The notes under the pieces were generated by a model that made no database searches, had not been told where the DNA came from, and saw only the letters and a program-made list of their open reading frames with translations. A program made the translations under genes and the position numbers. Positions 1 through 64,000 of a DNA stretch of 64,000 nucleotides are shown here, piece by piece. Within the stretch, counting starts at the first letter, position 1; each line of letters begins with the position of its first letter. The DNA comes from an uncultured Chloroflexia bacterium. Its GTDB lineage: Bacteria; Chloroflexota; Limnocylindria; Limnocylindrales; CSP1-4. The stretch is from NCBI GenBank assembly GCA_963768655.1, contig CAVYIM010000005.1, positions 352,001-416,000 of the forward strand, read 5' to 3'.

Positions 1-908
1 TAGACGAGCTCCTCGGGCAGCGCCGCTCCGTCGCGCCAGAGGACCCACCCCACGCCTGGGAAGACCAGGCCGTACTTGTGGCCCGAGGTGTTGATGCTCG
101 CGACACGCGGGATGCGGAAATCCCACGGCAGGTCAGGGTCCAGGAAAGGCGCGATCATCCCGCCCGAGGCGCCGTCGACGTGGATCGGGACATCCAACCC
201 GGTCCTCTCCTGGAGACGGTCGAGGGCGGCCGCGATCTCCGCCACGGGTTCGTAGCTGCCGTCGAAGGTCGATCCAAGCACGGCGACGACGCCGATCGTG
301 TTCTCGTCGACGAGCTTCACAGCCTCCTCGCCGGTCAGATGGAAACGGTCGCCCGCCATCGGCACCAGCCGTGGCTCGACCTCGAAGTAGTTGGCGAACT
401 TCTCCCAGCAGACCTGGACATTGATGCCCATGACGATGTTCGGCTTGGCGGTCGACTTGCCGGCCGCCCGGCGCTGCTGCTGCCAGCGGCGCTTCAGCGC
501 CAGGCCGCCGAGCATGCACGCCTCCGACGATCCGACGGTCGAGCAGCCGGGGGCCTTGGCCGGATCGGGCGCGTTCCACAGGTCGGCCAGCATCGAGACG
601 CAGCGGTGCTCGATCTCCGCCGTCTGCGGGTATTCGTCCTTGTCGATCATGTTCTTGGGCAGGCATTCGGCCATCAGCATGCCCACCTCGGGTTCCATCC
701 ACGTGGTCACGAAGGTAGCCAGGTTCTGGCGGGCGTTGCCGTCGAGCATCAGCTCGTCGTGGATGATCTGGTAGGCCGCGGCCGAGGACATTTCGCCGCT
801 GGGCAGCCGCCTGGCGGGAATGGGCGCCATCACGGAACCCTGGGCGAAGAGCGGGTTGACCGACAGGTGCTCGGCGCCGCCCCGGCGACGGTGGCTCGAA
901 CCCAACAT
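1..908 (-). CDS. gadB: Glutamate decarboxylase (PLP-dependent), 3' end outside window
   Basis: Manual minus-strand translation (not in the ORF track): [72 protein letters not shown] (PLP lysine). ATG at 908 follows GGAGGA; in-frame ATGs also at 923 and 932. Confidence 0.95.
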
Positions 909-1037
909 CCGAGGATCCTCCATGTGGCGCATGTGTGGCGCAGCCGGCGCGACATTGGCGCGGCGCCCCGATCGCGTGCCGGAGCGTCCGGCTCCGCTCA
1001 ACGGCAACTCTAGCTGTCACACGGATACCATGGCGCA

Positions 1038-2354
1038 ATGCCAGAGACGATCCCGGCCGCCGAGCCGGCTTCCGCCACCGCCGCCTCGGCCGTCCAGGCC
1101 GCCCCACGCCGGTCGTTGTGGCACCACGCCAACTTCATGAAGCTCTGGCTGGCCGCGACCGTCAGCCTGATGGGCAGCCAGGTCAGCCAGCTGGCGATCC
1201 CGTTCATCGCGACCGTCATCCTGGTTTCGAGCCCTCTGGAAGTGGCCCTGCTCGGCACGGTCGAGATGGCCCCGTTCCTGCTCTTCGCCCTGCCTGCCGG
1301 AGCCTGGCTGGACCGAGTTCGCCGCCGGCCGGTGCTGATTGCCGGAGACTTCGGCCGCGGCCTGGCGCTGCTCACGATCCCGATTGCCTACGCCGCCGGG
1401 GACCTGACCATCTGGCAGCTTTACGCCGTCGGCTTCATCGCCGGTTGCTTGACGGTTCTGTTCGACGTGGCCGACCAGTCGTACCTGCCGGCCCTTTTGG
1501 AGCCCGACTTTCTCATCGAAGGCAATGCCAGGCTGTCGGTGCCACAGGCGGCAGCCCAGATCGTCGGTCCCGGTTTCGGCGGCGGGCTGATCGGGCTGGT
1601 CGGCGCACCGTTCGCCGTCATCGCCGACGCGATCAGTTTCTTCGCGTCGGGCGGGCTGATATCGCTCATCCGTAAGCCCGAGCCGACGCCTGAACGGCTG
1701 GTGGAAACGAGCCTGCGCCAGGAGATTGCCGAGGGCCTGAGATACGTGCTCGGCAACCGCCACCTGCGCATGATCGCCGGGTCCACCGCGACCTCGAACC
1801 TTGGGACGAGCATGGCCTTCGCGATCTTTCCGATCTTCGCCTACCGTGAGCTGGGCCTGAGCGTGACGCTGGTCGGGATCGTCTTCGGGTTGGGCGCCCT
1901 CGGCGTCCTGCTCGGCGCCCTGGTCTCGGCCGGCCTCTCGAAGAGGATGGGCGTCGGACGGGCCATCGTCGGCTCGATGTTCATCACCGGGCCGGCGACG
2001 ATCCTCATCGCGCTGATGCCGTCGAACGTCCCCGTGGCCGCCGCCCTGCTGTTCTGCTCGGTGTTCCTGAGCGGGTTCTCCGCCGTCCTATACAACGTCA
2101 ACCAGGTGAGCTTCCGCCAGGCGATCACGCCCCTCGACCTGCAGGGCCGCATGAACGCAACGATGCGCTTCGTCGTCTGGGGCACGCTGCCGATCGGCTC
2201 GCTCATGGGCGGCGTGCTGGCATCGTTCCTGCCTGTCCGCACGACAATCCTGGTCGGCGCCGCGGTTAGCTCGGCCGCCTTCCTGTGGGTCCTCCTCTCG
2301 CCCGTCCGATCATTGCGCGTAATCCCGAGTGATGGAGTTGCGCCGGCTGGGTGA
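1038..2354 (+). CDS. MFS transporter (DHA3/macrolide-efflux-like)
   Basis: 438 aa, ~12 hydrophobic segments, MFS motif GAWLDRVRRRPVL, C-terminal RQAITPLDLQGRMNA. Confidence 0.9.
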   Translation: MPETIPAAEPASATAASAVQAAPRRSLWHHANFMKLWLAATVSLMGSQVSQLAIPFIATVILVSSPLEVALLGTVEMAPFLLFALPAGAWLDRVRRRPVLIAGDFGRGLALLTIPIAYAAGDLTIWQLYAVGFIAGCLTVLFDVADQSYLPALLEPDFLIEGNARLSVPQAAAQIVGPGFGGGLIGLVGAPFAVIADAISFFASGGLISLIRKPEPTPERLVETSLRQEIAEGLRYVLGNRHLRMIAGSTATSNLGTSMAFAIFPIFAYRELGLSVTLVGIVFGLGALGVLLGALVSAGLSKRMGVGRAIVGSMFITGPATILIALMPSNVPVAAALLFCSVFLSGFSAVLYNVNQVSFRQAITPLDLQGRMNATMRFVVWGTLPIGSLMGGVLASFLPVRTTILVGAAVSSAAFLWVLLSPVRSLRVIPSDGVAPAG

Positions 2355-2516
2355 CGCGCCCGCCACCGATTCGGAACGGCCACCCTTCCAGCGGGCCCTC
2401 CGAACCGGCCTGGGAGCGAAGCGTGAGACAGATACGCCGATTCAGACCCTGCCGCCGAGTCGGCGCGTATTCCCTGTGAGCCCCTCGATGGAGGGGAACA
2501 TAGCCGGAAGGAAACC

Positions 2517-3101
2517 ATGCGTCCCACCAATCGATTGATCTCGCTCGCGGGGGTCTCGGCCGCCGCACTCCTCTTCGTCGCGGCCTGCTCCTCGGCCGCC
2601 GCCACTCCCCTGGATTCCTTCCAGGGCGCCACCGCTACTCCCGCGATGGCAACTGAGAGTGCCATGGCGCCGGCAACCAGCCCGGCCGCCACCGGCCTCA
2701 CGATCGGCGTCACGAACGATCCCACGCTGGGTGCGTACCTCACCGGGTTGAATGGGATGACGCTTTACGTCTTCAAGAACGACACGCCGGACACGTCCAG
2801 CTGCACCGGCACCTGCGCCACGAATTGGCCGCCACTGACGGTCGCGGCCGGTACCGCGATCGTCCCGCCGGCCGGCGCCACCGGCACGTTCAGCCTGATC
2901 ACCCGGCCCGACGGGACGATGCAGGTCGCTTACGACCACCAGCCGCTCTACTACTACGCCGGCGACTCCGCGGCCGGTGACACGAACGGCCAGGGCCTCT
3001 CGGGCAAGTGGTTCGTCGCGCCCCTCACGTCGAGCGGCGCCTCGGGGTCGCCCGCGGCAGCCACGCCCGCTGCTACGGCCAGCACAAACTCCGGGTACTG
3101 A
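2517..3101 (+). CDS. Secreted repeat lipoprotein (COG4315/Lipoprotein_15-like)
   Basis: Lipobox FVAA-C; motifs GMTLYVFKND, CTGTCATNWPP, QVAYDHQPLYYYAGD, GQGLSGKWF; RBS GAAGGA. Confidence 0.85.
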   Translation: MRPTNRLISLAGVSAAALLFVAACSSAAATPLDSFQGATATPAMATESAMAPATSPAATGLTIGVTNDPTLGAYLTGLNGMTLYVFKNDTPDTSSCTGTCATNWPPLTVAAGTAIVPPAGATGTFSLITRPDGTMQVAYDHQPLYYYAGDSAAGDTNGQGLSGKWFVAPLTSSGASGSPAAATPAATASTNSGY

Positions 3102-3135
3102 TTCGAGGGCGGCCGTGCCGCCTGAACCGCCATCC

Positions 3136-3172
3136 GAACCCGTCGGCCGGAAGGCCGGCGGGTTCTTCGTTC
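3136..3172 (+). terminator. Intrinsic terminator-like hairpin between convergent genes
   Basis: GAACCCGTCGGCC-GGAA-GGCCGGCGGGTTC followed by TTCGTT. Confidence 0.7.
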
Positions 3173-3479
3173 ACAGAATGCGCACGTCGTGCTGCGCGCG
3201 AGCCCGGCTGAGCTCTTCCGGGGTCAGCGTCGCCGGGTCCACCCAGCCAACCAGGGTCCAGTGGTTTCCGACCGGGCAGCGCTGGAAGCGCACGCGACCC
3301 AGCCTGACGGCCTTGAGCGAAGCTCCGGGCACGACTGTGGACGTGAAGAGGTGTCCGGAACGGCAGCGCGCGATCCGCTCGAAGCGGTCGCCCGAACGGG
3401 CGCCAGCCACGAGCAGGACGGCCACGACGGCGATCAAGACCACCAACCCGAGAACCAACCCGAGAACCAACCCGTACAT
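3171..3479 (-). CDS. Small membrane-anchored hypothetical protein with Cys/His motifs
   Basis: 102 aa, N-terminal TM helix, RCRSGH...RCPVGNHW; RBS GGAGAGAG. Confidence 0.75.
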   Translation of the reverse strand: MYGLVLGLVLGLVVLIAVVAVLLVAGARSGDRFERIARCRSGHLFTSTVVPGASLKAVRLGRVRFQRCPVGNHWTLVGWVDPATLTPEELSRARAQHDVRIL

Positions 3480-3552
3480 CCAACTCTCTCCTGGCCGCCC
3501 TATCTAGACCTCTTGACAAAGGCTACGCCCGGGACACGAAAGCTGCCCGCCG

Positions 3553-3608
3553 CTGCCACCTGCCGCCTGCCACCTGCCGCCTGCCACCTGCCGCCCGCCG
3601 CCTGCCGA
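3553..3608. repeat. Heptamer tandem repeat (CTGCCAC/CTGCCGC) x8
   Basis: Read directly from intergenic sequence. Confidence 0.9.
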
Positions 3609-3731
3609 CCGCGCGGAGGCGGCGATAGAACCCGCGCTGCCGCGCCAGCCACGTGTCGGGCGTCCGGCCAGTCGATCCTCGCCAGCGGTCGGCCCCAGCC
3701 CCGAAGAGGGCCGACCGCCCAGGGAGGCCTC

Positions 3732-4535
3732 TCAGGGAAACAGCACCTTCGCGAAAGCCTCGGCGATGGCGCGGTAGCCGCGGGCATTGGCGTGGGGGTC
3801 GGGCCCGAGCGGCGGCGGCGAACCGGCCCAGGTCCACTCGTGGATCCGGGCCACGTTTAGCGGGACCGGACCGAAGCCCTCCAGCGTCACGATCGTCTCG
3901 AAATCGGACGTTGCAAAGGCCCCCTCCACGTCCGCGACATCGAGCCCCGCGGCGGCGTACATGGCGGCCAGGCCGGCGTTGATGGGCAGCACGCCCTCGT
4001 ATACCGACGTTCGGGCCAGAGCCTGCCCTTCGGGCCCATTGACCCAGTCCGCCAGGAACGGATCGTAGATCGTCATTCCCACGACTGGCGTATCGGGACC
4101 AGCGGCATCCCTCAGGGTTTCCAGAATACCTGGCAAGTTCCGTGCCACCGCCTCCAGCCCCGGCGCAATCCCCGCCAGATCGCGGCTCGGGAAGTCATTG
4201 AAGCCAATGTCGAGGGTGACGAAGGCGACCTCGCCTCGATGGCTTCGCAGGAAGTTGACCGCTTCGGCGAGCTGATTCCCCCGCGGGTACGCGAACAGGC
4301 TGCCGTCGAGCATCGTGGCGGTCGATTCGCCCGGGTAGCCGAGCTTCACGACGCGCAGATCCGGCAGCCGCTGGCGCGCGAGCGCGACGAGCTGATCCGA
4401 GTAGCCCTCGTCTGTCCGGAACTGGAGGTTCTCCGGACCGATCGGCTGAACCCCGGTCGACAGCGAGTCGCCCAACGACAGGTAGAAGCACGGTTCGGGT
4501 TCGCCCGAGGTGACAAGCCGGCGCGAGCTGCCCAA
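3732..4535 (-). CDS. SGNH/GDSL hydrolase
   Basis: YLSLGDSLS, LGYPGEST, DIGFNDF, DPHANARGY blocks. Confidence 0.9.
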   Translation of the reverse strand: MGSSRRLVTSGEPEPCFYLSLGDSLSTGVQPIGPENLQFRTDEGYSDQLVALARQRLPDLRVVKLGYPGESTATMLDGSLFAYPRGNQLAEAVNFLRSHRGEVAFVTLDIGFNDFPSRDLAGIAPGLEAVARNLPGILETLRDAAGPDTPVVGMTIYDPFLADWVNGPEGQALARTSVYEGVLPINAGLAAMYAAAGLDVADVEGAFATSDFETIVTLEGFGPVPLNVARIHEWTWAGSPPPLGPDPHANARGYRAIAEAFAKVLFP

Positions 4536-4653
4536 AACAGGATCTCCAGATCAGTTTCGGCCGAGCCTAGCAGGCGGGCGCGGAGATTGGTGTCGGCTGC
4601 AAGACAGCACTGCCCGGGAACGCGGACGCGCTGCAGCGGCCATACTTTCGGAC

Positions 4654-5997
4654 ATGACGACGGCACTCGGGCTGGACGATCTCGGCCGCCCCACGCGGCC
4701 CCTGCCCGTCACTCACCTCGTTCGAATCTCGCTCTACTGGCTGGGCATCTCGACGGTCTGGAGCGGGATCGTGGACATCGTGAATGGGCGCCTGCAGTTC
4801 GCCGGCCTCGTTCCCAAGGGCAGCGAGGGCATCGGGGCGTTCGAGATCTCACTCCTCGGAATGGTGATCGCGATAGTCGTCCAGCCGACCGTCGGCACCA
4901 TCAGCGACTACACGATCAGCCGTTGGGGACGCCGCAAGCCGTACATCTTCGTCGGCTCCGCCCTGGACGTGGTCTTCCTCGCGGGCGTGGCCACCTCCAA
5001 CTCGGTCGCGGCCATCGCGGCCTTCGTGGCCCTGCTCCAGTTCAGCTCCAACTTCTCCCAGGGCCCGTTCCAGGGCTACGTGCCGGATCTCGTCCCGGCC
5101 AAGCAGGTCGGGCTCGCCTCGGGCCTGATCGGCCTCTTCCAGGCGTTGGGCAACATCACCGGCTACGTGATCGCGGCTCTCGCCGTAACGCTGAGCTCCG
5201 TCGACCCCAACGCCTTCCTGTACGGGACGCTGGCCCTCGGCGTCGTCGAGTTCACCTCGATGCTCGGCGTCGTCCTCCGGGTCCACGAGGGCGACCGCGT
5301 CAAGTCGCGCAACGGCCGCTCATGGCTGTCGATCGCGGCCGAGGCCTGGGGCTCGGATCTCCTTCGCGAGACCAGCTTCCTGTGGCTCGTGGGCTCGCGA
5401 TTCTTCGTCCTGGCCGGGGCCGCCTTCTTCCCGGCGTTCAGCACCTTCTACCTCGCCCAGGTCTTCGGCATGGACGCCTCGAACACCGGTGAGACCAAGC
5501 TCATCCTCCTGGGCGTCGTGGCCTCCTGCCTGACGCTGGCCGTGCTGCCGGCCAGCCGGCTGTCGGACCACATCGGGCGCAAGCCGGTCATCTACGGATC
5601 CTGCGCCCTGGGCGGGGTCGGGCTGACCATTGGGGCTCTCGCCCCGATTCTGCCGGTGGCGATCCTCGGCGCCAGCCTGTTCGCGGCGTCGGCCGGTTCC
5701 TTCCTGGCAGTCGACTGGGCGCTGATGAGCGAGCTCGTCCCAAAGGCATCCACGGGACGATACATGGGCATCTCGAACGTGGCCACGGCCTCCGCCGGCA
5801 CGTTCACTCTGGCAATCGGGGGAGCGATAGTCATGGACAACGTCAACCGCTGGCTCGGCTACGGAGCGGGACCTCGGGCGGCGCTGCTGCTGGGGGTCGT
5901 GTGCTACATCGTGGGAGCGCTGCTGCTGCTCCCCGTCCAGGAAGCACGACGCGGGGAGACGGTCGAGAAACCCGAGCAGACGGTGCCTCAGGTCTGA
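4654..5997 (+). CDS. MFS transporter
   Basis: ISDYTISRWGRRKPY and RLSDHIGRKPV MFS loops, ~12 TM segments; start moved to ATG 4654, which lies 7 nt after CATACT. Confidence 0.88.
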   Translation: MTTALGLDDLGRPTRPLPVTHLVRISLYWLGISTVWSGIVDIVNGRLQFAGLVPKGSEGIGAFEISLLGMVIAIVVQPTVGTISDYTISRWGRRKPYIFVGSALDVVFLAGVATSNSVAAIAAFVALLQFSSNFSQGPFQGYVPDLVPAKQVGLASGLIGLFQALGNITGYVIAALAVTLSSVDPNAFLYGTLALGVVEFTSMLGVVLRVHEGDRVKSRNGRSWLSIAAEAWGSDLLRETSFLWLVGSRFFVLAGAAFFPAFSTFYLAQVFGMDASNTGETKLILLGVVASCLTLAVLPASRLSDHIGRKPVIYGSCALGGVGLTIGALAPILPVAILGASLFAASAGSFLAVDWALMSELVPKASTGRYMGISNVATASAGTFTLAIGGAIVMDNVNRWLGYGAGPRAALLLGVVCYIVGALLLLPVQEARRGETVEKPEQTVPQV

Positions 5998-6564
5998 TGG
6001 GCCTTCGTCGAGGGGTTTGCCCTCGGCGGCCGACGACGCTGATCTGGGACAACTCGTAGCCCCGCAGCCGGAGGCATGCCGCGGACCCCTGGGCTGACGC
6101 GGCCGGAGCCCACTGAGCCCGACGGGTGGGTAGGGTGCGTAGTCTTCCGTAGGTCGGCCCGCGGCAGTCCGTCATGTGTCCCGATGGACGGCGCCCGGCG
6201 TCAGGCGTCTCATTGCCCGGCTCACCCAAAATGGCCGAGCTTCGATAGCCAGAGACCTACAGATGGGCCGATATCCCCCAAACGGGGCAGCAAGTGTCGC
6301 CCGGCCCGCTCCGATAACCCTCACGGAGACGCCTCTGGGGAGCCTGTGCTCCGCGGCCGCCGGAGGGATCCCGTCGCCCGCGACGTCCGCGGGCGCCCCG
6401 AAGGGCACGGATGCCCGGATGGTGCCGGACCCTCAGCCCCGCTCGTCGGCCGGTCTCGACCCTCGATCCGGGTCGGGCAACCAGCGGACCGGACTCGCCT
6501 CGGCGATACTGCCGCCGGCGTCGAGGTTGCGCACCCGCCTTCGCAACGACCGAGGCGTCGACCG

Positions 6565-8760
6565 ATGAGCCGGGAGCTGGCCCTTCGCCGGCACGGCCTC
6601 TTCCCGGGCGCTGCGGCCCTGGCCCTTCCGGCGGCTCACCGCGGCTGGCGCGATCGGCCCGGCCTGATTCTCCTGATCGGGGGCCTGGCGACGGCCGTTC
6701 TGGCGGCGCTGGAGGTGGCGGGGGTCGGCGGCGAACATAGCGCCGTCATCGGGCTCCATGTCCTTGTGTCGGCCGCCGCGACGACGCTCGCGCTGTCAGT
6801 TCTGGCTCGCCGTCCGCGTTCGGGCGCGCTCCGCCACGGCCCCCTGGCCGCGGCCGCCGCCCTCACGGGCATCGGGATGCTCGTCCTAAACCTCGCGGCG
6901 CCGGCGTTCGGCGTGCCCCCGGCCGCGATCGCGGCGAACGTCCTCTTCATGGCCGGAGCCGCGCTCGCCACGCCAGTGATCGTGGGATCCCTCTACCGCC
7001 GGCTCGAGAGACGCGTCCTCGACATGGCCGCCCTCGACGGCGGCATCATCCTCTTTGCGGGAATCACCCTGATGCTGACCATGCGGCCGACGGACGCGGG
7101 CGTGGAAGGGATCGGCCAGCTGGTAGTCCCGGTGATCGCGGCCGGGTTCATAGCCAGTGCTGGCGTGGCCGCCATCGTCGCCCTGGCCTTGCGCGCCGCC
7201 CCGGCCTTCCGCGGCGTCTGGGCCGGGATCGTCGGCGTTGCGATCCTGGGCGTGTCCTGGATCCTGTGGATCGGCACCGTCCTGCGCGGCCAGTACCGCG
7301 ACACGTCTACCAGCCTGCTCTACTCGATCGGCATCCTGCTCATCGGCTACGCCTGGATGACCTGGAACGAGGACGTCGGCGGCGGCAGGACGTACGACCG
7401 GATCGCTCACGCGCTGGTCGACTGGCTGCCCATCGGTGCCATCCTCATGTGCGTGGTGATGGAAGCCATCCCGCACGGCCGAATCGACGGCATCGATCCA
7501 GCTCCGGTCGGGACTGCCGTCGTGGTGCTACTTTCGATCTCGCGGCAGCGGCTTCTCCTCGTTCGGGAGCGCTGGGCCTCCCACCGACTGGCTGGTGAAG
7601 TGGAGGAGCGGGCCCAGACGATGCTCTCGCTGGCCCGTCTCGAGCAGGCCGAGTCTCTGGAGGCCACGGCCACTCGAGTCTGCGACGAAGCGCTCCATCT
7701 GGATGCGATCGAGTCCGCGTGCGTCTACACCTTCGGGCCGTCAGGCACGGTCGTGCCGCTGGCACTTCGTGGAGCGTTCCGCACCGATGAGAGCGTGGGC
7801 GAGCCCATCGACGAGGGCCGCGCCTTCCATAGGCGGGCCTGCGCGAGCCAGGGAACATGGGTCGACGCTCCCGACCTCGGGAGCAGCCCACCACTCGGTG
7901 AGGCCTTCGCCCCGATGCACTGGGACGACCGCATCGTCGGCGTCGTCGCCATGGGAACGACCAGTCGCGACGATGCTCAACGCCTGACCGAGCGCCTGCC
8001 AATGCTGACCGAGTTCGGCGTAGTCTCCGCCGCGTTGATGGGCCCGACGCTGACTGAGCACTGGCGTATCGCCGGGGTCCGCGAACAGCTCGAACGGGTC
8101 ATCTCCAGCCATGCCTTCACGCCCGTGTTCCAGCCCGTGGTCAGGCTGGAGAGTCGAGAGATCGTCGGCTACGAAGCGCTGACCCGCTTCGCCGACGGCA
8201 CTCGACCCGACAAGCGCTTCCTCGAGGCTCACGCGGCCGGGCTGAGCGTCCGCCTCGAGACGGCCTGCATTGGCGATCAGCTCGAAGCCGCGACGTGGCT
8301 TCTCCAGGGCATCTGGGTCAGTCTCAACATCTCGCCCGCCCTCGCCTCGGCGGTCGTGCCGTTGATCGCGGCCCTCGAGAGAGCAGACCGGGACGTGGTC
8401 CTCGAGATCACCGAGCACGTCGAGATCGCCGACTATCGCCAGCTGGTTGCGGCCCTCGAGCTGGTTCGAGGCCGGGCTCGACTCGCCGTCGACGACGCCG
8501 GCGCCGGCTACGCCGGCCTGAGCCACATTCTCGAGTTGAAGCCACAGTTCGTGAAGCTCGATCTGTCGCTGGTCCGGAACATCGACACGGACCCGGCCCG
8601 TCAGGCGATGGTGGCGGGCATGGCCCACTTCGCCAGCAACTCGGGTTGCGAGCTGATCGCGGAGGGGATCGAGACGCAGGCAGAGCTCGCCGAGCTGATC
8701 CGACTCGGCATCTCGTACGGCCAGGGTTACCTCCTGGGCAAGCCCGGCCCGGTCGTCTGA
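6565..8760 (+). CDS. Multi-TM sensor + GAF + EAL c-di-GMP phosphodiesterase
   Basis: Hydrophobic N-terminal half, GAF-like APMHWDDRIVGVV, EAL motifs GYEALTRF, LEITE, VDDAGAGY, IAEGIET, GQGY. Start at ATG 6565 is inferred. Confidence 0.88.
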   Translation: MSRELALRRHGLFPGAAALALPAAHRGWRDRPGLILLIGGLATAVLAALEVAGVGGEHSAVIGLHVLVSAAATTLALSVLARRPRSGALRHGPLAAAAALTGIGMLVLNLAAPAFGVPPAAIAANVLFMAGAALATPVIVGSLYRRLERRVLDMAALDGGIILFAGITLMLTMRPTDAGVEGIGQLVVPVIAAGFIASAGVAAIVALALRAAPAFRGVWAGIVGVAILGVSWILWIGTVLRGQYRDTSTSLLYSIGILLIGYAWMTWNEDVGGGRTYDRIAHALVDWLPIGAILMCVVMEAIPHGRIDGIDPAPVGTAVVVLLSISRQRLLLVRERWASHRLAGEVEERAQTMLSLARLEQAESLEATATRVCDEALHLDAIESACVYTFGPSGTVVPLALRGAFRTDESVGEPIDEGRAFHRRACASQGTWVDAPDLGSSPPLGEAFAPMHWDDRIVGVVAMGTTSRDDAQRLTERLPMLTEFGVVSAALMGPTLTEHWRIAGVREQLERVISSHAFTPVFQPVVRLESREIVGYEALTRFADGTRPDKRFLEAHAAGLSVRLETACIGDQLEAATWLLQGIWVSLNISPALASAVVPLIAALERADRDVVLEITEHVEIADYRQLVAALELVRGRARLAVDDAGAGYAGLSHILELKPQFVKLDLSLVRNIDTDPARQAMVAGMAHFASNSGCELIAEGIETQAELAELIRLGISYGQGYLLGKPGPVV

Positions 8761-8893
8761 CGCCTGGGCTCGTCACTCGCAGACGAGGCGCTCCAGACAA
8801 GCCCGCACCGCCGGACCGCACGATCGAGCCGGCGCGCCCTGCCCCCGTTGGACGCGTGCCCGCGTCCTCGCGGGGCGTTGTAACCTTCCGATC

Positions 8894-9892
8894 GTGGACG
8901 TGAAGGCCGGCGTCGAACAGGCCACTGGGTCCGAGCAGGGCCTGGGTCAGAGCTTGCTGCCGCTCGAGCCCCAATACCGCGAACGGGTCTGGGGCGGGCA
9001 GCGCCTGCGCGCCTCCGATCCGCCCATCGGCGAGGCCTGGGTCGCCTTCGGGGAGAGCGTCGTGGCGACGGGGCCGCTGGCGGGGCGCAAGCTGGCCGAC
9101 CTGGCCGCGGAGAGCGGCCCGGCGCTGCTTGGTTCGTCTGTCTACGGCCGCTACGGCCGGCGCTTCCCCCTTCTGGCCAAGCTCCTCGACTGCGCCGACT
9201 GGTTGTCGGTCCAGGTCCATCCCAACGACGAGCAGGCCAGGCGAATGGTCGGTCCGGGGGAGTTCGGCAAGACCGAAGCCTGGTTCTTCCTCGAGGCAGA
9301 GCAAGACGCCCGAATCCTGCTCGGAGTCAGACCCGGGACGGCGACGGCCGAGCTTGTGGCCGCGATTCGCGGGGGGCGAGTCGCCGAAGTCGCCGCCACG
9401 GTGCCGGTCCGCGGCGGCCAGGCCGTTCTCATTCCCGCCGGAACGTTGCACGCCCTGGGCCCCGGGCTGCTCCTGTACGAGCTCCAGCAGGAGAGCGACA
9501 CCACTTATCGCGCCTACGACTGGGGCCGGCCGCAGTCGACCGGGCGCAGGCTGCACATCGAGGAATCCGTCCAGGTAACGACGACCGACGAACCGGGCGT
9601 GCCAGCTTCACCTGTCGTCGCAGGACCCACCGGAGTCGCCGACGCCGTCGACTGCCCCTACTTCGATCTGGACCTGGCCCGCGTCGGAGCCGATCCCATG
9701 CCCCTGGACACCAGTGGGCGCAGCTTCCACATCCTGACCGCGACGGAGGGGGCGGTCGAGGTCGAGGCCGGAGCCGAGCTAGTCCGGCTGGCGCGGTTCG
9801 AGACGGCGGTCGTGGCCGGCGGGACCGGCGCCTATCGCGTTCGCGCCGCCGGCGGCTCGGCCGCGCTGCTGAGGGCGTCGGTCCCAGACTGA
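8894..9892 (+). CDS. manA: Type I phosphomannose isomerase (cupin)
   Basis: [56 protein letters not shown]. Confidence 0.88.
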
Positions 9893-10002
9893 CCCGAAAG
9901 CCGGCCTCTCTGCGCGGCGGCCCGCGCTGCGTGCCGGCCCGATCCGTCGCATCATGGAACGACCACGATCCGTTCTCGCCACAACTACCGCCGGAGGCCA
10001 CG

Positions 10003-10890
10003 ATGCAGGTCGGGCTGCTGATTCCGCAGGGCTGGAAGTACGAGTACAACGGCTGGGACCCGGCCGTGGCCTGGGCCCGGACTCTCGAGCTGGCCCGCCA
10101 GGCCGAGGAGTTGGGGTTCGAATCGGAGTGGGTCTTCGACCACTTCCACACCACGCCGGACCCTCTCGACGAGATCACGTTCGAGTCGTTCACCACGCTC
10201 ACCGCGCTGGCGATGGTGACGTCGCGTGTCCGTCTCGGCCACATGGTGATCTGCAACGGGTTCCGCAACCCAGCGCTCGTGGCCAAGCTGGCCTCCACCC
10301 TCGACGTGGTCAGCGCCGGCCGTTTCGAAGTCGGAATCGGCGGCGGCTGGAAGGAAGACGAGTGGCTGGCCTACGGCTACGGCTTCCCACCGATCGGCGA
10401 TCGCCTCGGCTCCCTCCGCGACGGGCTCGAGATCATCACTCGCATGCTCGCCCCCGGCCACGCCACCTTCGAGGGCAAGTACACGAGCGTCAAGGACGCG
10501 ATCAACGTCCCCAAGGGCATCCAGAAGCCGCGGCCGCCGATCGTGGTCGGTGGCAACGGCACCGAGGTGACCTTCCGCCTTGCGGCCCGCTTCGCCGACG
10601 AACTGAACCTGGTCTTCATCGGGACCGAGAAGGCGGCCGAGCTGATGAAGTTGGCGCGTCAGCGGTGCGAGGAGATCGGGCGCGACCCGGCCACGCTCCG
10701 TATCTCGCTCTACTGCGCCGACGAAGACTCGAGGATGCCCGGCCAGGAGCGTGTCGACTTCATCGGCCGATGTGCCCAGATCGGACTGGATCGCCTCGTC
10801 GCCTTCCCGACCATGCGGCGACCTACGCTGGAGGCGCAGGCGTCCTACGCGGCGGACTGCCGGGCCGCGGGCGTCACGCTGGCGGGCTAG
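10003..10890 (+). CDS. LLM-class (probably F420-dependent) oxidoreductase
   Basis: WVFDHFH, FRNPALVAKLASTLDVVSAGRF, PPIVVGGNG; RBS GGAGG before ATG 10003. Confidence 0.88.
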   Translation: MQVGLLIPQGWKYEYNGWDPAVAWARTLELARQAEELGFESEWVFDHFHTTPDPLDEITFESFTTLTALAMVTSRVRLGHMVICNGFRNPALVAKLASTLDVVSAGRFEVGIGGGWKEDEWLAYGYGFPPIGDRLGSLRDGLEIITRMLAPGHATFEGKYTSVKDAINVPKGIQKPRPPIVVGGNGTEVTFRLAARFADELNLVFIGTEKAAELMKLARQRCEEIGRDPATLRISLYCADEDSRMPGQERVDFIGRCAQIGLDRLVAFPTMRRPTLEAQASYAADCRAAGVTLAG

Positions 10891-11894
10891 CGCCGACCGG
10901 TGCGAAGCGGTCCGGATCCGGCGCCCGTTCTCGCGACCGCGGCCGCGATCTCTTCGATCTCCCCGGCCGACAGGACGAGCGACCCGCCCGGGAGCCAGCC
11001 ATCGACCTGCTCCGGGCTGCGTGCGCCGACGATCGCGCCTGAGACGCCCGGCCAGCCCAGCACCCAGGCGAGGGCGACCGCCGAAACGGAGGTCGCCCGG
11101 CGATCGGCGATCAGCCTCAGGGCGTCGCGCAGGGCGATGTTGCGGGACAGCGCCGGCTCGTTGAAGTTGGGCGCCGTGCGCCGCCAGTCGTCCTCGGCCA
11201 TGGCGGCCACGCGCGACCGAGAGAACGAGTCGGTGAGAATCCCCGACGCCATCGGGCTGTAGACGATCACGCCGGTCCCGTGAGCGGCGGCCCACGGGAT
11301 CACGTCGGAGGCCGAGCCGCGCGCGATCAGCGAGAACGGCGGCTGCAGCGATTCGACGTGGCGGACGCGCTCGCAGCGCGCCAGCAGGTCGACGCCGTAG
11401 TTGCTCACACCGATGGCCCGAACCTTGCCTTCGTCCACGAAACGGCTCATCTCGCCCCAAGACTCTTCGACGGGGACACCGTATTCGTCCGGCCAGTGGA
11501 TCTGGAACAGGTCGATGCGCTCGACGCCGAGGCGCCGGAGCGAGGCTTCGCAGTCACGCCGGAGCGAGGCCGGCGCCGAGATCCGCTTCGCCGGGGTGCG
11601 GGGATTCTGGGGATCCCAGACCAGGGCGCACTTGGTGAACACCAGGGGCCGGGCCGAGGCGGGAATACGCGCCAGGGCTCGACCGACGACTTCCTCGGAG
11701 TGGCCGAGGCCGTATACCCCTGCCGTGTCCACCCAATTCACACCCTTGCCGACGGCGTGGACTATCGCCGCAATCGAGTCGTCGTCGTCCTGCGGGCCCC
11801 AGCCGAAGGCCCAGCCCCCGCCGCCGACCGCCCACGCGCCGAAGCCGACCGTTGTGATCTCAATGCCGCTGGTCCCAAGCTTTCGGACGTTCAT
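10887..11894 (-). CDS. Aldo/keto reductase
   Basis: GFGAWAVGG, DTAGVYGLGHSEE, IDLFQIHWPD, GKVRAIGVSN, YSPMASG. Confidence 0.93.
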   Translation of the reverse strand: MNVRKLGTSGIEITTVGFGAWAVGGGGWAFGWGPQDDDDSIAAIVHAVGKGVNWVDTAGVYGLGHSEEVVGRALARIPASARPLVFTKCALVWDPQNPRTPAKRISAPASLRRDCEASLRRLGVERIDLFQIHWPDEYGVPVEESWGEMSRFVDEGKVRAIGVSNYGVDLLARCERVRHVESLQPPFSLIARGSASDVIPWAAAHGTGVIVYSPMASGILTDSFSRSRVAAMAEDDWRRTAPNFNEPALSRNIALRDALRLIADRRATSVSAVALAWVLGWPGVSGAIVGARSPEQVDGWLPGGSLVLSAGEIEEIAAAVARTGAGSGPLRTGRR

Positions 11895-12002
11895 GTCCTC
11901 TCTCCTTCGGTGGCGGACGGTGGCCCAACGCGACGTCTCCGCTCATTGTGCCGCGTCGGCGCCGGGAGACGGCATCCGCATGCCTCGCGTACCCTCTTGT
12001 AG

Positions 12003-12533
12003 ATGAGCAATCGCAGAAGCGCCGGCATCCTGCTGTACCGCCTCCGTGCGGGACGCGTCGAAGTTCTGCTCGCCCATCCGGGCGGCCCGTTCTTCGGCCG
12101 TGCGGACGCCGGCAACTGGTCCATCCCCAAGGGCGAGCCGGGCCCGGACGAACTCGACATGGAGGTCACGGCCAGGCGCGAGTTCGAGGAGGAAACCGGC
12201 CATCGGGTTCCCGCCGGGCCCCTGGTCGATCTCGGCACCGTGAAGCAGAAGGGCGGCAAGGTCGTCTATGCCTGGGCAACAGAAGGCGACCTCGACCCGG
12301 CGACGGCGACGAGCAACACCTTCTCGTTCGAGTGGCCGCCGTTCTCGGGCCGGACGAAGACCTACCCCGAGATCGATCGCGTCGAATGGTTCGCGCCGCA
12401 GGAAGCCCGTCTCCGGATCAAGGCGGCTCAGGTACCTCTGCTTGACCGGCTCGAGGCCGCCCTGGCGGCGCCCGGCGAGCGGGGCGGTCCGGGCGACCTC
12501 GGAACCCCCGGCGACGGCACCGCGGCCCGATGA
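12003..12533 (+). CDS. NUDIX hydrolase
   Basis: SAGILLYR, HPGGPFF, WSIPKGE, AREFEEETG-type Nudix box. Confidence 0.9.
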   Translation: MSNRRSAGILLYRLRAGRVEVLLAHPGGPFFGRADAGNWSIPKGEPGPDELDMEVTARREFEEETGHRVPAGPLVDLGTVKQKGGKVVYAWATEGDLDPATATSNTFSFEWPPFSGRTKTYPEIDRVEWFAPQEARLRIKAAQVPLLDRLEAALAAPGERGGPGDLGTPGDGTAAR

Positions 12534-13333
12534 CGCAAGCCGACGGAGCAGTCGTCGATCTGCGCGGCGTCTCGGTCATTCGATCGGGGACGCTGCTGCT
12601 CGACGGCGTCGACTGGCGGATCGGGCCCGGTGAGCGCTGGGTCCTGCTCGGCCCCAACGGTAGCGGCAAGACGACCCTCATGGCCGTAGCCTCCACCTAC
12701 CTGTGGCCCTCCCGTGGCGAAGTGGCGGTTCTGGGTCGGGCCGTCGGCACGGTCGACATACGCGAGTTGCGCAGAAGCATCGGCATCGTCAGCGCCGCCC
12801 TGGAGGCCCGCATCCCGGGCCAGATCAGTGCCCTGGAGGTCGTCCTGGCCGGCGCCACCGGAGCCATCGCGCCGTGGTGGGAGCGCCACGGAGCGCGCGT
12901 CCGAGGCAAGGCCCGCGAGATGCTGGAGCTGGTCGAATGTTCGGCCCTGAGCGAGCGGCGCTTCGAGCTGCTGTCCTCCGGCGAGAAGCAGCGCATCCAG
13001 ATCGCCCGCGCGCTGATGCCCGATCCCTCACTCCTGCTCCTCGACGAGCCGGCTGCCGGGCTCGATCTGGGCGCTCGCGAACAGCTCGCCCTGTTGCTGT
13101 CAGCGCTGAACGAGGATCCACGTCTGGCGGCGATCGTCGTGGTCACGCACCACGTCGAGGAGATCGCGCCCGGGACGACTCACGCGCTGGTCCTGCGAGG
13201 CGGGAGGGTCGTCGCCTCCGGCGCTGCCGGCGACACCGTGACCGGCCCCGTGCTGTCGGACGCGTTCGGCTTGCCGCTGGTCCTGCACCGGGTCGGCCAG
13301 CGGTTCACAGCGAGAGCCGCCTCGGCCTCCTAG
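12530..13333 (+). CDS. ABC transporter ATP-binding protein (ModF/YlmA-like)
   Basis: Walker A GPNGSGKT, signature LSSGEKQR, Walker B LLLLDEP, H-loop VTHH. Confidence 0.9.
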   Translation: MTQADGAVVDLRGVSVIRSGTLLLDGVDWRIGPGERWVLLGPNGSGKTTLMAVASTYLWPSRGEVAVLGRAVGTVDIRELRRSIGIVSAALEARIPGQISALEVVLAGATGAIAPWWERHGARVRGKAREMLELVECSALSERRFELLSSGEKQRIQIARALMPDPSLLLLDEPAAGLDLGAREQLALLLSALNEDPRLAAIVVVTHHVEEIAPGTTHALVLRGGRVVASGAAGDTVTGPVLSDAFGLPLVLHRVGQRFTARAASAS

Positions 13334-13405
13334 GGCGCGCAGCCGGCGAGCTCGCGGCGAAGCAACAGCCCCGCCGGACCGCGGCCCGCGACCGCCACGA
13401 CCGGC

Positions 13406-14059
13406 CTATGGCCGCAGCCAGTCGATGCTGGGCCACTCCTCCTCCGGGATGGCTTCGGGGGCGACCGAGATGCGGGGCTCGTGCGCCGACGACGCAAGAG
13501 GCGCGTCGGGCGCGGCGGGCATTACGGCAGAGGCGGCGGCCACACCCTGAGTCCGGGCCCGCACCGACGCGGCGAGACGGAGCCGGCGCCGCCTCGGGGA
13601 GCCTCCGATCGCGCGGACGGCCTTGTGGACGGCCGCCTCGCGGGCGATGGCGCGAGTCTGTCGCGACGCCCCGGTCCCGCGCCCCGGGACGTCGATCGGT
13701 CCGGGCGCCACCTCGATGGCGACCCGGCCATGGCCTCTCTGCAACGGCATCGCGACCGTCTCGACCGGCCCGTTTTCGGGCGCCCCCTCTGTCGTCGAGG
13801 CGGTCGACGGCGCCGCGTCGCGAGCTCCGGGGATCGTCATGACCCGCAGGGAATCGAGGCGGCTGACGAGTTTGAGCGCCTCCTCGACCTCGCCGGCTCG
13901 GACGTCTCCCTCTGCCACCGCCTGATTCATGCGGAGCCGCCGTTCCTCCGGATCAAGATCGATCAGATCATCCAGGACCTTCTGGCGCCGCGCCTCGCGC
14001 GCAGCCCGATTCCAAAACACTTGTTTGCTCCTGCCGCTGGCGTTGGGACGAACGGCCAA
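13406..14059 (-). CDS. Hypothetical protein
   Basis: 217 aa; helical-looking N-terminal part, low-complexity tail ending EEWPSIDWLRP; TTG start uncertain. Confidence 0.6.
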   Translation of the reverse strand: MAVRPNASGRSKQVFWNRAAREARRQKVLDDLIDLDPEERRLRMNQAVAEGDVRAGEVEEALKLVSRLDSLRVMTIPGARDAAPSTASTTEGAPENGPVETVAMPLQRGHGRVAIEVAPGPIDVPGRGTGASRQTRAIAREAAVHKAVRAIGGSPRRRRLRLAASVRARTQGVAAASAVMPAAPDAPLASSAHEPRISVAPEAIPEEEWPSIDWLRP

Positions 14060-14417
14060 CCGAGAAGGGGAACCGACCTCTGGCAGTCACCAGCGGCGGT
14101 CGAGAATGGAGCGGCTGGATCTACCCGACCAGCCTCCCACGAGGCTGCCACACCGCCCCCCGCCGGACAACGGCTCCGCCCGATTGACGCACCAGCCGGC
14201 ACAAACGGAAAAGTTCTCCGAGTCGCTGGATCAGGCTCAACCAGAGGGAGGCGGCCGGCGGCACCGCCGCTGGCGGCGCCGTCGTCGGACCGCTGACCGT
14301 GCCAGAGATGCTGGCATGCGGGTCCGCCGGCAGCCGCCCCGGCTCGAGCTATCCAGCGGGCACGGGCGGAAAGATACGAGGCGATGGAACGCGTGTTAGC
14401 AAATCTAGAGCATTGCG

Positions 14418-14540
14418 TCAGCGGGGGATGATCGTCGGTCCTCCATCCGCCAGAACGGTCGCTACCGGAAGCAATGCCAGAGCGACTGCCAGGATCCAGG
14501 CCAGAACGAGAGCGCGAAGGCTGAACAAGCGGAGCGACAT
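14418..14540 (-). CDS. Small secreted propeptide (40 aa), candidate signalling peptide
   Basis: Manual translation MSLRLFSLRALVLAWILAVALALLPVATVLADGGPTIIPR*; SD AAAGGAG ~7 nt upstream; basic n-region, hydrophobic core, V-L-A cleavage motif; below the ORF-track size cutoff. Confidence 0.8.
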   Translation of the reverse strand: MSLRLFSLRALVLAWILAVALALLPVATVLADGGPTIIPR

Positions 14541-14610
14541 TGGGCGACTCCTTTCGGGAGGTTGGTCGCCCGCCTGGAACCCGGCCGGCGCGGCTCCGTC
14601 GGCGCCCCGA

Positions 14611-14640
14611 ATCGTACGGAAGGTCCGCCTGCGCGGTCAA
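14611..14640 (-). promoter_or_regulatory. Sigma70-like promoter of the propeptide gene
   Basis: Minus strand TTGACC-N18-TACGAT. Confidence 0.6.
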
Positions 14641-14679
14641 GTGCTACTGAACCTGTAGGCATCCAGGCACCGGCGCCTG

Positions 14680-14708
14680 TTCAAACTGCCTCACAAAGGT
14701 CGTAAACT
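14680..14708 (+). promoter_or_regulatory. Sigma70-like promoter of the XRE-TPR gene (probably leaderless mRNA)
   Basis: TTCAAA-N17-TAAACT, then 6 nt to ATG 14715; no SD. Confidence 0.55.
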
Positions 14709-14714
14709 GTGTCC

Positions 14715-16010
14715 ATGCCTAGAGTCAGCGCCACCCGTCCCAGAGTCGACGATTCCCCACTGGCCAGGAAGATCGGCGAGCGGCTGCGGAAGGCGCGGCT
14801 CGCCGCCGGATTGACCCAGACCCAGCTGGCCGAGCCTCGCTATACCAAAGCCTACGTAAGCGCCCTCGAGAATGGCCTGAGCCGTCCGTCGATGGCGGCC
14901 CTGAACCACTTCGCCGGACGACTGGGGATACCGGCCAGTCAGCTCATCAACGACGAGCCGGCGGCGTGGGCCCGGCTGGAAGCCGACCTCCTCCTGGCCT
15001 GCAGCCGCTGGGATGAGGCGATAGCGGCGTATTCAAACCTTCTGGAGGCCCCCCAGCCCTCGGGCGCGCGGGCAGAGCTTCTGCGCGCTCTGAGCGAGGC
15101 CATGATCCGCAAGGGCCAGGCCGGAGATGCCATCGCGCGCGCGACTGAGTCCGCGGAGTTGTTCCGGGGCGCCCGTCGCGATGCCGACGCCGCCATGGCC
15201 GAGTACTGGGTTGCCGCGGCGCACTACATGCTGGAGAACACGACCGAGGCGAAAGCGATCCTGAACGCGATCCTGGCTCGAGTGAGAAGTGGCCTCAGGG
15301 TCGAGCCGGATTTTCAGGCCCGCATCCTGATGTCACTCTCATCCAACGAGTCGCTCGACGGCAACCACAAGGCGGCTCTGGCATATCTGGAGGAGGTTCG
15401 CGGCCTGGACGCCGATCTGGACGACCGCCGTCGCGCCGCCTACATGTTCGATCTGGCCTACAGCTACCGGGAGACCGGCGACTTCGAAGCAGCGGTTCGG
15501 ACGGGGATCATCAGCCTGGAGCTCTACCGGCGGGCGGAGGCCGAGCGCGAAACCGGGGCGCTCGAGAACGACCTGTCGATGTCGTACCTGGCTCTCGGCA
15601 ACTCAACCAGGGCAGCCGAGATGGCGGCGTCGGCTCGGGCGCGGTTCGAGCGGCTGGACGACAAGTGGTGGCTGGCCTTCGTACTCGACAGTCAGGCCCG
15701 GATCGCACTTGCGCGGGGCTCCGCCGACGAGGCCGCCCAATACGCCGGGCAGGCTCTGGAGCTTGCGCGATTCAACAAGAACGCGAAGGCCTCCGTCGAT
15801 GCCCTCCTGACCCTCGCCCGAGCCCGCACCGCGCTGGGCGACGGGGCGGGCTGTCTCGCCGCCAACGAGCAAGCCGCCGAGCTGGCCCGGCTGGCGGGCA
15901 GTCCGTCACTCGTCCGCAAGTCGCTGCGCGATCTGGCCGACGCGCTGGCGGCTTCCGGCGATCACGAACGCGCCTTTGCCCTGATGCGCGAGGCGCTGAC
16001 GGCGTCCTGA
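14715..16010 (+). CDS. XRE-HTH + TPR-repeat transcriptional regulator (RRNPP-like architecture)
   Basis: IGERLRKARLAAGLTQTQLAEPRYTKAYVSALENGLSRPS HTH followed by all-helical TPR-like repeats (LAYSYRETGDFEAAV, ENDLSMSYLALGNSTRAAE); 431 aa. Confidence 0.9.
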   Translation: MPRVSATRPRVDDSPLARKIGERLRKARLAAGLTQTQLAEPRYTKAYVSALENGLSRPSMAALNHFAGRLGIPASQLINDEPAAWARLEADLLLACSRWDEAIAAYSNLLEAPQPSGARAELLRALSEAMIRKGQAGDAIARATESAELFRGARRDADAAMAEYWVAAAHYMLENTTEAKAILNAILARVRSGLRVEPDFQARILMSLSSNESLDGNHKAALAYLEEVRGLDADLDDRRRAAYMFDLAYSYRETGDFEAAVRTGIISLELYRRAEAERETGALENDLSMSYLALGNSTRAAEMAASARARFERLDDKWWLAFVLDSQARIALARGSADEAAQYAGQALELARFNKNAKASVDALLTLARARTALGDGAGCLAANEQAAELARLAGSPSLVRKSLRDLADALAASGDHERAFALMREALTAS

Positions 16011-16192
16011 GCTAGGTCGCGGACGGCCGCATCCCGGGGCACCAGGTCGGTGCCGGTCGTCACCACTTCCTCCAGGCGGAGTTGCCCGGCCGCGCTCGGC
16101 CGCGAGCTAGTGGCGCTCTGTGGCGTGTGATCGGCGTGAGAACCGCGCGAGGCGTGGTACACTCCCATTGGACTCGCACTCGACGGGGGACC

Positions 16193-16486
16193 ATGACTGT
16201 TCCGACCCAGACCATCGCCATCCGCGCCGTTCGCAAACTGGCGCCGGTTCCCTGGTGCCATGACGGCTGTAGTGGTCTCGCAATTCGAGCGCGGGCCGAT
16301 GTGCCGTCTTTCGATGATTCGATGATCCGAGGTGGCATCATCCGCGGCGCCGTCTCGTGCGAGCGGCTCACCGTCCTCGATCGGGCCATCAATCGTGAAC
16401 TCTGGCCGCTCGGCTACGTCGCCCATCTCGAACGCGGCGTCGCCGACGGTGGCGTGGTCGTGGTGGAGATCGCGGCCGGACGCTGA
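16193..16486 (+). CDS. Hypothetical protein (97 aa)
   Basis: RBS-like GGGGGA before ATG, TACACT -10-like box upstream; sequence MTVPTQTIAIRAVRKLAPVPWCHDGCSG... Confidence 0.65.
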   Translation: MTVPTQTIAIRAVRKLAPVPWCHDGCSGLAIRARADVPSFDDSMIRGGIIRGAVSCERLTVLDRAINRELWPLGYVAHLERGVADGGVVVVEIAAGR

Positions 16487-16662
16487 CACGGCATCGGGCC
16501 GACGCATCCTTGGGGGGAACGCCTCGGCCCGATGTCCCGATTGCTGCCTGTCGGCGTCTCCACTCGGCGATCGCAAGCCGGGCACGCACAGATAGTCGCG
16601 CAAATCCCCCACTCCCGGTTTCTTCCCTGGCACGAACGTCGCCGATGCGGCACGCTGACGCA

Positions 16663-17730
16663 ATGCCGACGCCGACGTCAGAACCTTCGACCGGAGCGAA
16701 CCCCCACGATCCCGGGGCGGATGCGTCCGGCGAACGAGCCGTCGCGGTGGCCCGAGCCGCCGCCGTCCCGATCGTAACCGCCGCCGGAACGACGATCCGC
16801 ATCGGGACGGCCTCGTGGACGGATCCGACCATGACGGCGCCGGGTGTCTTCTATCCGCGCGGCAGCGATTCTGCCGAAGAGCGCCTCGCGTACTACGCCG
16901 AAACCTTCCCGATCGTGGAGATCGATGCCACGTACTACGCCCTGCCGAGTCCGCGCGTGGCCGAGGCCTGGGCGGCGCGCACTCCGCCGGATTTCGTCTT
17001 CGACGCCAAGGCCCACGCGCTCATGACCGGCCAGCCCACCGAGGCGAAGAGACTGCCGAAAGATATCCGCAACGCGCTGCCGCCCGAACTCGCGGCCCGG
17101 CCGCGACTCTATGCCCGCGATCTCCCGCCCGAGCTGCGCAATGAAGTCTGGAACGCGTACCTCGCCGGGCTGCAACCCCTTCGCGCCAGCGGCCAGCTGG
17201 GCTCTGTGTTGCTCCAGTACCCACGCTGGTTCTTCCCCACGAGCGAGAGCCGCGATTTGATCCTAGAAGCCAAGCAGCGGCTGGGGGACGTTCGCTGTGC
17301 CGTTGAGCTGCGCAGCGAGACCTGGTTCAACGACAAGAACCGAGAGCGGACGCTCCACTTCCTGGCGGACAACGCCATTCCCTTCGTGATGGTGGACGGG
17401 CCGCAGGGTCTGCGCAGCAGCGTGCCGCCGATCGTGGCCGTGACCTCGCCGGAGCTGGCGCTCGTACGGTTTCACGGCCGGCGCGCCGAAACCTGGGAGG
17501 CCAGCGGCATTCCGGTCGTAGAGAGGTTCCGCTACCTGTACACCGACGAGGAGCTGGCGGAGTGGGTGCCACGGATCCGCGAAGCGGCCGAGGACGCGCG
17601 CGAGATGCACATCCTGATGAACAACTGCTACGCGAACTACGGCTCGACGAACGCCCGGGAGCTGGCCTCGATGCTCGAGGCAGAGCTGACCGGCGGCGGG
17701 GCAACTGAGGGATCCGGCGCGGGCGGCTGA
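16663..17730 (+). CDS. DUF72 domain protein
   Basis: IRIGTASWTD, VEIDATYYALPS, LLQYPRWF, VELR, VRFHGR, YLYTDEELAEW, NNCYANYG. Confidence 0.92.
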   Translation: MPTPTSEPSTGANPHDPGADASGERAVAVARAAAVPIVTAAGTTIRIGTASWTDPTMTAPGVFYPRGSDSAEERLAYYAETFPIVEIDATYYALPSPRVAEAWAARTPPDFVFDAKAHALMTGQPTEAKRLPKDIRNALPPELAARPRLYARDLPPELRNEVWNAYLAGLQPLRASGQLGSVLLQYPRWFFPTSESRDLILEAKQRLGDVRCAVELRSETWFNDKNRERTLHFLADNAIPFVMVDGPQGLRSSVPPIVAVTSPELALVRFHGRRAETWEASGIPVVERFRYLYTDEELAEWVPRIREAAEDAREMHILMNNCYANYGSTNARELASMLEAELTGGGATEGSGAGG

Positions 17731-17912
17731 GAGACTCTCCCTCAGACAAGGCAAACGGCCCGGGGAGGGGGGCCCGAGCCGTTTGCGGGAGAGCGCGCCG
17801 TCACTCGCGCCCGTGGAAAGATCGGGACCTATCCTGCGGCTCCGTCGCGGCGTCGGCAGACCGCGCCAGAGCGCGTTCCATCTCATGGATCACGACGCGG
17901 GACGACCCCCAG

Positions 17913-19058
17913 GTGGCCCGGCAGGTGACCCAACCGGCGTTCATGGCAGCTTCCAGGGGTCGTGAGAGTAATATCCGACCCCCGGACAACCCAGCGAAGG
18001 CACAGCTCACGAGAATGCAGCGCCGTCCACCGCCTCTCCGCGACATCCACGACTCGGGTCCCAGGTCGCCGGAAACAGTCTCCGGCAGAGAGGATGTCGA
18101 TCGCGTCCCGGTCGGACCGGTTCGAACGGACTCGAGCGCGAGGGCCTACGGCGCCATTCTGGGAGATGGCTTCGCCAGCGAGGTCGAACGCGTCGGGGGC
18201 CGCCGGCGCCTTCGTGGCGAGGTCGTGATGCTGGCGGCGGGCCTGGTGTTCCTGGCAGCCGCCCTGATCAAGCCATGGGCGGGCCCCGTGCCCGTCGCGA
18301 CGGCGTCCCCGAGCGCGGCACCGTCTCTTCCGGCCGAGATCGCCGTCGTGCCGGCGCCGACGACGACGCCCACCCCGACGCCGACGCCGAGGGTCTTCCC
18401 GGACATCCCTCCCTACGACTACCGCGGGCCGTACCCGTTCAAGGCCACGCCCTCACCCACCGCTCCTGCGCCCGTCGTCCTCGCCCACCCGCCGAGCAGC
18501 TGGTCCGCGGTCGACTGGAGCGTGTTGAGCACGACCGATCCGCACACCGACTGGGGCTTCGCGACGGCCATGATGGCCAGCGGCGCCGACAACCCCGCCG
18601 GCCCAGGCGCCTTCTCGCCGACGACCAGCTGGGTCGCCCTGGGTTCGCCGCCCATATACTCCGCGGTGCCCCTGGTGCAGGGTCGGAATGTCTACGCCGT
18701 GGCCGTGACCTGGCCGAGCGATCTCGTAGTCAGCCGCGTCACGATCGTCTACCTGGGCGGTCCGGAGCACCCGGTATACCTCCCGCCGGCTGCATTCCTG
18801 CCGGACAGCCAGGTGGCTCCCCTTCCGGCTGCCAGCGTGGCGTCGTCCTCGGCTGCCCCGAAGATGGCAGCCAACTCCGTTCGCTCGGGCGAGTTCCTGA
18901 TCCCCCCTACCAGCGCGTCGTCGACCGTGGCCCCAGGTTCGATCACCGCCGCCTGGCAATCAAGTCCGTGGCCTTGGCCTTATGGCGCCTATGAAATCAG
19001 CGTGACATCTGCGTACGGGACACGGAGGGTCGTGCTCGACCTGCTGCTCACCGACTGA
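17913..19058 (+). CDS. Hypothetical membrane-anchored protein with Pro/Thr-rich stalk
   Basis: TM VMLAAGLVFLAAALIKPW, PT-rich linker, beta-rich C-terminal domain; start uncertain. Confidence 0.65.
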   Translation: MARQVTQPAFMAASRGRESNIRPPDNPAKAQLTRMQRRPPPLRDIHDSGPRSPETVSGREDVDRVPVGPVRTDSSARAYGAILGDGFASEVERVGGRRRLRGEVVMLAAGLVFLAAALIKPWAGPVPVATASPSAAPSLPAEIAVVPAPTTTPTPTPTPRVFPDIPPYDYRGPYPFKATPSPTAPAPVVLAHPPSSWSAVDWSVLSTTDPHTDWGFATAMMASGADNPAGPGAFSPTTSWVALGSPPIYSAVPLVQGRNVYAVAVTWPSDLVVSRVTIVYLGGPEHPVYLPPAAFLPDSQVAPLPAASVASSSAAPKMAANSVRSGEFLIPPTSASSTVAPGSITAAWQSSPWPWPYGAYEISVTSAYGTRRVVLDLLLTD

Positions 19059-19172
19059 GGCCAGCCAGGGGCGAACCGATCGGCGGACTGCCGCGCCAGG
19101 CACGAATCGACCGCCCGGCAAGCCGCACGCAGCCGCTGCCAGCCGCTACCATCGTCCCTCTCGCGGCACGGT

Positions 19173-19203
19173 TTGACTCTCCGGGCGCCTGAGGGTCGAG
19201 GCT
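19173..19203 (+). promoter_or_regulatory. MerR-type promoter/operator
   Basis: TTGACT-N19-GAGGCT with dyad GACTCTCCGG-gcg-CCTGAGGGTC (8/10 match) in the long spacer, directly upstream of the MerR remnant. Confidence 0.7.
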
Positions 19204-19228
19204 CCGCGCGTCAAGCACAAGGGGAGGG

Positions 19229-19547
19229 ATGCGCAATCTGCTGCCGATAGGCCGGTTCTCGGAGGTACGCCGGCTCTCGATCCCGGCCCTCCGTCACTAT
19301 GGCGAGCTGGGCCTGTTGCCGCCGGCGGGTCGGGTGATCACCACGACGATCCCCGGCGGCCTGGCGGCGGCTACGGTTCACGCCGGCCGCCACGAGAAAT
19401 CGGCCCGGCCTATCGCACCCTCGGCGAGTGGGTCCAGGAGCGCGGCCACGAGACGCCGGCCCGCCACGCGAGATCTACGTGGTCGGTCCGGACCAGGCGC
19501 ACGACACAGGCGCGCTGCGCACCGAGATCCTCTGGCCGGTGCGGTGA
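19229..19547 (+). pseudogene. MerR/BmrR-family regulator remnant (HTH start fused to GyrI-like tail)
   Basis: MRNLLPIGRFSEVRRLSIPALRHYGELGLLPPA joined directly to GRVITTTIPGGLAAATVHAG; two frameshifts then give IGPAYRTLGEWVQERGHE and PPREIYVVGPD...LRTEILWPVR*. Confidence 0.8.
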
Positions 19548-19608
19548 GCTCCCAAACCGCCGTCGGGCGCGCGCGACCACTTGCCGGGCGCGACGATAGG
19601 GCCGGCTG

Positions 19609-20471
19609 CTACGCTCGGTCTGCGCTCTGGAGCGCCACGAGAGCATCCGCATTGCCCCGATACCTCGGTCTAAGCGACGCCAGTTCCGCGATGCCGGCCC
19701 AGCGCCTCCTGCCACGTCCGACTACCTCGATCGGGTCGAAGAGGACGACCGTCGCCAGCTTGCCTGTCGGCGGCGGCGCACCGAGCCACCAGGCGTCGAG
19801 GACGTCAGCGCCGTCGGCGCCCATCGACTCGAAGCTGGCGCGATGGCGCCTGATAGCGCGGAGAGCCTCAGCCGACCAGAGCGCCGCCATGACATGAGTC
19901 TCGCTCTGCCAGCGCTTGACGCCCGCCCGCGCAGCCAGCTCGGCGCCCAGGTATGCACGCTGGGTGTTGAAGTCACCGAACGCCTCCTTGCAGGTTCGGG
20001 AAGGCGGTCCGGTTCTCGAGGTGCAGCAGCGCGGCGCGTTCCACGGACCAGGCCACCACGTCACCGCGGCCGGCGAACTGGTAGTGCTGGAACGGCTCGT
20101 CGAGCCGGACAGCGAAGCCGAGCGTTCGAAGATGGGCGGCCCCGGCTTCGCCCATCGCGGCGTGCACCGGGTCCTCTGCTCTTGACGCACCCTGACGCCG
20201 CCGCGGATCGGCCAGGTCGAACTCGGGCTTGAGCCACAGGGCACGGGCCAGCCTGACGTATGTTCGCCGAGGACGCGACCCTGCCGGACTCGGCCGCATG
20301 CACGGCCGCCAAGGTCAGACCGGCCGCGGCCGCGACTTCGCGCAGCGTCAGGCGTCGGCGCTCTCGTTCCGCGCGGACCTCATCGCCGAGATGAGCGGCC
20401 AGCGCGCCGAGCTCCCGCTCCTGTGTTCGATCGGCGGGTTCCTGCGGATGTGCACGCCCTGTGTACGGCAC
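19609..20471 (-). CDS. XRE-HTH + putative PD-(D/E)XK-like domain protein, two apparent frameshifts
   Basis: Three overlapping frames join: HTH (VRAERERRRLTLREVAAAAGL), then GRGDVVAWS...LHLENRTAFPNLQ, then EAFGDFNTQRAYLG...; RBS GGAGG. Confidence 0.65.
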
Positions 20472-20717
20472 TCGACCTCCGGGCTGGGATGGCGCCGGTT
20501 CGTCGGCCTGGCCGGAGCCTTGGCGAACTCGGAGTATCGCAACACGCGCTCATCGGACGCTTATCCGGCGTTCGTCGGGTCCGCGCGCAGCTCGCGCCTG
20601 GGTCGCGCGACGGTCAGACGGCCCCACGGCGGAGTCACGCGTCCGACGGCCGGGATCGCTTGCACGACACGTGCAAATCAGCGCGATGCAGGCCGGCGCG
20701 GCCCGCGGCCGACGGGA

Positions 20718-21179
20718 TCAGTCCCCCTGCGGTTCGAGCCAGAGCTTCTCGTAGGGGTCCGTGAACATGACGGTGCGAGCGGGGTATTCCCGGTACCCGT
20801 GCTCGGGATCAAAGGCCGCGAGGACCCAGGCCCACTCATAGACGAGGATCGCTGGCCAGGGAACCTGCTCGGCGAGCCGGCGGGTGAGTATGCGGGCTAT
20901 CTCCTGCTGTGGCTCGATCTGCTTCTTGGAGTAGTACACCGACGCGTCGATGTTGAAGCTGCCCGCGATGTCATGCATGTTTGGGTCAGCGTAGCCTTGA
21001 CGCTTGCTCAAGAGAATCGTCACAAATCCAGGAAAGCCGCCGACCTGATCGAACCTGACGCACGGTTCGCTTGGAATGCGCGTCTCCCGGACCCGCCCGC
21101 CCAGCACGCGGGCCATTGTCTCGGCTACTTCTTCGACCGAGAGGTCAGTCTTCAGGTAGAGGTTGTCATCGGTGGACAT
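20718..21179 (-). CDS. Hypothetical protein, possible orphan immunity protein
   Basis: 153-aa globular ORF, visibly more AT-rich than its neighbours. Confidence 0.7.
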   Translation of the reverse strand: MSTDDNLYLKTDLSVEEVAETMARVLGGRVRETRIPSEPCVRFDQVGGFPGFVTILLSKRQGYADPNMHDIAGSFNIDASVYYSKKQIEPQQEIARILTRRLAEQVPWPAILVYEWAWVLAAFDPEHGYREYPARTVMFTDPYEKLWLEPQGD

Positions 21180-21230
21180 CCGAGCGCCTCACGGGCGCAG
21201 GGTAGCAGCCGCGCGACTCCCCCACCCGCT

Positions 21231-21361
21231 CCCCGGAATCGAAACGCCCGGCGGAGAACCGCCGGGCGTTCAAGTTGCGTCCGAGAACGGCTATTTGTCG
21301 CGCTCCCCACCGCTCAGGGCCGCCTGGGCTGCCGCGAGGCGAGCCACCGGAACCCGGAACG
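21231..21361 (-). repeat. Displaced copy of ppdK 3' end + terminator (direct repeat of 23854-23984)
   Basis: 131 bp, 6 mismatches by manual alignment; encodes FRVPVARLAAAQAALSGGERDK*. Confidence 0.95.
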
Positions 21362-21435
21362 TCTGGCCGGTGGGGTGAACGCTCGGCCGTAGCCCGGGCC
21401 GCGTCGAACGATCGACGCGGCGAGGCATTGCCCGC

Positions 21436-23439
21436 CTATTTCGTCTTGACGAACTGGAAGTCGTCGGCAAATCCCCAGACTCCCGCATCGGCGGCGACCT
21501 TCACCCCCACGGTGCACGTTCCACCGGTGACGTGGATCTGGTCGATCGTCGGCTGCGTCCACGCTTTCCATCCGGTGTTCTTGACGTCCACCGACTGCGT
21601 GTCGCCACCGCAGGTCACGAAGAGCGCCAGAGTCTTCTCGCCACCCCCGCCCTGGAACCACGCGCTCAGGCGATAGGTGCCGCTGCCCAGACCGCTCATG
21701 ACCTGGGAGACCGTGAACGCGAACGGCTTGTCCAGCCAGTAATGAAGAGCGAAGACGCCGCCGTGGATGTCCCCGCTCTCATTGCTGACGTCCACCGCGC
21801 CCGTGTCTCCGTCGGCCACCCACGGAGCAAAGGATCCCGTCTCGAACCCCGGGTTCTTCAGGAAGCTGACGTCGCTGGTCACGGTCACATTGGCTATCGC
21901 CACCCAGGTCGCGCCGCTGACCGTGCCGTGTATGGTCAGCTGCCCATGTGTAGCGAAAGCTAATGCAGCCGGCATCTGCCACGTCACCGGGGTATCCCTG
22001 ATGGAATCATCGCTGTACGTCGCCTTGACCGTCACCGGAAGCTGCGGGACGGTCTTGACGGGGACGGTGAGCGCGATCGGGGTCACGCCGGTGATCGTCG
22101 CGGGGATGGTGACGCTGCCACTAGTCGGCCTGGCAAGCCGGAACACGTACATGGACGGGAGCGCATTGCCCTGCGGGTCGAACATGGCTTGGTTGTCCCA
22201 TTGATCCCCCTGGCCGGTTTCCCAGCCCGCGCCCGGGACCGCGTACCAATCGGGTTCCCAGTAGAAGACCCCCAGCCCTCTGCCGTCGGGCACCTGAGCC
22301 ACTGCCGCCATGACGTCCCTTACCGAGGTCGCTTGCCCTTGCACGGTGGCCAGATAGCCTCCGTCCGCGGGTGAAGTCGCGTCGAAGAGATTGGGGGTGG
22401 AGTCCGAGTCACTCAGGGTATAGGCGTAGGCAGTCTCAACAACGGCGACATCCTTGCCATACCGCTGGCTGATGTCGTTCATGTTGCTCTCGAGCTGCGC
22501 CAGGGCCCCGTGCCAGTAGCTGTAGTAGGACAGCCCTATGACATCGAAGTCGACGCCTCGCGTCGTCAACGCGTCGAACACGGTGCGATAGAGGCTGTTG
22601 TCTCCGCCGTTTGCCAGATGGATCACGATCCGGGCCCTGCGCTGCGGATCCGCGCCGTTGGGATCGGCGTCGTGAACCGCCTGTATTCCCGACTTGAGCA
22701 GCGCCGCAAGTGCGTCATACCCGCCGATCTGCGCGCTGCCCTGCGGCGAAGTCGCCCCGACCGGCCACATCATCCCGCCGTTGATCTCGTTGCCGATCTG
22801 GACCATGTCGGGCATGGCGCCCACCTTCGCGAGATCCTTGATCACGCCGGACGTGTAGTCGTACAGCGCCGTCTTCAGCTGGTCGAGATCCAGCCCCACC
22901 CAGGCCTTGGGCATGTTCTGTTTGCCGGGATCGGCCCACCAGTCGCTGTAGTGGAAGTCGAGGAGGAACTTGAAGCCCAGCTTCCTCGCCCTCGCGGCAA
23001 TGGCGGCCGTCGTCTCGAGGTCGTTGTTGCCGCCCCCGAGAGAGACTCCGCTCGCATCCGTCGGGTCGTTCCAGATTCGAAGCCTTATCCAGTTGACGCC
23101 GTGGTCTTTGAGAATCTGCAGACAGTCCTCGGGCACGCCGTTGACGAGGAACTTCGCGCCGCTGGCCTCCATCTGACTGAGCATGGAGACATCGGCGCCC
23201 ATGATGGAGTCCGGGCTGAGGCCGGCGATCGGATTAACGTGGATGCCGAGATCAGCCGGGATGGGCGGCACTGTGGGCACCTGCGTCGGCACCTGCGTCG
23301 GCTCCTCCGTTGGCGCCTGCGTTCGCAGCGATGTCGCCGCTGGACTCGGCTTACCGACCTCGAAGACGGCCAGCGAGGCAGCCACCGCGACGACGGCCAC
23401 GACGGCTGCCAGAACGAATGCCCTCTTTCCGCTCTTCAT
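21436..23439 (-). CDS. GH53 arabinogalactan endo-beta-1,4-galactanase with Ig-like and CBM-like domains
   Basis: GADVS, NWIRLRIWNDP, LLDFHYSDWWADPGKQ, MVQIGNE, VVETAY, FYWEP; N-terminal signal/TM; C-terminal LKNPGFETG CBM-like domain; RBS GAGGAGAGG. Confidence 0.93.
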   Translation of the reverse strand: MKSGKRAFVLAAVVAVVAVAASLAVFEVGKPSPAATSLRTQAPTEEPTQVPTQVPTVPPIPADLGIHVNPIAGLSPDSIMGADVSMLSQMEASGAKFLVNGVPEDCLQILKDHGVNWIRLRIWNDPTDASGVSLGGGNNDLETTAAIAARARKLGFKFLLDFHYSDWWADPGKQNMPKAWVGLDLDQLKTALYDYTSGVIKDLAKVGAMPDMVQIGNEINGGMMWPVGATSPQGSAQIGGYDALAALLKSGIQAVHDADPNGADPQRRARIVIHLANGGDNSLYRTVFDALTTRGVDFDVIGLSYYSYWHGALAQLESNMNDISQRYGKDVAVVETAYAYTLSDSDSTPNLFDATSPADGGYLATVQGQATSVRDVMAAVAQVPDGRGLGVFYWEPDWYAVPGAGWETGQGDQWDNQAMFDPQGNALPSMYVFRLARPTSGSVTIPATITGVTPIALTVPVKTVPQLPVTVKATYSDDSIRDTPVTWQMPAALAFATHGQLTIHGTVSGATWVAIANVTVTSDVSFLKNPGFETGSFAPWVADGDTGAVDVSNESGDIHGGVFALHYWLDKPFAFTVSQVMSGLGSGTYRLSAWFQGGGGEKTLALFVTCGGDTQSVDVKNTGWKAWTQPTIDQIHVTGGTCTVGVKVAADAGVWGFADDFQFVKTK

Positions 23440-23864
23440 CTGCGCCTGTCCTCTCCTCACTCGGTCGCTCCTGCCTTCGACACGGATCGGCGAAGGGCTG
23501 CGGGTTCGCGTTCCACTTGCCGGCCTGAGATGACCCGACCGGTTGTGGCCGCCGGCGTGCCGATAGGCGATCGCGTCTGCCACGGCTGGATCCGCACCAG
23601 AACGCGCCGGTGATTGTCCTTCGACCCTCGTGGCGGGACTACGCAGGCAGCGGGATGTTGTTGATCGATTCCGGGGCTTGCGCGGCTCGTGAGGCGCACA
23701 CCGCGCCTTCCCGGGCGGGCCGACTCGTGGGGACTCCCGTCGCACCCGGCCACAGCCCCGGACGACCCGACCTCGGGACAGGGCCACGCGGCCGCCGCCG
23801 GCGGCCGGATCGCCCGCGAGCGGCGTGGCGCCGCGCGATTACGGGCGGCGGCCCCCCGGAATCG

Positions 23865-23894
23865 GAACGCCCGGCGGAGAACCGCCGGGCGTTC
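23865..23894 (-). terminator. ppdK terminator-like hairpin (duplicated at 21242-21271)
   Basis: GAACGCCCGGCGG-AGAA-CCGCCGGGCGTTC, perfect 13-bp stem 20 nt after the stop codon. Confidence 0.75.
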
Positions 23895-23913
23895 AAGTCG
23901 CGTCCGAGAACGG

Positions 23914-26744
<2,831 letters not shown>

Positions 26745-27221
26745 GGGGGTGTCACTCTCCTTGGATGCGGGAGCTGTCGCGCCACGGACGGCGGGGGAGC
26801 GTCCGGGCGACGGAATTGCACGATGTCTCGCAGATTGTACCTTCGCGCGAGAGAGTGCCTCGCGTCCGAGAGACACCCGGGGCCGGGACGTGGGGACCCC
26901 CGATGGCATCCCTTCGGCCCGAGATGGCGGGACTCTCGGCCCACCGGGCCTACTGATATAGCGGGCGGATCAACCGGCGAGCGGCAACGGACGGATTCGG
27001 GCGTATTCTTCGGGCTGCCACGGGTGTCCCGAGCTGGGCGCGGGCGTTGGGTTCCGGATCGGTCCCGTCGCGGCTACCCGTCCGGACCCGCACGACATGA
27101 CCTTCGGCCCGACGCCTTGGGGCAGACTGGGCGTGTGGCTTCAGACTGGTGACAGGCACGATAGCTATAACTCATACTGAAACACACAACATTCCCGCGA
27201 AACCATCCATGCCGGAGTGAG

Positions 27222-28055
27222 ATGCACCCCATAGTCGCCAGGGCACAGTTGTCGCCCAACGTAACTCGCCTCGTAGTCGAGGCACCTCGAATCGCCGAGA
27301 TCCGCCGGCCCGGCCAGTTCGTCATCGTTCGGCGCGGGCCTGGCGCGGAGCGCATCCCGCTGACGATCGCCGACGTGGACCGCTCTGCCGGCACGATTAC
27401 CCTCGTGATCCAGGCAATCGGCAAGAGCACCCACGATTTGACGGCGCTGCAGGTCGGCGACGCGATCACAGACATCGCCGGGCCGCTGGGCAATCCCACG
27501 ACGCTGCTCGAGAGCGGGCATGCGGTGTGCGTCGGCGGCGGCGTGGGGACGGCCGTCGTGTACCCGATCGCCCAGGCCCTCTCGAATAATGGCGTGAGGG
27601 TCACGAGCGTCATCGGCGGGCGATCGCGGGAGTGGGTCATCTACGAGGACGAGCTGCGCGCCACGGGCGAGGTCGTCGTCTGCACCGACGACGGCAGCTA
27701 CGGCCGCCCGGGCTTCGTGACCGAGGCGCTCAAGGAGCTGTGCGAGGCCGGGGGCATCGACGAGGTCTTCGCCATCGGCCCGGTACCGATGATGCGGGCC
27801 TGCTCCGAGCTGACTCGACCGTTCGGCATCAAGACGACGGTCTCGCTGAACTCGATCATGATCGACGGGACGGGCATGTGCGGCGGCTGCCGCGTCGCCA
27901 TCGACGGCAAGACCCAGTACGCCTGCTGCGACGGTCCCGAGTTCGACGGCCACAAGGTCGACTTCCGCCAGCTGGCCGATCGACTGAACACCTACCGGGA
28001 ATTCGAGCAGGCCGCCCTCGAGCGCTGGCAGGCTGCCCACGCGGAGGCGCACTGA
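27222..28055 (+). CDS. nfnA: NfnA/SudB-like FAD/[2Fe-2S] subunit
   Basis: PGQFVIVR, ERIPLTIAD, GGGVGTA, IGPVPMM, DGTGMCGGCRV...CCDGPEFD. Confidence 0.88.
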   Translation: MHPIVARAQLSPNVTRLVVEAPRIAEIRRPGQFVIVRRGPGAERIPLTIADVDRSAGTITLVIQAIGKSTHDLTALQVGDAITDIAGPLGNPTTLLESGHAVCVGGGVGTAVVYPIAQALSNNGVRVTSVIGGRSREWVIYEDELRATGEVVVCTDDGSYGRPGFVTEALKELCEAGGIDEVFAIGPVPMMRACSELTRPFGIKTTVSLNSIMIDGTGMCGGCRVAIDGKTQYACCDGPEFDGHKVDFRQLADRLNTYREFEQAALERWQAAHAEAH

Positions 28056-29546
28056 TGGACGACCTGACGCTTGCCCGCCGCGCCGCCGAGCATTCCGCGT
28101 CCGCTCCCCAAGAAGGAGCGGATGAAGATCGACCGCGGGTCGATGCCCGAGCAGGACGCCATGCTCCGGGCTCGCAACTTCGCCGAAGTGAACCTCGGCT
28201 ACACCGAGCAGCTGGCCATCATCGAGGCCGACCGCTGCCTGCAGTGCCCCAAGCCCTACTGCATCGACGGCTGCCCCGTCGCGGTCAACATCCCGAACTT
28301 CGTCCGCCTGCTGGGCGAGGGCAACATCAAGGGCGCGGCCGACTCGCTGCTCGGCGACAACGCCCTGCCCTGCGTCACGGGTCGCGTCTGCCCGCAGGAG
28401 ACCCAGTGCGAGCAGGTCTGCCTGCGAGCCAAGACCGGCAAGCCGGTCGCGATCGGCTACCTCGAGCGCTTCGTCGCCGACTGGGCGATCACCCACACCG
28501 ATGTCTTCGCGCGCGCCAACCCGGCGCCCTCTGGCAAGAAGGTCGCCATCGTCGGCTCGGGGCCGGCCGGGCTCACGGCCGCCGGCGAGCTGGCCAAGCG
28601 AGGCCACAAGGTCACGATCTTCGAGGCCTTCCACGCGGCCGGCGGGGTGCTGATCTACGGCATCCCGGAGTTCCGCCTGCCCAAGGACATAGTCCAGAAG
28701 GAAGTCGATCGGCTGGTCGCCGACGGGGTCGAGATCCAGCCGAACTCGATCATCGGCAAGACGTACACCCTGCCTGAGCTGCGCGAGCAGTTCGATGCCG
28801 TCTTCGTCGCCGTGGGCGCGGGCCTGCCCGTCTTCATGAACGTCCCCGGCGAGAATCTCAAGGGCGTCTACTCGGCCAACGAGTACCTGACTCGTGTCAA
28901 CCTGATGGGCGCCTACAATCCCGACTCGGACACGCCCGTGCTGCGCGGCCAGCGGGTCGCGGTCATCGGCGGCGGCAACGTGGCGATGGACTCCGTCCGG
29001 ACCGCGCGGCGGCTTGGGGCGGCCGAATCGGTGTGCGTCTACCGCCGCTCCCGGACCGAGCTGCCGGCCCGCATCGAGGAAGTCCACCACGCCGAGCAGG
29101 AAGGCGTCCGCTTCGAATTCCTGACCGCGCCGGTGGAAGTGCTCGGCGACGAGAAGGGCTGGGTTTCGGGGCTCAAGTGCATCCGCATGGAGCTCGGCGA
29201 GCCCGACGCGTCCGGCCGCCGCCGCCCGGTCGAGATCCCCGGATCCGAGTTCATCTTCCCGTGCGAGATGGTCGTCGTGGCTATCGGCACGAAGGCTAAC
29301 CCGCTGCTCACCGCGACGTCGCCCGACCTGCGGGTCAACAAGTGGGGCTACATCGAGATCGACGACAACCTCCAGACCTCGATGGCGGGCGTCTTCGCCG
29401 GCGGCGACATCGTTCGCGGCGCGGCCACGGTCATCCTGGCGATGGGCGACGGCAAGAAGGCGGCCCAGAACATCGACGCCTACCTGCGCGGCGAATTGGC
29501 GGCCCCGGTGGCGGCCGAAACCCTGGCAGCGACGGCGGCGCACTGA
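28055..29546 (+). CDS. nfnB: NfnB/SudA-like (GltD-like) flavo-iron-sulfur subunit
   Basis: EADRCLQCPKPYCIDGCPV, GRVCPQETQCE, VGSGPAGL, IGGGNVAMD, FAGGD. ATG 28055 (TGATG overlap, GGAGG RBS) is 1 nt out of frame with the 28071 ORF, so the start is uncertain. Confidence 0.88.
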
Positions 29547-29849
29547 CAGAAGATCGCGAGACCGGCGCCGCTCTCGCGAGCGGCCGTGGCGTGGCCGTGG
29601 CGGCCGCGTGGCGCCGCCGAGGCGCCGCGTGGCGCCACCGTGCGCCGCCGTTTCCGTCATCTACGCCTGGTGGGCGTGTTGGATGCGGGTGCCGCGTTCT
29701 GGAAGCCGGGCACCGCCGGCAGCGGGAGTGGCCTTCGACCACTGGCTGAGCGTGGACAGCGTTCGGGAGGCGCCGTCCGCTCGCGAGAACCTCTTAGGTT
29801 CGCAGGCAACACGCCTGGCGGGCGTATCTGCAAGAAACTCCGCCTCGGC

Positions 29850-31055
29850 CTACGTAGCCGCCGAGGCGCCCGGGGCCCCTCGGCGCGGCCGCCACGCCCG
29901 CGGCCGCCACCGCCAGATCCACCAGGCGGCCGCGGCGAGCACGATCACCGCCACCGAACTGATCTGGGTGGCGAACGAGAAAAGCCAGAGCAGGCTGCCG
30001 AGATACGCCGCGACCACGACCCGCGTTCGCCACGGCTCCCCTACTCCGCCGGCCAGAACCCAGCACATGAACGGGAAGGCGAGCGCCGCCTCGTAGCCCC
30101 ACGAGCGCGGGCCGGCCGCCAGACCCACGAGACACGCGGCCGAGGCCGCCTCCACGATCCCGGCGCGCCTCAATCCCGGTACGGCGGCGAGGGCAAGCGC
30201 GGCACCGCCGGCCACGGGCACGATCCATGGCACGGGCAATCGCCCCAGGAGCCCCGGCAGGCTGATCGCCTTGTCGGCGTTCTTCGCCGCGTCGGCCGGC
30301 AGCCACGTTTGCGCGCCGTTGAGCCACGTCCCCAACCAGCCCCAATCGCCGCCGGCCGCCGCCACGGAAAGCAGAAACGCCACTCCCCCGGCGGCGACGG
30401 CCACGCCCAGCTCGCGCCACCGGCCGCGGACCAGGAACAACGCCACGAACCCGAACACCAGCGTGGGCTTGTACCACAGCACACCGACGGCCACGCCCGC
30501 GATCCACGGCCGATCGGTGGCCAGACCCCAGATCGCCACCATCGCCAGGAGCAGCGCGAAGGGCGCGTTCTGACCGGTCACGATCGAGGCCGTGGACGGA
30601 GCCCAGGCCAGGGCGGCGAGGACGGCCAGCTCCGGAGTCAACCCGTAGACGCGCGCGGCCACGAACCCCGCGGCCGCGATGCACGCGATCATCAGCACGG
30701 CCTGGACCCAGAACGAGACGTCGAGGGGAAGCCGGGCAAACGGCCAGAACAGCCACGCGGCCGCGGGCGGATAGGCGAAGAACGCCTCCGAAATCCCGTG
30801 CGCCTGCTGCCAGGCCGTATGGAGGCCGGCGTCCACCAGGTCCGGTCCACCGGCCGTCGCGCCGGCCGCCCACAAGGCCCCCCAGTCGTGCCAGTGGTTG
30901 AATGGCGCGCCGACGATCGGCACGACGCCCATGGCGAAAAGGCCAAGCGCCCAGAGTCGGACGCGCCCGGCCCCGAGCCGGAGCGCGGAGTCGAGGCCGG
31001 CGATCGGGTGGTCCGCCGGCCGCCCGATCGGTTCGATCGCCTCGGGCGCGGCCAT
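29850..31055 (-). CDS. GT87-family (GT-C) membrane glycosyltransferase
   Basis: HDW, FAYPPAAAWLFWPF, TGQNAPF, WYKP, multiple TM helices. Confidence 0.82.
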   Translation of the reverse strand: MAAPEAIEPIGRPADHPIAGLDSALRLGAGRVRLWALGLFAMGVVPIVGAPFNHWHDWGALWAAGATAGGPDLVDAGLHTAWQQAHGISEAFFAYPPAAAWLFWPFARLPLDVSFWVQAVLMIACIAAAGFVAARVYGLTPELAVLAALAWAPSTASIVTGQNAPFALLLAMVAIWGLATDRPWIAGVAVGVLWYKPTLVFGFVALFLVRGRWRELGVAVAAGGVAFLLSVAAAGGDWGWLGTWLNGAQTWLPADAAKNADKAISLPGLLGRLPVPWIVPVAGGAALALAAVPGLRRAGIVEAASAACLVGLAAGPRSWGYEAALAFPFMCWVLAGGVGEPWRTRVVVAAYLGSLLWLFSFATQISSVAVIVLAAAAWWIWRWRPRAWRPRRGAPGASAAT

Positions 31056-31089
31056 GCTCAGGCCCGGCCGGCCGCGCCGCGCGAACGCA

Positions 31090-32502
31090 CTAGCCCCGCG
31101 CCTTCGCCAGCCGTTCGAGAACGAGTGGCTTCACCTGCGAGAGATCGACCCGGACCTGGTCCATCGAGTCACGGTCGCGAACCGTCGCCTTGCCGTCCTC
31201 GAGCGAGTCGACGTCGATGGTGACGCACCACGGCGTGCCGATCTCGTCCTGGCGGCGGTACAGCTTGCCGATCGCGGCCGTGTCGTCGTAGACCGCCAGC
31301 ATGTCCTTCGCCAGGTCGTCGCGGAGAGCGTGGCACTTCTCAACGATCTCGTCGCGCTTCTTGAGCAGCGGCAGGACCGCCACCTTGTACGGCGCCAGGT
31401 CCGCGTTGAAGCCGAGGACGACGCGCTTCTCGCCGCGGACCTCTTCCTCGCGATAGGCGTCGATCAGGAACGTGAATGCCGCGCGGTCGCCGCCGGCCGA
31501 GGTCTCGACGATCCAGGGCACGTAGTGCTCCTCGGTCGCCGGGTCGAAGTACTCCAGGTTCTCGCCGGTCGCCTGCTGATGGCGCCCCAGGTCCCAGTCG
31601 CCGCGGTTGTGGATGCCTTCGAGCTCCTTCCATCCGAACGGGAAGCGGTACTCGATGTCCTTCGCCTTCTTGGCGTAATGGGCCAGCTCGTCCGGGCGGT
31701 GCTCGCGGAAGCGCAGCCTTTCGGGCGCGACACCGTAGCGCTCGTACCAGGCCCGCCGCCGCGGCAACCACTCCTCGAAGACCGCGGCCGCCGTCTCCGG
31801 CTTGACGAAGTACTGCATCTCCATCTGCTCGAACTCGCGCATCCGGAAGACGAAGTTGCCGGGGCTGATCTCGTTGCGGAAGGCCTTACCGATCTGGGCG
31901 ATGCCGAACGGCAGCTTCTTGCGGCTGGTCTCGCGGACGTTGCGGAAGTTCACGTAGATGCCCTGGGCGGTTTCCGGGCGCAGATAGACCTCGTTGCCCT
32001 CTTCCTCGACCGGGCCCATGTGCGTTTTGAACATCAGGTTGAACTGCCGCGGAGCCGACAGCGGGCCCGCGTCCGCCGGGCACTTCAGGCCGAGGCGCTC
32101 GACGATCGTCGGGTCGCGGAGCTCCGTGGTCGTCAGGTTCTCGCAGCCGGGCAATTCGTCGAGGCGAAAGCGCCGCCGGCAGGTCTGGCACTCGACGAGA
32201 GGGTCGCTGAAGCTGGCGACGTGGCCGGATGTGACCCACACCTGCGGCGCCATGATGATGCCGGCGTCCAGGCCGACGATGTCGTCCCGCTCCTGGACCA
32301 TCGCCCGCCACCACGCCCGTTTGACGTTGTTCTTCAGCTCCACGCCGAGTGGCCCGTAGTCCCACACGGCGTTGATGCCGCCGTAGATCTCCGAGCTCGG
32401 GAATATGAAGCCACGCCGCTTGGACAGCGACACGATCGTTTCCAGGTTGGCGACGGACGGTCCCGGGTCGTCGGCCGGAGTTGTCGGCTGGGCGGCGGTC
32501 AC
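31090..32502 (-). CDS. glyQS: Glycine--tRNA ligase, alpha2 type
   Basis: IYGGINAVWDYGPLGVELKNN, YLRPETAQG, FRNEISPGNFVFRMREFEQMEM, IGKLYRRQDEIGTP; GTG start after GAGGAG. Confidence 0.96.
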   Translation of the reverse strand: MTAAQPTTPADDPGPSVANLETIVSLSKRRGFIFPSSEIYGGINAVWDYGPLGVELKNNVKRAWWRAMVQERDDIVGLDAGIIMAPQVWVTSGHVASFSDPLVECQTCRRRFRLDELPGCENLTTTELRDPTIVERLGLKCPADAGPLSAPRQFNLMFKTHMGPVEEEGNEVYLRPETAQGIYVNFRNVRETSRKKLPFGIAQIGKAFRNEISPGNFVFRMREFEQMEMQYFVKPETAAAVFEEWLPRRRAWYERYGVAPERLRFREHRPDELAHYAKKAKDIEYRFPFGWKELEGIHNRGDWDLGRHQQATGENLEYFDPATEEHYVPWIVETSAGGDRAAFTFLIDAYREEEVRGEKRVVLGFNADLAPYKVAVLPLLKKRDEIVEKCHALRDDLAKDMLAVYDDTAAIGKLYRRQDEIGTPWCVTIDVDSLEDGKATVRDRDSMDQVRVDLSQVKPLVLERLAKARG

Positions 32503-32826
32503 GGTTGTCTCCTCGGCACAGGCGGTCGAAACTTCCTGCGAGTTGCTTGTCGTACGGAAGACGGGCAGGCGGGCCGAACGGGCGAACGATCGACCCGTTC
32601 GAACGGTCGAACCTTCGGGCCGCAATTCTCGCACGAGCGCGGTGCCCCGGGGCGCGCAGAGAGCGCGGGCGGTCATCATGGCTGAGCGTCGCCACCTATC
32701 CCGCGAAAGTGGTTGGGCATCAAGGCAGCGCGGTTACTCTTCTGGAGGGCTCGCGTACCCGCTCGCCCGGAGTGATAATGGGTGGCAAGGCTATGGGGGT
32801 GGATACACCAGAGGTAGGCTGACGAT

Positions 32827-33396
32827 ATGAACGTCCAGCATCCAGTCCTGGGAGATTGCGCCGCCATCCCGTACGATCGCACCCGCAAGTTCACCGGCAT
32901 CCTCATATGTCTGGCAATCATCGTCGTTGGACTTGCCACGATCGTGATCGGGATCCCGCCCGTGATCGGGATCGTGCTCGTGGTCATCGGCGTGCTCCTG
33001 GCTCTGGAGACCGTTCGAAGGCTCCGAATGGAGATCTGCCTGCTTCTCGGGGACACTGGCTTCGAGGCATTCCCCGGGATCGGCCCGGTCTTCTGGCGGG
33101 ATGTCGCCCTGATCGGAGTCGGGAAGCTGCGCTGGAACCCGTTCACGCGCACTCGTGTCGTGCTCGTGCAACTGGCGCACCCGGACGAGTTCCTCGCCGG
33201 CCACAAGCTGAACTTCGTCCGAAAGCTGGTCCTGCGCCTGGATCTCCGCCTCCAGCACGGGAACCTGGGCGTGAACATGAGCCAGGCCGCGACTTCAGCG
33301 GGGAAGACAGCCGGACTGATGGAGGCGCGGTTGTGGGCGTCTCGCCAGTCTGCTTCCGGCCAGTCGACGGCGCCGACCGCGACTAAGCCCGCCTGA
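32827..33396 (+). CDS. Hypothetical membrane protein (2 TM + beta domain)
   Basis: 189 aa, two hydrophobic helices, GPVFWRDV; RBS GAGGT. Confidence 0.7.
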   Translation: MNVQHPVLGDCAAIPYDRTRKFTGILICLAIIVVGLATIVIGIPPVIGIVLVVIGVLLALETVRRLRMEICLLLGDTGFEAFPGIGPVFWRDVALIGVGKLRWNPFTRTRVVLVQLAHPDEFLAGHKLNFVRKLVLRLDLRLQHGNLGVNMSQAATSAGKTAGLMEARLWASRQSASGQSTAPTATKPA

Positions 33397-34174
33397 GATC
33401 CGGATTCGGGCTGCCGGCCCGACGCACCTCGTCCAGGAATTCGAGCGAGCGGGCATCGCGCTCCAGGGAGACGCGCAGGAAATCCCGCATCGCGGCCTCG
33501 ACCTCGCGTTCCACCGCGGCCGGCAATCGGAGCGCGGCCAGCGCCTCCACATCCAGCCGCTGATACGCCTTCAGCAGCTTGAGCGCATCCACCGACAGGC
33601 CGGCGCGCTCCGCCGGCGGCCCCGGGCAGCGGTGGCAGAGCACGCCGCCCAGCGGCGGCACCCAGCGGAAGCTTTCGTCCGCCTCGAGCATGCGGTCGCA
33701 TTCGACGCAGCGGTCAACCTCGGGCCGCACGCCCAGCTCGTCGGCCAGATGCATCTCGTACCAGCGAGCGACCCGCCCCGACTCCATGCCGGCGTCCAGC
33801 AGCTCGTAGGCGCGGCGCAGCAGCGCGTACAGCCCTTCGGCCTCGTGGCGCTCCTCCAGGGAGCGGTCTGCCAGCTCGGCGAGGTACCAGGCCGTGGCGG
33901 CGGACTCGAGCGAGTCGCGCAGGCGGAGCCAGGCGTGTGTGACCTCCACCTGGGTCACCACGTCGAAGGTTCGGCCGCGGGCCAGTGCGACCCTCAGCTC
34001 CGCCAGCGGTTCGAGCGCCCCGCCCAGCCGGCTGGTTGGCCGGCGAACGCCCTTGGCGATCGCCTTGAACTTGCCGTGTACGGGCGTGAGGAGCGTCATG
34101 ATCCGATCCGCCTCGCCGTAGTCGAAGCGGGACAGAACGATGGCATCGGTCACGTACAGGCGCGAGCTGGGCAC
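33383..34174 (-). CDS. recO: DNA repair protein RecO
   Basis: DYGEADRIMTLLT, AIAKGVRRPTSRLGG, CVEC...CHRC zinc motif. Confidence 0.95.
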   Translation of the reverse strand: MPSSRLYVTDAIVLSRFDYGEADRIMTLLTPVHGKFKAIAKGVRRPTSRLGGALEPLAELRVALARGRTFDVVTQVEVTHAWLRLRDSLESAATAWYLAELADRSLEERHEAEGLYALLRRAYELLDAGMESGRVARWYEMHLADELGVRPEVDRCVECDRMLEADESFRWVPPLGGVLCHRCPGPPAERAGLSVDALKLLKAYQRLDVEALAALRLPAAVEREVEAAMRDFLRVSLERDARSLEFLDEVRRAGSPNPDLRRA

Positions 34175-34292
34175 GCGACCACGCTACCACGCCGAGTCGC
34201 AAGAGCTGGGGCGCGATGCCGGCGCGCCGCGGGTCAACGCCGGGGCGCGACGCCGGCGCGCGGCCGGTTCACGGCGGGGCTAAGCTGGCGCA

Positions 34293-34892
34293 ATGGACGA
34301 CAAGACAGCCCACCACGACTACACCGTCCCCCAGCCCCGCACCGATCGGACGCGCATCCGCCGGCACGCCGATCGCGCAGTTCCGGACCGGATCGAGGAA
34401 TTCCTGCGGGCCGGGCTGGTGGCTCATGTCGCCTACGTGGACGGCGGCGAGCCGCGCACGATCCCGTTCTTCTACCACTACGAGGCAGGGCACATCTACA
34501 TCCACGGATCTCCCGGCAACGGCACGCTGCGCGCCCTCGAGGACGGGCGACCCGTCGCCGTCTCCGTCGCCATCCTCGATGCCCTGGTCGCCTCGAAGAC
34601 CGGGCCCAACCATTCGGCCAACTACCGCAGTGTGGTCGTCTTCGGCCGCTGCCACCGCGTCTCCGACCTGAGGCGCAAGCGTCGCGTCCTGGCGGCCACG
34701 ACCGAGCGCTATTTCCCGGGCCGGCATCCGGAGCAAGACTACGAGCCGGCCAGCGACGACGACCTGACTCGGATGGAGCTCCTGGCGATCGAGATCGAGG
34801 AGGCCCAGGCGAAGACTCGATCCGGCGGCCCGATGGGCCCGACCGACGAGGACGCCGACGCGCCCGGCTCGGCCTTCGTTCGGCCGGTCTGA
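34293..34892 (+). CDS. Pyridoxamine 5'-phosphate oxidase-like flavin-binding protein (NimA-like)
   Basis: IYIHGS, HSANYRSVVVFG, KTRSGGP. Confidence 0.87.
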   Translation: MDDKTAHHDYTVPQPRTDRTRIRRHADRAVPDRIEEFLRAGLVAHVAYVDGGEPRTIPFFYHYEAGHIYIHGSPGNGTLRALEDGRPVAVSVAILDALVASKTGPNHSANYRSVVVFGRCHRVSDLRRKRRVLAATTERYFPGRHPEQDYEPASDDDLTRMELLAIEIEEAQAKTRSGGPMGPTDEDADAPGSAFVRPV

Positions 34893-35023
34893 GTTCGGGC
34901 GGTGGAGCCCTGATTTCGGGCTATGAGCCTCGTTGGCTCCGTCCTCCGCCCGTCTGACGAGGCTGTTGGGCCTGTGCGCGCGCGAAGGCTCGGATTCTGA
35001 AAGCGGATTGTTATGATCCGCCA

Positions 35024-36037
35024 GTGCAAGGCCGCGTAGTTCTGCCCGACCTGATTTCCGACACGGAGCAGGAGATCCTGCGCCTGCTGTCCGTGCGCGA
35101 CGGCCCCACCGCCGGGCTCTACGAGATGATGCGCTATCACCTCGGCCTGGACGCCAGCGGCTCGTCCGGAAAACGGATGCGGCCGCTCCTCGGGCTGCTC
35201 GCCTACTCCTCGATCAAGGGCGACTACCACGCCGCGCTGCCCGGTGCGGCCGCCGTGGAGCTGGGCCACAACTTCAGCCTCGTCCACGACGACATCGAGG
35301 ATGGCGACCGGGAAAGGCGCCACCGGGCGACGCTGTGGGCGGTCCACGGCATCCCGCAGGCTATCAACGCCGGCGACATGCTCTTCACCTTGAGCCGCGT
35401 TGCCCTTCACCGCCTGACAGATCTCGGCTTCTCCGACGCCAAGGTGCTGCGGTTGATGCGCCTCTACGACATGACGTGCCTGGCGCTGTGCGAGGGCCAG
35501 TACCTCGACATCTGGGCCAGTGAGCGTACGGAGCCGATGTCGGTGGAGCTCTACTTCGACATGATCGGGCGCAAGACGGCGGCGCTCATCGCAGCTTCAG
35601 TCGAGGCCGGCGCGGTGCTCGCGACCGACGACGAGGAGATCGTCGCCCGCTACCGCGCATTCGGTTGGGCCCTGGGCGTGGCCTTCCAGCTAAACGACGA
35701 CCTGCTCGGGATCTGGGGCGACCAGGCGAAGACGGGCAAGGAACCCACAGATGTCGCCCGGCACAAGATGACGCTGCCGGTGATATACGCCTTCGAACAT
35801 GCCGGTCCGGAAGACCGGGCCCGGCTCGACGCGGTCTGGCGGACGGACGTGCCGCACGACGGCCAGGTCGCCGAAGCGGTCGCGCTGATCGAGCGGCTGG
35901 GGGGCCGCGACTACACGCGCGACCAGGCCCGTCAGCATCGCGACCGAGCCTTGGCCGAGCTGGAGGCGGCCGGCGTCGTTGACGCCGAGGCGCTGGAGTC
36001 GCTCCGCGGCATCATCGTGGGCGTGATCAAAGCCTGA
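35024..36037 (+). CDS. Polyprenyl (GGPP-type) synthetase
   Basis: GKRMRP, SLVHDDIEDGDRERRHR, AINAGD, GQYLD, KTAAL, FQLNDDLLG. Confidence 0.93.
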   Translation: MQGRVVLPDLISDTEQEILRLLSVRDGPTAGLYEMMRYHLGLDASGSSGKRMRPLLGLLAYSSIKGDYHAALPGAAAVELGHNFSLVHDDIEDGDRERRHRATLWAVHGIPQAINAGDMLFTLSRVALHRLTDLGFSDAKVLRLMRLYDMTCLALCEGQYLDIWASERTEPMSVELYFDMIGRKTAALIAASVEAGAVLATDDEEIVARYRAFGWALGVAFQLNDDLLGIWGDQAKTGKEPTDVARHKMTLPVIYAFEHAGPEDRARLDAVWRTDVPHDGQVAEAVALIERLGGRDYTRDQARQHRDRALAELEAAGVVDAEALESLRGIIVGVIKA

Positions 36038-36099
36038 TCGGGCCGGCGACGGGCGCCGCAGCCGGACCGCGGCGAGCGGCCCCGGCGGCGGACGCCGCG

Positions 36100-36165
36100 G
36101 CGAACGAACGGACCGGGGCGCCGGCGAACGAACGGACCGGGGGCCGCGGCGAGCGAACGGCCCGC
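36100..36165. repeat. Short ~24-bp tandem repeat (GCGAACGAACGGACCGGGG..)
   Basis: Two near-identical copies and one degenerate copy. Confidence 0.7.
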
Positions 36166-36222
36166 GCCACGGCCCTGAATCGCCAGCGGCCGGCGACGCG
36201 TGGGTCCAGCGAGACCGTCCTC

Positions 36223-36426
36223 GCCGAATTCCCACTAAGAGGACGTTGGGCAAGCCGCGGGAGCCGGCCGCGTCCCAGAGAGTGGCGCGAAGACACTGCC
36301 CGACGTCCGATCGGCCGGAATCGGGCGAAATCGATCAAGATGGCGCGATTCCCGGCAATCGAGGAATAGCAGGGCCGTTGGAGATACGGAGAACCTTGCC
36401 TAACGTCCGCCTGATGGGAATTCGGC
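36223..36426. mobile_element. MITE-like element with 32-bp imperfect terminal inverted repeats
   Basis: 36223-36254 GCCGAATTCCCACTAAGAGGACGTTGGGCAAG vs reverse complement of 36395-36426 GCCGAATTCCCATCAGGCGGACGTTAGGCAAG (27/32). Confidence 0.55.
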
Positions 36427-36430
36427 ACTT

Positions 36431-36672
36431 TCGACCGCCCGCGCCCGGGTCACCGAGCCCCGGGTCGACCGCCCGCGCCTGCGCCCGGGCCACCGAGCCA
36501 CGGGTCGACCGCCCGCGCCCGGGTCACCGAGCCCCGGGTCGACCGCCCGCGCCTGCGCCCGGGCCACCGAGCCACGGGTCGACCGCCCGCGCCCGGGCCA
36601 CCGAGCCCCGGGTCGACCGCCCGCGCCCGCGCCCACGTCAGGACCACCGAGCCCGGGTCGACCGCCCGCGCC
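36431..36672. repeat. Tandem repeat with alternating 34/40-bp units
   Basis: Units begin TCGACCGCCCGCGCC at 36431, 36465, 36505, 36539, 36579, 36613, 36658. Confidence 0.93.
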
Positions 36673-36717
36673 ACTGCGCCCCGCTCCCCCTCGTCGCCCC
36701 TCCCCCACCGCGCGACC

Positions 36718-38069
<1,352 letters not shown>

Positions 38070-38073
<4 letters not shown>

Positions 38074-39464
38074 TCGGCCTTGTCTGGCGGCTCACCGCCC
38101 GGTGGGCGAGGCTTTCGGAGACGGGCCGGAACGCCCAGCGCCAGCATTCCGGCAGGCACATCTTTGGTCACCACGGCGCCGGCGCCGGTGCGGGCGTCGT
38201 CCCCCAGCTCGACCGGGGCGACGAGCATCGTGTCCGAGCCCAGGAAGACGCGCTTGCCGACCTTGGTCTTGTGCTTTCGGACGCCGTCGAAGTTGCACGT
38301 GATCGTGCCGGCGCCGACGTTCGTCTTCTCGCCCAGGACCGCGTCGCCGATGTAGCTGAAGTGGTGCTGCTGGACGCCGGGCTCCAGGCGGCTGGCCTTG
38401 ACCTCGGCGAAGTTACCGAGCCTGGCCCTGCGCCCGATCGACGAGCCGGGCCGCAGGTGCGAGAAAGGCCCGACGTGGACCTCGTCCTCGACTTCGGAGC
38501 TCTCGAGAATGCTGGCCCAGATCACGCAGTCCCGGCCTACAACGGTGTCGATGATCTGGCTGCCGGCCCCGATGCGCGTCCCGGAGCCCACGCGCGTGGC
38601 CCCGCGCAGGATGACGTTCGGCTCGATGGTCACGTCTTCCGCCAGCTCGACCGTGGCGTCTATGCACACGCTGCCCGGGTCCGTCATCGTCACCCCGGAC
38701 ATCATGTGGGCCTCGTTGATGGCCATCCGGAGCTCGAACTCGGCCTCGGCCAGTTGAGCCCGGTCGTTGATCCCGTTCAGCGTGCCGTCGTCCTCGACGA
38801 CGAGAGATACCGCCGGCCGGTGATCCTGACGCGCCAGCTCGACCAGCGCCGGCAGGTAGTACTCGTCGGAAACGGGCGACGGCTGCACGTCCCCGATCCG
38901 GCCTCGGAGCCAGGCTGCGTCGAAGGCGTAGATGCCGGCGTTGATCTCGTCGACCTGGAGCTCCTCGGGCGACGCGTCCTTCTGCTCGACGACACGCACG
39001 ACCTGCCGGCCGTCGTCGGTGCGGATCACGCGGCCCAGGCCCCCCGGATCGAGGGCGTGGACGCTGACGATGGCCATGACCGCTGCCCGGGCCCGCCGCA
39101 GGTCGACCAGCTCCGCCAGCAAATCAGGGTCCACCAGGGGCACGTCGCCCGAGAGGACCAGCACCTCGGCGGCGTCCGCGGGCGCGACCGCGAGCGCGGC
39201 TTTGAGCGCGTCCGCCGTGCCCAGTGGCTTCTCCTGAAGGGCGAAGTCGGCGCGATCGGCGAAGACTTCGGTGATCGCCGCGGTCGGCGGGGAGTAGACG
39301 ACGAGCGGCCGGCGATGGCCTGCGTCCTCTGCCGCGTCCAGCACGTACGCCAGCATCGGGCGACCGCACAACTCGTGCAGGACCTTGGGTTTGCTCGACT
39401 TCATGCGCGTCCCGAGACCGGCGGCGAGCACGACCGGAAGGACGCTTTGCGGGGTCTGGCTCAT
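38070..39464 (-). CDS. glmU: Bifunctional UDP-GlcNAc pyrophosphorylase/GlcN-1-P acetyltransferase
   Basis: VLAAGLGTRMKS, LGTADA, EINAGIY, EYYL, hexapeptide repeats, GAGTITCNFDG. Confidence 0.96.
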
Positions 39465-39540
39465 GGCATCGGACGGTAGCACGGAACTACGCCATCGCGC
39501 GAGGTGGCGCGGGGCCGGCCGGGCCGGCAAGGGCGGCGGT

Positions 39541-39924
39541 TCAGCCGGCGCGGCGTGCGATCGCCTCGATCTCGATCAGGGCGCCGCGCGGCAGGGCGGC
39601 CACCTGAACCGTGCTCCGAGCCGGCGCCGGCGCACCAACGTGTCTCGCGTAGATCTCGTTGACGGTCGAGAAGTCGGCGAGATCGGCCAGGAAGATGGTT
39701 GTCTTGACCAAGTCGGCAAGCGATGCGCCGGCGGCTGCGAGGACCGCCTCCAGGTTCACCATCGCCCTTTCCGCTTGACTGGCGATGCCGTCGGGCAGCT
39801 GGCCCGTGGCCGGGTCCATGCCGAGCTGGCCGGAGCAGAAGACGAAGCCGTCGATGGCGATGGCCTGGCTGTACGGGCCGATGGCGGCCGGCGCCCCGGG
39901 GGTGGATATCTCCTGGCGAGGCAT
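39541..39924 (-). CDS. ridA: RidA family enamine/imine deaminase
   Basis: APAAIGPYSQA, CSGQLG, PARSTVQVAALPRGALIEIE. Confidence 0.93.
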   Translation of the reverse strand: MPRQEISTPGAPAAIGPYSQAIAIDGFVFCSGQLGMDPATGQLPDGIASQAERAMVNLEAVLAAAGASLADLVKTTIFLADLADFSTVNEIYARHVGAPAPARSTVQVAALPRGALIEIEAIARRAG

Positions 39925-39929
39925 CGTGG

Positions 39930-41021
39930 CTACCTACCTTTCGAGATGATGCGCTCATCATTGTGAGCGCCCGCGGGCCCGACGTGGCGCCCGGACGGGA
40001 AAATCGTCGTCGCCGCGACGAACGGCTCGCCGTCGCCTATGGCCGGGAGAGTCCCGTTGCAGATTCCGACGCGGACGAAACGAGCGGCCCGGCGCGCCTC
40101 CGCGAGCGAGGCGTAGAGAACCCAGGCCGAAGGACCCGAGCCCGACTGGCCGACTGGGCGGCCGAGTAAACGCCCGAGCCCGACCCGGAACGAGGTCAGC
40201 GGCGGGGCCACTTCGAGCGCCGCCGGAAGGAGATCGTTGGCGGCGACGAGCTCCTCCGCCCTCGCGAGGAGCGCGGCGGCGGGCAGCCCCGCCCGCATGT
40301 CGGCCGCGAGGCGCTCGGAGATGGCGAAGGCGGAGGCGGGACCCGACGCGGTTTCGGGGCGGGCGCCGCCGGCGTACGCGGCGAAGACGGCCGGCGTCGA
40401 GACGGGCAGTCGCGGCGTGACGAGCAGCACGGCCGGAGCCTCTCCATCGAGATCGGGCAACGGCTCGACGAGCTCGCCGCGGCCGGTGACGAGGGCCGCG
40501 CCTCCGGCGAGGAAGAACGGCACGTCCGAGCCGAGCGCGGCGGCGATGGCGCCGACGGTCTCCGCGGCGAGCCTGGCGCCCCACGCCTCGAGTGCCGCGG
40601 CCACCGTCGCCGCCGCGTCGCTGCTGCCGCCGCCCAGGCCCGCCGCCACGGGTATGCGTTTGGTCAGCCGCGCCGCCAGGGGCGGTAGCGTGCCGGCAGG
40701 AGCGGCCCTCGAAGCCTCGACCACTGCGCGAACCGCAGTCAGGGCCCGCAGGACCAGGTTTTCGGGCCGTGGCCCGACTGCCAGCCCCCTGACCGCCAGC
40801 GAGTCGGGCCGACCGGCGGCCCCCACGGCGACTTCGATCGCATCGCCGAATCCCAGCGGAACCATGACCGAGTGCAGGGCGTGGAAGCCATCGGCGCGCC
40901 GCCCGGTCACGGCCAGCGTCAGGTTGAGCTTGGCTGGGGCGACGCGCCGCACGCGGACGCGGTCCGGCACGGCCGAGCGGGCGGCCGGCCACGCCACGCG
41001 GCTCGCCGCGCCTCCGCTCAT
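39930..41021 (-). CDS. ispE: 4-(CDP)-2-C-methyl-D-erythritol kinase
   Basis: APAKLNLTLAV, KRIPVAAGLGGGSSDAAA, LGSDVPFF, SGSGPS; ATGA overlap with rsmA (alternative start 41030). Confidence 0.93.
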   Translation of the reverse strand: MSGGAASRVAWPAARSAVPDRVRVRRVAPAKLNLTLAVTGRRADGFHALHSVMVPLGFGDAIEVAVGAAGRPDSLAVRGLAVGPRPENLVLRALTAVRAVVEASRAAPAGTLPPLAARLTKRIPVAAGLGGGSSDAAATVAAALEAWGARLAAETVGAIAAALGSDVPFFLAGGAALVTGRGELVEPLPDLDGEAPAVLLVTPRLPVSTPAVFAAYAGGARPETASGPASAFAISERLAADMRAGLPAAALLARAEELVAANDLLPAALEVAPPLTSFRVGLGRLLGRPVGQSGSGPSAWVLYASLAEARRAARFVRVGICNGTLPAIGDGEPFVAATTIFPSGRHVGPAGAHNDERIISKGR

Positions 41022-42094
41022 CGTCGCCATTTCCTCGCCTCGACGACGGCGGCGCGGCTTCGCGCCGACCGAGCCTGCGCGGCGGTCTCGGCGGGCGACA
41101 TCGCCTCGGGCAGCGGCCCCAGCGCCGCGCGAAGCGCGAGCCACTCCCCCACCGAGAGCGTCTGCGGCCGCCGCTCCCCGTCGATGCCGCACGCCGCCAG
41201 CGCCGCGTCAATGCGCGCGCCCGGTACCGCCAGCTGGCGGACCAGCACGTTGCGCAGCATCTTGCGCCGCTCGCGGAAGCCGGCCTGCACCACCCGCCAG
41301 AGATCGCCCTCCTCCGCGGCCGAGAGGCGCGGCGCCTCGTCGGGCGGATCGACCGGCACGATCTCGACCACCGCCGAGTCGACTTCGGGCGCCGGCTCGA
41401 ACGCATCGCGCGGCACCACGAAGGCGACGCGGACGGCGGCGTGGAACTGGACGAAGACCGACAGGTAGCTCATCTCGCCGGGCGCGGCCGAGATCCGCTC
41501 CGCAACCTCCCGCTGCACCATCAGGACCAGGTGCGCCGGCCGGGGCGCCGAGCCCAGAAAGCGGTGCAGGATCGGGCTGGTGATGTGGTACGGCACGTTG
41601 GCCACCACATCGAACGGCGGCGTCATCAGCTCGGCGATCTTCTGGTCGAGGATGTCGCCCTGGACGAGCTTCAGCGCGCCCGAAGCGATCGCTTCCTCCT
41701 GCACCCGGCCGAGGCGTCCGGCCAGCCGCCGGTCGAGCTCGACCGCGGTGACGCATGCTCCCCCGGCCAGCAGGCCTCCGGTCAGGATTCCAAGCCCCGG
41801 CCCGATCTCCAGGATTCGCCGCCCCGGCTCAGGCGCGGCCAGATCCAGGATCGACTGCAGCACGTCCGGATCGGCCAGGAAGTTCTGCGACAGCGAGTGG
41901 CGGGCGGTGATGCCCTCCCCGCGCAGCTGCCGCCGCACCGCCAGCGGATCGAGCCGCGGCACCCTGGGCGCGGCCGACGCTGGCCCCGGGGCCGCTGGGC
42001 GCGGGGCCGCCGGGCCCGGGCTCGCGGCCGCCGCCCCTCGGTCTCCGGTGGCACCGGGCGCTCCGGTCGGTTCGGGCTCAGGCGACTCGTTCAC
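41018..42094 (-). CDS. rsmA: 16S rRNA adenine dimethyltransferase
   Basis: SQNFL, LEIGPGLGILT, VVANVPYHITSP, MVQREVAERI, PAPEVDSAVV; GTGA overlap with tsaD. Confidence 0.94.
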   Translation of the reverse strand: MNESPEPEPTGAPGATGDRGAAAASPGPAAPRPAAPGPASAAPRVPRLDPLAVRRQLRGEGITARHSLSQNFLADPDVLQSILDLAAPEPGRRILEIGPGLGILTGGLLAGGACVTAVELDRRLAGRLGRVQEEAIASGALKLVQGDILDQKIAELMTPPFDVVANVPYHITSPILHRFLGSAPRPAHLVLMVQREVAERISAAPGEMSYLSVFVQFHAAVRVAFVVPRDAFEPAPEVDSAVVEIVPVDPPDEAPRLSAAEEGDLWRVVQAGFRERRKMLRNVLVRQLAVPGARIDAALAACGIDGERRPQTLSVGEWLALRAALGPLPEAMSPAETAAQARSARSRAAVVEARKWRR

Positions 42095-43152
42095 CGGCGA
42101 GCCAGCGGCAGTGACGGCTTCGCGTCCAAGTCCAGGCCGGCCCGCGTCCCAGCTTCGAACCGCCGCGCGGCGGCGGCCCCGATCATCGCCCCGTTGTCGG
42201 TGCAGAGCGCCGGCCGCGGCACCACCAACGGCATCCCAGCCGCCGCCGCCGCGGCCGCCAGCCGGTCTCGCAGCACCCGGTTCGCCGCCACGCCGCCGCC
42301 GAGCACCACCGACCGCGCCCCGGCCACCCGGGCGGCCCGTATCGTCTTGGTCACGAGCACGTCCACGACCGAATCCTGGAAGCCCTCCGCAAGCTCCGCC
42401 ACGCGATCGTCCCCGAGCGGCGCCTCGCCGGCGGAGGTCCCCTGCCCGCCCGTCTCGGCCGAGATCGTTCGCCGCGCCGCGGTCTTGAGGCCGCTGAAGC
42501 TGAAGTCGAACGTGTCGCCCAGCCAGGCCCGCGGGAAGACGACGTCGTGGCGCGTCGCACCGGCCGCGGCCTTCATGATCTCGGGCCCGCCCGGATACGG
42601 CAGGCCCAGCAGCCGTCCGACCTTGTCGAAGGCCTCGCCGGCCGCGTCGTCGACCGTCTCGCCCAGCAGCCGGTACGCCAGGTGATCGCGCATCTCGACC
42701 AGGAACGTGTGCCCGCCAGAGACGATCAGCGCCACGAGCGGGAAGATCGGCTCCGGAACTTCGCGCGCTTCGTCCACAAGCCAGGCCGCGTAGAGATGAC
42801 CCTCCAGGTGGTTGACCGGGACGAGCGGCTTGCCGTGGACGTAGGCGAGCGTCTTGGCGAAGTTGATGCCGACGAGCAGCGAGCCGGCCAGCCCGGGCCC
42901 GTCGGTGACGGCCACGGCGGAGATGTCGTCCCACGTGACCCCGGCCGCCGCCCAGGCCTCGTCCAGCACCGGCACGATCCAGCGCAGGTGGGCCCGCGCC
43001 GCCACTTCCGGGACGATCCCGCCCGCCGCCGCGTGCATGGCGACCTGGCTGGCCACGACGTTGGAGTGGATCAGCCGCCCATTCTCCACAACGGCGATGC
43101 CGGTCTCGTCGCAGCTCGATTCGACCGCCAGGATCAGGCCGCCGCTCGTCAC
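42091..43152 (-). CDS. tsaD: tRNA t6A threonylcarbamoyltransferase
   Basis: ESSCDET, GGIVPEVAARAH, VNHLEGH, SGGHT, DDAAGEAFDK, SFSGLKT, CTDNGAMI. Confidence 0.96.
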   Translation of the reverse strand: MTSGGLILAVESSCDETGIAVVENGRLIHSNVVASQVAMHAAAGGIVPEVAARAHLRWIVPVLDEAWAAAGVTWDDISAVAVTDGPGLAGSLLVGINFAKTLAYVHGKPLVPVNHLEGHLYAAWLVDEAREVPEPIFPLVALIVSGGHTFLVEMRDHLAYRLLGETVDDAAGEAFDKVGRLLGLPYPGGPEIMKAAAGATRHDVVFPRAWLGDTFDFSFSGLKTAARRTISAETGGQGTSAGEAPLGDDRVAELAEGFQDSVVDVLVTKTIRAARVAGARSVVLGGGVAANRVLRDRLAAAAAAAGMPLVVPRPALCTDNGAMIGAAAARRFEAGTRAGLDLDAKPSLPLARR

Positions 43153-43162
43153 GACGACTTCC

Positions 43163-43858
43163 TCACGTTGCTCGGTCGGAGCACGTCGGGCGCGATGGCG
43201 TGGCCGCCTTCGGACGCATCGCCGGCGGCCGTCTGCCTTCGGCCCCTGCGCCTTCGGCCCCTGCGCCTGCGGCCGCCTCGCCGGCCGCCGCCTCCCGTCG
43301 CTCGATCGGCAGGCCGTCTTCCCCGAGCTCGATGCCCGGTCGCTTCGCCACCTCGGCCCGTAGCCCGGCCAGGCGATCGCGCATCTGCCGGCCGCCCAGA
43401 TCACCGGTGGTCATGATCAGGGCGTCCTCGTTGTCGTCGCTGTAGTAGCGCGGCCGCAGGCCGACCAGCGCGAAACCGTACTTCTCGTACAGGCGCCGGG
43501 CGGGGTGATTCGACGGCCGAACCTCCAGGGTCGCTTCGCGCGCCCCGCGCGCCTCCGCCAGCGCCAGCATGGCGATGAGAAGCCGCTCCCCCACTCCCTG
43601 GCGGCGCCAGGCTCGGCGCACCGCGAAAGTCGTGATGTGGGCCTCGTCCACCATCAGCCACATCCCGGCGAAGCCGACGACGCGGTCTCCGTGGCGGGCA
43701 ACGATGTAGTGGGCCATGCGGTTGTTCTCGAGCTCGGAGCGGTAGGCATGCGGCGGCCAGGGCGTGGTGAAGCTCTCCCGTTCGATCTCCTGGACCGCGG
43801 GCAGGTCGTCGACCGACATGCGATCGACGACGATCGCTACGGAAGGTCGCGCGACCAA
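43163..43858 (-). CDS. rimI: Ribosomal-protein alanine N-acetyltransferase
   Basis: ESFTTPW, DEAHITTFAV, TLEVRPSNHPARRLYEKYGF, RYYSDDNEDALIM; TTG start after GGAGAGG. Confidence 0.9.
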   Translation of the reverse strand: MVARPSVAIVVDRMSVDDLPAVQEIERESFTTPWPPHAYRSELENNRMAHYIVARHGDRVVGFAGMWLMVDEAHITTFAVRRAWRRQGVGERLLIAMLALAEARGAREATLEVRPSNHPARRLYEKYGFALVGLRPRYYSDDNEDALIMTTGDLGGRQMRDRLAGLRAEVAKRPGIELGEDGLPIERREAAAGEAAAGAGAEGAGAEGRRPPAMRPKAATPSRPTCSDRAT

Positions 43859-44506
43859 CGCACCTCTCCCTTCACCGCGCCGATGCCGCGCGGCAGCGTC
43901 ACGTACTCGGGCACGAGGCGCGCGACGTCGTCGCCGCCGGCGGCAATGCGGGCGGCTCCGAGCGCGAGCAGCGCGGACGCCAGGCCTTCCTCCGCTCGGG
44001 CGCCGAGACGCCATTGCCGCTTCCGGGGCGCGGCCCGGGAGGTCCACGGCCACCAGGACGGCATCTGCCGGCAGCTCCGGTTCTTCTCCGCCCTTGACCA
44101 GCGTTGCCCGTCCGGCGACGACGAAGACTCGATCTGAAGGTCCGGCCGGCAGCAGGAGGACGGCCTGCTCTCCAACGCCTGCGTCCGCAACGGCAAGCAA
44201 CGCCCCCGACGTCGCGATGCCTGCGATCGGGATGTCCAACCCCCGAGCGAGCGCCTTCGCGGTCGCGATGCCCACGCGCATGCCCGTGAACGCCCCGGGC
44301 CCCGTCCCGACGACGATCCCGCCCAGGTCGGAGAGCGCGACGCCGTTCGAGCGAAGCAGCTCGTCGGTCCGGGTCAAGAGCTCTTCGCCGTGGCGATAGC
44401 CGGCGGGCCAGCGCCGCTCGTCGATGAGGGCGCCCGTCGTCGAGCCCAGTGCGACCAGCGCACGAGTGCCCGAGGTGTCGATCGCGAGCAGGGGCCGGCC
44501 GGTCAT
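43837..44506 (-). CDS. tsaB: t6A biosynthesis protein TsaB (+1 frameshift near 44008)
   Basis: LLAIDTS, VGTGPGAFTGMRVGIATAKALA; the natural C-terminus LVPEYVTLPRG...DLP* is in the next frame. Confidence 0.88.
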
Positions 44507-45003
44507 CGCGGCGATCCTTCGGCCGCCGGCTCCGGCAGCGCCGCGAGGTAGCGCTCGTAGTCGGCCGAGCCGGCCCGCAAGCGGATGGATCGCGGGTCGT
44601 CGCCCGTGCCCTCGATCAGGACCTCCAGCCGCCCTGCGGGCATCGCGTCCTCGAGTCGTTCGGCCCATTCGATCAGCGTGACGCCCTCACCCTGGCGCTC
44701 GTCGACGAGGCCGCCCGCCAGCGCCTCGGCCGCGCCGGCCAGCCGGTACAGGTCGATGTGGAAGAGCGGCAGCCGCCCGCGGTATTCCGCCATCAGCACG
44801 AAGCTCGGCGAGACGATCGTGTCGGTCACGCCCAGCCCCGCCCCAAAGCCCTTGGCGAACTGCGTCTTGCCCGCCCCCAGCTCTCCTACCAGACTGATCA
44901 AGTCGCCCGGCCGCGCCGCGGCCGCCAGCGCCCCCGCCAGGGCGCGCGTCCCCGCGGGATCCCGCGTCTCGACCGTCCGTTCCGGACTCCGTCCTTCGAT
45001 CAC
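44503..45003 (-). CDS. tsaE: t6A biosynthesis ATPase TsaE
   Basis: GELGAGKTQFAKG, SPSFVL, HIDLYRL, IEWAE. Confidence 0.95.
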   Translation of the reverse strand: MIEGRSPERTVETRDPAGTRALAGALAAAARPGDLISLVGELGAGKTQFAKGFGAGLGVTDTIVSPSFVLMAEYRGRLPLFHIDLYRLAGAAEALAGGLVDERQGEGVTLIEWAERLEDAMPAGRLEVLIEGTGDDPRSIRLRAGSADYERYLAALPEPAAEGSPR

Positions 45004-45127
45004 GCACGGAGGTTACCCGAAAGCGCGCCCGCGCCGCGCCCGAACCGCACCGCAAGCCCGTGTGCGCCACACGGACACGCAGCTCTGCGCCGTCCTCAGG
45101 CGCCGCCGAGGGCCCCGGCCTTGCGCC

Positions 45128-45934
45128 CTACGCCCGCACCAGCTCGCCGCGGCCGATCGTTTCGGCGTCTTTGGGCAGGTCGAGCAGGCCGTGGGGTCGG
45201 AGTCCGTCGCGGATGGCGATGGCCTCGTCGGTCTGCCACGGGTCGGATGGGTCGAAGGAATCGCCCTGGAGCCCTACCAGCACGCCGCCGGGCGGGATTA
45301 TCCTGGCCAGCGTGCCCCGCGGCAACGCCGAGCGCGTCACGAGCTGAAGCGTCGGCAGGGAGCGGCCCCGTCGCCCGAGGTAGGTTCGCCAGCCGACGAC
45401 GAGGTGGTCTCTCGAATCGTCCCGGACGGTGGCCTTGAACGAGTTGGTGGTGATCCAGGCCGTTCCCGGCCGCCAGAAGGCGATCGAGGCGCAGAGCGCG
45501 TCTTCGAGGAGCACCTCCGCCTGCCAGTCGCCTTCCCGGATCGACTTGACCGTCGCGCTCGCGATCGGCGCCGCGGCCAACCTGCTGCCGTCGACAACCC
45601 GGATGCTGAAACGCTCGTCGCCGTCGGGGCCGCACAGGAACGAGGCCGAGAAGCCTTCGGGCGCCGTGCTGGCCATCGTCGGCCGGCCCCGGTTGTCCGT
45701 CGCCGTGTAGCGGGTTCTCGGGTCGAACGTGAGCTGGAGCATCTGGATGAGGAACTCGGGGTCGTCGACGTCCAGCAGGGCCGGGCCGGCCGCCGGCGTG
45801 ATGAGGCGCAGACGCCCGAACTCAGGCGCGATCTCACGCAGGCCGCGGACGTAGCCCTGGACGGAATTCAGGAACCCGCCCAGCATCAACGGGCCGGCCC
45901 ACCAGTTCGATGTCGCGAAGAGGTGATCGACCAC
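45128..45934 (-). CDS. Putative Imm52-like immunity protein
   Basis: 268 aa from GTG after GAAAGGGGG; FWRP...VGWRTYL...GGVLV...FDPSDP...AIRDGL pattern recalled from the Imm52 family (not searched). Confidence 0.6.
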   Translation of the reverse strand: MVDHLFATSNWWAGPLMLGGFLNSVQGYVRGLREIAPEFGRLRLITPAAGPALLDVDDPEFLIQMLQLTFDPRTRYTATDNRGRPTMASTAPEGFSASFLCGPDGDERFSIRVVDGSRLAAAPIASATVKSIREGDWQAEVLLEDALCASIAFWRPGTAWITTNSFKATVRDDSRDHLVVGWRTYLGRRGRSLPTLQLVTRSALPRGTLARIIPPGGVLVGLQGDSFDPSDPWQTDEAIAIRDGLRPHGLLDLPKDAETIGRGELVRA

Positions 45935-45954
45935 TTCGCACCCCCTTTCGCCCG

Positions 45955-47083
45955 TCAGAGTATGAACCGCTCCAGGTCCGATAGGGCGATGATTGTTGGC
46001 CCGAGATCGTCGCCGAGTCGAACATTCGCGGCCTCGAGGTGAACGCCGGCCCGGAAACGGTGCAGACCGGCTGAGCCCAGCCAGCGACCCTCGCGGCCGG
46101 CGTGGACGCCGCTCCTGACTCGCACCCAATCCGGCGGAATCTCCGGCAGCGGCACGTCGACGACGTCCAGGACCAGCAGCGGTGGTTCGGTGATGACGGC
46201 GACCTCGCGGCCGGCCAGCGCGGCCAGCAGGGCGAGGATCGGGGACGCGATGGGGCGGCGCTGGTGACCGTCGAGCCCCAGCACGCCGAAAGGCGGAATC
46301 GAATGCAGGCCGGCGCGCTGGCGAGCCTCGGAGGCGGCCAGGTCGCGCAGCTCGGCCTGGCCGAGCGAGCCCGCGACCATGCCCCGAATCGACATGGCCC
46401 GCGCCCGGGTGAGCGCCTCGGCCGAGACGCGGCCGCCGGCGACGACGATCGCACCCGAGCGGCCCATGTCCAGCGCGGTATCGCGCAACTCCCCGTCGAC
46501 GAGGCGAGGAACGTCGAGGTAGCCGCGGGCCGGCCTGTCCGCCGGCGACGGCCGCGGGGATCGCGACCCCGGCCACCCTCATGGCAATGCCGATGCAGTT
46601 GGTGGCTTCGACGATGACGCCCGCCGTGGGCGACTCGGTCTTCTCGTGGCGCTCGCCGGCGGCAGCGCTCCAGCGCCCGTTGAGCTCATACAGGAGCGTT
46701 CCGCCGACGCGCCGCGGACCCTCCCGGCGCGCATTCTTGCCGCGGCGCTCGTCCCCGCCCACCCACCACTTGCCCGGCGTCGGCGGGCGGCGGCGTTCCT
46801 GCTGCGGGTCCTTCCAGCCCACGTTGCCGTTTCCTTTGCCGCTGCCGTTCGGGGACGCGCTCAGCCGGCCGACTTCGACGAACTCCGCGTCCAACGTCCG
46901 CTCCGCGATCGGCATCCCCGCGGTCACTTTCTGGCCCGGGCTCACGAGCACTCGATCGCCTGGTCCAAGGCGGAGCTGGACTACGGGCGACACCACCAGG
47001 ATCCGGCGGCCCGGGATTCGGGCCAGCTCGGGCGGGACGGCAGGCGTTGCGGCGCGCCCAGATACGCGCGTCCTGGGGCTCAT
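45955..47083 (-). CDS. Hypothetical partner of the GlmL-like protein (+1 frameshift near 46535)
   Basis: N-part VLVSPGQKVTAGMPIAE (barrel-sandwich-hybrid-like) joins GAIVVAGGRVSAEAL...VRVRSGVHAGREG after removing one base; ATGA overlap with the upstream gene. Confidence 0.7.
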
Positions 47084-49053
47084 TCGTCGATCTCCGACCA
47101 CATCGCCCGCTGCCACGATTCCCATGTCGCGCGCTTCTGATCGGCCCTGTCGGGCAGCCGCAACGGGATGTCGCGCAGGTCGACGAACAGCCCGCCGAGC
47201 CCACCGGAGACTTCGACGCTGAAGTGCTTCCCGCGCGCCCCCAGCCTGACGGCGTCCCGAAAGTCCATGTCGGCCGTGGCGGTTTGACCGGGCGGCAGCT
47301 CAACCGCCCAGATGCCGCCGGGCTGGAGGTCGATGTCGGAGTTGGCGGTTTCGCCGATGACGCGCATCCGCCCGGCGCTCCGGCCCTGGCGGATGCCCGC
47401 CGGCAGGATCAGGCTGCCCAGTGGCAGGAGCACGTCGTCGACCAGGTCCTTGAGCATCTTGCGCCGTTCTTCCTCGTCGACGATGGCGCCCATCGGCCCG
47501 AGGAGTCGGGCCTGGTCGCACGCGAGGCGCCCGACGCCGGGCCGCCGGACGAGGTCCGCCATGGCCAGCGCCACGACCGAAGGCGGCGTCGACGCCCAGA
47601 CTCCGCCGGCGGCGATCAGGATGTCAGGCATCTCGCGGGCCGAGATCTCCGGCGTGGCGGCGACGAGCCGCTGCACTGCCGCTTTCGCGGCCGCCAACCG
47701 AAGCAGCGCCCCTTCGCCGTCGGCTTCGCCCCAGGGCGACGAGCGCAGGTCGCGCAATCGGTCGCTGAGGCGGTAGCGGTCGAAGGCAATCGTCGACCAC
47801 GACGACACCGAGTCGATCATCTCGTCGGACAGGTCCTCCGGCGCGAACGACCCGCTCGCCATCCCGACGTGGGAGGACATGACGGTTCGATGTCCGGGCC
47901 CGACTGCTTCGGCGCGACACCGCAGGCCGCCGTCGATGCCGACTTCGAGCACTTCGATCGACTTGTCGAGCAGCAGGGCCAGCGACCGAACGGACCGGGC
48001 GATGCCGAGCCTGCTCTCGTCCGAGCGGGCGCGCAGGCCTTCGAGCACCTGCTGGAGCGCGGCTCCCGCAGGCTGACCCGATTCGGCGTCGGGCGCCAGC
48101 AGCACGCTGTCGTGGCGGTCGCCGGCCGGGGCCGGCAACTCGACCGGGGCGGCGTGGGCCGGTGCCTCAGGTTCGGGAGCGTGAGGGGCGGCCGCCGCGG
48201 CGACGGTGGCAATCGCGGCGCCAGCTGCCGCCGCCGCGTCCAACCCCGCGGCGGGCGTGGCCCCGCGCGCCTCTTCCGAAGATTGACCCTCCGGTGCGGG
48301 CTCGCCGGGAACCGCCGCGGAGGGTGCCCCGGCGGGCATGTCCGCAGGTGCGGCGCCGGTCTCTTCGATCGCATCGGCGCTCGTTTCCACGGCGACCGTG
48401 GCTGGGGCCTCTTCGGCCGGCTCGGCCGGGACGGCCACTTTCACTGCGTCGGGGATGTGGTCGTGCTGACCCGCCCCGGAGAAGTCCGACTCCTGGATGG
48501 CAGCCCCGCCCGCCAGAACGACCGCCAGTTCCGGCCGGCTACGCGCGGCGGCGGCCACGAGCGCGCCCAGCATCGGCAGGTGGCGCTTCTCGTCCCCGGC
48601 CGGAGTCGAGTCGGTGCCCAGCAGGACGGCGTGGGTGTCCCACGCGAGCGCCAGGCGGCTGAGCTCCAGCGGGTCGTCCACGTCGGCGCTGCCACCGACT
48701 ACCAGCCAGCCCGCACGAGCGGCGATTTCTTCCAGCCGCCGCCGCTGGCGCCTGGAGCCGGCGATCACGGCGATACGGCGAGGGGGCGAGCTTCGACTCT
48801 CCAGGCGCGCCAGATCGGCGACCAGCGCGGCGGCGCTGGGCCGCTCCCTGGCGCTGACGAACTCGAGGAGCTCCCGGTCCGCGCGCTCGACGCGGTCCAG
48901 GATGCCGAACAGCAACGCGTCCAGATCCGTCGTCGCGGGTGCCGCGGCATGGGCCAGGAGGCGCCAGCGGCCACCGGCATGGCCGACGAGAGCCGCCGAG
49001 GTCGTGGCCGCACCGAAGTCCAGGGCGAAGAAAGCTCGGGGTTGACGGCTCAC
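47080..49053 (-). CDS. Glutamate-mutase-L (GlmL)-like ASKHA-fold protein
   Basis: ALDFGAATTSAAL phosphate-1-like motif, ILIAAGGVW, C-terminal VSGGLGGLFVDLRDIPL; ~100-aa A/P/E-rich insertion. Confidence 0.7.
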   Translation of the reverse strand: MSRQPRAFFALDFGAATTSAALVGHAGGRWRLLAHAAAPATTDLDALLFGILDRVERADRELLEFVSARERPSAAALVADLARLESRSSPPRRIAVIAGSRRQRRRLEEIAARAGWLVVGGSADVDDPLELSRLALAWDTHAVLLGTDSTPAGDEKRHLPMLGALVAAAARSRPELAVVLAGGAAIQESDFSGAGQHDHIPDAVKVAVPAEPAEEAPATVAVETSADAIEETGAAPADMPAGAPSAAVPGEPAPEGQSSEEARGATPAAGLDAAAAAGAAIATVAAAAAPHAPEPEAPAHAAPVELPAPAGDRHDSVLLAPDAESGQPAGAALQQVLEGLRARSDESRLGIARSVRSLALLLDKSIEVLEVGIDGGLRCRAEAVGPGHRTVMSSHVGMASGSFAPEDLSDEMIDSVSSWSTIAFDRYRLSDRLRDLRSSPWGEADGEGALLRLAAAKAAVQRLVAATPEISAREMPDILIAAGGVWASTPPSVVALAMADLVRRPGVGRLACDQARLLGPMGAIVDEEERRKMLKDLVDDVLLPLGSLILPAGIRQGRSAGRMRVIGETANSDIDLQPGGIWAVELPPGQTATADMDFRDAVRLGARGKHFSVEVSGGLGGLFVDLRDIPLRLPDRADQKRATWESWQRAMWSEIDE

Positions 49054-49143
49054 GCGGCTATGCTAACCCGCTCGCCACCCTGTGGTGCAAGCGCGGTGAG
49101 CGGAAAGTATGTCGGAGGCCGAGCCGCCGGATCGCGAATCGCC

Positions 49144-49434
49144 TCACGCGTCCCAGGCGGTCTCTTCGTCCGGATCCTGGAGCCGCTCGATGAGCTGCTC
49201 GATGCCGAGGTCGTCGGCCAGGATTTCACTGGCCACGGGTACGTCGCCACCGAAGACGTGCCGCAGCGTGGGGTCGAAGAAGACCATCGCTCCGCTGCCC
49301 AGCCGTCGGTACGGGCGGCTTGCCTGCAGGAATAGGACGGCGGGGACCGCGAGGCCGCGCAGCTGGATCTCCCGCGCCGCCTGCTCGACGAGATCGTCGC
49401 GCTGCTCTTCCGATCGGCCGGTCAGCTCCATCAA
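49144..49434 (-). CDS. Hypothetical protein (96 aa)
   Basis: RGLAVPAVLFLQASRPY motif; RBS GCAGGG; same strand as operon. Confidence 0.7.
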   Translation of the reverse strand: MMELTGRSEEQRDDLVEQAAREIQLRGLAVPAVLFLQASRPYRRLGSGAMVFFDPTLRHVFGGDVPVASEILADDLGIEQLIERLQDPDEETAWDA

Positions 49435-49515
49435 CTCGGCACCCTGCTCACTCCTGTCCGGCCATCGTGACGGCCGTTCACGTCCGGCGCCGACAGATCG
49501 GCAGCCTCGTGACTT

Positions 49516-50904
49516 CTACTCGCAACCGAGAGGACCGGGTTCTTCCTCGCTCGTCCGCGCGTCCGGGTTGCCGATCTCTCCTCCACCCCAGGCGAGATCG
49601 CACGCGACGGCGCGCATCTGGACGGCTTTGGCTGCCGCATAGTACACCCGGGGTAACCGCCCCGACATCGCGGTCACGATCTCGTAGGAGATCGTGTTGC
49701 CCCACCGCGCCATCTCGACCGCGTCGACCGTCTCGTCGCCCTGCGTTCCGATGAGCGTGAACTCATCATCCACGCTCACGGGGGCGCCCGGAACGTCCGT
49801 GACGTCGACCATCACGGCGTCCATCGCCACGGTGCCGACGGCCGGGGCGCGCCCCCCTCGTACTAGTACCTGGGCCTTGTTGGACAGGCTCCGGGGCAGC
49901 CCGTCGGCGTAACCGAGGGGCAGAGTGGCGATGCGGCTGCGTCGCGAGGTGACGAACGTGGGGCCGTAGCTGACGCCGGTCCCCGCGGCAAGCTCAGTCA
50001 CTCGAACCGGGCGGGCACGCAGCGAGAGGATCGGCCTCAGGCCAGCCGCGGTGGCCGCGTGGCGCTCATCCACCGCCAGCCCGTCGGGCACGATACCGTA
50101 CATGGCCAGCCCGACGCGGACGACGTCGTATCCGGGCGCGCTGGCGGCGAGCAGGCCGCCGCTGGCGGCGAGGTGGCGGTCGGGCATGCTGATGCCCACT
50201 TCCTCGAGCAGGCTCGACGCGAGGCCCAGGCGGGCCGCCTGATCGGCGGTCCTGTTCGGGTCGCCGGCCGCCTGGAGGTGCGACCAGAGGCCGGCGAGTC
50301 GAGCCCGCGGCGAAGCCTCGATGGCGGCGGCCGCGGACGGGACGTCGCTCGAGTGGAGGCCGCCGCGGCCGAGACCGGTCTCGACCTCGAGGTGGATCGG
50401 CAGCTCGCGGTCGGCCGCGACGTCGGCGTCGGTCAGACGATCCAGCACCGCCAGCGTCCGTTCCAGGAGCGTCTGATCGCCGGCCGTGAGTGACAGGCCC
50501 AGGCGCATCGCGTCGGGCACGAGCTCGGGCGGGATGGGGAACAGGACGAGGATCGGGACGGCGATGCCGGCCTGGCGCAACTCCAGCCCCTCGTCGAAGG
50601 TGGCGACGCTCAGGCTCTGGACTCCCGCCCCCACGAGCGCGCGGGCCACCGGAACCGCTCCGTGCCCGTACGCGTCGCCTTTCACGACCGCTTCTAAACG
50701 AATCCCCGACGGCAGCGAACCCTGGAGGAGCCGGGCGTTCGAGACGAGGGCGTCGAGGTCAATCTCGATCCAGGCACTGCGCGGCAGTGGTGGGAGCGAC
50801 TGCCCGGGCGCAGCCTCGACGAGCGGCAGCCGCGTGGCGACGATCCTGGCGCCGGAACCGGGCGCGGCCTTGTCTGCGGCCGGCGTGGCCTCGCGCGCGC
50901 TCAG
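49516..50904 (-). CDS. alr: Alanine racemase
   Basis: AVVKGDAYGHG (PLP Lys), HLEVETGLGRGG, WSH, VRVGLAMYG, VSYG, LGYADG, GTVAMD, TISYEI; start uncertain (CTG 50904 or GTG 50982). Confidence 0.94.
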   Translation of the reverse strand: MSAREATPAADKAAPGSGARIVATRLPLVEAAPGQSLPPLPRSAWIEIDLDALVSNARLLQGSLPSGIRLEAVVKGDAYGHGAVPVARALVGAGVQSLSVATFDEGLELRQAGIAVPILVLFPIPPELVPDAMRLGLSLTAGDQTLLERTLAVLDRLTDADVAADRELPIHLEVETGLGRGGLHSSDVPSAAAAIEASPRARLAGLWSHLQAAGDPNRTADQAARLGLASSLLEEVGISMPDRHLAASGGLLAASAPGYDVVRVGLAMYGIVPDGLAVDERHAATAAGLRPILSLRARPVRVTELAAGTGVSYGPTFVTSRRSRIATLPLGYADGLPRSLSNKAQVLVRGGRAPAVGTVAMDAVMVDVTDVPGAPVSVDDEFTLIGTQGDETVDAVEMARWGNTISYEIVTAMSGRLPRVYYAAAKAVQMRAVACDLAWGGGEIGNPDARTSEEEPGPLGCE

Positions 50905-51878
50905 CGGACCGATCCCGCGGTCGGGGCCGTTCCCTCGGCCGCCGCCGCGAGACGCTTTCGCGCCAGAGGCAGCTCCGGGCACAGGTCCGACGCCAGCAGC
51001 CCCGCGTCGCCGATGCGGGCACGGACCGCCTCGCCGGCCATGCCGTGCAGGTAGACGCCCAGTTGCGCCGCCTCGAACGTGCCGAGGCCCTGCGCCAGAA
51101 GCGCCCCGATCGTGCCCGACAGGACGTCGCCAGTTCCGGCGCTGGCCAGCGCCGGATTCTCGAACGGAGATACCGCGGTTCGGCCACCGGGCTCCGCGAT
51201 CACCGTTCGCGCACCCTTGAGGACCACCACCTGGCGCCAGTCCCGGGCGGCGTCGCGGGCCGCGCCAACCCGCCTCGCGTCGTCGAAGACGAGATTGCCC
51301 ATCTTCTCGGGATCGTGTCCATCGGCGGCCCTCAACCGCAGGAACTCGCCGACGTGCGGCGTCAGGACGCAGCGGGCGGCGACTTCGGGGGCCCAGCCGT
51401 CGACGGTGGCCAGCGATCGCAGCGCCTCCGCGTCCAGGACCGCCGGCACGGGCTCGCCGTCCTCGTCCCCGGCGAGGAGGCCGCGGATCAGGTCGGTCAT
51501 CGACAGGCTCGGCTTGAGCCCCGGGCCGACCACCAGGGCGTCGTGGTCGTGATCGAGGATGCGCGCCAGCGCTTCCTCGGGATCGACTTCCTCGACGTCA
51601 TCTTCCGGCAGCGACAGCGTCGTCGCCTCGACCACTTTTGCCGCGAAGAGCGGCTGCAGCGATTCGACGGTGGCCAGCGTCACGAGCCCGGCTCCGGCCC
51701 GGCCGGCCGCGTTGCAGACCAGCAGCGCCGCGCCGGCGTAGTCGACCGATCCGGCGATGACCAGCAGCTTGCCGAAGGTGCCCTTGTGCCCTCGAGCCGG
51801 GCGGGTCGGAACCAGAGCTGCGGCGGCCGCGTCGTCGAGCGCGATCGTCTCGGGGATGGTCCTAGCGGGCATCTTCAC
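50901..51878 (-). CDS. nnrD: ADP-dependent NAD(P)H-hydrate dehydratase
   Basis: GHKGTFGKLLVIAGS, GAGLV, VGPGL, VLDAEAL, LTPHVGEF, LKGART, AGTGDVLSG. Confidence 0.92.
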   Translation of the reverse strand: MKMPARTIPETIALDDAAAAALVPTRPARGHKGTFGKLLVIAGSVDYAGAALLVCNAAGRAGAGLVTLATVESLQPLFAAKVVEATTLSLPEDDVEEVDPEEALARILDHDHDALVVGPGLKPSLSMTDLIRGLLAGDEDGEPVPAVLDAEALRSLATVDGWAPEVAARCVLTPHVGEFLRLRAADGHDPEKMGNLVFDDARRVGAARDAARDWRQVVVLKGARTVIAEPGGRTAVSPFENPALASAGTGDVLSGTIGALLAQGLGTFEAAQLGVYLHGMAGEAVRARIGDAGLLASDLCPELPLARKRLAAAAEGTAPTAGSVR

Positions 51879-52479
51879 CCCCCTCGAGCCCCGCCGCCTC
51901 GCGCTGCATCGATCGCAGACGCTCCAGGCGCCCTAGCAGGTGCCGCTCGCGCTCGTCGAGCCGTTCCTCGATGTCGGGCGGGAAGAGGAACCGGCCGCCG
52001 GCCGTCCTCACGCCGTACGCGGTGGCGACGGCGAACTCAGACTCGTGGCTGATGGAGACGGCAATTCGGCCCATGCCGAGCTGGGTCGCCCGTCGGGCAG
52101 CTCGACCGTGCAGCCGAACGGCCGGCTGGCCGGTCGGCAGTCGCTCGATCTCGATGTCGCGCCAGCCAATTCCCCGAACGCCGAGTCCCAGCACCTTCGA
52201 GACCGCCTCCTTGGCGGCCCACCTGCCGGCCAGCGTCTCGGGTCGATTCCGGACGTAGGCAGCTTCGGCCGGCGTCAGGACGCGCGCCGCAAACCGATCG
52301 CCAAAGCGTTTCAGGGCGCCGGCGATGCGTTGCACGCGGATGATGTCGATGCCGAGCTCGGTGGTCTCGGCCGGTGCGGCGGCCGTCTCCGCGGCCGGCG
52401 CCTCGACTTCGGCAACGCCGCTCGCGGGCCGGGCCTCGCGCCCGTCACCCGGCTCCGGTCGCTGCCGCGCGCGCGCCAT
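51862..52479 (-). CDS. acpS: Holo-ACP synthase
   Basis: GIDII, LAGRWAAKEAVSKVLG, VSISHE. Confidence 0.93.
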   Translation of the reverse strand: MARARQRPEPGDGREARPASGVAEVEAPAAETAAAPAETTELGIDIIRVQRIAGALKRFGDRFAARVLTPAEAAYVRNRPETLAGRWAAKEAVSKVLGLGVRGIGWRDIEIERLPTGQPAVRLHGRAARRATQLGMGRIAVSISHESEFAVATAYGVRTAGGRFLFPPDIEERLDERERHLLGRLERLRSMQREAAGLEGGEDAR

Positions 52480-54306
<1,827 letters not shown>

Positions 54307-54384
54307 GTAACGACTTCTCTCCCGGTCTCTTCGACCGTGGCTCCGGCGTCCCCCCACGCCGGCGACGGGCGCCTGCGAAGGGGG

Positions 54385-55716
54385 CTAGTTTAGACGCTCT
54401 TCGGCCAGGGCCGCGAGTTCGTCCGCGAGTTCGCTGACGAGGGCTACGTCTGAGCCTTCCACCATGACGCGAATTGCGGTTTCCGTGCCGGATGGTCGGA
54501 CGAGGACCCGACCGGACGGACCGAGGCGGGATTCGGCCCTGCCGATGGCGCGATGGAGGACCGGGTCGCCCTCCCACTGGTCCTTGTGACGTGCCGGAAT
54601 GGTGCGTTGCTGTTGGGGCAGCATGGGGATCTGCGTGGCGAGATCGGCCAGCGAACGGCCGGTCCTGCTCATGACCGCAATCACTTCGAGGGCGGTGACG
54701 ATGCCGTCGCCGCTCGTGGCGTACTCGAGGATGATGACGTGACCACTCTTCTCGCCACCGAGTCCGGCGCCGTTCACGAGCATCCCTTCGAGGATGTTCT
54801 TGTCCCCAACGGGAGTCCGAATGATCTGCCCGCCGGCCGCCTCGACCGTCCGCTGTAGCCCGCCGTTGGATAGGACCGAGACGACGAGCGCGCCATTCGG
54901 CAGTCTGCCGCTGGCGATCCGGTCGAGGGCCAGGATGCCCAGCACCGCGTCTCCGTCGACCACGGAACCGCCGCCGTCAACGGCGATGAGGCGGTCCGCG
55001 TCGCCGTCCAGAGCGAAGCCGACGTCCGCTCCGCGCTTCACGACTTCCGCGGCCAGGGCCGTCGGCGCCGTCGCTCCGCAGCCGCAGTTGATGTTCGCTC
55101 CGTCCGGTTCGTCGAAGATGACATCGACGCGCGCGCCGGTCGCCGACAGGATCCGCTCCGCGACCATGCAGCCGGAGCCGTTGGCACAGTCGACGACCAG
55201 GTGCAACTCGCTCTTCACGCGGCGTGCCAACCCCAGACGATGATCGAGATAGAGCTCGATCAGATCGTGAGCGTCCACCAGACGGCCCAGGGAATCGGCG
55301 GGCGCTCCCGCCAGCTCCTCGGCTCGCCAGATGAACTGCTCCAGCTCGTCCTCGATTTCGTCGTCCAGCTTGAGGCCGTGCTCGTCGAGCACCTTCAGGC
55401 CATTGTCGAGAGCCGGGTTGTGGGAGGCCGAGACCATGATCCCCGCGGCGAAATGACCCGCGCCCGTGATGTAGGCCAGGGCCGGCGTCGGCACCACGCC
55501 CACGTTGTGGACGTCGACCCCGAGGCTCGTGGCGCCGGCCACGATCGCGGCCACGAACATGTCGCCCGAGCGGCGGGTGTCCTGGCCGACGACGATGCTG
55601 CCGCCTGGCCCGACCAGGCGATGAGCCGTGGCACGCCCGAGCGCATACGCGAGGGTCGGCTTCAGATCGACGTTGGCGATGCCACGGATTCCATCCGTAC
55701 CGAACAATCGGGGCAA
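54385..55716 (-). CDS. glmM: Phosphoglucosamine mutase
   Basis: LFGTDGIRG, SASHNP, DGDADR, GGEKSGH, RPSGTE; TTG start after AGGAG. Confidence 0.96.
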   Translation of the reverse strand: MPRLFGTDGIRGIANVDLKPTLAYALGRATAHRLVGPGGSIVVGQDTRRSGDMFVAAIVAGATSLGVDVHNVGVVPTPALAYITGAGHFAAGIMVSASHNPALDNGLKVLDEHGLKLDDEIEDELEQFIWRAEELAGAPADSLGRLVDAHDLIELYLDHRLGLARRVKSELHLVVDCANGSGCMVAERILSATGARVDVIFDEPDGANINCGCGATAPTALAAEVVKRGADVGFALDGDADRLIAVDGGGSVVDGDAVLGILALDRIASGRLPNGALVVSVLSNGGLQRTVEAAGGQIIRTPVGDKNILEGMLVNGAGLGGEKSGHVIILEYATSGDGIVTALEVIAVMSRTGRSLADLATQIPMLPQQQRTIPARHKDQWEGDPVLHRAIGRAESRLGPSGRVLVRPSGTETAIRVMVEGSDVALVSELADELAALAEERLN

Positions 55717-55726
55717 GATCGTGCTC

Positions 55727-56992
55727 CTAGGGCGACGGTGAGGCGGAGGGTAAGAGTGATGCCGAAGGCGAAGGTGAGGGCGACGGCGGGATCGTCACGG
55801 TGACGCTGATCTGCTGCGGGTTCTGGGCGACGATCTTTATCCCGGACGGAACGCTGACGGAGACCTGGACAGTGTAGGTGCCGGGCAACAGAGTGCCGAC
55901 CGAGACGACACCAACGAGCGTGGAAGTATCGAAGGCATTCAACGCCGCCGCAGCTCCACCGAGCGTAATCGTGACGCTGGGCGTGGAGAGCGTGTAGATG
56001 CGATCGGACTGGGCTCCGTCGGGAACGATGCCGATCGTGAGCGTCCGGGTGGTGGCCGGAGACGACATGTGAACGACGACGGCAACGGTCGCTTCGTCCG
56101 GCGCCTCGATGCCGGACGGAAGGTCGAGGGGGATGTTGACCGACACGTCGCCCGTGGCGCCTGAGATGGAGATGGGCTGCGTGCTGACCGCCCCGTTGAG
56201 AGCCGCCAGTGCGTCAGCTTCGCCGCTGACGGACACGACCAGGGGGTTCACGTCGATAGAGGTGACGTAGTAACCGGACGCCGGTGTGCCCTGCAGGACC
56301 GGCGCGACTGCCACCGTTTGCGATCGCAGCTGGCTGCCGATCTGGATGGAAACCTGGACCGTCGCGGGATCCAGTGTGATTTCCTGAACGGTGTTGCCCC
56401 TGGCGTCAACGGGCACGAGCGGGACCTCTTTGTTGACGTCGAGGCCGGAGGCATCGATGGGAACCGAAGCGTCGGCCTGGACCACCTGGGCCACCTGCGT
56501 CGATGGCCCCTTGGCGACGACCGAGGTCGGGCTATTGGTCTGGGTGCCGAGACTCAGCCCGGTCGGAGGCGCGCCCGGCTGGATCCAGACCGGGACCGTC
56601 CTGGTAATGATCGGGTCGAGCGTGACGGACACCTGCTGGGGCTGGTAGTCGACGATCTGGATGCGCGGGTCACTGGCAGTCAGCTGGACCTTGATGAGCG
56701 TACTCGCGGCAGCGTCGATCTTCGCCCCACTGAGGTCGATCGTGGCGCTGAAGCTGTCCTTGGAGACCGGCACGTCGGCCGCGGCGATGTAGCGGATGCT
56801 CCCGACTGTGGGCATGGGATCGGGCTTCAACAGGAACGCGGTCGCGGGCTGGTTGACCGGCGTGATGGGGACCTGACCGGGCCACACCTGGGTGCTCTGA
56901 AGAACGACCATGCCGACGTACAGGATGACGGCAAGAAGCAGAGCGCCGACCTTCAAGGCCCAGTTGCGAAAGATGAATCGAATGATCCTCAT
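55727..56992 (-). CDS. cdaR: CdaR (YbbR-repeat) diadenylate cyclase regulator
   Basis: RNWALK + TM helix, repeated beta-rich YbbR-like units; located between cdaA and glmM. Confidence 0.88.
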   Translation of the reverse strand: MRIIRFIFRNWALKVGALLLAVILYVGMVVLQSTQVWPGQVPITPVNQPATAFLLKPDPMPTVGSIRYIAAADVPVSKDSFSATIDLSGAKIDAAASTLIKVQLTASDPRIQIVDYQPQQVSVTLDPIITRTVPVWIQPGAPPTGLSLGTQTNSPTSVVAKGPSTQVAQVVQADASVPIDASGLDVNKEVPLVPVDARGNTVQEITLDPATVQVSIQIGSQLRSQTVAVAPVLQGTPASGYYVTSIDVNPLVVSVSGEADALAALNGAVSTQPISISGATGDVSVNIPLDLPSGIEAPDEATVAVVVHMSSPATTRTLTIGIVPDGAQSDRIYTLSTPSVTITLGGAAAALNAFDTSTLVGVVSVGTLLPGTYTVQVSVSVPSGIKIVAQNPQQISVTVTIPPSPSPSPSASLLPSASPSP

Positions 56993-57984
56993 GAGGCGGC
57001 CCTGGTCTTGCTCGGGTCGTCTTCCGATCGAGGTTCATCTGCCCGGGGAGGCTCGACCCGCGACGGGGAGCGCTTGTCCGATCGCTCTCTTGGAGGCGCC
57101 TCGGTCGAGGGACGAGGGACGCCGGTGCGAACACGCCGGGTCAGCGCCCGCAGGGACGGCGCGACGCGCCCGGGCCGTCTAGTCTCGCGGAGCAGACGGC
57201 GGCCCGCGACCTGCGGGTGGAGATGCCCCATCAGCGCCCGTGCCAGCTTGGGCTCATCGAGGTTGCGCACGATCCTCGCTCGTTCGACCAGGCTGATCTG
57301 GCCGCTCTCCTCGGACACGACGACGACGAGAGCATCGGTCTGCTCGGTCATGCCCAGAGCGGCCTTGTGGCGAGTCCCGAAGCGCTCCAGGGGGATCGTG
57401 GTCTCGGCTGACGGCAGCAGCGCCCCCGCTGCCAGGATCGTGTCGCCCCGAATCACGACGGCGCCGTCGTGGAGGGGCGTCTTGGGCGAGAAGATGGTGA
57501 CGAGCAGGTCGGCCGAGATGTCCGCATGGAGCATGACGCCCGTTTCGGCGATCTCCTGCACACCGGATTCGCGCTCGATGACGATGAGCGCGCCGTGGCC
57601 TTCGTGAGACAGGCGAGCCGCGGCGTTCGCGACTTCGGCCGCGATGTGGGTAGCTCTCGACTGCTCCGCCGGGGAGATGAGCCAGCCGAGCGAGCCCAGG
57701 CGGCCGATCCGGTCTAGGGCTCGCCGCAGCTCGGGCTGGAAGACGACGACCAGGGCAAAGAGGCCGACGTACGCCCCCGTCTGCAGAATGAGCGTCAGAA
57801 GGCGCAGATCGAAGGCGAGCGCGGCCCCGTACACGAGGAACAGCAGGCAAACCCCGACGACGAGCCGGACAGCACGAGTCCCCCTGATCAAGCTGAACAG
57901 CCAGTAGATCAGGAGCGCCGTGATGGCGATGTCAGCCACGACGTTGGGGCTGACCTTGTCCAGGGCCGACTGCAACAGTGGCAT
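56989..57984 (-). CDS. cdaA: Diadenylate cyclase
   Basis: 3 TM, VVFQPELRRAL, GALIVIER, PLHDGAVV, GTRHKAA, VSEESG. Confidence 0.95.
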   Translation of the reverse strand: MPLLQSALDKVSPNVVADIAITALLIYWLFSLIRGTRAVRLVVGVCLLFLVYGAALAFDLRLLTLILQTGAYVGLFALVVVFQPELRRALDRIGRLGSLGWLISPAEQSRATHIAAEVANAAARLSHEGHGALIVIERESGVQEIAETGVMLHADISADLLVTIFSPKTPLHDGAVVIRGDTILAAGALLPSAETTIPLERFGTRHKAALGMTEQTDALVVVVSEESGQISLVERARIVRNLDEPKLARALMGHLHPQVAGRRLLRETRRPGRVAPSLRALTRRVRTGVPRPSTEAPPRERSDKRSPSRVEPPRADEPRSEDDPSKTRAAS

Positions 57985-58172
57985 CGGACGGCTAGTGTAT
58001 ACCGCCGAGCCTCCGCGCCAGCCCGTGCGGAGAGCACGTGCGGCCGCTTCCGGCCGTGCCCTGCCGCCGATTCAGAGTCGCGGCGGGGTCGGGCCGGGCC
58101 CAGATCCAGCGGATCCGCAGTCGCGTCTGATCCGATCAGCCGTCGCCCGGGACGTGATCGGCGGAGCTCGTC

Positions 58173-59432
58173 CTACGCGCAGAGATGCTCCAGCGAGGGA
58201 TTCTGGGGGAAGGCGCGCGTCGCCGCGGCGCAGAGCCGCTGGCGAGTCTCCTCGTCGTTGTTGAGTTCCGCCAGCCGGCCGAGCAGCCGGAGCTTCTCGG
58301 CGGCGAGCCCGTCCCAGCTCCGGGCGACGTAGAGCTCGACCAGGACGAGATGGGCGTCGACGTCGCCTGGGGCACGCTGCAGCAGCCGATGGGTGGCGTC
58401 CAGCCCGGCCTCGAACCGACCTTCACGCGCATAGGCGCGGGCTGTCCACAGCAGGAGGGATCGAAGCGCCGTGTGGTCGCCCGCCAGATCGGCGGCTTCC
58501 GCCGCAGCCAACAGTTCGTCCCCGGTGGGCTGATGGTCGCTCTCATTGATCAGCCCCGACAGCATCGGAGGAACGTCGACGCCATCCATGACGCCCACCG
58601 ACGGCCGCTCGTCGGGAACGACGCGCCGCGGCTCCACTGATGCGACGGCGGCCGTGGGTTCGGGCTCGCCAGCCACCGGCAGCGATTCGGACTCGAACGC
58701 GAGGGCGACCGCCTCGGGTGCCGGCGGTCCCGGCTCGGGCTCGACCGCCACCGCGACCGCCTCGGCCGGCAGCGGTTCGGGTTCGGCTTCGGGCTGGGCA
58801 GCAGGCACGTCGCGGAAAGCGGGCGTGGCCGCCGCGTAGCTGCGCTCCGGTACGGCCACTCTGGCAAGGGCGGGGGCAGTCCCCTGGCCGGCCGCGAAGG
58901 CCAGCCCGGCAGCCGGGCGAAGAGCGTCGGCGCCTGGCTCCTCCCGCAGGCGCAGTGCCCGTGCCAGCAGTTGCTCGGCGGCATGGTCGCCGGCCGAGAA
59001 GCGGATCTCGCGCAGCAGGGCCCGCTGTCGCCTGATCCTGTCGGGCGCCTCTTCGAGCTCGACCGCGCGCCGGAGAGTGTCCGCGGCCTCGGGCAGCCGT
59101 CCGGCTGCTTCCTGGATCTCAGCCACGTGGTCAAGGGCCGCTGCCGCGTCGCTGCGCATGCCGGCGGCGGTGAGAGCTTCGGCCTGCCCGAGCAAGGCTC
59201 CCTCGTCGTGAGGGGACCGCGCCACGGCCGCGGCGAACTCCGTCAGGGCGTCCTCGAGATGCCCCAGCCGCATGTACACACCGCCCAGGCTGGTATGGGG
59301 AAGGGCGCGTGACGGGGCGATCTCGGCGGCGACCCGGTAGGCCGCCAGAGCCTCCTCCAGCGAGCCCCGCAGCACCGCCACGTGGCCAGTCCGAAGCGCT
59401 TCCTTGTAGCGCTCATAGAGATCGTCCGTCAT
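58173..59432 (-). CDS. Tetratricopeptide repeat protein
   Basis: TPR-like N- and C-terminal blocks separated by a P/E/A-rich linker; ATG 59432. Confidence 0.8.
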   Translation of the reverse strand: MTDDLYERYKEALRTGHVAVLRGSLEEALAAYRVAAEIAPSRALPHTSLGGVYMRLGHLEDALTEFAAAVARSPHDEGALLGQAEALTAAGMRSDAAAALDHVAEIQEAAGRLPEAADTLRRAVELEEAPDRIRRQRALLREIRFSAGDHAAEQLLARALRLREEPGADALRPAAGLAFAAGQGTAPALARVAVPERSYAAATPAFRDVPAAQPEAEPEPLPAEAVAVAVEPEPGPPAPEAVALAFESESLPVAGEPEPTAAVASVEPRRVVPDERPSVGVMDGVDVPPMLSGLINESDHQPTGDELLAAAEAADLAGDHTALRSLLLWTARAYAREGRFEAGLDATHRLLQRAPGDVDAHLVLVELYVARSWDGLAAEKLRLLGRLAELNNDEETRQRLCAAATRAFPQNPSLEHLCA

Positions 59433-59660
59433 AGCGCACATGATGACTTGCGGACGTCCCGGTGTCGAAAGTACCTGCGGACTGAGGCAATCCGCACTTC
59501 GTCCTACGCCAGGTGTCCGATATGGCCTGCGTAGCTCCGAACCGGGCGCCGCCGAGCCTGCAGACACAGCGCGGGGCCGGGTCGCGGACGCGACCGACCG
59601 CACCTAGACGTGTGTGAGCGAGGAGCAGAGGCCCCAACGACGCGATGCGCCGCGAGCCTG

Positions 59661-60049
59661 ATGCGTCGCCCCTGCGAGCCTGCCCCGTCGCCGCTGCGGC
59701 GAACGCAGTGCTAGGAGGAGCCGAGCACCGAAGCGAGAGGACTGAACGTCCGTGAGCAAGGCGCGGAGGCGACGACAACGCAATGCGTCGCCCCTGCGAG
59801 CCTGCCCCGTCGCCGCTGCGGCGAACGCAGTGCTAGGAGGAGCCGAGCACCGAAGCGAGCGGACTGAACGTCCGTGAGCAAGGCGCGGAGGCGACGACAA
59901 CGCAATGCGTCGCCCCTGCGAGCCTGCCCCGTCGCCGCTGCGGCGAACTCAGTGCTAGGAGGAGCCGAGCACCGAAGCGAGCGGACTGAACGTCCGTGAG
60001 CAAGGCGCGGAGGCGACGACAACGCAATGCGTCGCCCCAGCGGCGACTA
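59661..60049. repeat. Tandem array of three 122-bp palindromic (ERIC-like) units
   Basis: Units start at 59661, 59783, 59905; only 2 substitutions among copies; a degenerate relative at ~59570-59650. Confidence 0.95.
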
Positions 60050-60445
60050 TCGCTTGGTGTACTGAGGGGCCTTGCGGGCTCGCTTCAGCCCGTACTTCTT
60101 GCGTTCCTTCATCCGCGGATCGCGGGTCAGAAGACCAGCCTGGCGAAGCGGCAGCCGGTACCCTTCGGGGTCCATCTGAAGAAGGGCGCGGGCGATGCCG
60201 TGGCGGATGGCGCCGGCCTGGCCGGTGACCCCGCCGCCCTCGACCTTGATCTGGGCGTTGTAGGTACCCTCGGTTCCGGTGACCCGGAACGGCATGCGGA
60301 CGTCCGCCTCGTCGATGGCATTGCCGAAGTGCGCCTCGAGGGTTCGATCGTTGACGACGATCTCACCCGAGCCGGGGACGAGACGGACTCGCGCCACCGC
60401 GGTCTTGCGGCGACCGGTCCCGTAGAAGAAAGCTGCGGTAGTCAT
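60047..60445 (-). CDS. rpsI: 30S ribosomal protein S9
   Basis: [40 protein letters not shown]. Confidence 0.98.
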
Positions 60446-60456
60446 TGCGCTCCTCG

Positions 60457-60888
60457 TCAGGCCAGCGGCTCAGGTCGCTGAGCCTGGTGCGGGTGCTCGG
60501 GGCCGGCGTAGATCTTGAGCTTGGTCAGCTGCTGGGCGCCCAGTCGATTGTGCGGCAGCATCCCCTTGACGGCACGGCGGATGACTTCCTCTGGCCGGCG
60601 ATCCAGGAGATGCCCCAGGGTTTCCGCCTTGAGGCCGTGCGGGTAGCCGCTGTGGCGCATGTACAGCTTGGTTTCGCGCTTGTCAGAACTGACGGCAATC
60701 TTGCCGGCGTTCACGACGACGACATGGTCGCCCGAGTCCATGGTCGGGCTGTACATGGGTTTGTTCTTGCCTTCGAGCACTCGAGCGATGCGCGACGCCA
60801 GACGGCCGAGCGTCTCGTCCGTCGCGTCCACGACGTACCAGCGTCGCTCGATCTCGCTCTCACGGACCGTATATGTCTTGGCGGTCAT
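60457..60888 (-). CDS. rplM: 50S ribosomal protein L13
   Basis: [34 protein letters not shown]. Confidence 0.98.
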
Positions 60889-61688
60889 CGTTCTCCGTTC
60901 GATCTGGCGGTCGTGCTTGCCGGCGCCGTCCCGCCCCTCGTGGGGCCCAGAACGACGCGCCTCAGGCAAAGGCCTTTCGCGGGGGCCGCGGCCCCGTTGA
61001 ACGCCGGTCGCCCCGACGCGAGCGCCGCGGCGACTGCCTCTTCATCTGTCCTGCCGTGACCGGCCTCGAGGAGAGCGGCCACGATCCTTCGCACCATCTG
61101 GCGGAGGAAGGCATCGGCCGCGACGTCGATCGTCACGAGCGACCCTTCCTTCCGGACGCGGACCCAATGCACGGTCCGGACCGGCTGCCGGTGCGCCGCC
61201 CCGAAGGCGCTGAAGTCGTGACGGCCAACCAGGACCGACCCGACCCGCTCCATCGCGGCGATACTCAACGGGTCCCGCACCCCGAGCGCATAACGCTCGC
61301 GGAGCGGGCTTCGCGGCCCGTTCCAGACGGTGTAGCGATACTCCCGATATCGCGCCGCGTGGCGTGGATGGAACCCGGCCGGTACGCGGCGCATCTCGCG
61401 AAGCGCCACGTCCGCTGGCAGCAGCGCATTGAGCGCCCTGGTCAGCTCCCTTGCCGGTCTACGCTGCGGATCGGTGAAGGCAATCACCTGCCCGCGAGCG
61501 TGGACTCCGGCGTCGGTTCGGCCCGCCGCCTGAACCCGGATCCGGCCTCCGCCGGAGATCCGCGCCAGCGCGGCTTCGAGTTCCCCCTGGACCGTCCGAG
61601 CCCCAGGTTGGACCTGGAACCCGGCGAAGTCCGTGCCGTCGTATTCAACCGTTGCGCGATACCGCAACGGCGGTGTCCTCTCGGACAC
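60885..61688 (-). CDS. truA: tRNA pseudouridine(38-40) synthase
   Basis: YDGTDFAGFQ, AGRTDAGVHA, HDFSAF, FLRQMVR, APAKGL. Confidence 0.96.
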   Translation of the reverse strand: MSERTPPLRYRATVEYDGTDFAGFQVQPGARTVQGELEAALARISGGGRIRVQAAGRTDAGVHARGQVIAFTDPQRRPARELTRALNALLPADVALREMRRVPAGFHPRHAARYREYRYTVWNGPRSPLRERYALGVRDPLSIAAMERVGSVLVGRHDFSAFGAAHRQPVRTVHWVRVRKEGSLVTIDVAADAFLRQMVRRIVAALLEAGHGRTDEEAVAAALASGRPAFNGAAAPAKGLCLRRVVLGPTRGGTAPASTTARSNGER

Positions 61689-61700
61689 CTCGCTAGCTGC

Positions 61701-61824
61701 TATATGGACGCTCCGACGCGGTCAGGGCTAGGCGCCGGCGAGGATCCAAGCGAGCGCACTTGAACGTGCGTGAGCGCCGGACCGGAGCCGGCAACGACGC
61801 CCTGGCTCGTCTGAGCGTCCATTA
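61701..61824. repeat. Single 124-bp palindromic ERIC-like element
   Basis: Terminal IR ATGGACGCTC/GAGCGTCCAT, nested stems, core AAGCGAGC-GCAC-loop-GTGC-GTGAGC shared with the 122-bp units. Confidence 0.75.
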
Positions 61825-62175
61825 CACCAACTCTATCTGGACCATCGGGGCCGAGTCGCCGAGACGCTGGCCGAGGTGGACGATTCGGGTGAACCCAGAC
61901 GTCCGGTCCGCATACTTGGGTGCAATCTCATCGAAGAGCTTGGTCACGACGAGCGGCTCGTTGGGGAACTCGGCTACGACCGCCCGCCGGGCCGACAGGT
62001 CGCCCCGCTTGGCCAGGGTGATCATCTTCTCGACCCGGCCGCTGATCTCCTTGGCCTTGGCCTCGGTGGTCTGGATCCGCTCGTAGCGGAGGACCGAGAC
62101 GGTGAGGTTCTTGTAGAGGGCCAGGCGCGGGCCCTGCTTGCGGCTGAGCTTCCGGCCGCCGATTCGATGGGCCAT
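61822..62175 (-). CDS. rplQ: 50S ribosomal protein L17
   Basis: GRKLSR, IQTTEAKAKE, GFTRI, RLGDSAPM. Confidence 0.98.
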   Translation of the reverse strand: MAHRIGGRKLSRKQGPRLALYKNLTVSVLRYERIQTTEAKAKEISGRVEKMITLAKRGDLSARRAVVAEFPNEPLVVTKLFDEIAPKYADRTSGFTRIVHLGQRLGDSAPMVQIELV

Positions 62176-62178
62176 GGC

Positions 62179-63189
62179 TCAGGCCTCCTCAGGGGGAAGG
62201 TCGTCGAACTGCTCCTCGTCTTCGACTTCGTCCATGTCGTCGCCGAGAGAGCTGTCTTCCGTTTCCGGCAGGATGAAGCCGCGCATGCGCAGCCTTTCCT
62301 TCATTTCGTCCAGTGACTTCTTGCCGAAGTTGCGCATTCGCAGCAGATCGTCGTCGGAGAGCTGGAGCAGCTGTCCGACCTTGACGATGTTGTTGCGCTT
62401 GAGCGAGTTGTAGGCCCGCATCGGCAGATCCAGTTCCTCGATCGGCATGTCCAGCATGTTCGGAGGAAGCTGCGGCACGTTGGTCGTCACGCGGTCGCTT
62501 CCGGCGGCGACCAGGCCGATGTTGGCGAAGAGTGAGAACTGGCGGACCAGGATATCGGCAGCCCGGCCGAGGGCTTCCTCGGGCGAGATAGTGCCGTCCG
62601 TCTCCAGCTCGATCGTCAGCTTGTCATAGTTGGTCATCTGCCCGACGCGCGTGTTCTCGACCGAGTAGTTGACCTTGCGGACTGGCGTGAAGATAGCGTC
62701 GACCGGAATGACACCGATGGGCATCGACTCGGCTCGCTCGGCGGCCAGGTAGCCGACGCCCTTCTCGACCGTCAGATCCATCTCGATGGTGACATCGTCG
62801 GAGTCGAGAGTCATGAGCTCGAGGTCGGGGTTGATGACCTCGACGTCGGCCGATTCCTGAATATCGGCGGCGGTCACGGTACCTGCGCCGGCCTTGATGA
62901 GCTTTAGCTGGACCGGGTGCGTCGCGAAGCTCTTGAGGCGGAGCTTCTTGACGTTGAGGACGATCTGGGTCACGTCCTCCTTCACGCCGGGGATGCTCGT
63001 GAATTCGTGGTAGACGTCGCGGATCTGGATCGCCGTAATGGCCGAGCCCTCCAGCGACGACAGCAGGACACGCCGCAAGGCATTTCCCAGCGTGACGCCG
63101 TAGCCGGCCGGCAGCGGGCTGGCCTCGTACTTGGCGTACGAGCCGAGTTCCTCGATGGGCGCGATCTGCGGGCTCTCGAGTTCGATCAT
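62179..63189 (-). CDS. rpoA: RNA polymerase alpha subunit
   Basis: GYGVTLGNALRRVLLSS, HEFTSIPGVKED, VDAIFTPV, RAYNSLKR, RNFGKKSL. Confidence 0.98.
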   Translation of the reverse strand: MIELESPQIAPIEELGSYAKYEASPLPAGYGVTLGNALRRVLLSSLEGSAITAIQIRDVYHEFTSIPGVKEDVTQIVLNVKKLRLKSFATHPVQLKLIKAGAGTVTAADIQESADVEVINPDLELMTLDSDDVTIEMDLTVEKGVGYLAAERAESMPIGVIPVDAIFTPVRKVNYSVENTRVGQMTNYDKLTIELETDGTISPEEALGRAADILVRQFSLFANIGLVAAGSDRVTTNVPQLPPNMLDMPIEELDLPMRAYNSLKRNNIVKVGQLLQLSDDDLLRMRNFGKKSLDEMKERLRMRGFILPETEDSSLGDDMDEVEDEEQFDDLPPEEA

Positions 63190-63198
63190 AGGTGGGCC

Positions 63199-63825
63199 TT
63201 ACCTCGAGTAGTACTCGACCACGAGCTGCTCGTTGAGGTCCAGCGGCATCTGGTCGCGGCGCGGGGCGGTCAGCACGGATCCGGCGAGCTTCGCCGCATC
63301 AACGCTGAGCCACTCCGGAACCTGGCGCGACTTGATGAGCTCCGCAGCCTCCTTGAAGGGCTCACGGGTTCGGTGCGTCTCGCGCACCTCGATCTTGTCG
63401 CCGGGGCGCAGATGCAGCGACGGGATGTTCGAAACGCGACCGTTCACTGTGAAGTGAGCGTGCCCCACCAGCTGGCGCGCCTCGGCGCGCGAAGCCGCGA
63501 AGCCCATCCGGTACACGACGTTGTCCATGCGCAGCTCGAGCATTCGAAGGAGGTTCTCACCGGTGACACCGGGCGTAGAACTGGCTGTTTCGAAATAGCC
63601 CTTGAACTGGCGCTCGAGGACGCTGTAGACGCGCCTGATCTTCTGCTTCTCGCGCAGCTGCATGCCGTACTCGCCAACCTTCCGGCGGCGGATTCCATGC
63701 TGGCCGGGAGGCGCCTGCCGGCGTTCGAAGGCGCATTTCTTGGAGTAGCAGCGGGTCCCCTTGAGGAAGAGCTTGGTGCCTTCCCGGCGGCAGATCCGGC
63801 AAACTGGATCGGTGTAGCGGGCCAT
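63199..63825 (-). CDS. rpsD: 30S ribosomal protein S4
   Basis: [41 protein letters not shown]. Confidence 0.98.
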
Positions 63826-63837
63826 CTATCGTCCTGC

Positions 63838-64000
63838 CTAGACCCGGCGCCGCTTGGGCGGGCGGCAGCCGTTGTGAGGGACGGGAGTGACGTCCGTGAT
63901 CGCGCTCACCTCGAGACCGGCTGCCTGGAGCGACCGGATGGCCTGCTCACGGCCGGCACCCGGCCCCTTCACGTATACCTCCACCTGGCGCATGCCATGC
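63838..64000 (-). CDS. rpsK: 30S ribosomal protein S11 (5' part outside window)
   Basis: [15 protein letters not shown]...[18 protein letters not shown]. Confidence 0.97.

Follow-up and report, generated by a model that had tools for sequence, protein, structure and literature searches.

A candidate RRNPP-like peptide signalling module conserved in Limnocylindria (Chloroflexota)

A 40-codon micro-ORF and the gene of a 431-aa regulator with an XRE-type HTH and a TPR domain form a conserved pair in the class Limnocylindria, here uncultured bacteria of soil and peat. In the window analysed, that is, the whole stretch of 64,000 nucleotides, the two genes lie head-to-head, 174 bp separating the micro-ORF start from the regulator ATG at 14715 (Table 1). 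We put the chances at about even that this pair is a two-gene peptide signalling module of the RRNPP kind. A first-pass annotation of the window had proposed a quorum-sensing-like module here: the micro-ORF proves real, and its linkage, its signal-peptide layout and the agreement with the RRNPP signature all speak for the proposal, whereas the regulator falls in no RRNPP-specific family and its fold likeness is generic.

Table 1. Features of the locus, in positions of the window
Feature	Position	Strand	Remarks
217-aa ORF	13406..14059	-	359 nt downstream of the micro-ORF, same strand
Micro-ORF, pre-peptide gene	14418..14540	-	40 codons + stop; ATG start; length, start and stop kept
Tail DGGPTIIPR, codons 32-40, candidate mature peptide or precursor	14421..14447	-	9 residues
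Predicted Sec signal peptide, codons 1-31	14448..14540	-	n-region with 2 Arg, then an uncharged stretch; V-L-A at -3..-1
Shine-Dalgarno AAGGAG	14548..14553	-	7 nt 5' of the micro-ORF ATG
Micro-ORF promoter-like site TTGACC-N18-TACGAT	14611..14640 (14640->14611)	-	sigma-70-like; both hexamers kept in the intergenic alignment
17-bp box, partial dyad, includes the micro-ORF -35	14636..14652	+	candidate operator of the regulator
-10-like TAAACT	14703..14708	+	6 nt before the regulator ATG; read from the sequence; no call by the consensus scan
Regulator gene, 431 aa, XRE-HTH + TPR	14715..16010	+	AF2 mean pLDDT 86.9, pTM 0.73
HTH domain, residues 14-78	14754..14948	+	profile and AF2 model
TPR superhelix, residues 82-429 (some 9 helix pairs, each of about 40 aa)	14958..16001	+	profile and AF2 model

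Is the micro-ORF a gene at all? The frame running from 14540 to 14418 on the minus strand does encode the 40 residues originally read from it, and the strong Shine-Dalgarno sequence ascribed to it has AAGGAG-like counterparts in nearly all loci. GC-rich genomes yield many spurious ORFs, 9 kb of this region hold 100 ORFs of 30 aa or more, and a search for RNA sequencing runs covering 14300-16010 listed none, so that one might suspect a frame open by chance in the GC-rich DNA between genes, its conservation owed only to the promoter or UTR of the regulator. Comparative data effectively refute this reading, which we regard as extremely improbable. A micro-ORF is present at all 28 distinct places in the genus and intact, with 39-41 aa, in 27 of them, the exception being a shifted frame at locus L017. 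Its own frame is free of stops in 27/27 genus loci, against stops in 4-23 of 27 for the five other frames. Diversity in these loci is highest at the third codon position (0.358, 0.276 and 0.537 for positions 1, 2 and 3), and the median dN/dS is 0.32 (313 pairs). Start, stop, length and Shine-Dalgarno sequence stay constant over regulator identities of 48-92%, and in 66 of 80 further loci (those of the best 80 of 428 regulator relatives) a peptide profile matches at the expected divergent position and nowhere else in 10,869 frames. Judged from these comparisons, the micro-ORF is a real, conserved gene, beyond chance. An ESM Atlas query with it returned unnamed clusters only, the best score (0.86) being below the useful range. 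A hairpin at its ribosome site was considered and dropped, as the RNAalifold consensus stem has just 4 bp (-2.65 kcal/mol).

Orthologues of the regulator occur in 27 of the 36 other genomes of the genus, and the source genome has one copy. In a sample of 401 Chloroflexota genomes the regulator was found in 28, all from two families of Limnocylindria. For public loci we used the best 80 of 428 regulator relatives, of which 77 are labelled Chloroflexi or Chloroflexota (several of them Limnocylindria, Limnocylindrales or CSP1-4) and 3 otherwise; the lineage guessed in the first-pass annotation, Chloroflexota and not Bacillota, is thus the right one. That annotation had also suggested looking for adjacent micro-ORFs at homologous regulators. 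They are there: 74 of these best 80 loci have one beside the regulator (the profile finds 66 at E<=1e-3, of which two are disrupted; the other 8, in the same place, are weaker matches or were picked out by hand), with regulator identities of 48-92%, as do 12 of 18 paralogue loci. No micro-ORF was found, even with loosened criteria, at 11 regulator loci, five among the best 80 public ones and six among the 18 paralogue loci.

The flanking genes vary far more than the micro-ORF: NUDIX, DUF72 and ABC genes are common to only 16-24 of the best 80 loci (of 428), against 74 for the micro-ORF. We therefore consider the pair a conserved unit. In one regulator clade (L121, L129 and L133) the micro-ORF is convergent and downstream instead of divergent and is still adjacent, so that adjacency survives rearrangement. 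Nine genomes carry two copies of the regulator, and in three of the nine each of the two is paired with a micro-ORF, the two peptides differing in their tails. On a quick tree whose branch support is SH-aLRT only, tail types track regulator clades. The module is chromosomal, syntenic within the genus and mostly single-copy. These comparisons support a tight and specific linkage of the micro-ORF to the HTH-TPR regulator over a long evolutionary distance.

Downstream of the micro-ORF, the 217-aa ORF is possibly co-transcribed with it, and its membership of the module is uncertain. We found no terminator-like site between the two (fold z-score 0.67). The ORF is conserved in just 12 of the best 80 (of 428) loci, profile searches gave no family match for it, and its best ESM Atlas score (0.84, unnamed clusters only) was below the useful range.

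All 84 distinct homologous peptides, of 35-41 codons, share a single layout made of a basic N-terminus (net charge +1 to +7), an uncharged run of 20-24 residues and a short tail. Our signal-peptide call is heuristic, based on n-, h- and c-regions and on residue counts at -3 and -1 over these peptides. At the predicted cleavage site, 83 of the 84 have Ala at -1 and all of them have V, A or T at -3, which leads us to predict a Sec signal with a signal peptidase I site. The size of the pre-peptide is in line with known Sec-exported pro-peptides of the RRNPP kind; PhrC, for instance, has 40 aa. Tails comprise 6-11 residues (9 in 56 of the 84), and 77 distinct ones were counted. Most of them end in an aromatic or aliphatic residue followed by Pro and then by an optional basic residue, and they differ among regulators that are 80-92% identical to one another. 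The Gly-rich start of most tails resembles a linker more than a specific ligand.

The claim that the 40-mer is almost wholly a Sec signal peptide agrees with these counts, but the uncharged run also has the length of a transmembrane helix, and for this reason an uncleaved anchor has to be considered. The micro-ORF product would then be a small single-pass membrane protein, N-terminus in and tail out, that might tether or modulate the regulator or a neighbouring signalling protein with no diffusible signal involved. The positive n-region and the tiny size of the protein suit such a role as well; a homologue is named as a small oxidase subunit in one metagenome annotation, a sign of its membrane-peptide-like look, and EAL or histidine-kinase genes lie just downstream of the micro-ORF in 12 of 44 distant loci. 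However, a plain anchor would not need conserved residues at -1 and -3, and their conservation at a fixed distance from the core argues for a signal peptidase I site. The Pro at about -7 in the peptides of the window's clade and the conserved C-terminal aromatic-Pro-basic motif outside the membrane part argue in the same direction. We find the membrane-protein explanation improbable.

The regulator corresponds to the XRE-HTH and TPR protein initially described, in gap, length and domains, with matches to HTH_31 (4.3e-9), HTH_3 (5.6e-6) and TPR_12 (2.7e-19, above the curated cut-off). Its start is the Met of 14715 in all 24 aligned orthologues, the longest listed start being a GTG at 14709. The first-pass annotation had drawn attention to an asparagine within ENDLSMSY (residues 284-291), as RRNPP receptors often bind their peptides via TPR asparagines. 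This asparagine, N285, does lie inside a predicted TPR helix (277-293) and is invariant in the 24 genus orthologues; the argument is nevertheless a weak one, as the residue falls under 93% identity in an alignment of 97 sequences.

The comparison of the regulator fold with RRNPP receptors that had been suggested gave a mixed answer. NprR (5dbk, Z 22.4 with 341 residues aligned; 4gpk, Z 19.0) and Rap (Z 20-21.6) are the best prokaryotic matches, but the eukaryotic LGN scores higher (Z 25-26, the top match) and many unrelated TPR proteins reach about Z 20, so that the likeness is generic. The best PDB profile matches are the PlcR HTH (4.4e-8) and the RapH TPR (1.8e-7). The Pfam and NCBIfam libraries include RRNPP-specific models. 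At E<=10 we obtained no RRNPP-specific Pfam family, only generic TPR_x and HTH_x; no RRNPP-specific NCBIfam matched either, the best being NsdA_fam_reg (34.5 bits for a cut-off of 75), besides HTH-only models. By these profile searches, the regulator is outside every known RRNPP subfamily profile (Rgg, PlcR, NprR, Rap, PrgX, AimR and ComR). We also considered a defence system and rejected it, since PADLOC gave only HTH-level matches.

How does the pair compare with known RRNPP systems? The in-silico signature used by RRNPP_detector, as outlined by its authors for a survey of Firmicutes and viruses, has five points: a small pro-peptide, a Sec-type signal, a TPR receptor, receptor size and adjacency (PMC10075063). 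Against the values given in that outline, the pro-peptide (40 codons here and 35-41 in the 84 homologues) is within 10-100 codons, the regulator, at 431 aa, is within about 250-500 aa and contains TPRs (the TPR_12 match and about 9 helix pairs in the AF2 model), and the two genes are direct neighbours in the window (PMC10075063). For the Sec/SPase-I signal we relied on n/h/c and -3/-1 counts where the original relies on SignalP (PMC10075063), and the uncharged run is also of transmembrane-helix length. With the Sec signal judged by residue counts, the fit of the pair to the outlined signature is supported (PMC10075063). Such a signature serves to filter candidates in a search and does not prove function. 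The host is a member of the Chloroflexota, whereas RRNPP systems have been described from Bacillota and their phages and plasmids.

NprR-NprX, from the Bacillus cereus group, resembles the pair in its XRE-type HTH with about 9 TPRs, in receptor size and in a neighbouring small pre-peptide of Sec type with the active part (here a candidate only) at its C-terminus, NprR being also the best prokaryotic fold match noted above. The regulator is, however, only 11-13% identical to NprR and shares no specific family profile with it, and the phylum differs. The nprX gene lies downstream of nprR and is co-directional with it, in contrast to the divergent genes seen here. Unlike NprX, the pre-peptide has almost no pro-region, so that signal peptidase cleavage alone would give a 9-mer. 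In Rgg/SHP systems the two genes are head-to-head and the regulator site at the peptide gene promoter creates an auto-regulatory loop. With Rgg-SHP and PrgX-PrgQ of streptococci and enterococci, the pair shares this head-to-head arrangement, a (here putative) regulator site at the peptide gene promoter and a very short precursor with the active (here candidate) part at its C-terminal end. SHP and PrgQ are described as lacking a classical signal-peptidase site and as leaving the cell via PptAB after Eep processing (PMC10075063), whereas a canonical A-x-A-type site is conserved here. Moreover, the regulator does not match Rgg C-terminal profiles. Rap-Phr and AimR-AimP, from Bacillus, phages and plasmids, also have Sec-exported pre-peptides of about 40 aa, theirs being cut to signals of 5-6 residues, and many paralogous receptor-peptide pairs with different peptides; Rap shares the TPR fold. 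Their peptide genes are located downstream of those of the receptors. Rap has no HTH, and both systems are largely on mobile elements, unlike the present module.

The own promoter attributed to the micro-ORF was recovered by a sequence scan, in which TTGACC-N18-TACGAT is the only sigma-70-like site between 13900 and 14800, with 0 in 50 shuffles. The 17-bp box that includes its -35 was found in 70 of 70 intergenic regions, and 14 of its 17 positions are at 79-99% identity. The window copy is a good 7-3-7 dyad; across the 70 loci 5-6 of 8 mirrored positions agree, which is why we speak only of a putative operator. The recognition helix of the regulator (residues 45-53, mean column identity 0.92 over 97 homologues) and the box are co-conserved, and we infer that the regulator binds there. 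In two loci of the convergent clade, L129 and L133, a box-like stretch upstream of the micro-ORF can be recognized by eye; a scan allowing 5 mismatches missed it. On the regulator side, GTA-N-ACT is kept in 22 aligned loci, and the position of TAAACT suggests a leaderless regulator mRNA.

The exact box pattern occurs once in the 3.37-Mb genome, at the locus itself, and its six one-mismatch copies equal the six of a reversed control. Thus, no regulon is visible outside the module, and the peptide gene itself would be the visible output. Is the peptide then merely a target of the regulator, and not its ligand? The regulator would control the micro-ORF promoter through the box, its TPR domain would sense something else (a protein partner or another small molecule), and the peptide would act outside the cell, as a signal for a membrane sensor, an antimicrobial or a surface-active peptide. 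XRE regulators commonly control a divergent neighbour, the TPR match is generic, and in 5 of 44 distant loci the next gene after the micro-ORF, in the same orientation, encodes a histidine kinase, all of which would suit such an arrangement. So would the lack of co-variation between tails and regulators. The +1 residue of the tail (Asp or Gly) offers 8 independent contrasts on the quick tree, and the best regulator column follows in about 2.8 of them; the last residue (Arg or His) and Pro-Pro tails gave similar results, with no regulator column tracking them. With 8 contrasts only, co-variation over the columns tested cannot reach significance. On the other hand, the only partner kept across the class is the regulator, with a small XRE protein encoded between it and the micro-ORF in 42 of 99 loci, and we found no membrane sensor, transporter or immunity gene kept beside the micro-ORF. 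The paralogues with their own distinct tails, and the tail types that follow regulator clades, also speak for a ligand, and a free Gly/Pro-rich peptide of 6-11 residues would be an unlikely antimicrobial. On balance we judge a regulator-to-target link alone rather unlikely, if a serious contender.

In the RRNPP-like module that we propose, a sigma-70-type promoter of its own would drive transcription of the micro-ORF, whose product would be the 40-aa pre-peptide. Sec would export it and signal peptidase I, of which the source genome encodes at least two type-I enzymes, would cut after V-L-A and release the 9-mer, of which further trimming may leave just the last 5-6 residues (Thr-x-aromatic/aliphatic-Pro-basic). 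In dense populations the peptide would be re-imported, probably via an oligopeptide ABC importer; the source genome has 6 SBP_bac_5 binding proteins, a family that also covers dipeptide and nickel binders, and we found no link between them and the module. In the cytoplasm, the regulator would bind the imported peptide on the concave side of its TPR domain. A complex prediction with this domain (residues 81-431) and the 40-aa pre-peptide scored 0.02 against a mark of 0.32, in a run without controls, and we give it no weight either way. Binding would alter HTH occupancy of the box overlapping the micro-ORF -35, through either activation or de-repression, and would result in an auto-regulatory loop whose output may be any gene that follows the micro-ORF on its transcript.

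Two published accounts regard quorum sensing by peptides and intracellular TPR receptors as a trait of Bacillota and their mobile elements (PMC10075063, PMC12700828). Our literature search found no paper placing RRNPP-type peptide quorum sensing in Chloroflexota or describing this family; the ComQ/ComX-type peptide that a 2026 preprint presents, in outline, from a Chloroflexota organism is a different system. A broader reading would be that exported oligopeptide signals with HTH-TPR receptors extend beyond Bacillota, the Limnocylindria family being independent, ancient and used for lifestyle switching. This reading would include a pherotype-like diversification of tails (77 for 84 peptides), an orthogonal second copy in certain genomes, orphan receptors, loss in a genome-streamlined sister family and, in several lineages, wiring to genes that lie downstream of the peptide gene and encode c-di-GMP phosphodiesterases or histidine kinases. 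Taken as a whole, we hold it tentatively, as somewhat more doubtful than probable.

If the module works as proposed, peptide signalling between cells would reach a phylum that branches deeply and abounds in peat, soil and groundwater, by means of a very compact and easily tested system: a gene of 40 codons, a single regulator and a 17-bp box. Short natural peptides could then serve as probes for uncultured organisms. Were the broader reading also true, abundant uncultured bacteria of peat, soil and freshwater would switch lifestyle by peptide quorum sensing.

The 40-codon micro-ORF is the same gene that the first-pass annotation had read from the sequence, and its other claims for this gene are borne out: a Shine-Dalgarno site (AAGGAG, 7 nt upstream of the ATG), a promoter of its own and a head-to-head arrangement with the 431-aa regulator, at a distance of 174 bp. 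The promoter is the sole sigma-70-like site within 13900-14800, with 0 such sites in 50 shuffles. A divergent ORF of 39-41 codons, starting with ATG and preceded by an AAGGAG-like site, occurs at 28/28 distinct places in the genus where upstream DNA is available, and it is intact in 27, the frame being shifted at L017 (L-numbers denote regulator loci in the compared genomes). Diversity by codon position (0.358/0.276/0.537), a median dN/dS of 0.32 (313 pairs) and a frame open in 27/27 loci, with stops in each of the other five frames in 4-23 of the 27, point to a coding sequence; that it is a chance frame seems extremely improbable. The same peptide appears in a few gene calls from metagenomes, either unnamed or as 'hypothetical', and once under the label of a small oxidase subunit, in our view a mis-annotation. 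The short GC stem around the ribosome site shows a few compensatory changes and a weak consensus fold (4 pairs, -2.65 kcal/mol).

Features of the micro-ORF/regulator locus, in window coordinates
Feature	Position	Strand	Remarks
217-aa ORF	13406-14059	-	next same-strand gene after micro-ORF; no family match
Micro-ORF, 40 codons	14540..14418	-	ORF reading
Short GC stem	14541-14575	-	around micro-ORF ribosome site
Micro-ORF promoter	14640->14611	-	TTGACC-N18-TACGAT
17-bp box	14636-14652		spans -35 hexamer of micro-ORF promoter
-10-like TAAACT to regulator ATG	14703-14717		
Regulator, 431 aa	14715..16010	+	HTH_31, HTH_3, TPR_12 matches

Is the micro-ORF a regular companion of the regulator? We sought relatives of the regulator in one genome per GTDB species and analysed the best 80 of the 428 found (48-92% identity), which are recorded as Chloroflexi/Chloroflexota, Candidatus Limnocylindria or Limnocylindrales, CSP1-4, with 3 under other taxa. 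Adjacent micro-ORFs, which the earlier reading had proposed to look for beside homologous regulators, are indeed the rule: a peptide profile matches the expected divergent position in 66/80 loci (E<=1e-3; two are disrupted copies, L043 and L051) and matches nowhere else among 10,869 frames. In eight of the remaining 14 a micro-ORF lies in the same place, with a weaker match or identified by hand; L101 has no flank and five have no micro-ORF. The NUDIX, ABC and DUF72 genes that flank the pair in the window recur in just 16-24 of these best 80 loci, so the conserved unit is the pair and not its neighbourhood. One regulator clade (L121, L129, L133) departs from the divergent layout: its micro-ORF is still adjacent, yet lies downstream in convergent orientation, and at L129 and L133 a box-like stretch, seen by eye, precedes it, which a 5-mismatch scan did not call. 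Frame-shifted micro-ORFs (L017/L051 and L043) and regulators with an in-frame stop (L003/L033 and L085), seen in a few genomes, are decaying copies or assembly errors.

A genome search located the regulator in 27/36 other genomes of the genus, at 52-92% identity, and in none of 24 searched genomes of a sister family (f2, G037-G060; 1.0-1.4 Mb), an absence that would agree with the module having been lost from streamlined lineages. Of 401 Chloroflexota genomes drawn evenly, 28 encode it at a cut-off of E<=1e-40, including the window's own; the other 27 are 11/23 from the window's family and 16/16 from a second family of the class, with no other Chloroflexota family of the draw represented. Nine genomes carry two copies, with a micro-ORF at 12 of those 18 loci; in three of the nine, each copy has its own, and the two differ in their tails (residues after the predicted signal-peptidase cut).

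The 17-bp box is found in 70/70 intergenic regions, 14 of its 17 positions being 79-99% identical. A search of the 3.37-Mb genome for its exact pattern gives a single hit, and one-mismatch copies equal the control number; therefore, the regulator's only visible target is the module itself. At 42/99 loci (L057-L105, L134, L136) a small stand-alone XRE gene lies between micro-ORF and regulator, mostly of 104-126 aa (for example L062:2947-3297) and with an overlap of about 35-85 nt into the regulator start; of these genes, two were tested, and both match HTH_3/HTH_31. The box forms the first codons of this gene in many of the 42. In the clade of the window the gene has been lost and the box retained, which makes the box a DNA element. 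The regulator starts at ATG 14715, common to 24 aligned orthologues, and not at the longer GTG 14709; this ATG follows a conserved -10-like TAAACT at a distance of 6 nt, which suggests a leaderless mRNA. Five orphan regulators of the second family (L120, L122, L124, L126, L130), which have no micro-ORF, retain a variant of the box and have in common a further conserved stretch of ~20 nt, ~90-120 nt upstream.

The claimed XRE-HTH and TPR architecture of the regulator is supported by its domain matches. In an AF2 model (pLDDT 86.9), the HTH occupies residues 14-78 and precedes about nine helix pairs of 40 residues. Foldseek placed eukaryotic LGN/Pins at the top and Rap proteins at ranks 45-50. 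In the fold comparison with RRNPP receptors (HTH-TPR or TPR proteins with exported peptide signals), VIA re-ranking made NprR (Z 22.4, 341 residues aligned) and Rap (Z 20-21.6) the best prokaryotic matches, whereas LGN scored higher (Z 25-26); MalT domain III reached 19.5 and many unrelated TPR proteins were near 20. The best PDB profile matches were the PlcR HTH (4.4e-8) and RapH TPR (1.8e-7), and no RRNPP-specific Pfam or NCBIfam model matched, even at E<=10. The modelled fold is compatible with an RRNPP-type receptor, not diagnostic of one. Among 97 homologues the recognition helix is nearly invariant (mean column identity 0.92), and of the two helices in each repeat, the first shows the higher conservation in 6/8 repeats.

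The 84 distinct peptide sequences are 35-41 aa long, with an n-region net charge of +1 to +7, an uncharged run of 20-24 residues, Ala at -1 before the cut in 83/84 and V/A/T at -3 in all. Tails measure 6-11 aa (9 aa in 56/84); 77 are different, with a high content of Gly (28%) and Pro (18%). In most, the last residues are an aromatic or aliphatic one, Pro and, optionally, Arg, His or Lys, in that order. Since the six-residue QTPY[SP]H tails of one clade align with the final six positions of the 9-mers, the C-terminal 5-6 residues would appear to be the functional core and the Gly run a spacer. Two tails start with a lipobox-like Cys right after the -1 Ala (L108:2703-2823, L109:2715-2832); in the loci most closely related to them this position holds Val or Ala, so these two peptides may be lipidated, though the feature is not conserved.

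We would place midway between doubtful and likely an RRNPP-like loop in which the peptide would be exported and cleaved, then re-imported and bound by the regulator's TPR domain, altering occupancy of the box. The genome encodes six SBP_bac_5 binding proteins and at least two type-I signal peptidases, necessary for such a cycle and not specific to it. One point against the loop is the length of the hydrophobic core, which would suffice to cross a membrane; an uncleaved membrane mini-protein, given the -1 and -3 residues just described, nevertheless seems rather improbable. Also against it are near-identical regulators with differing tails and eleven loci where the regulator is present and no micro-ORF was found. 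Tail types track regulator clades in a quick tree, as vertical descent alone would produce, and the proposed co-variation of tails with the regulator did not emerge: across the eight independent contrasts available, none of the regulator columns followed the changes in tail, which also speaks against the loop. Alternatively, the regulator might govern the peptide gene and yet not bind the peptide as a ligand, a less probable reading that still deserves some weight.

What the RRNPP-like loop could control may lie downstream of the micro-ORF, after which the window has no terminator-like site. The 217-aa ORF is conserved in only 12 of the best 80 loci, chiefly over its N-terminal 77 residues. 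In a set of 44 more remote loci, the gene that follows the micro-ORF on its strand encodes an EAL-domain protein in seven cases and a HisKA/HATPase kinase in five (L058:1603-2703, L064:1603-2670, L082:1429-2721, L103:1024-2727 and others), some beginning about 50-90 nt past the micro-ORF stop. These genes may be the module's output; they are confined to a few clades and so represent few independent events.

The claim of an RRNPP-type system stands in part. The pair fits the five-point RRNPP signature, the in-silico criteria of PMC10075063, with the secretion-signal point assessed by residue counts, among which the long uncharged run would equally suit an uncleaved membrane helix; it has no sequence-profile match to known RRNPP subfamilies in Pfam or NCBIfam. 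We found no report in the literature of an RRNPP-like system in Chloroflexota. On paper, then, the pair is RRNPP-like without belonging to a described subfamily, and whereas the characterised RRNPP systems come from Bacillota and their phages and plasmids, it lies outside that phylum.
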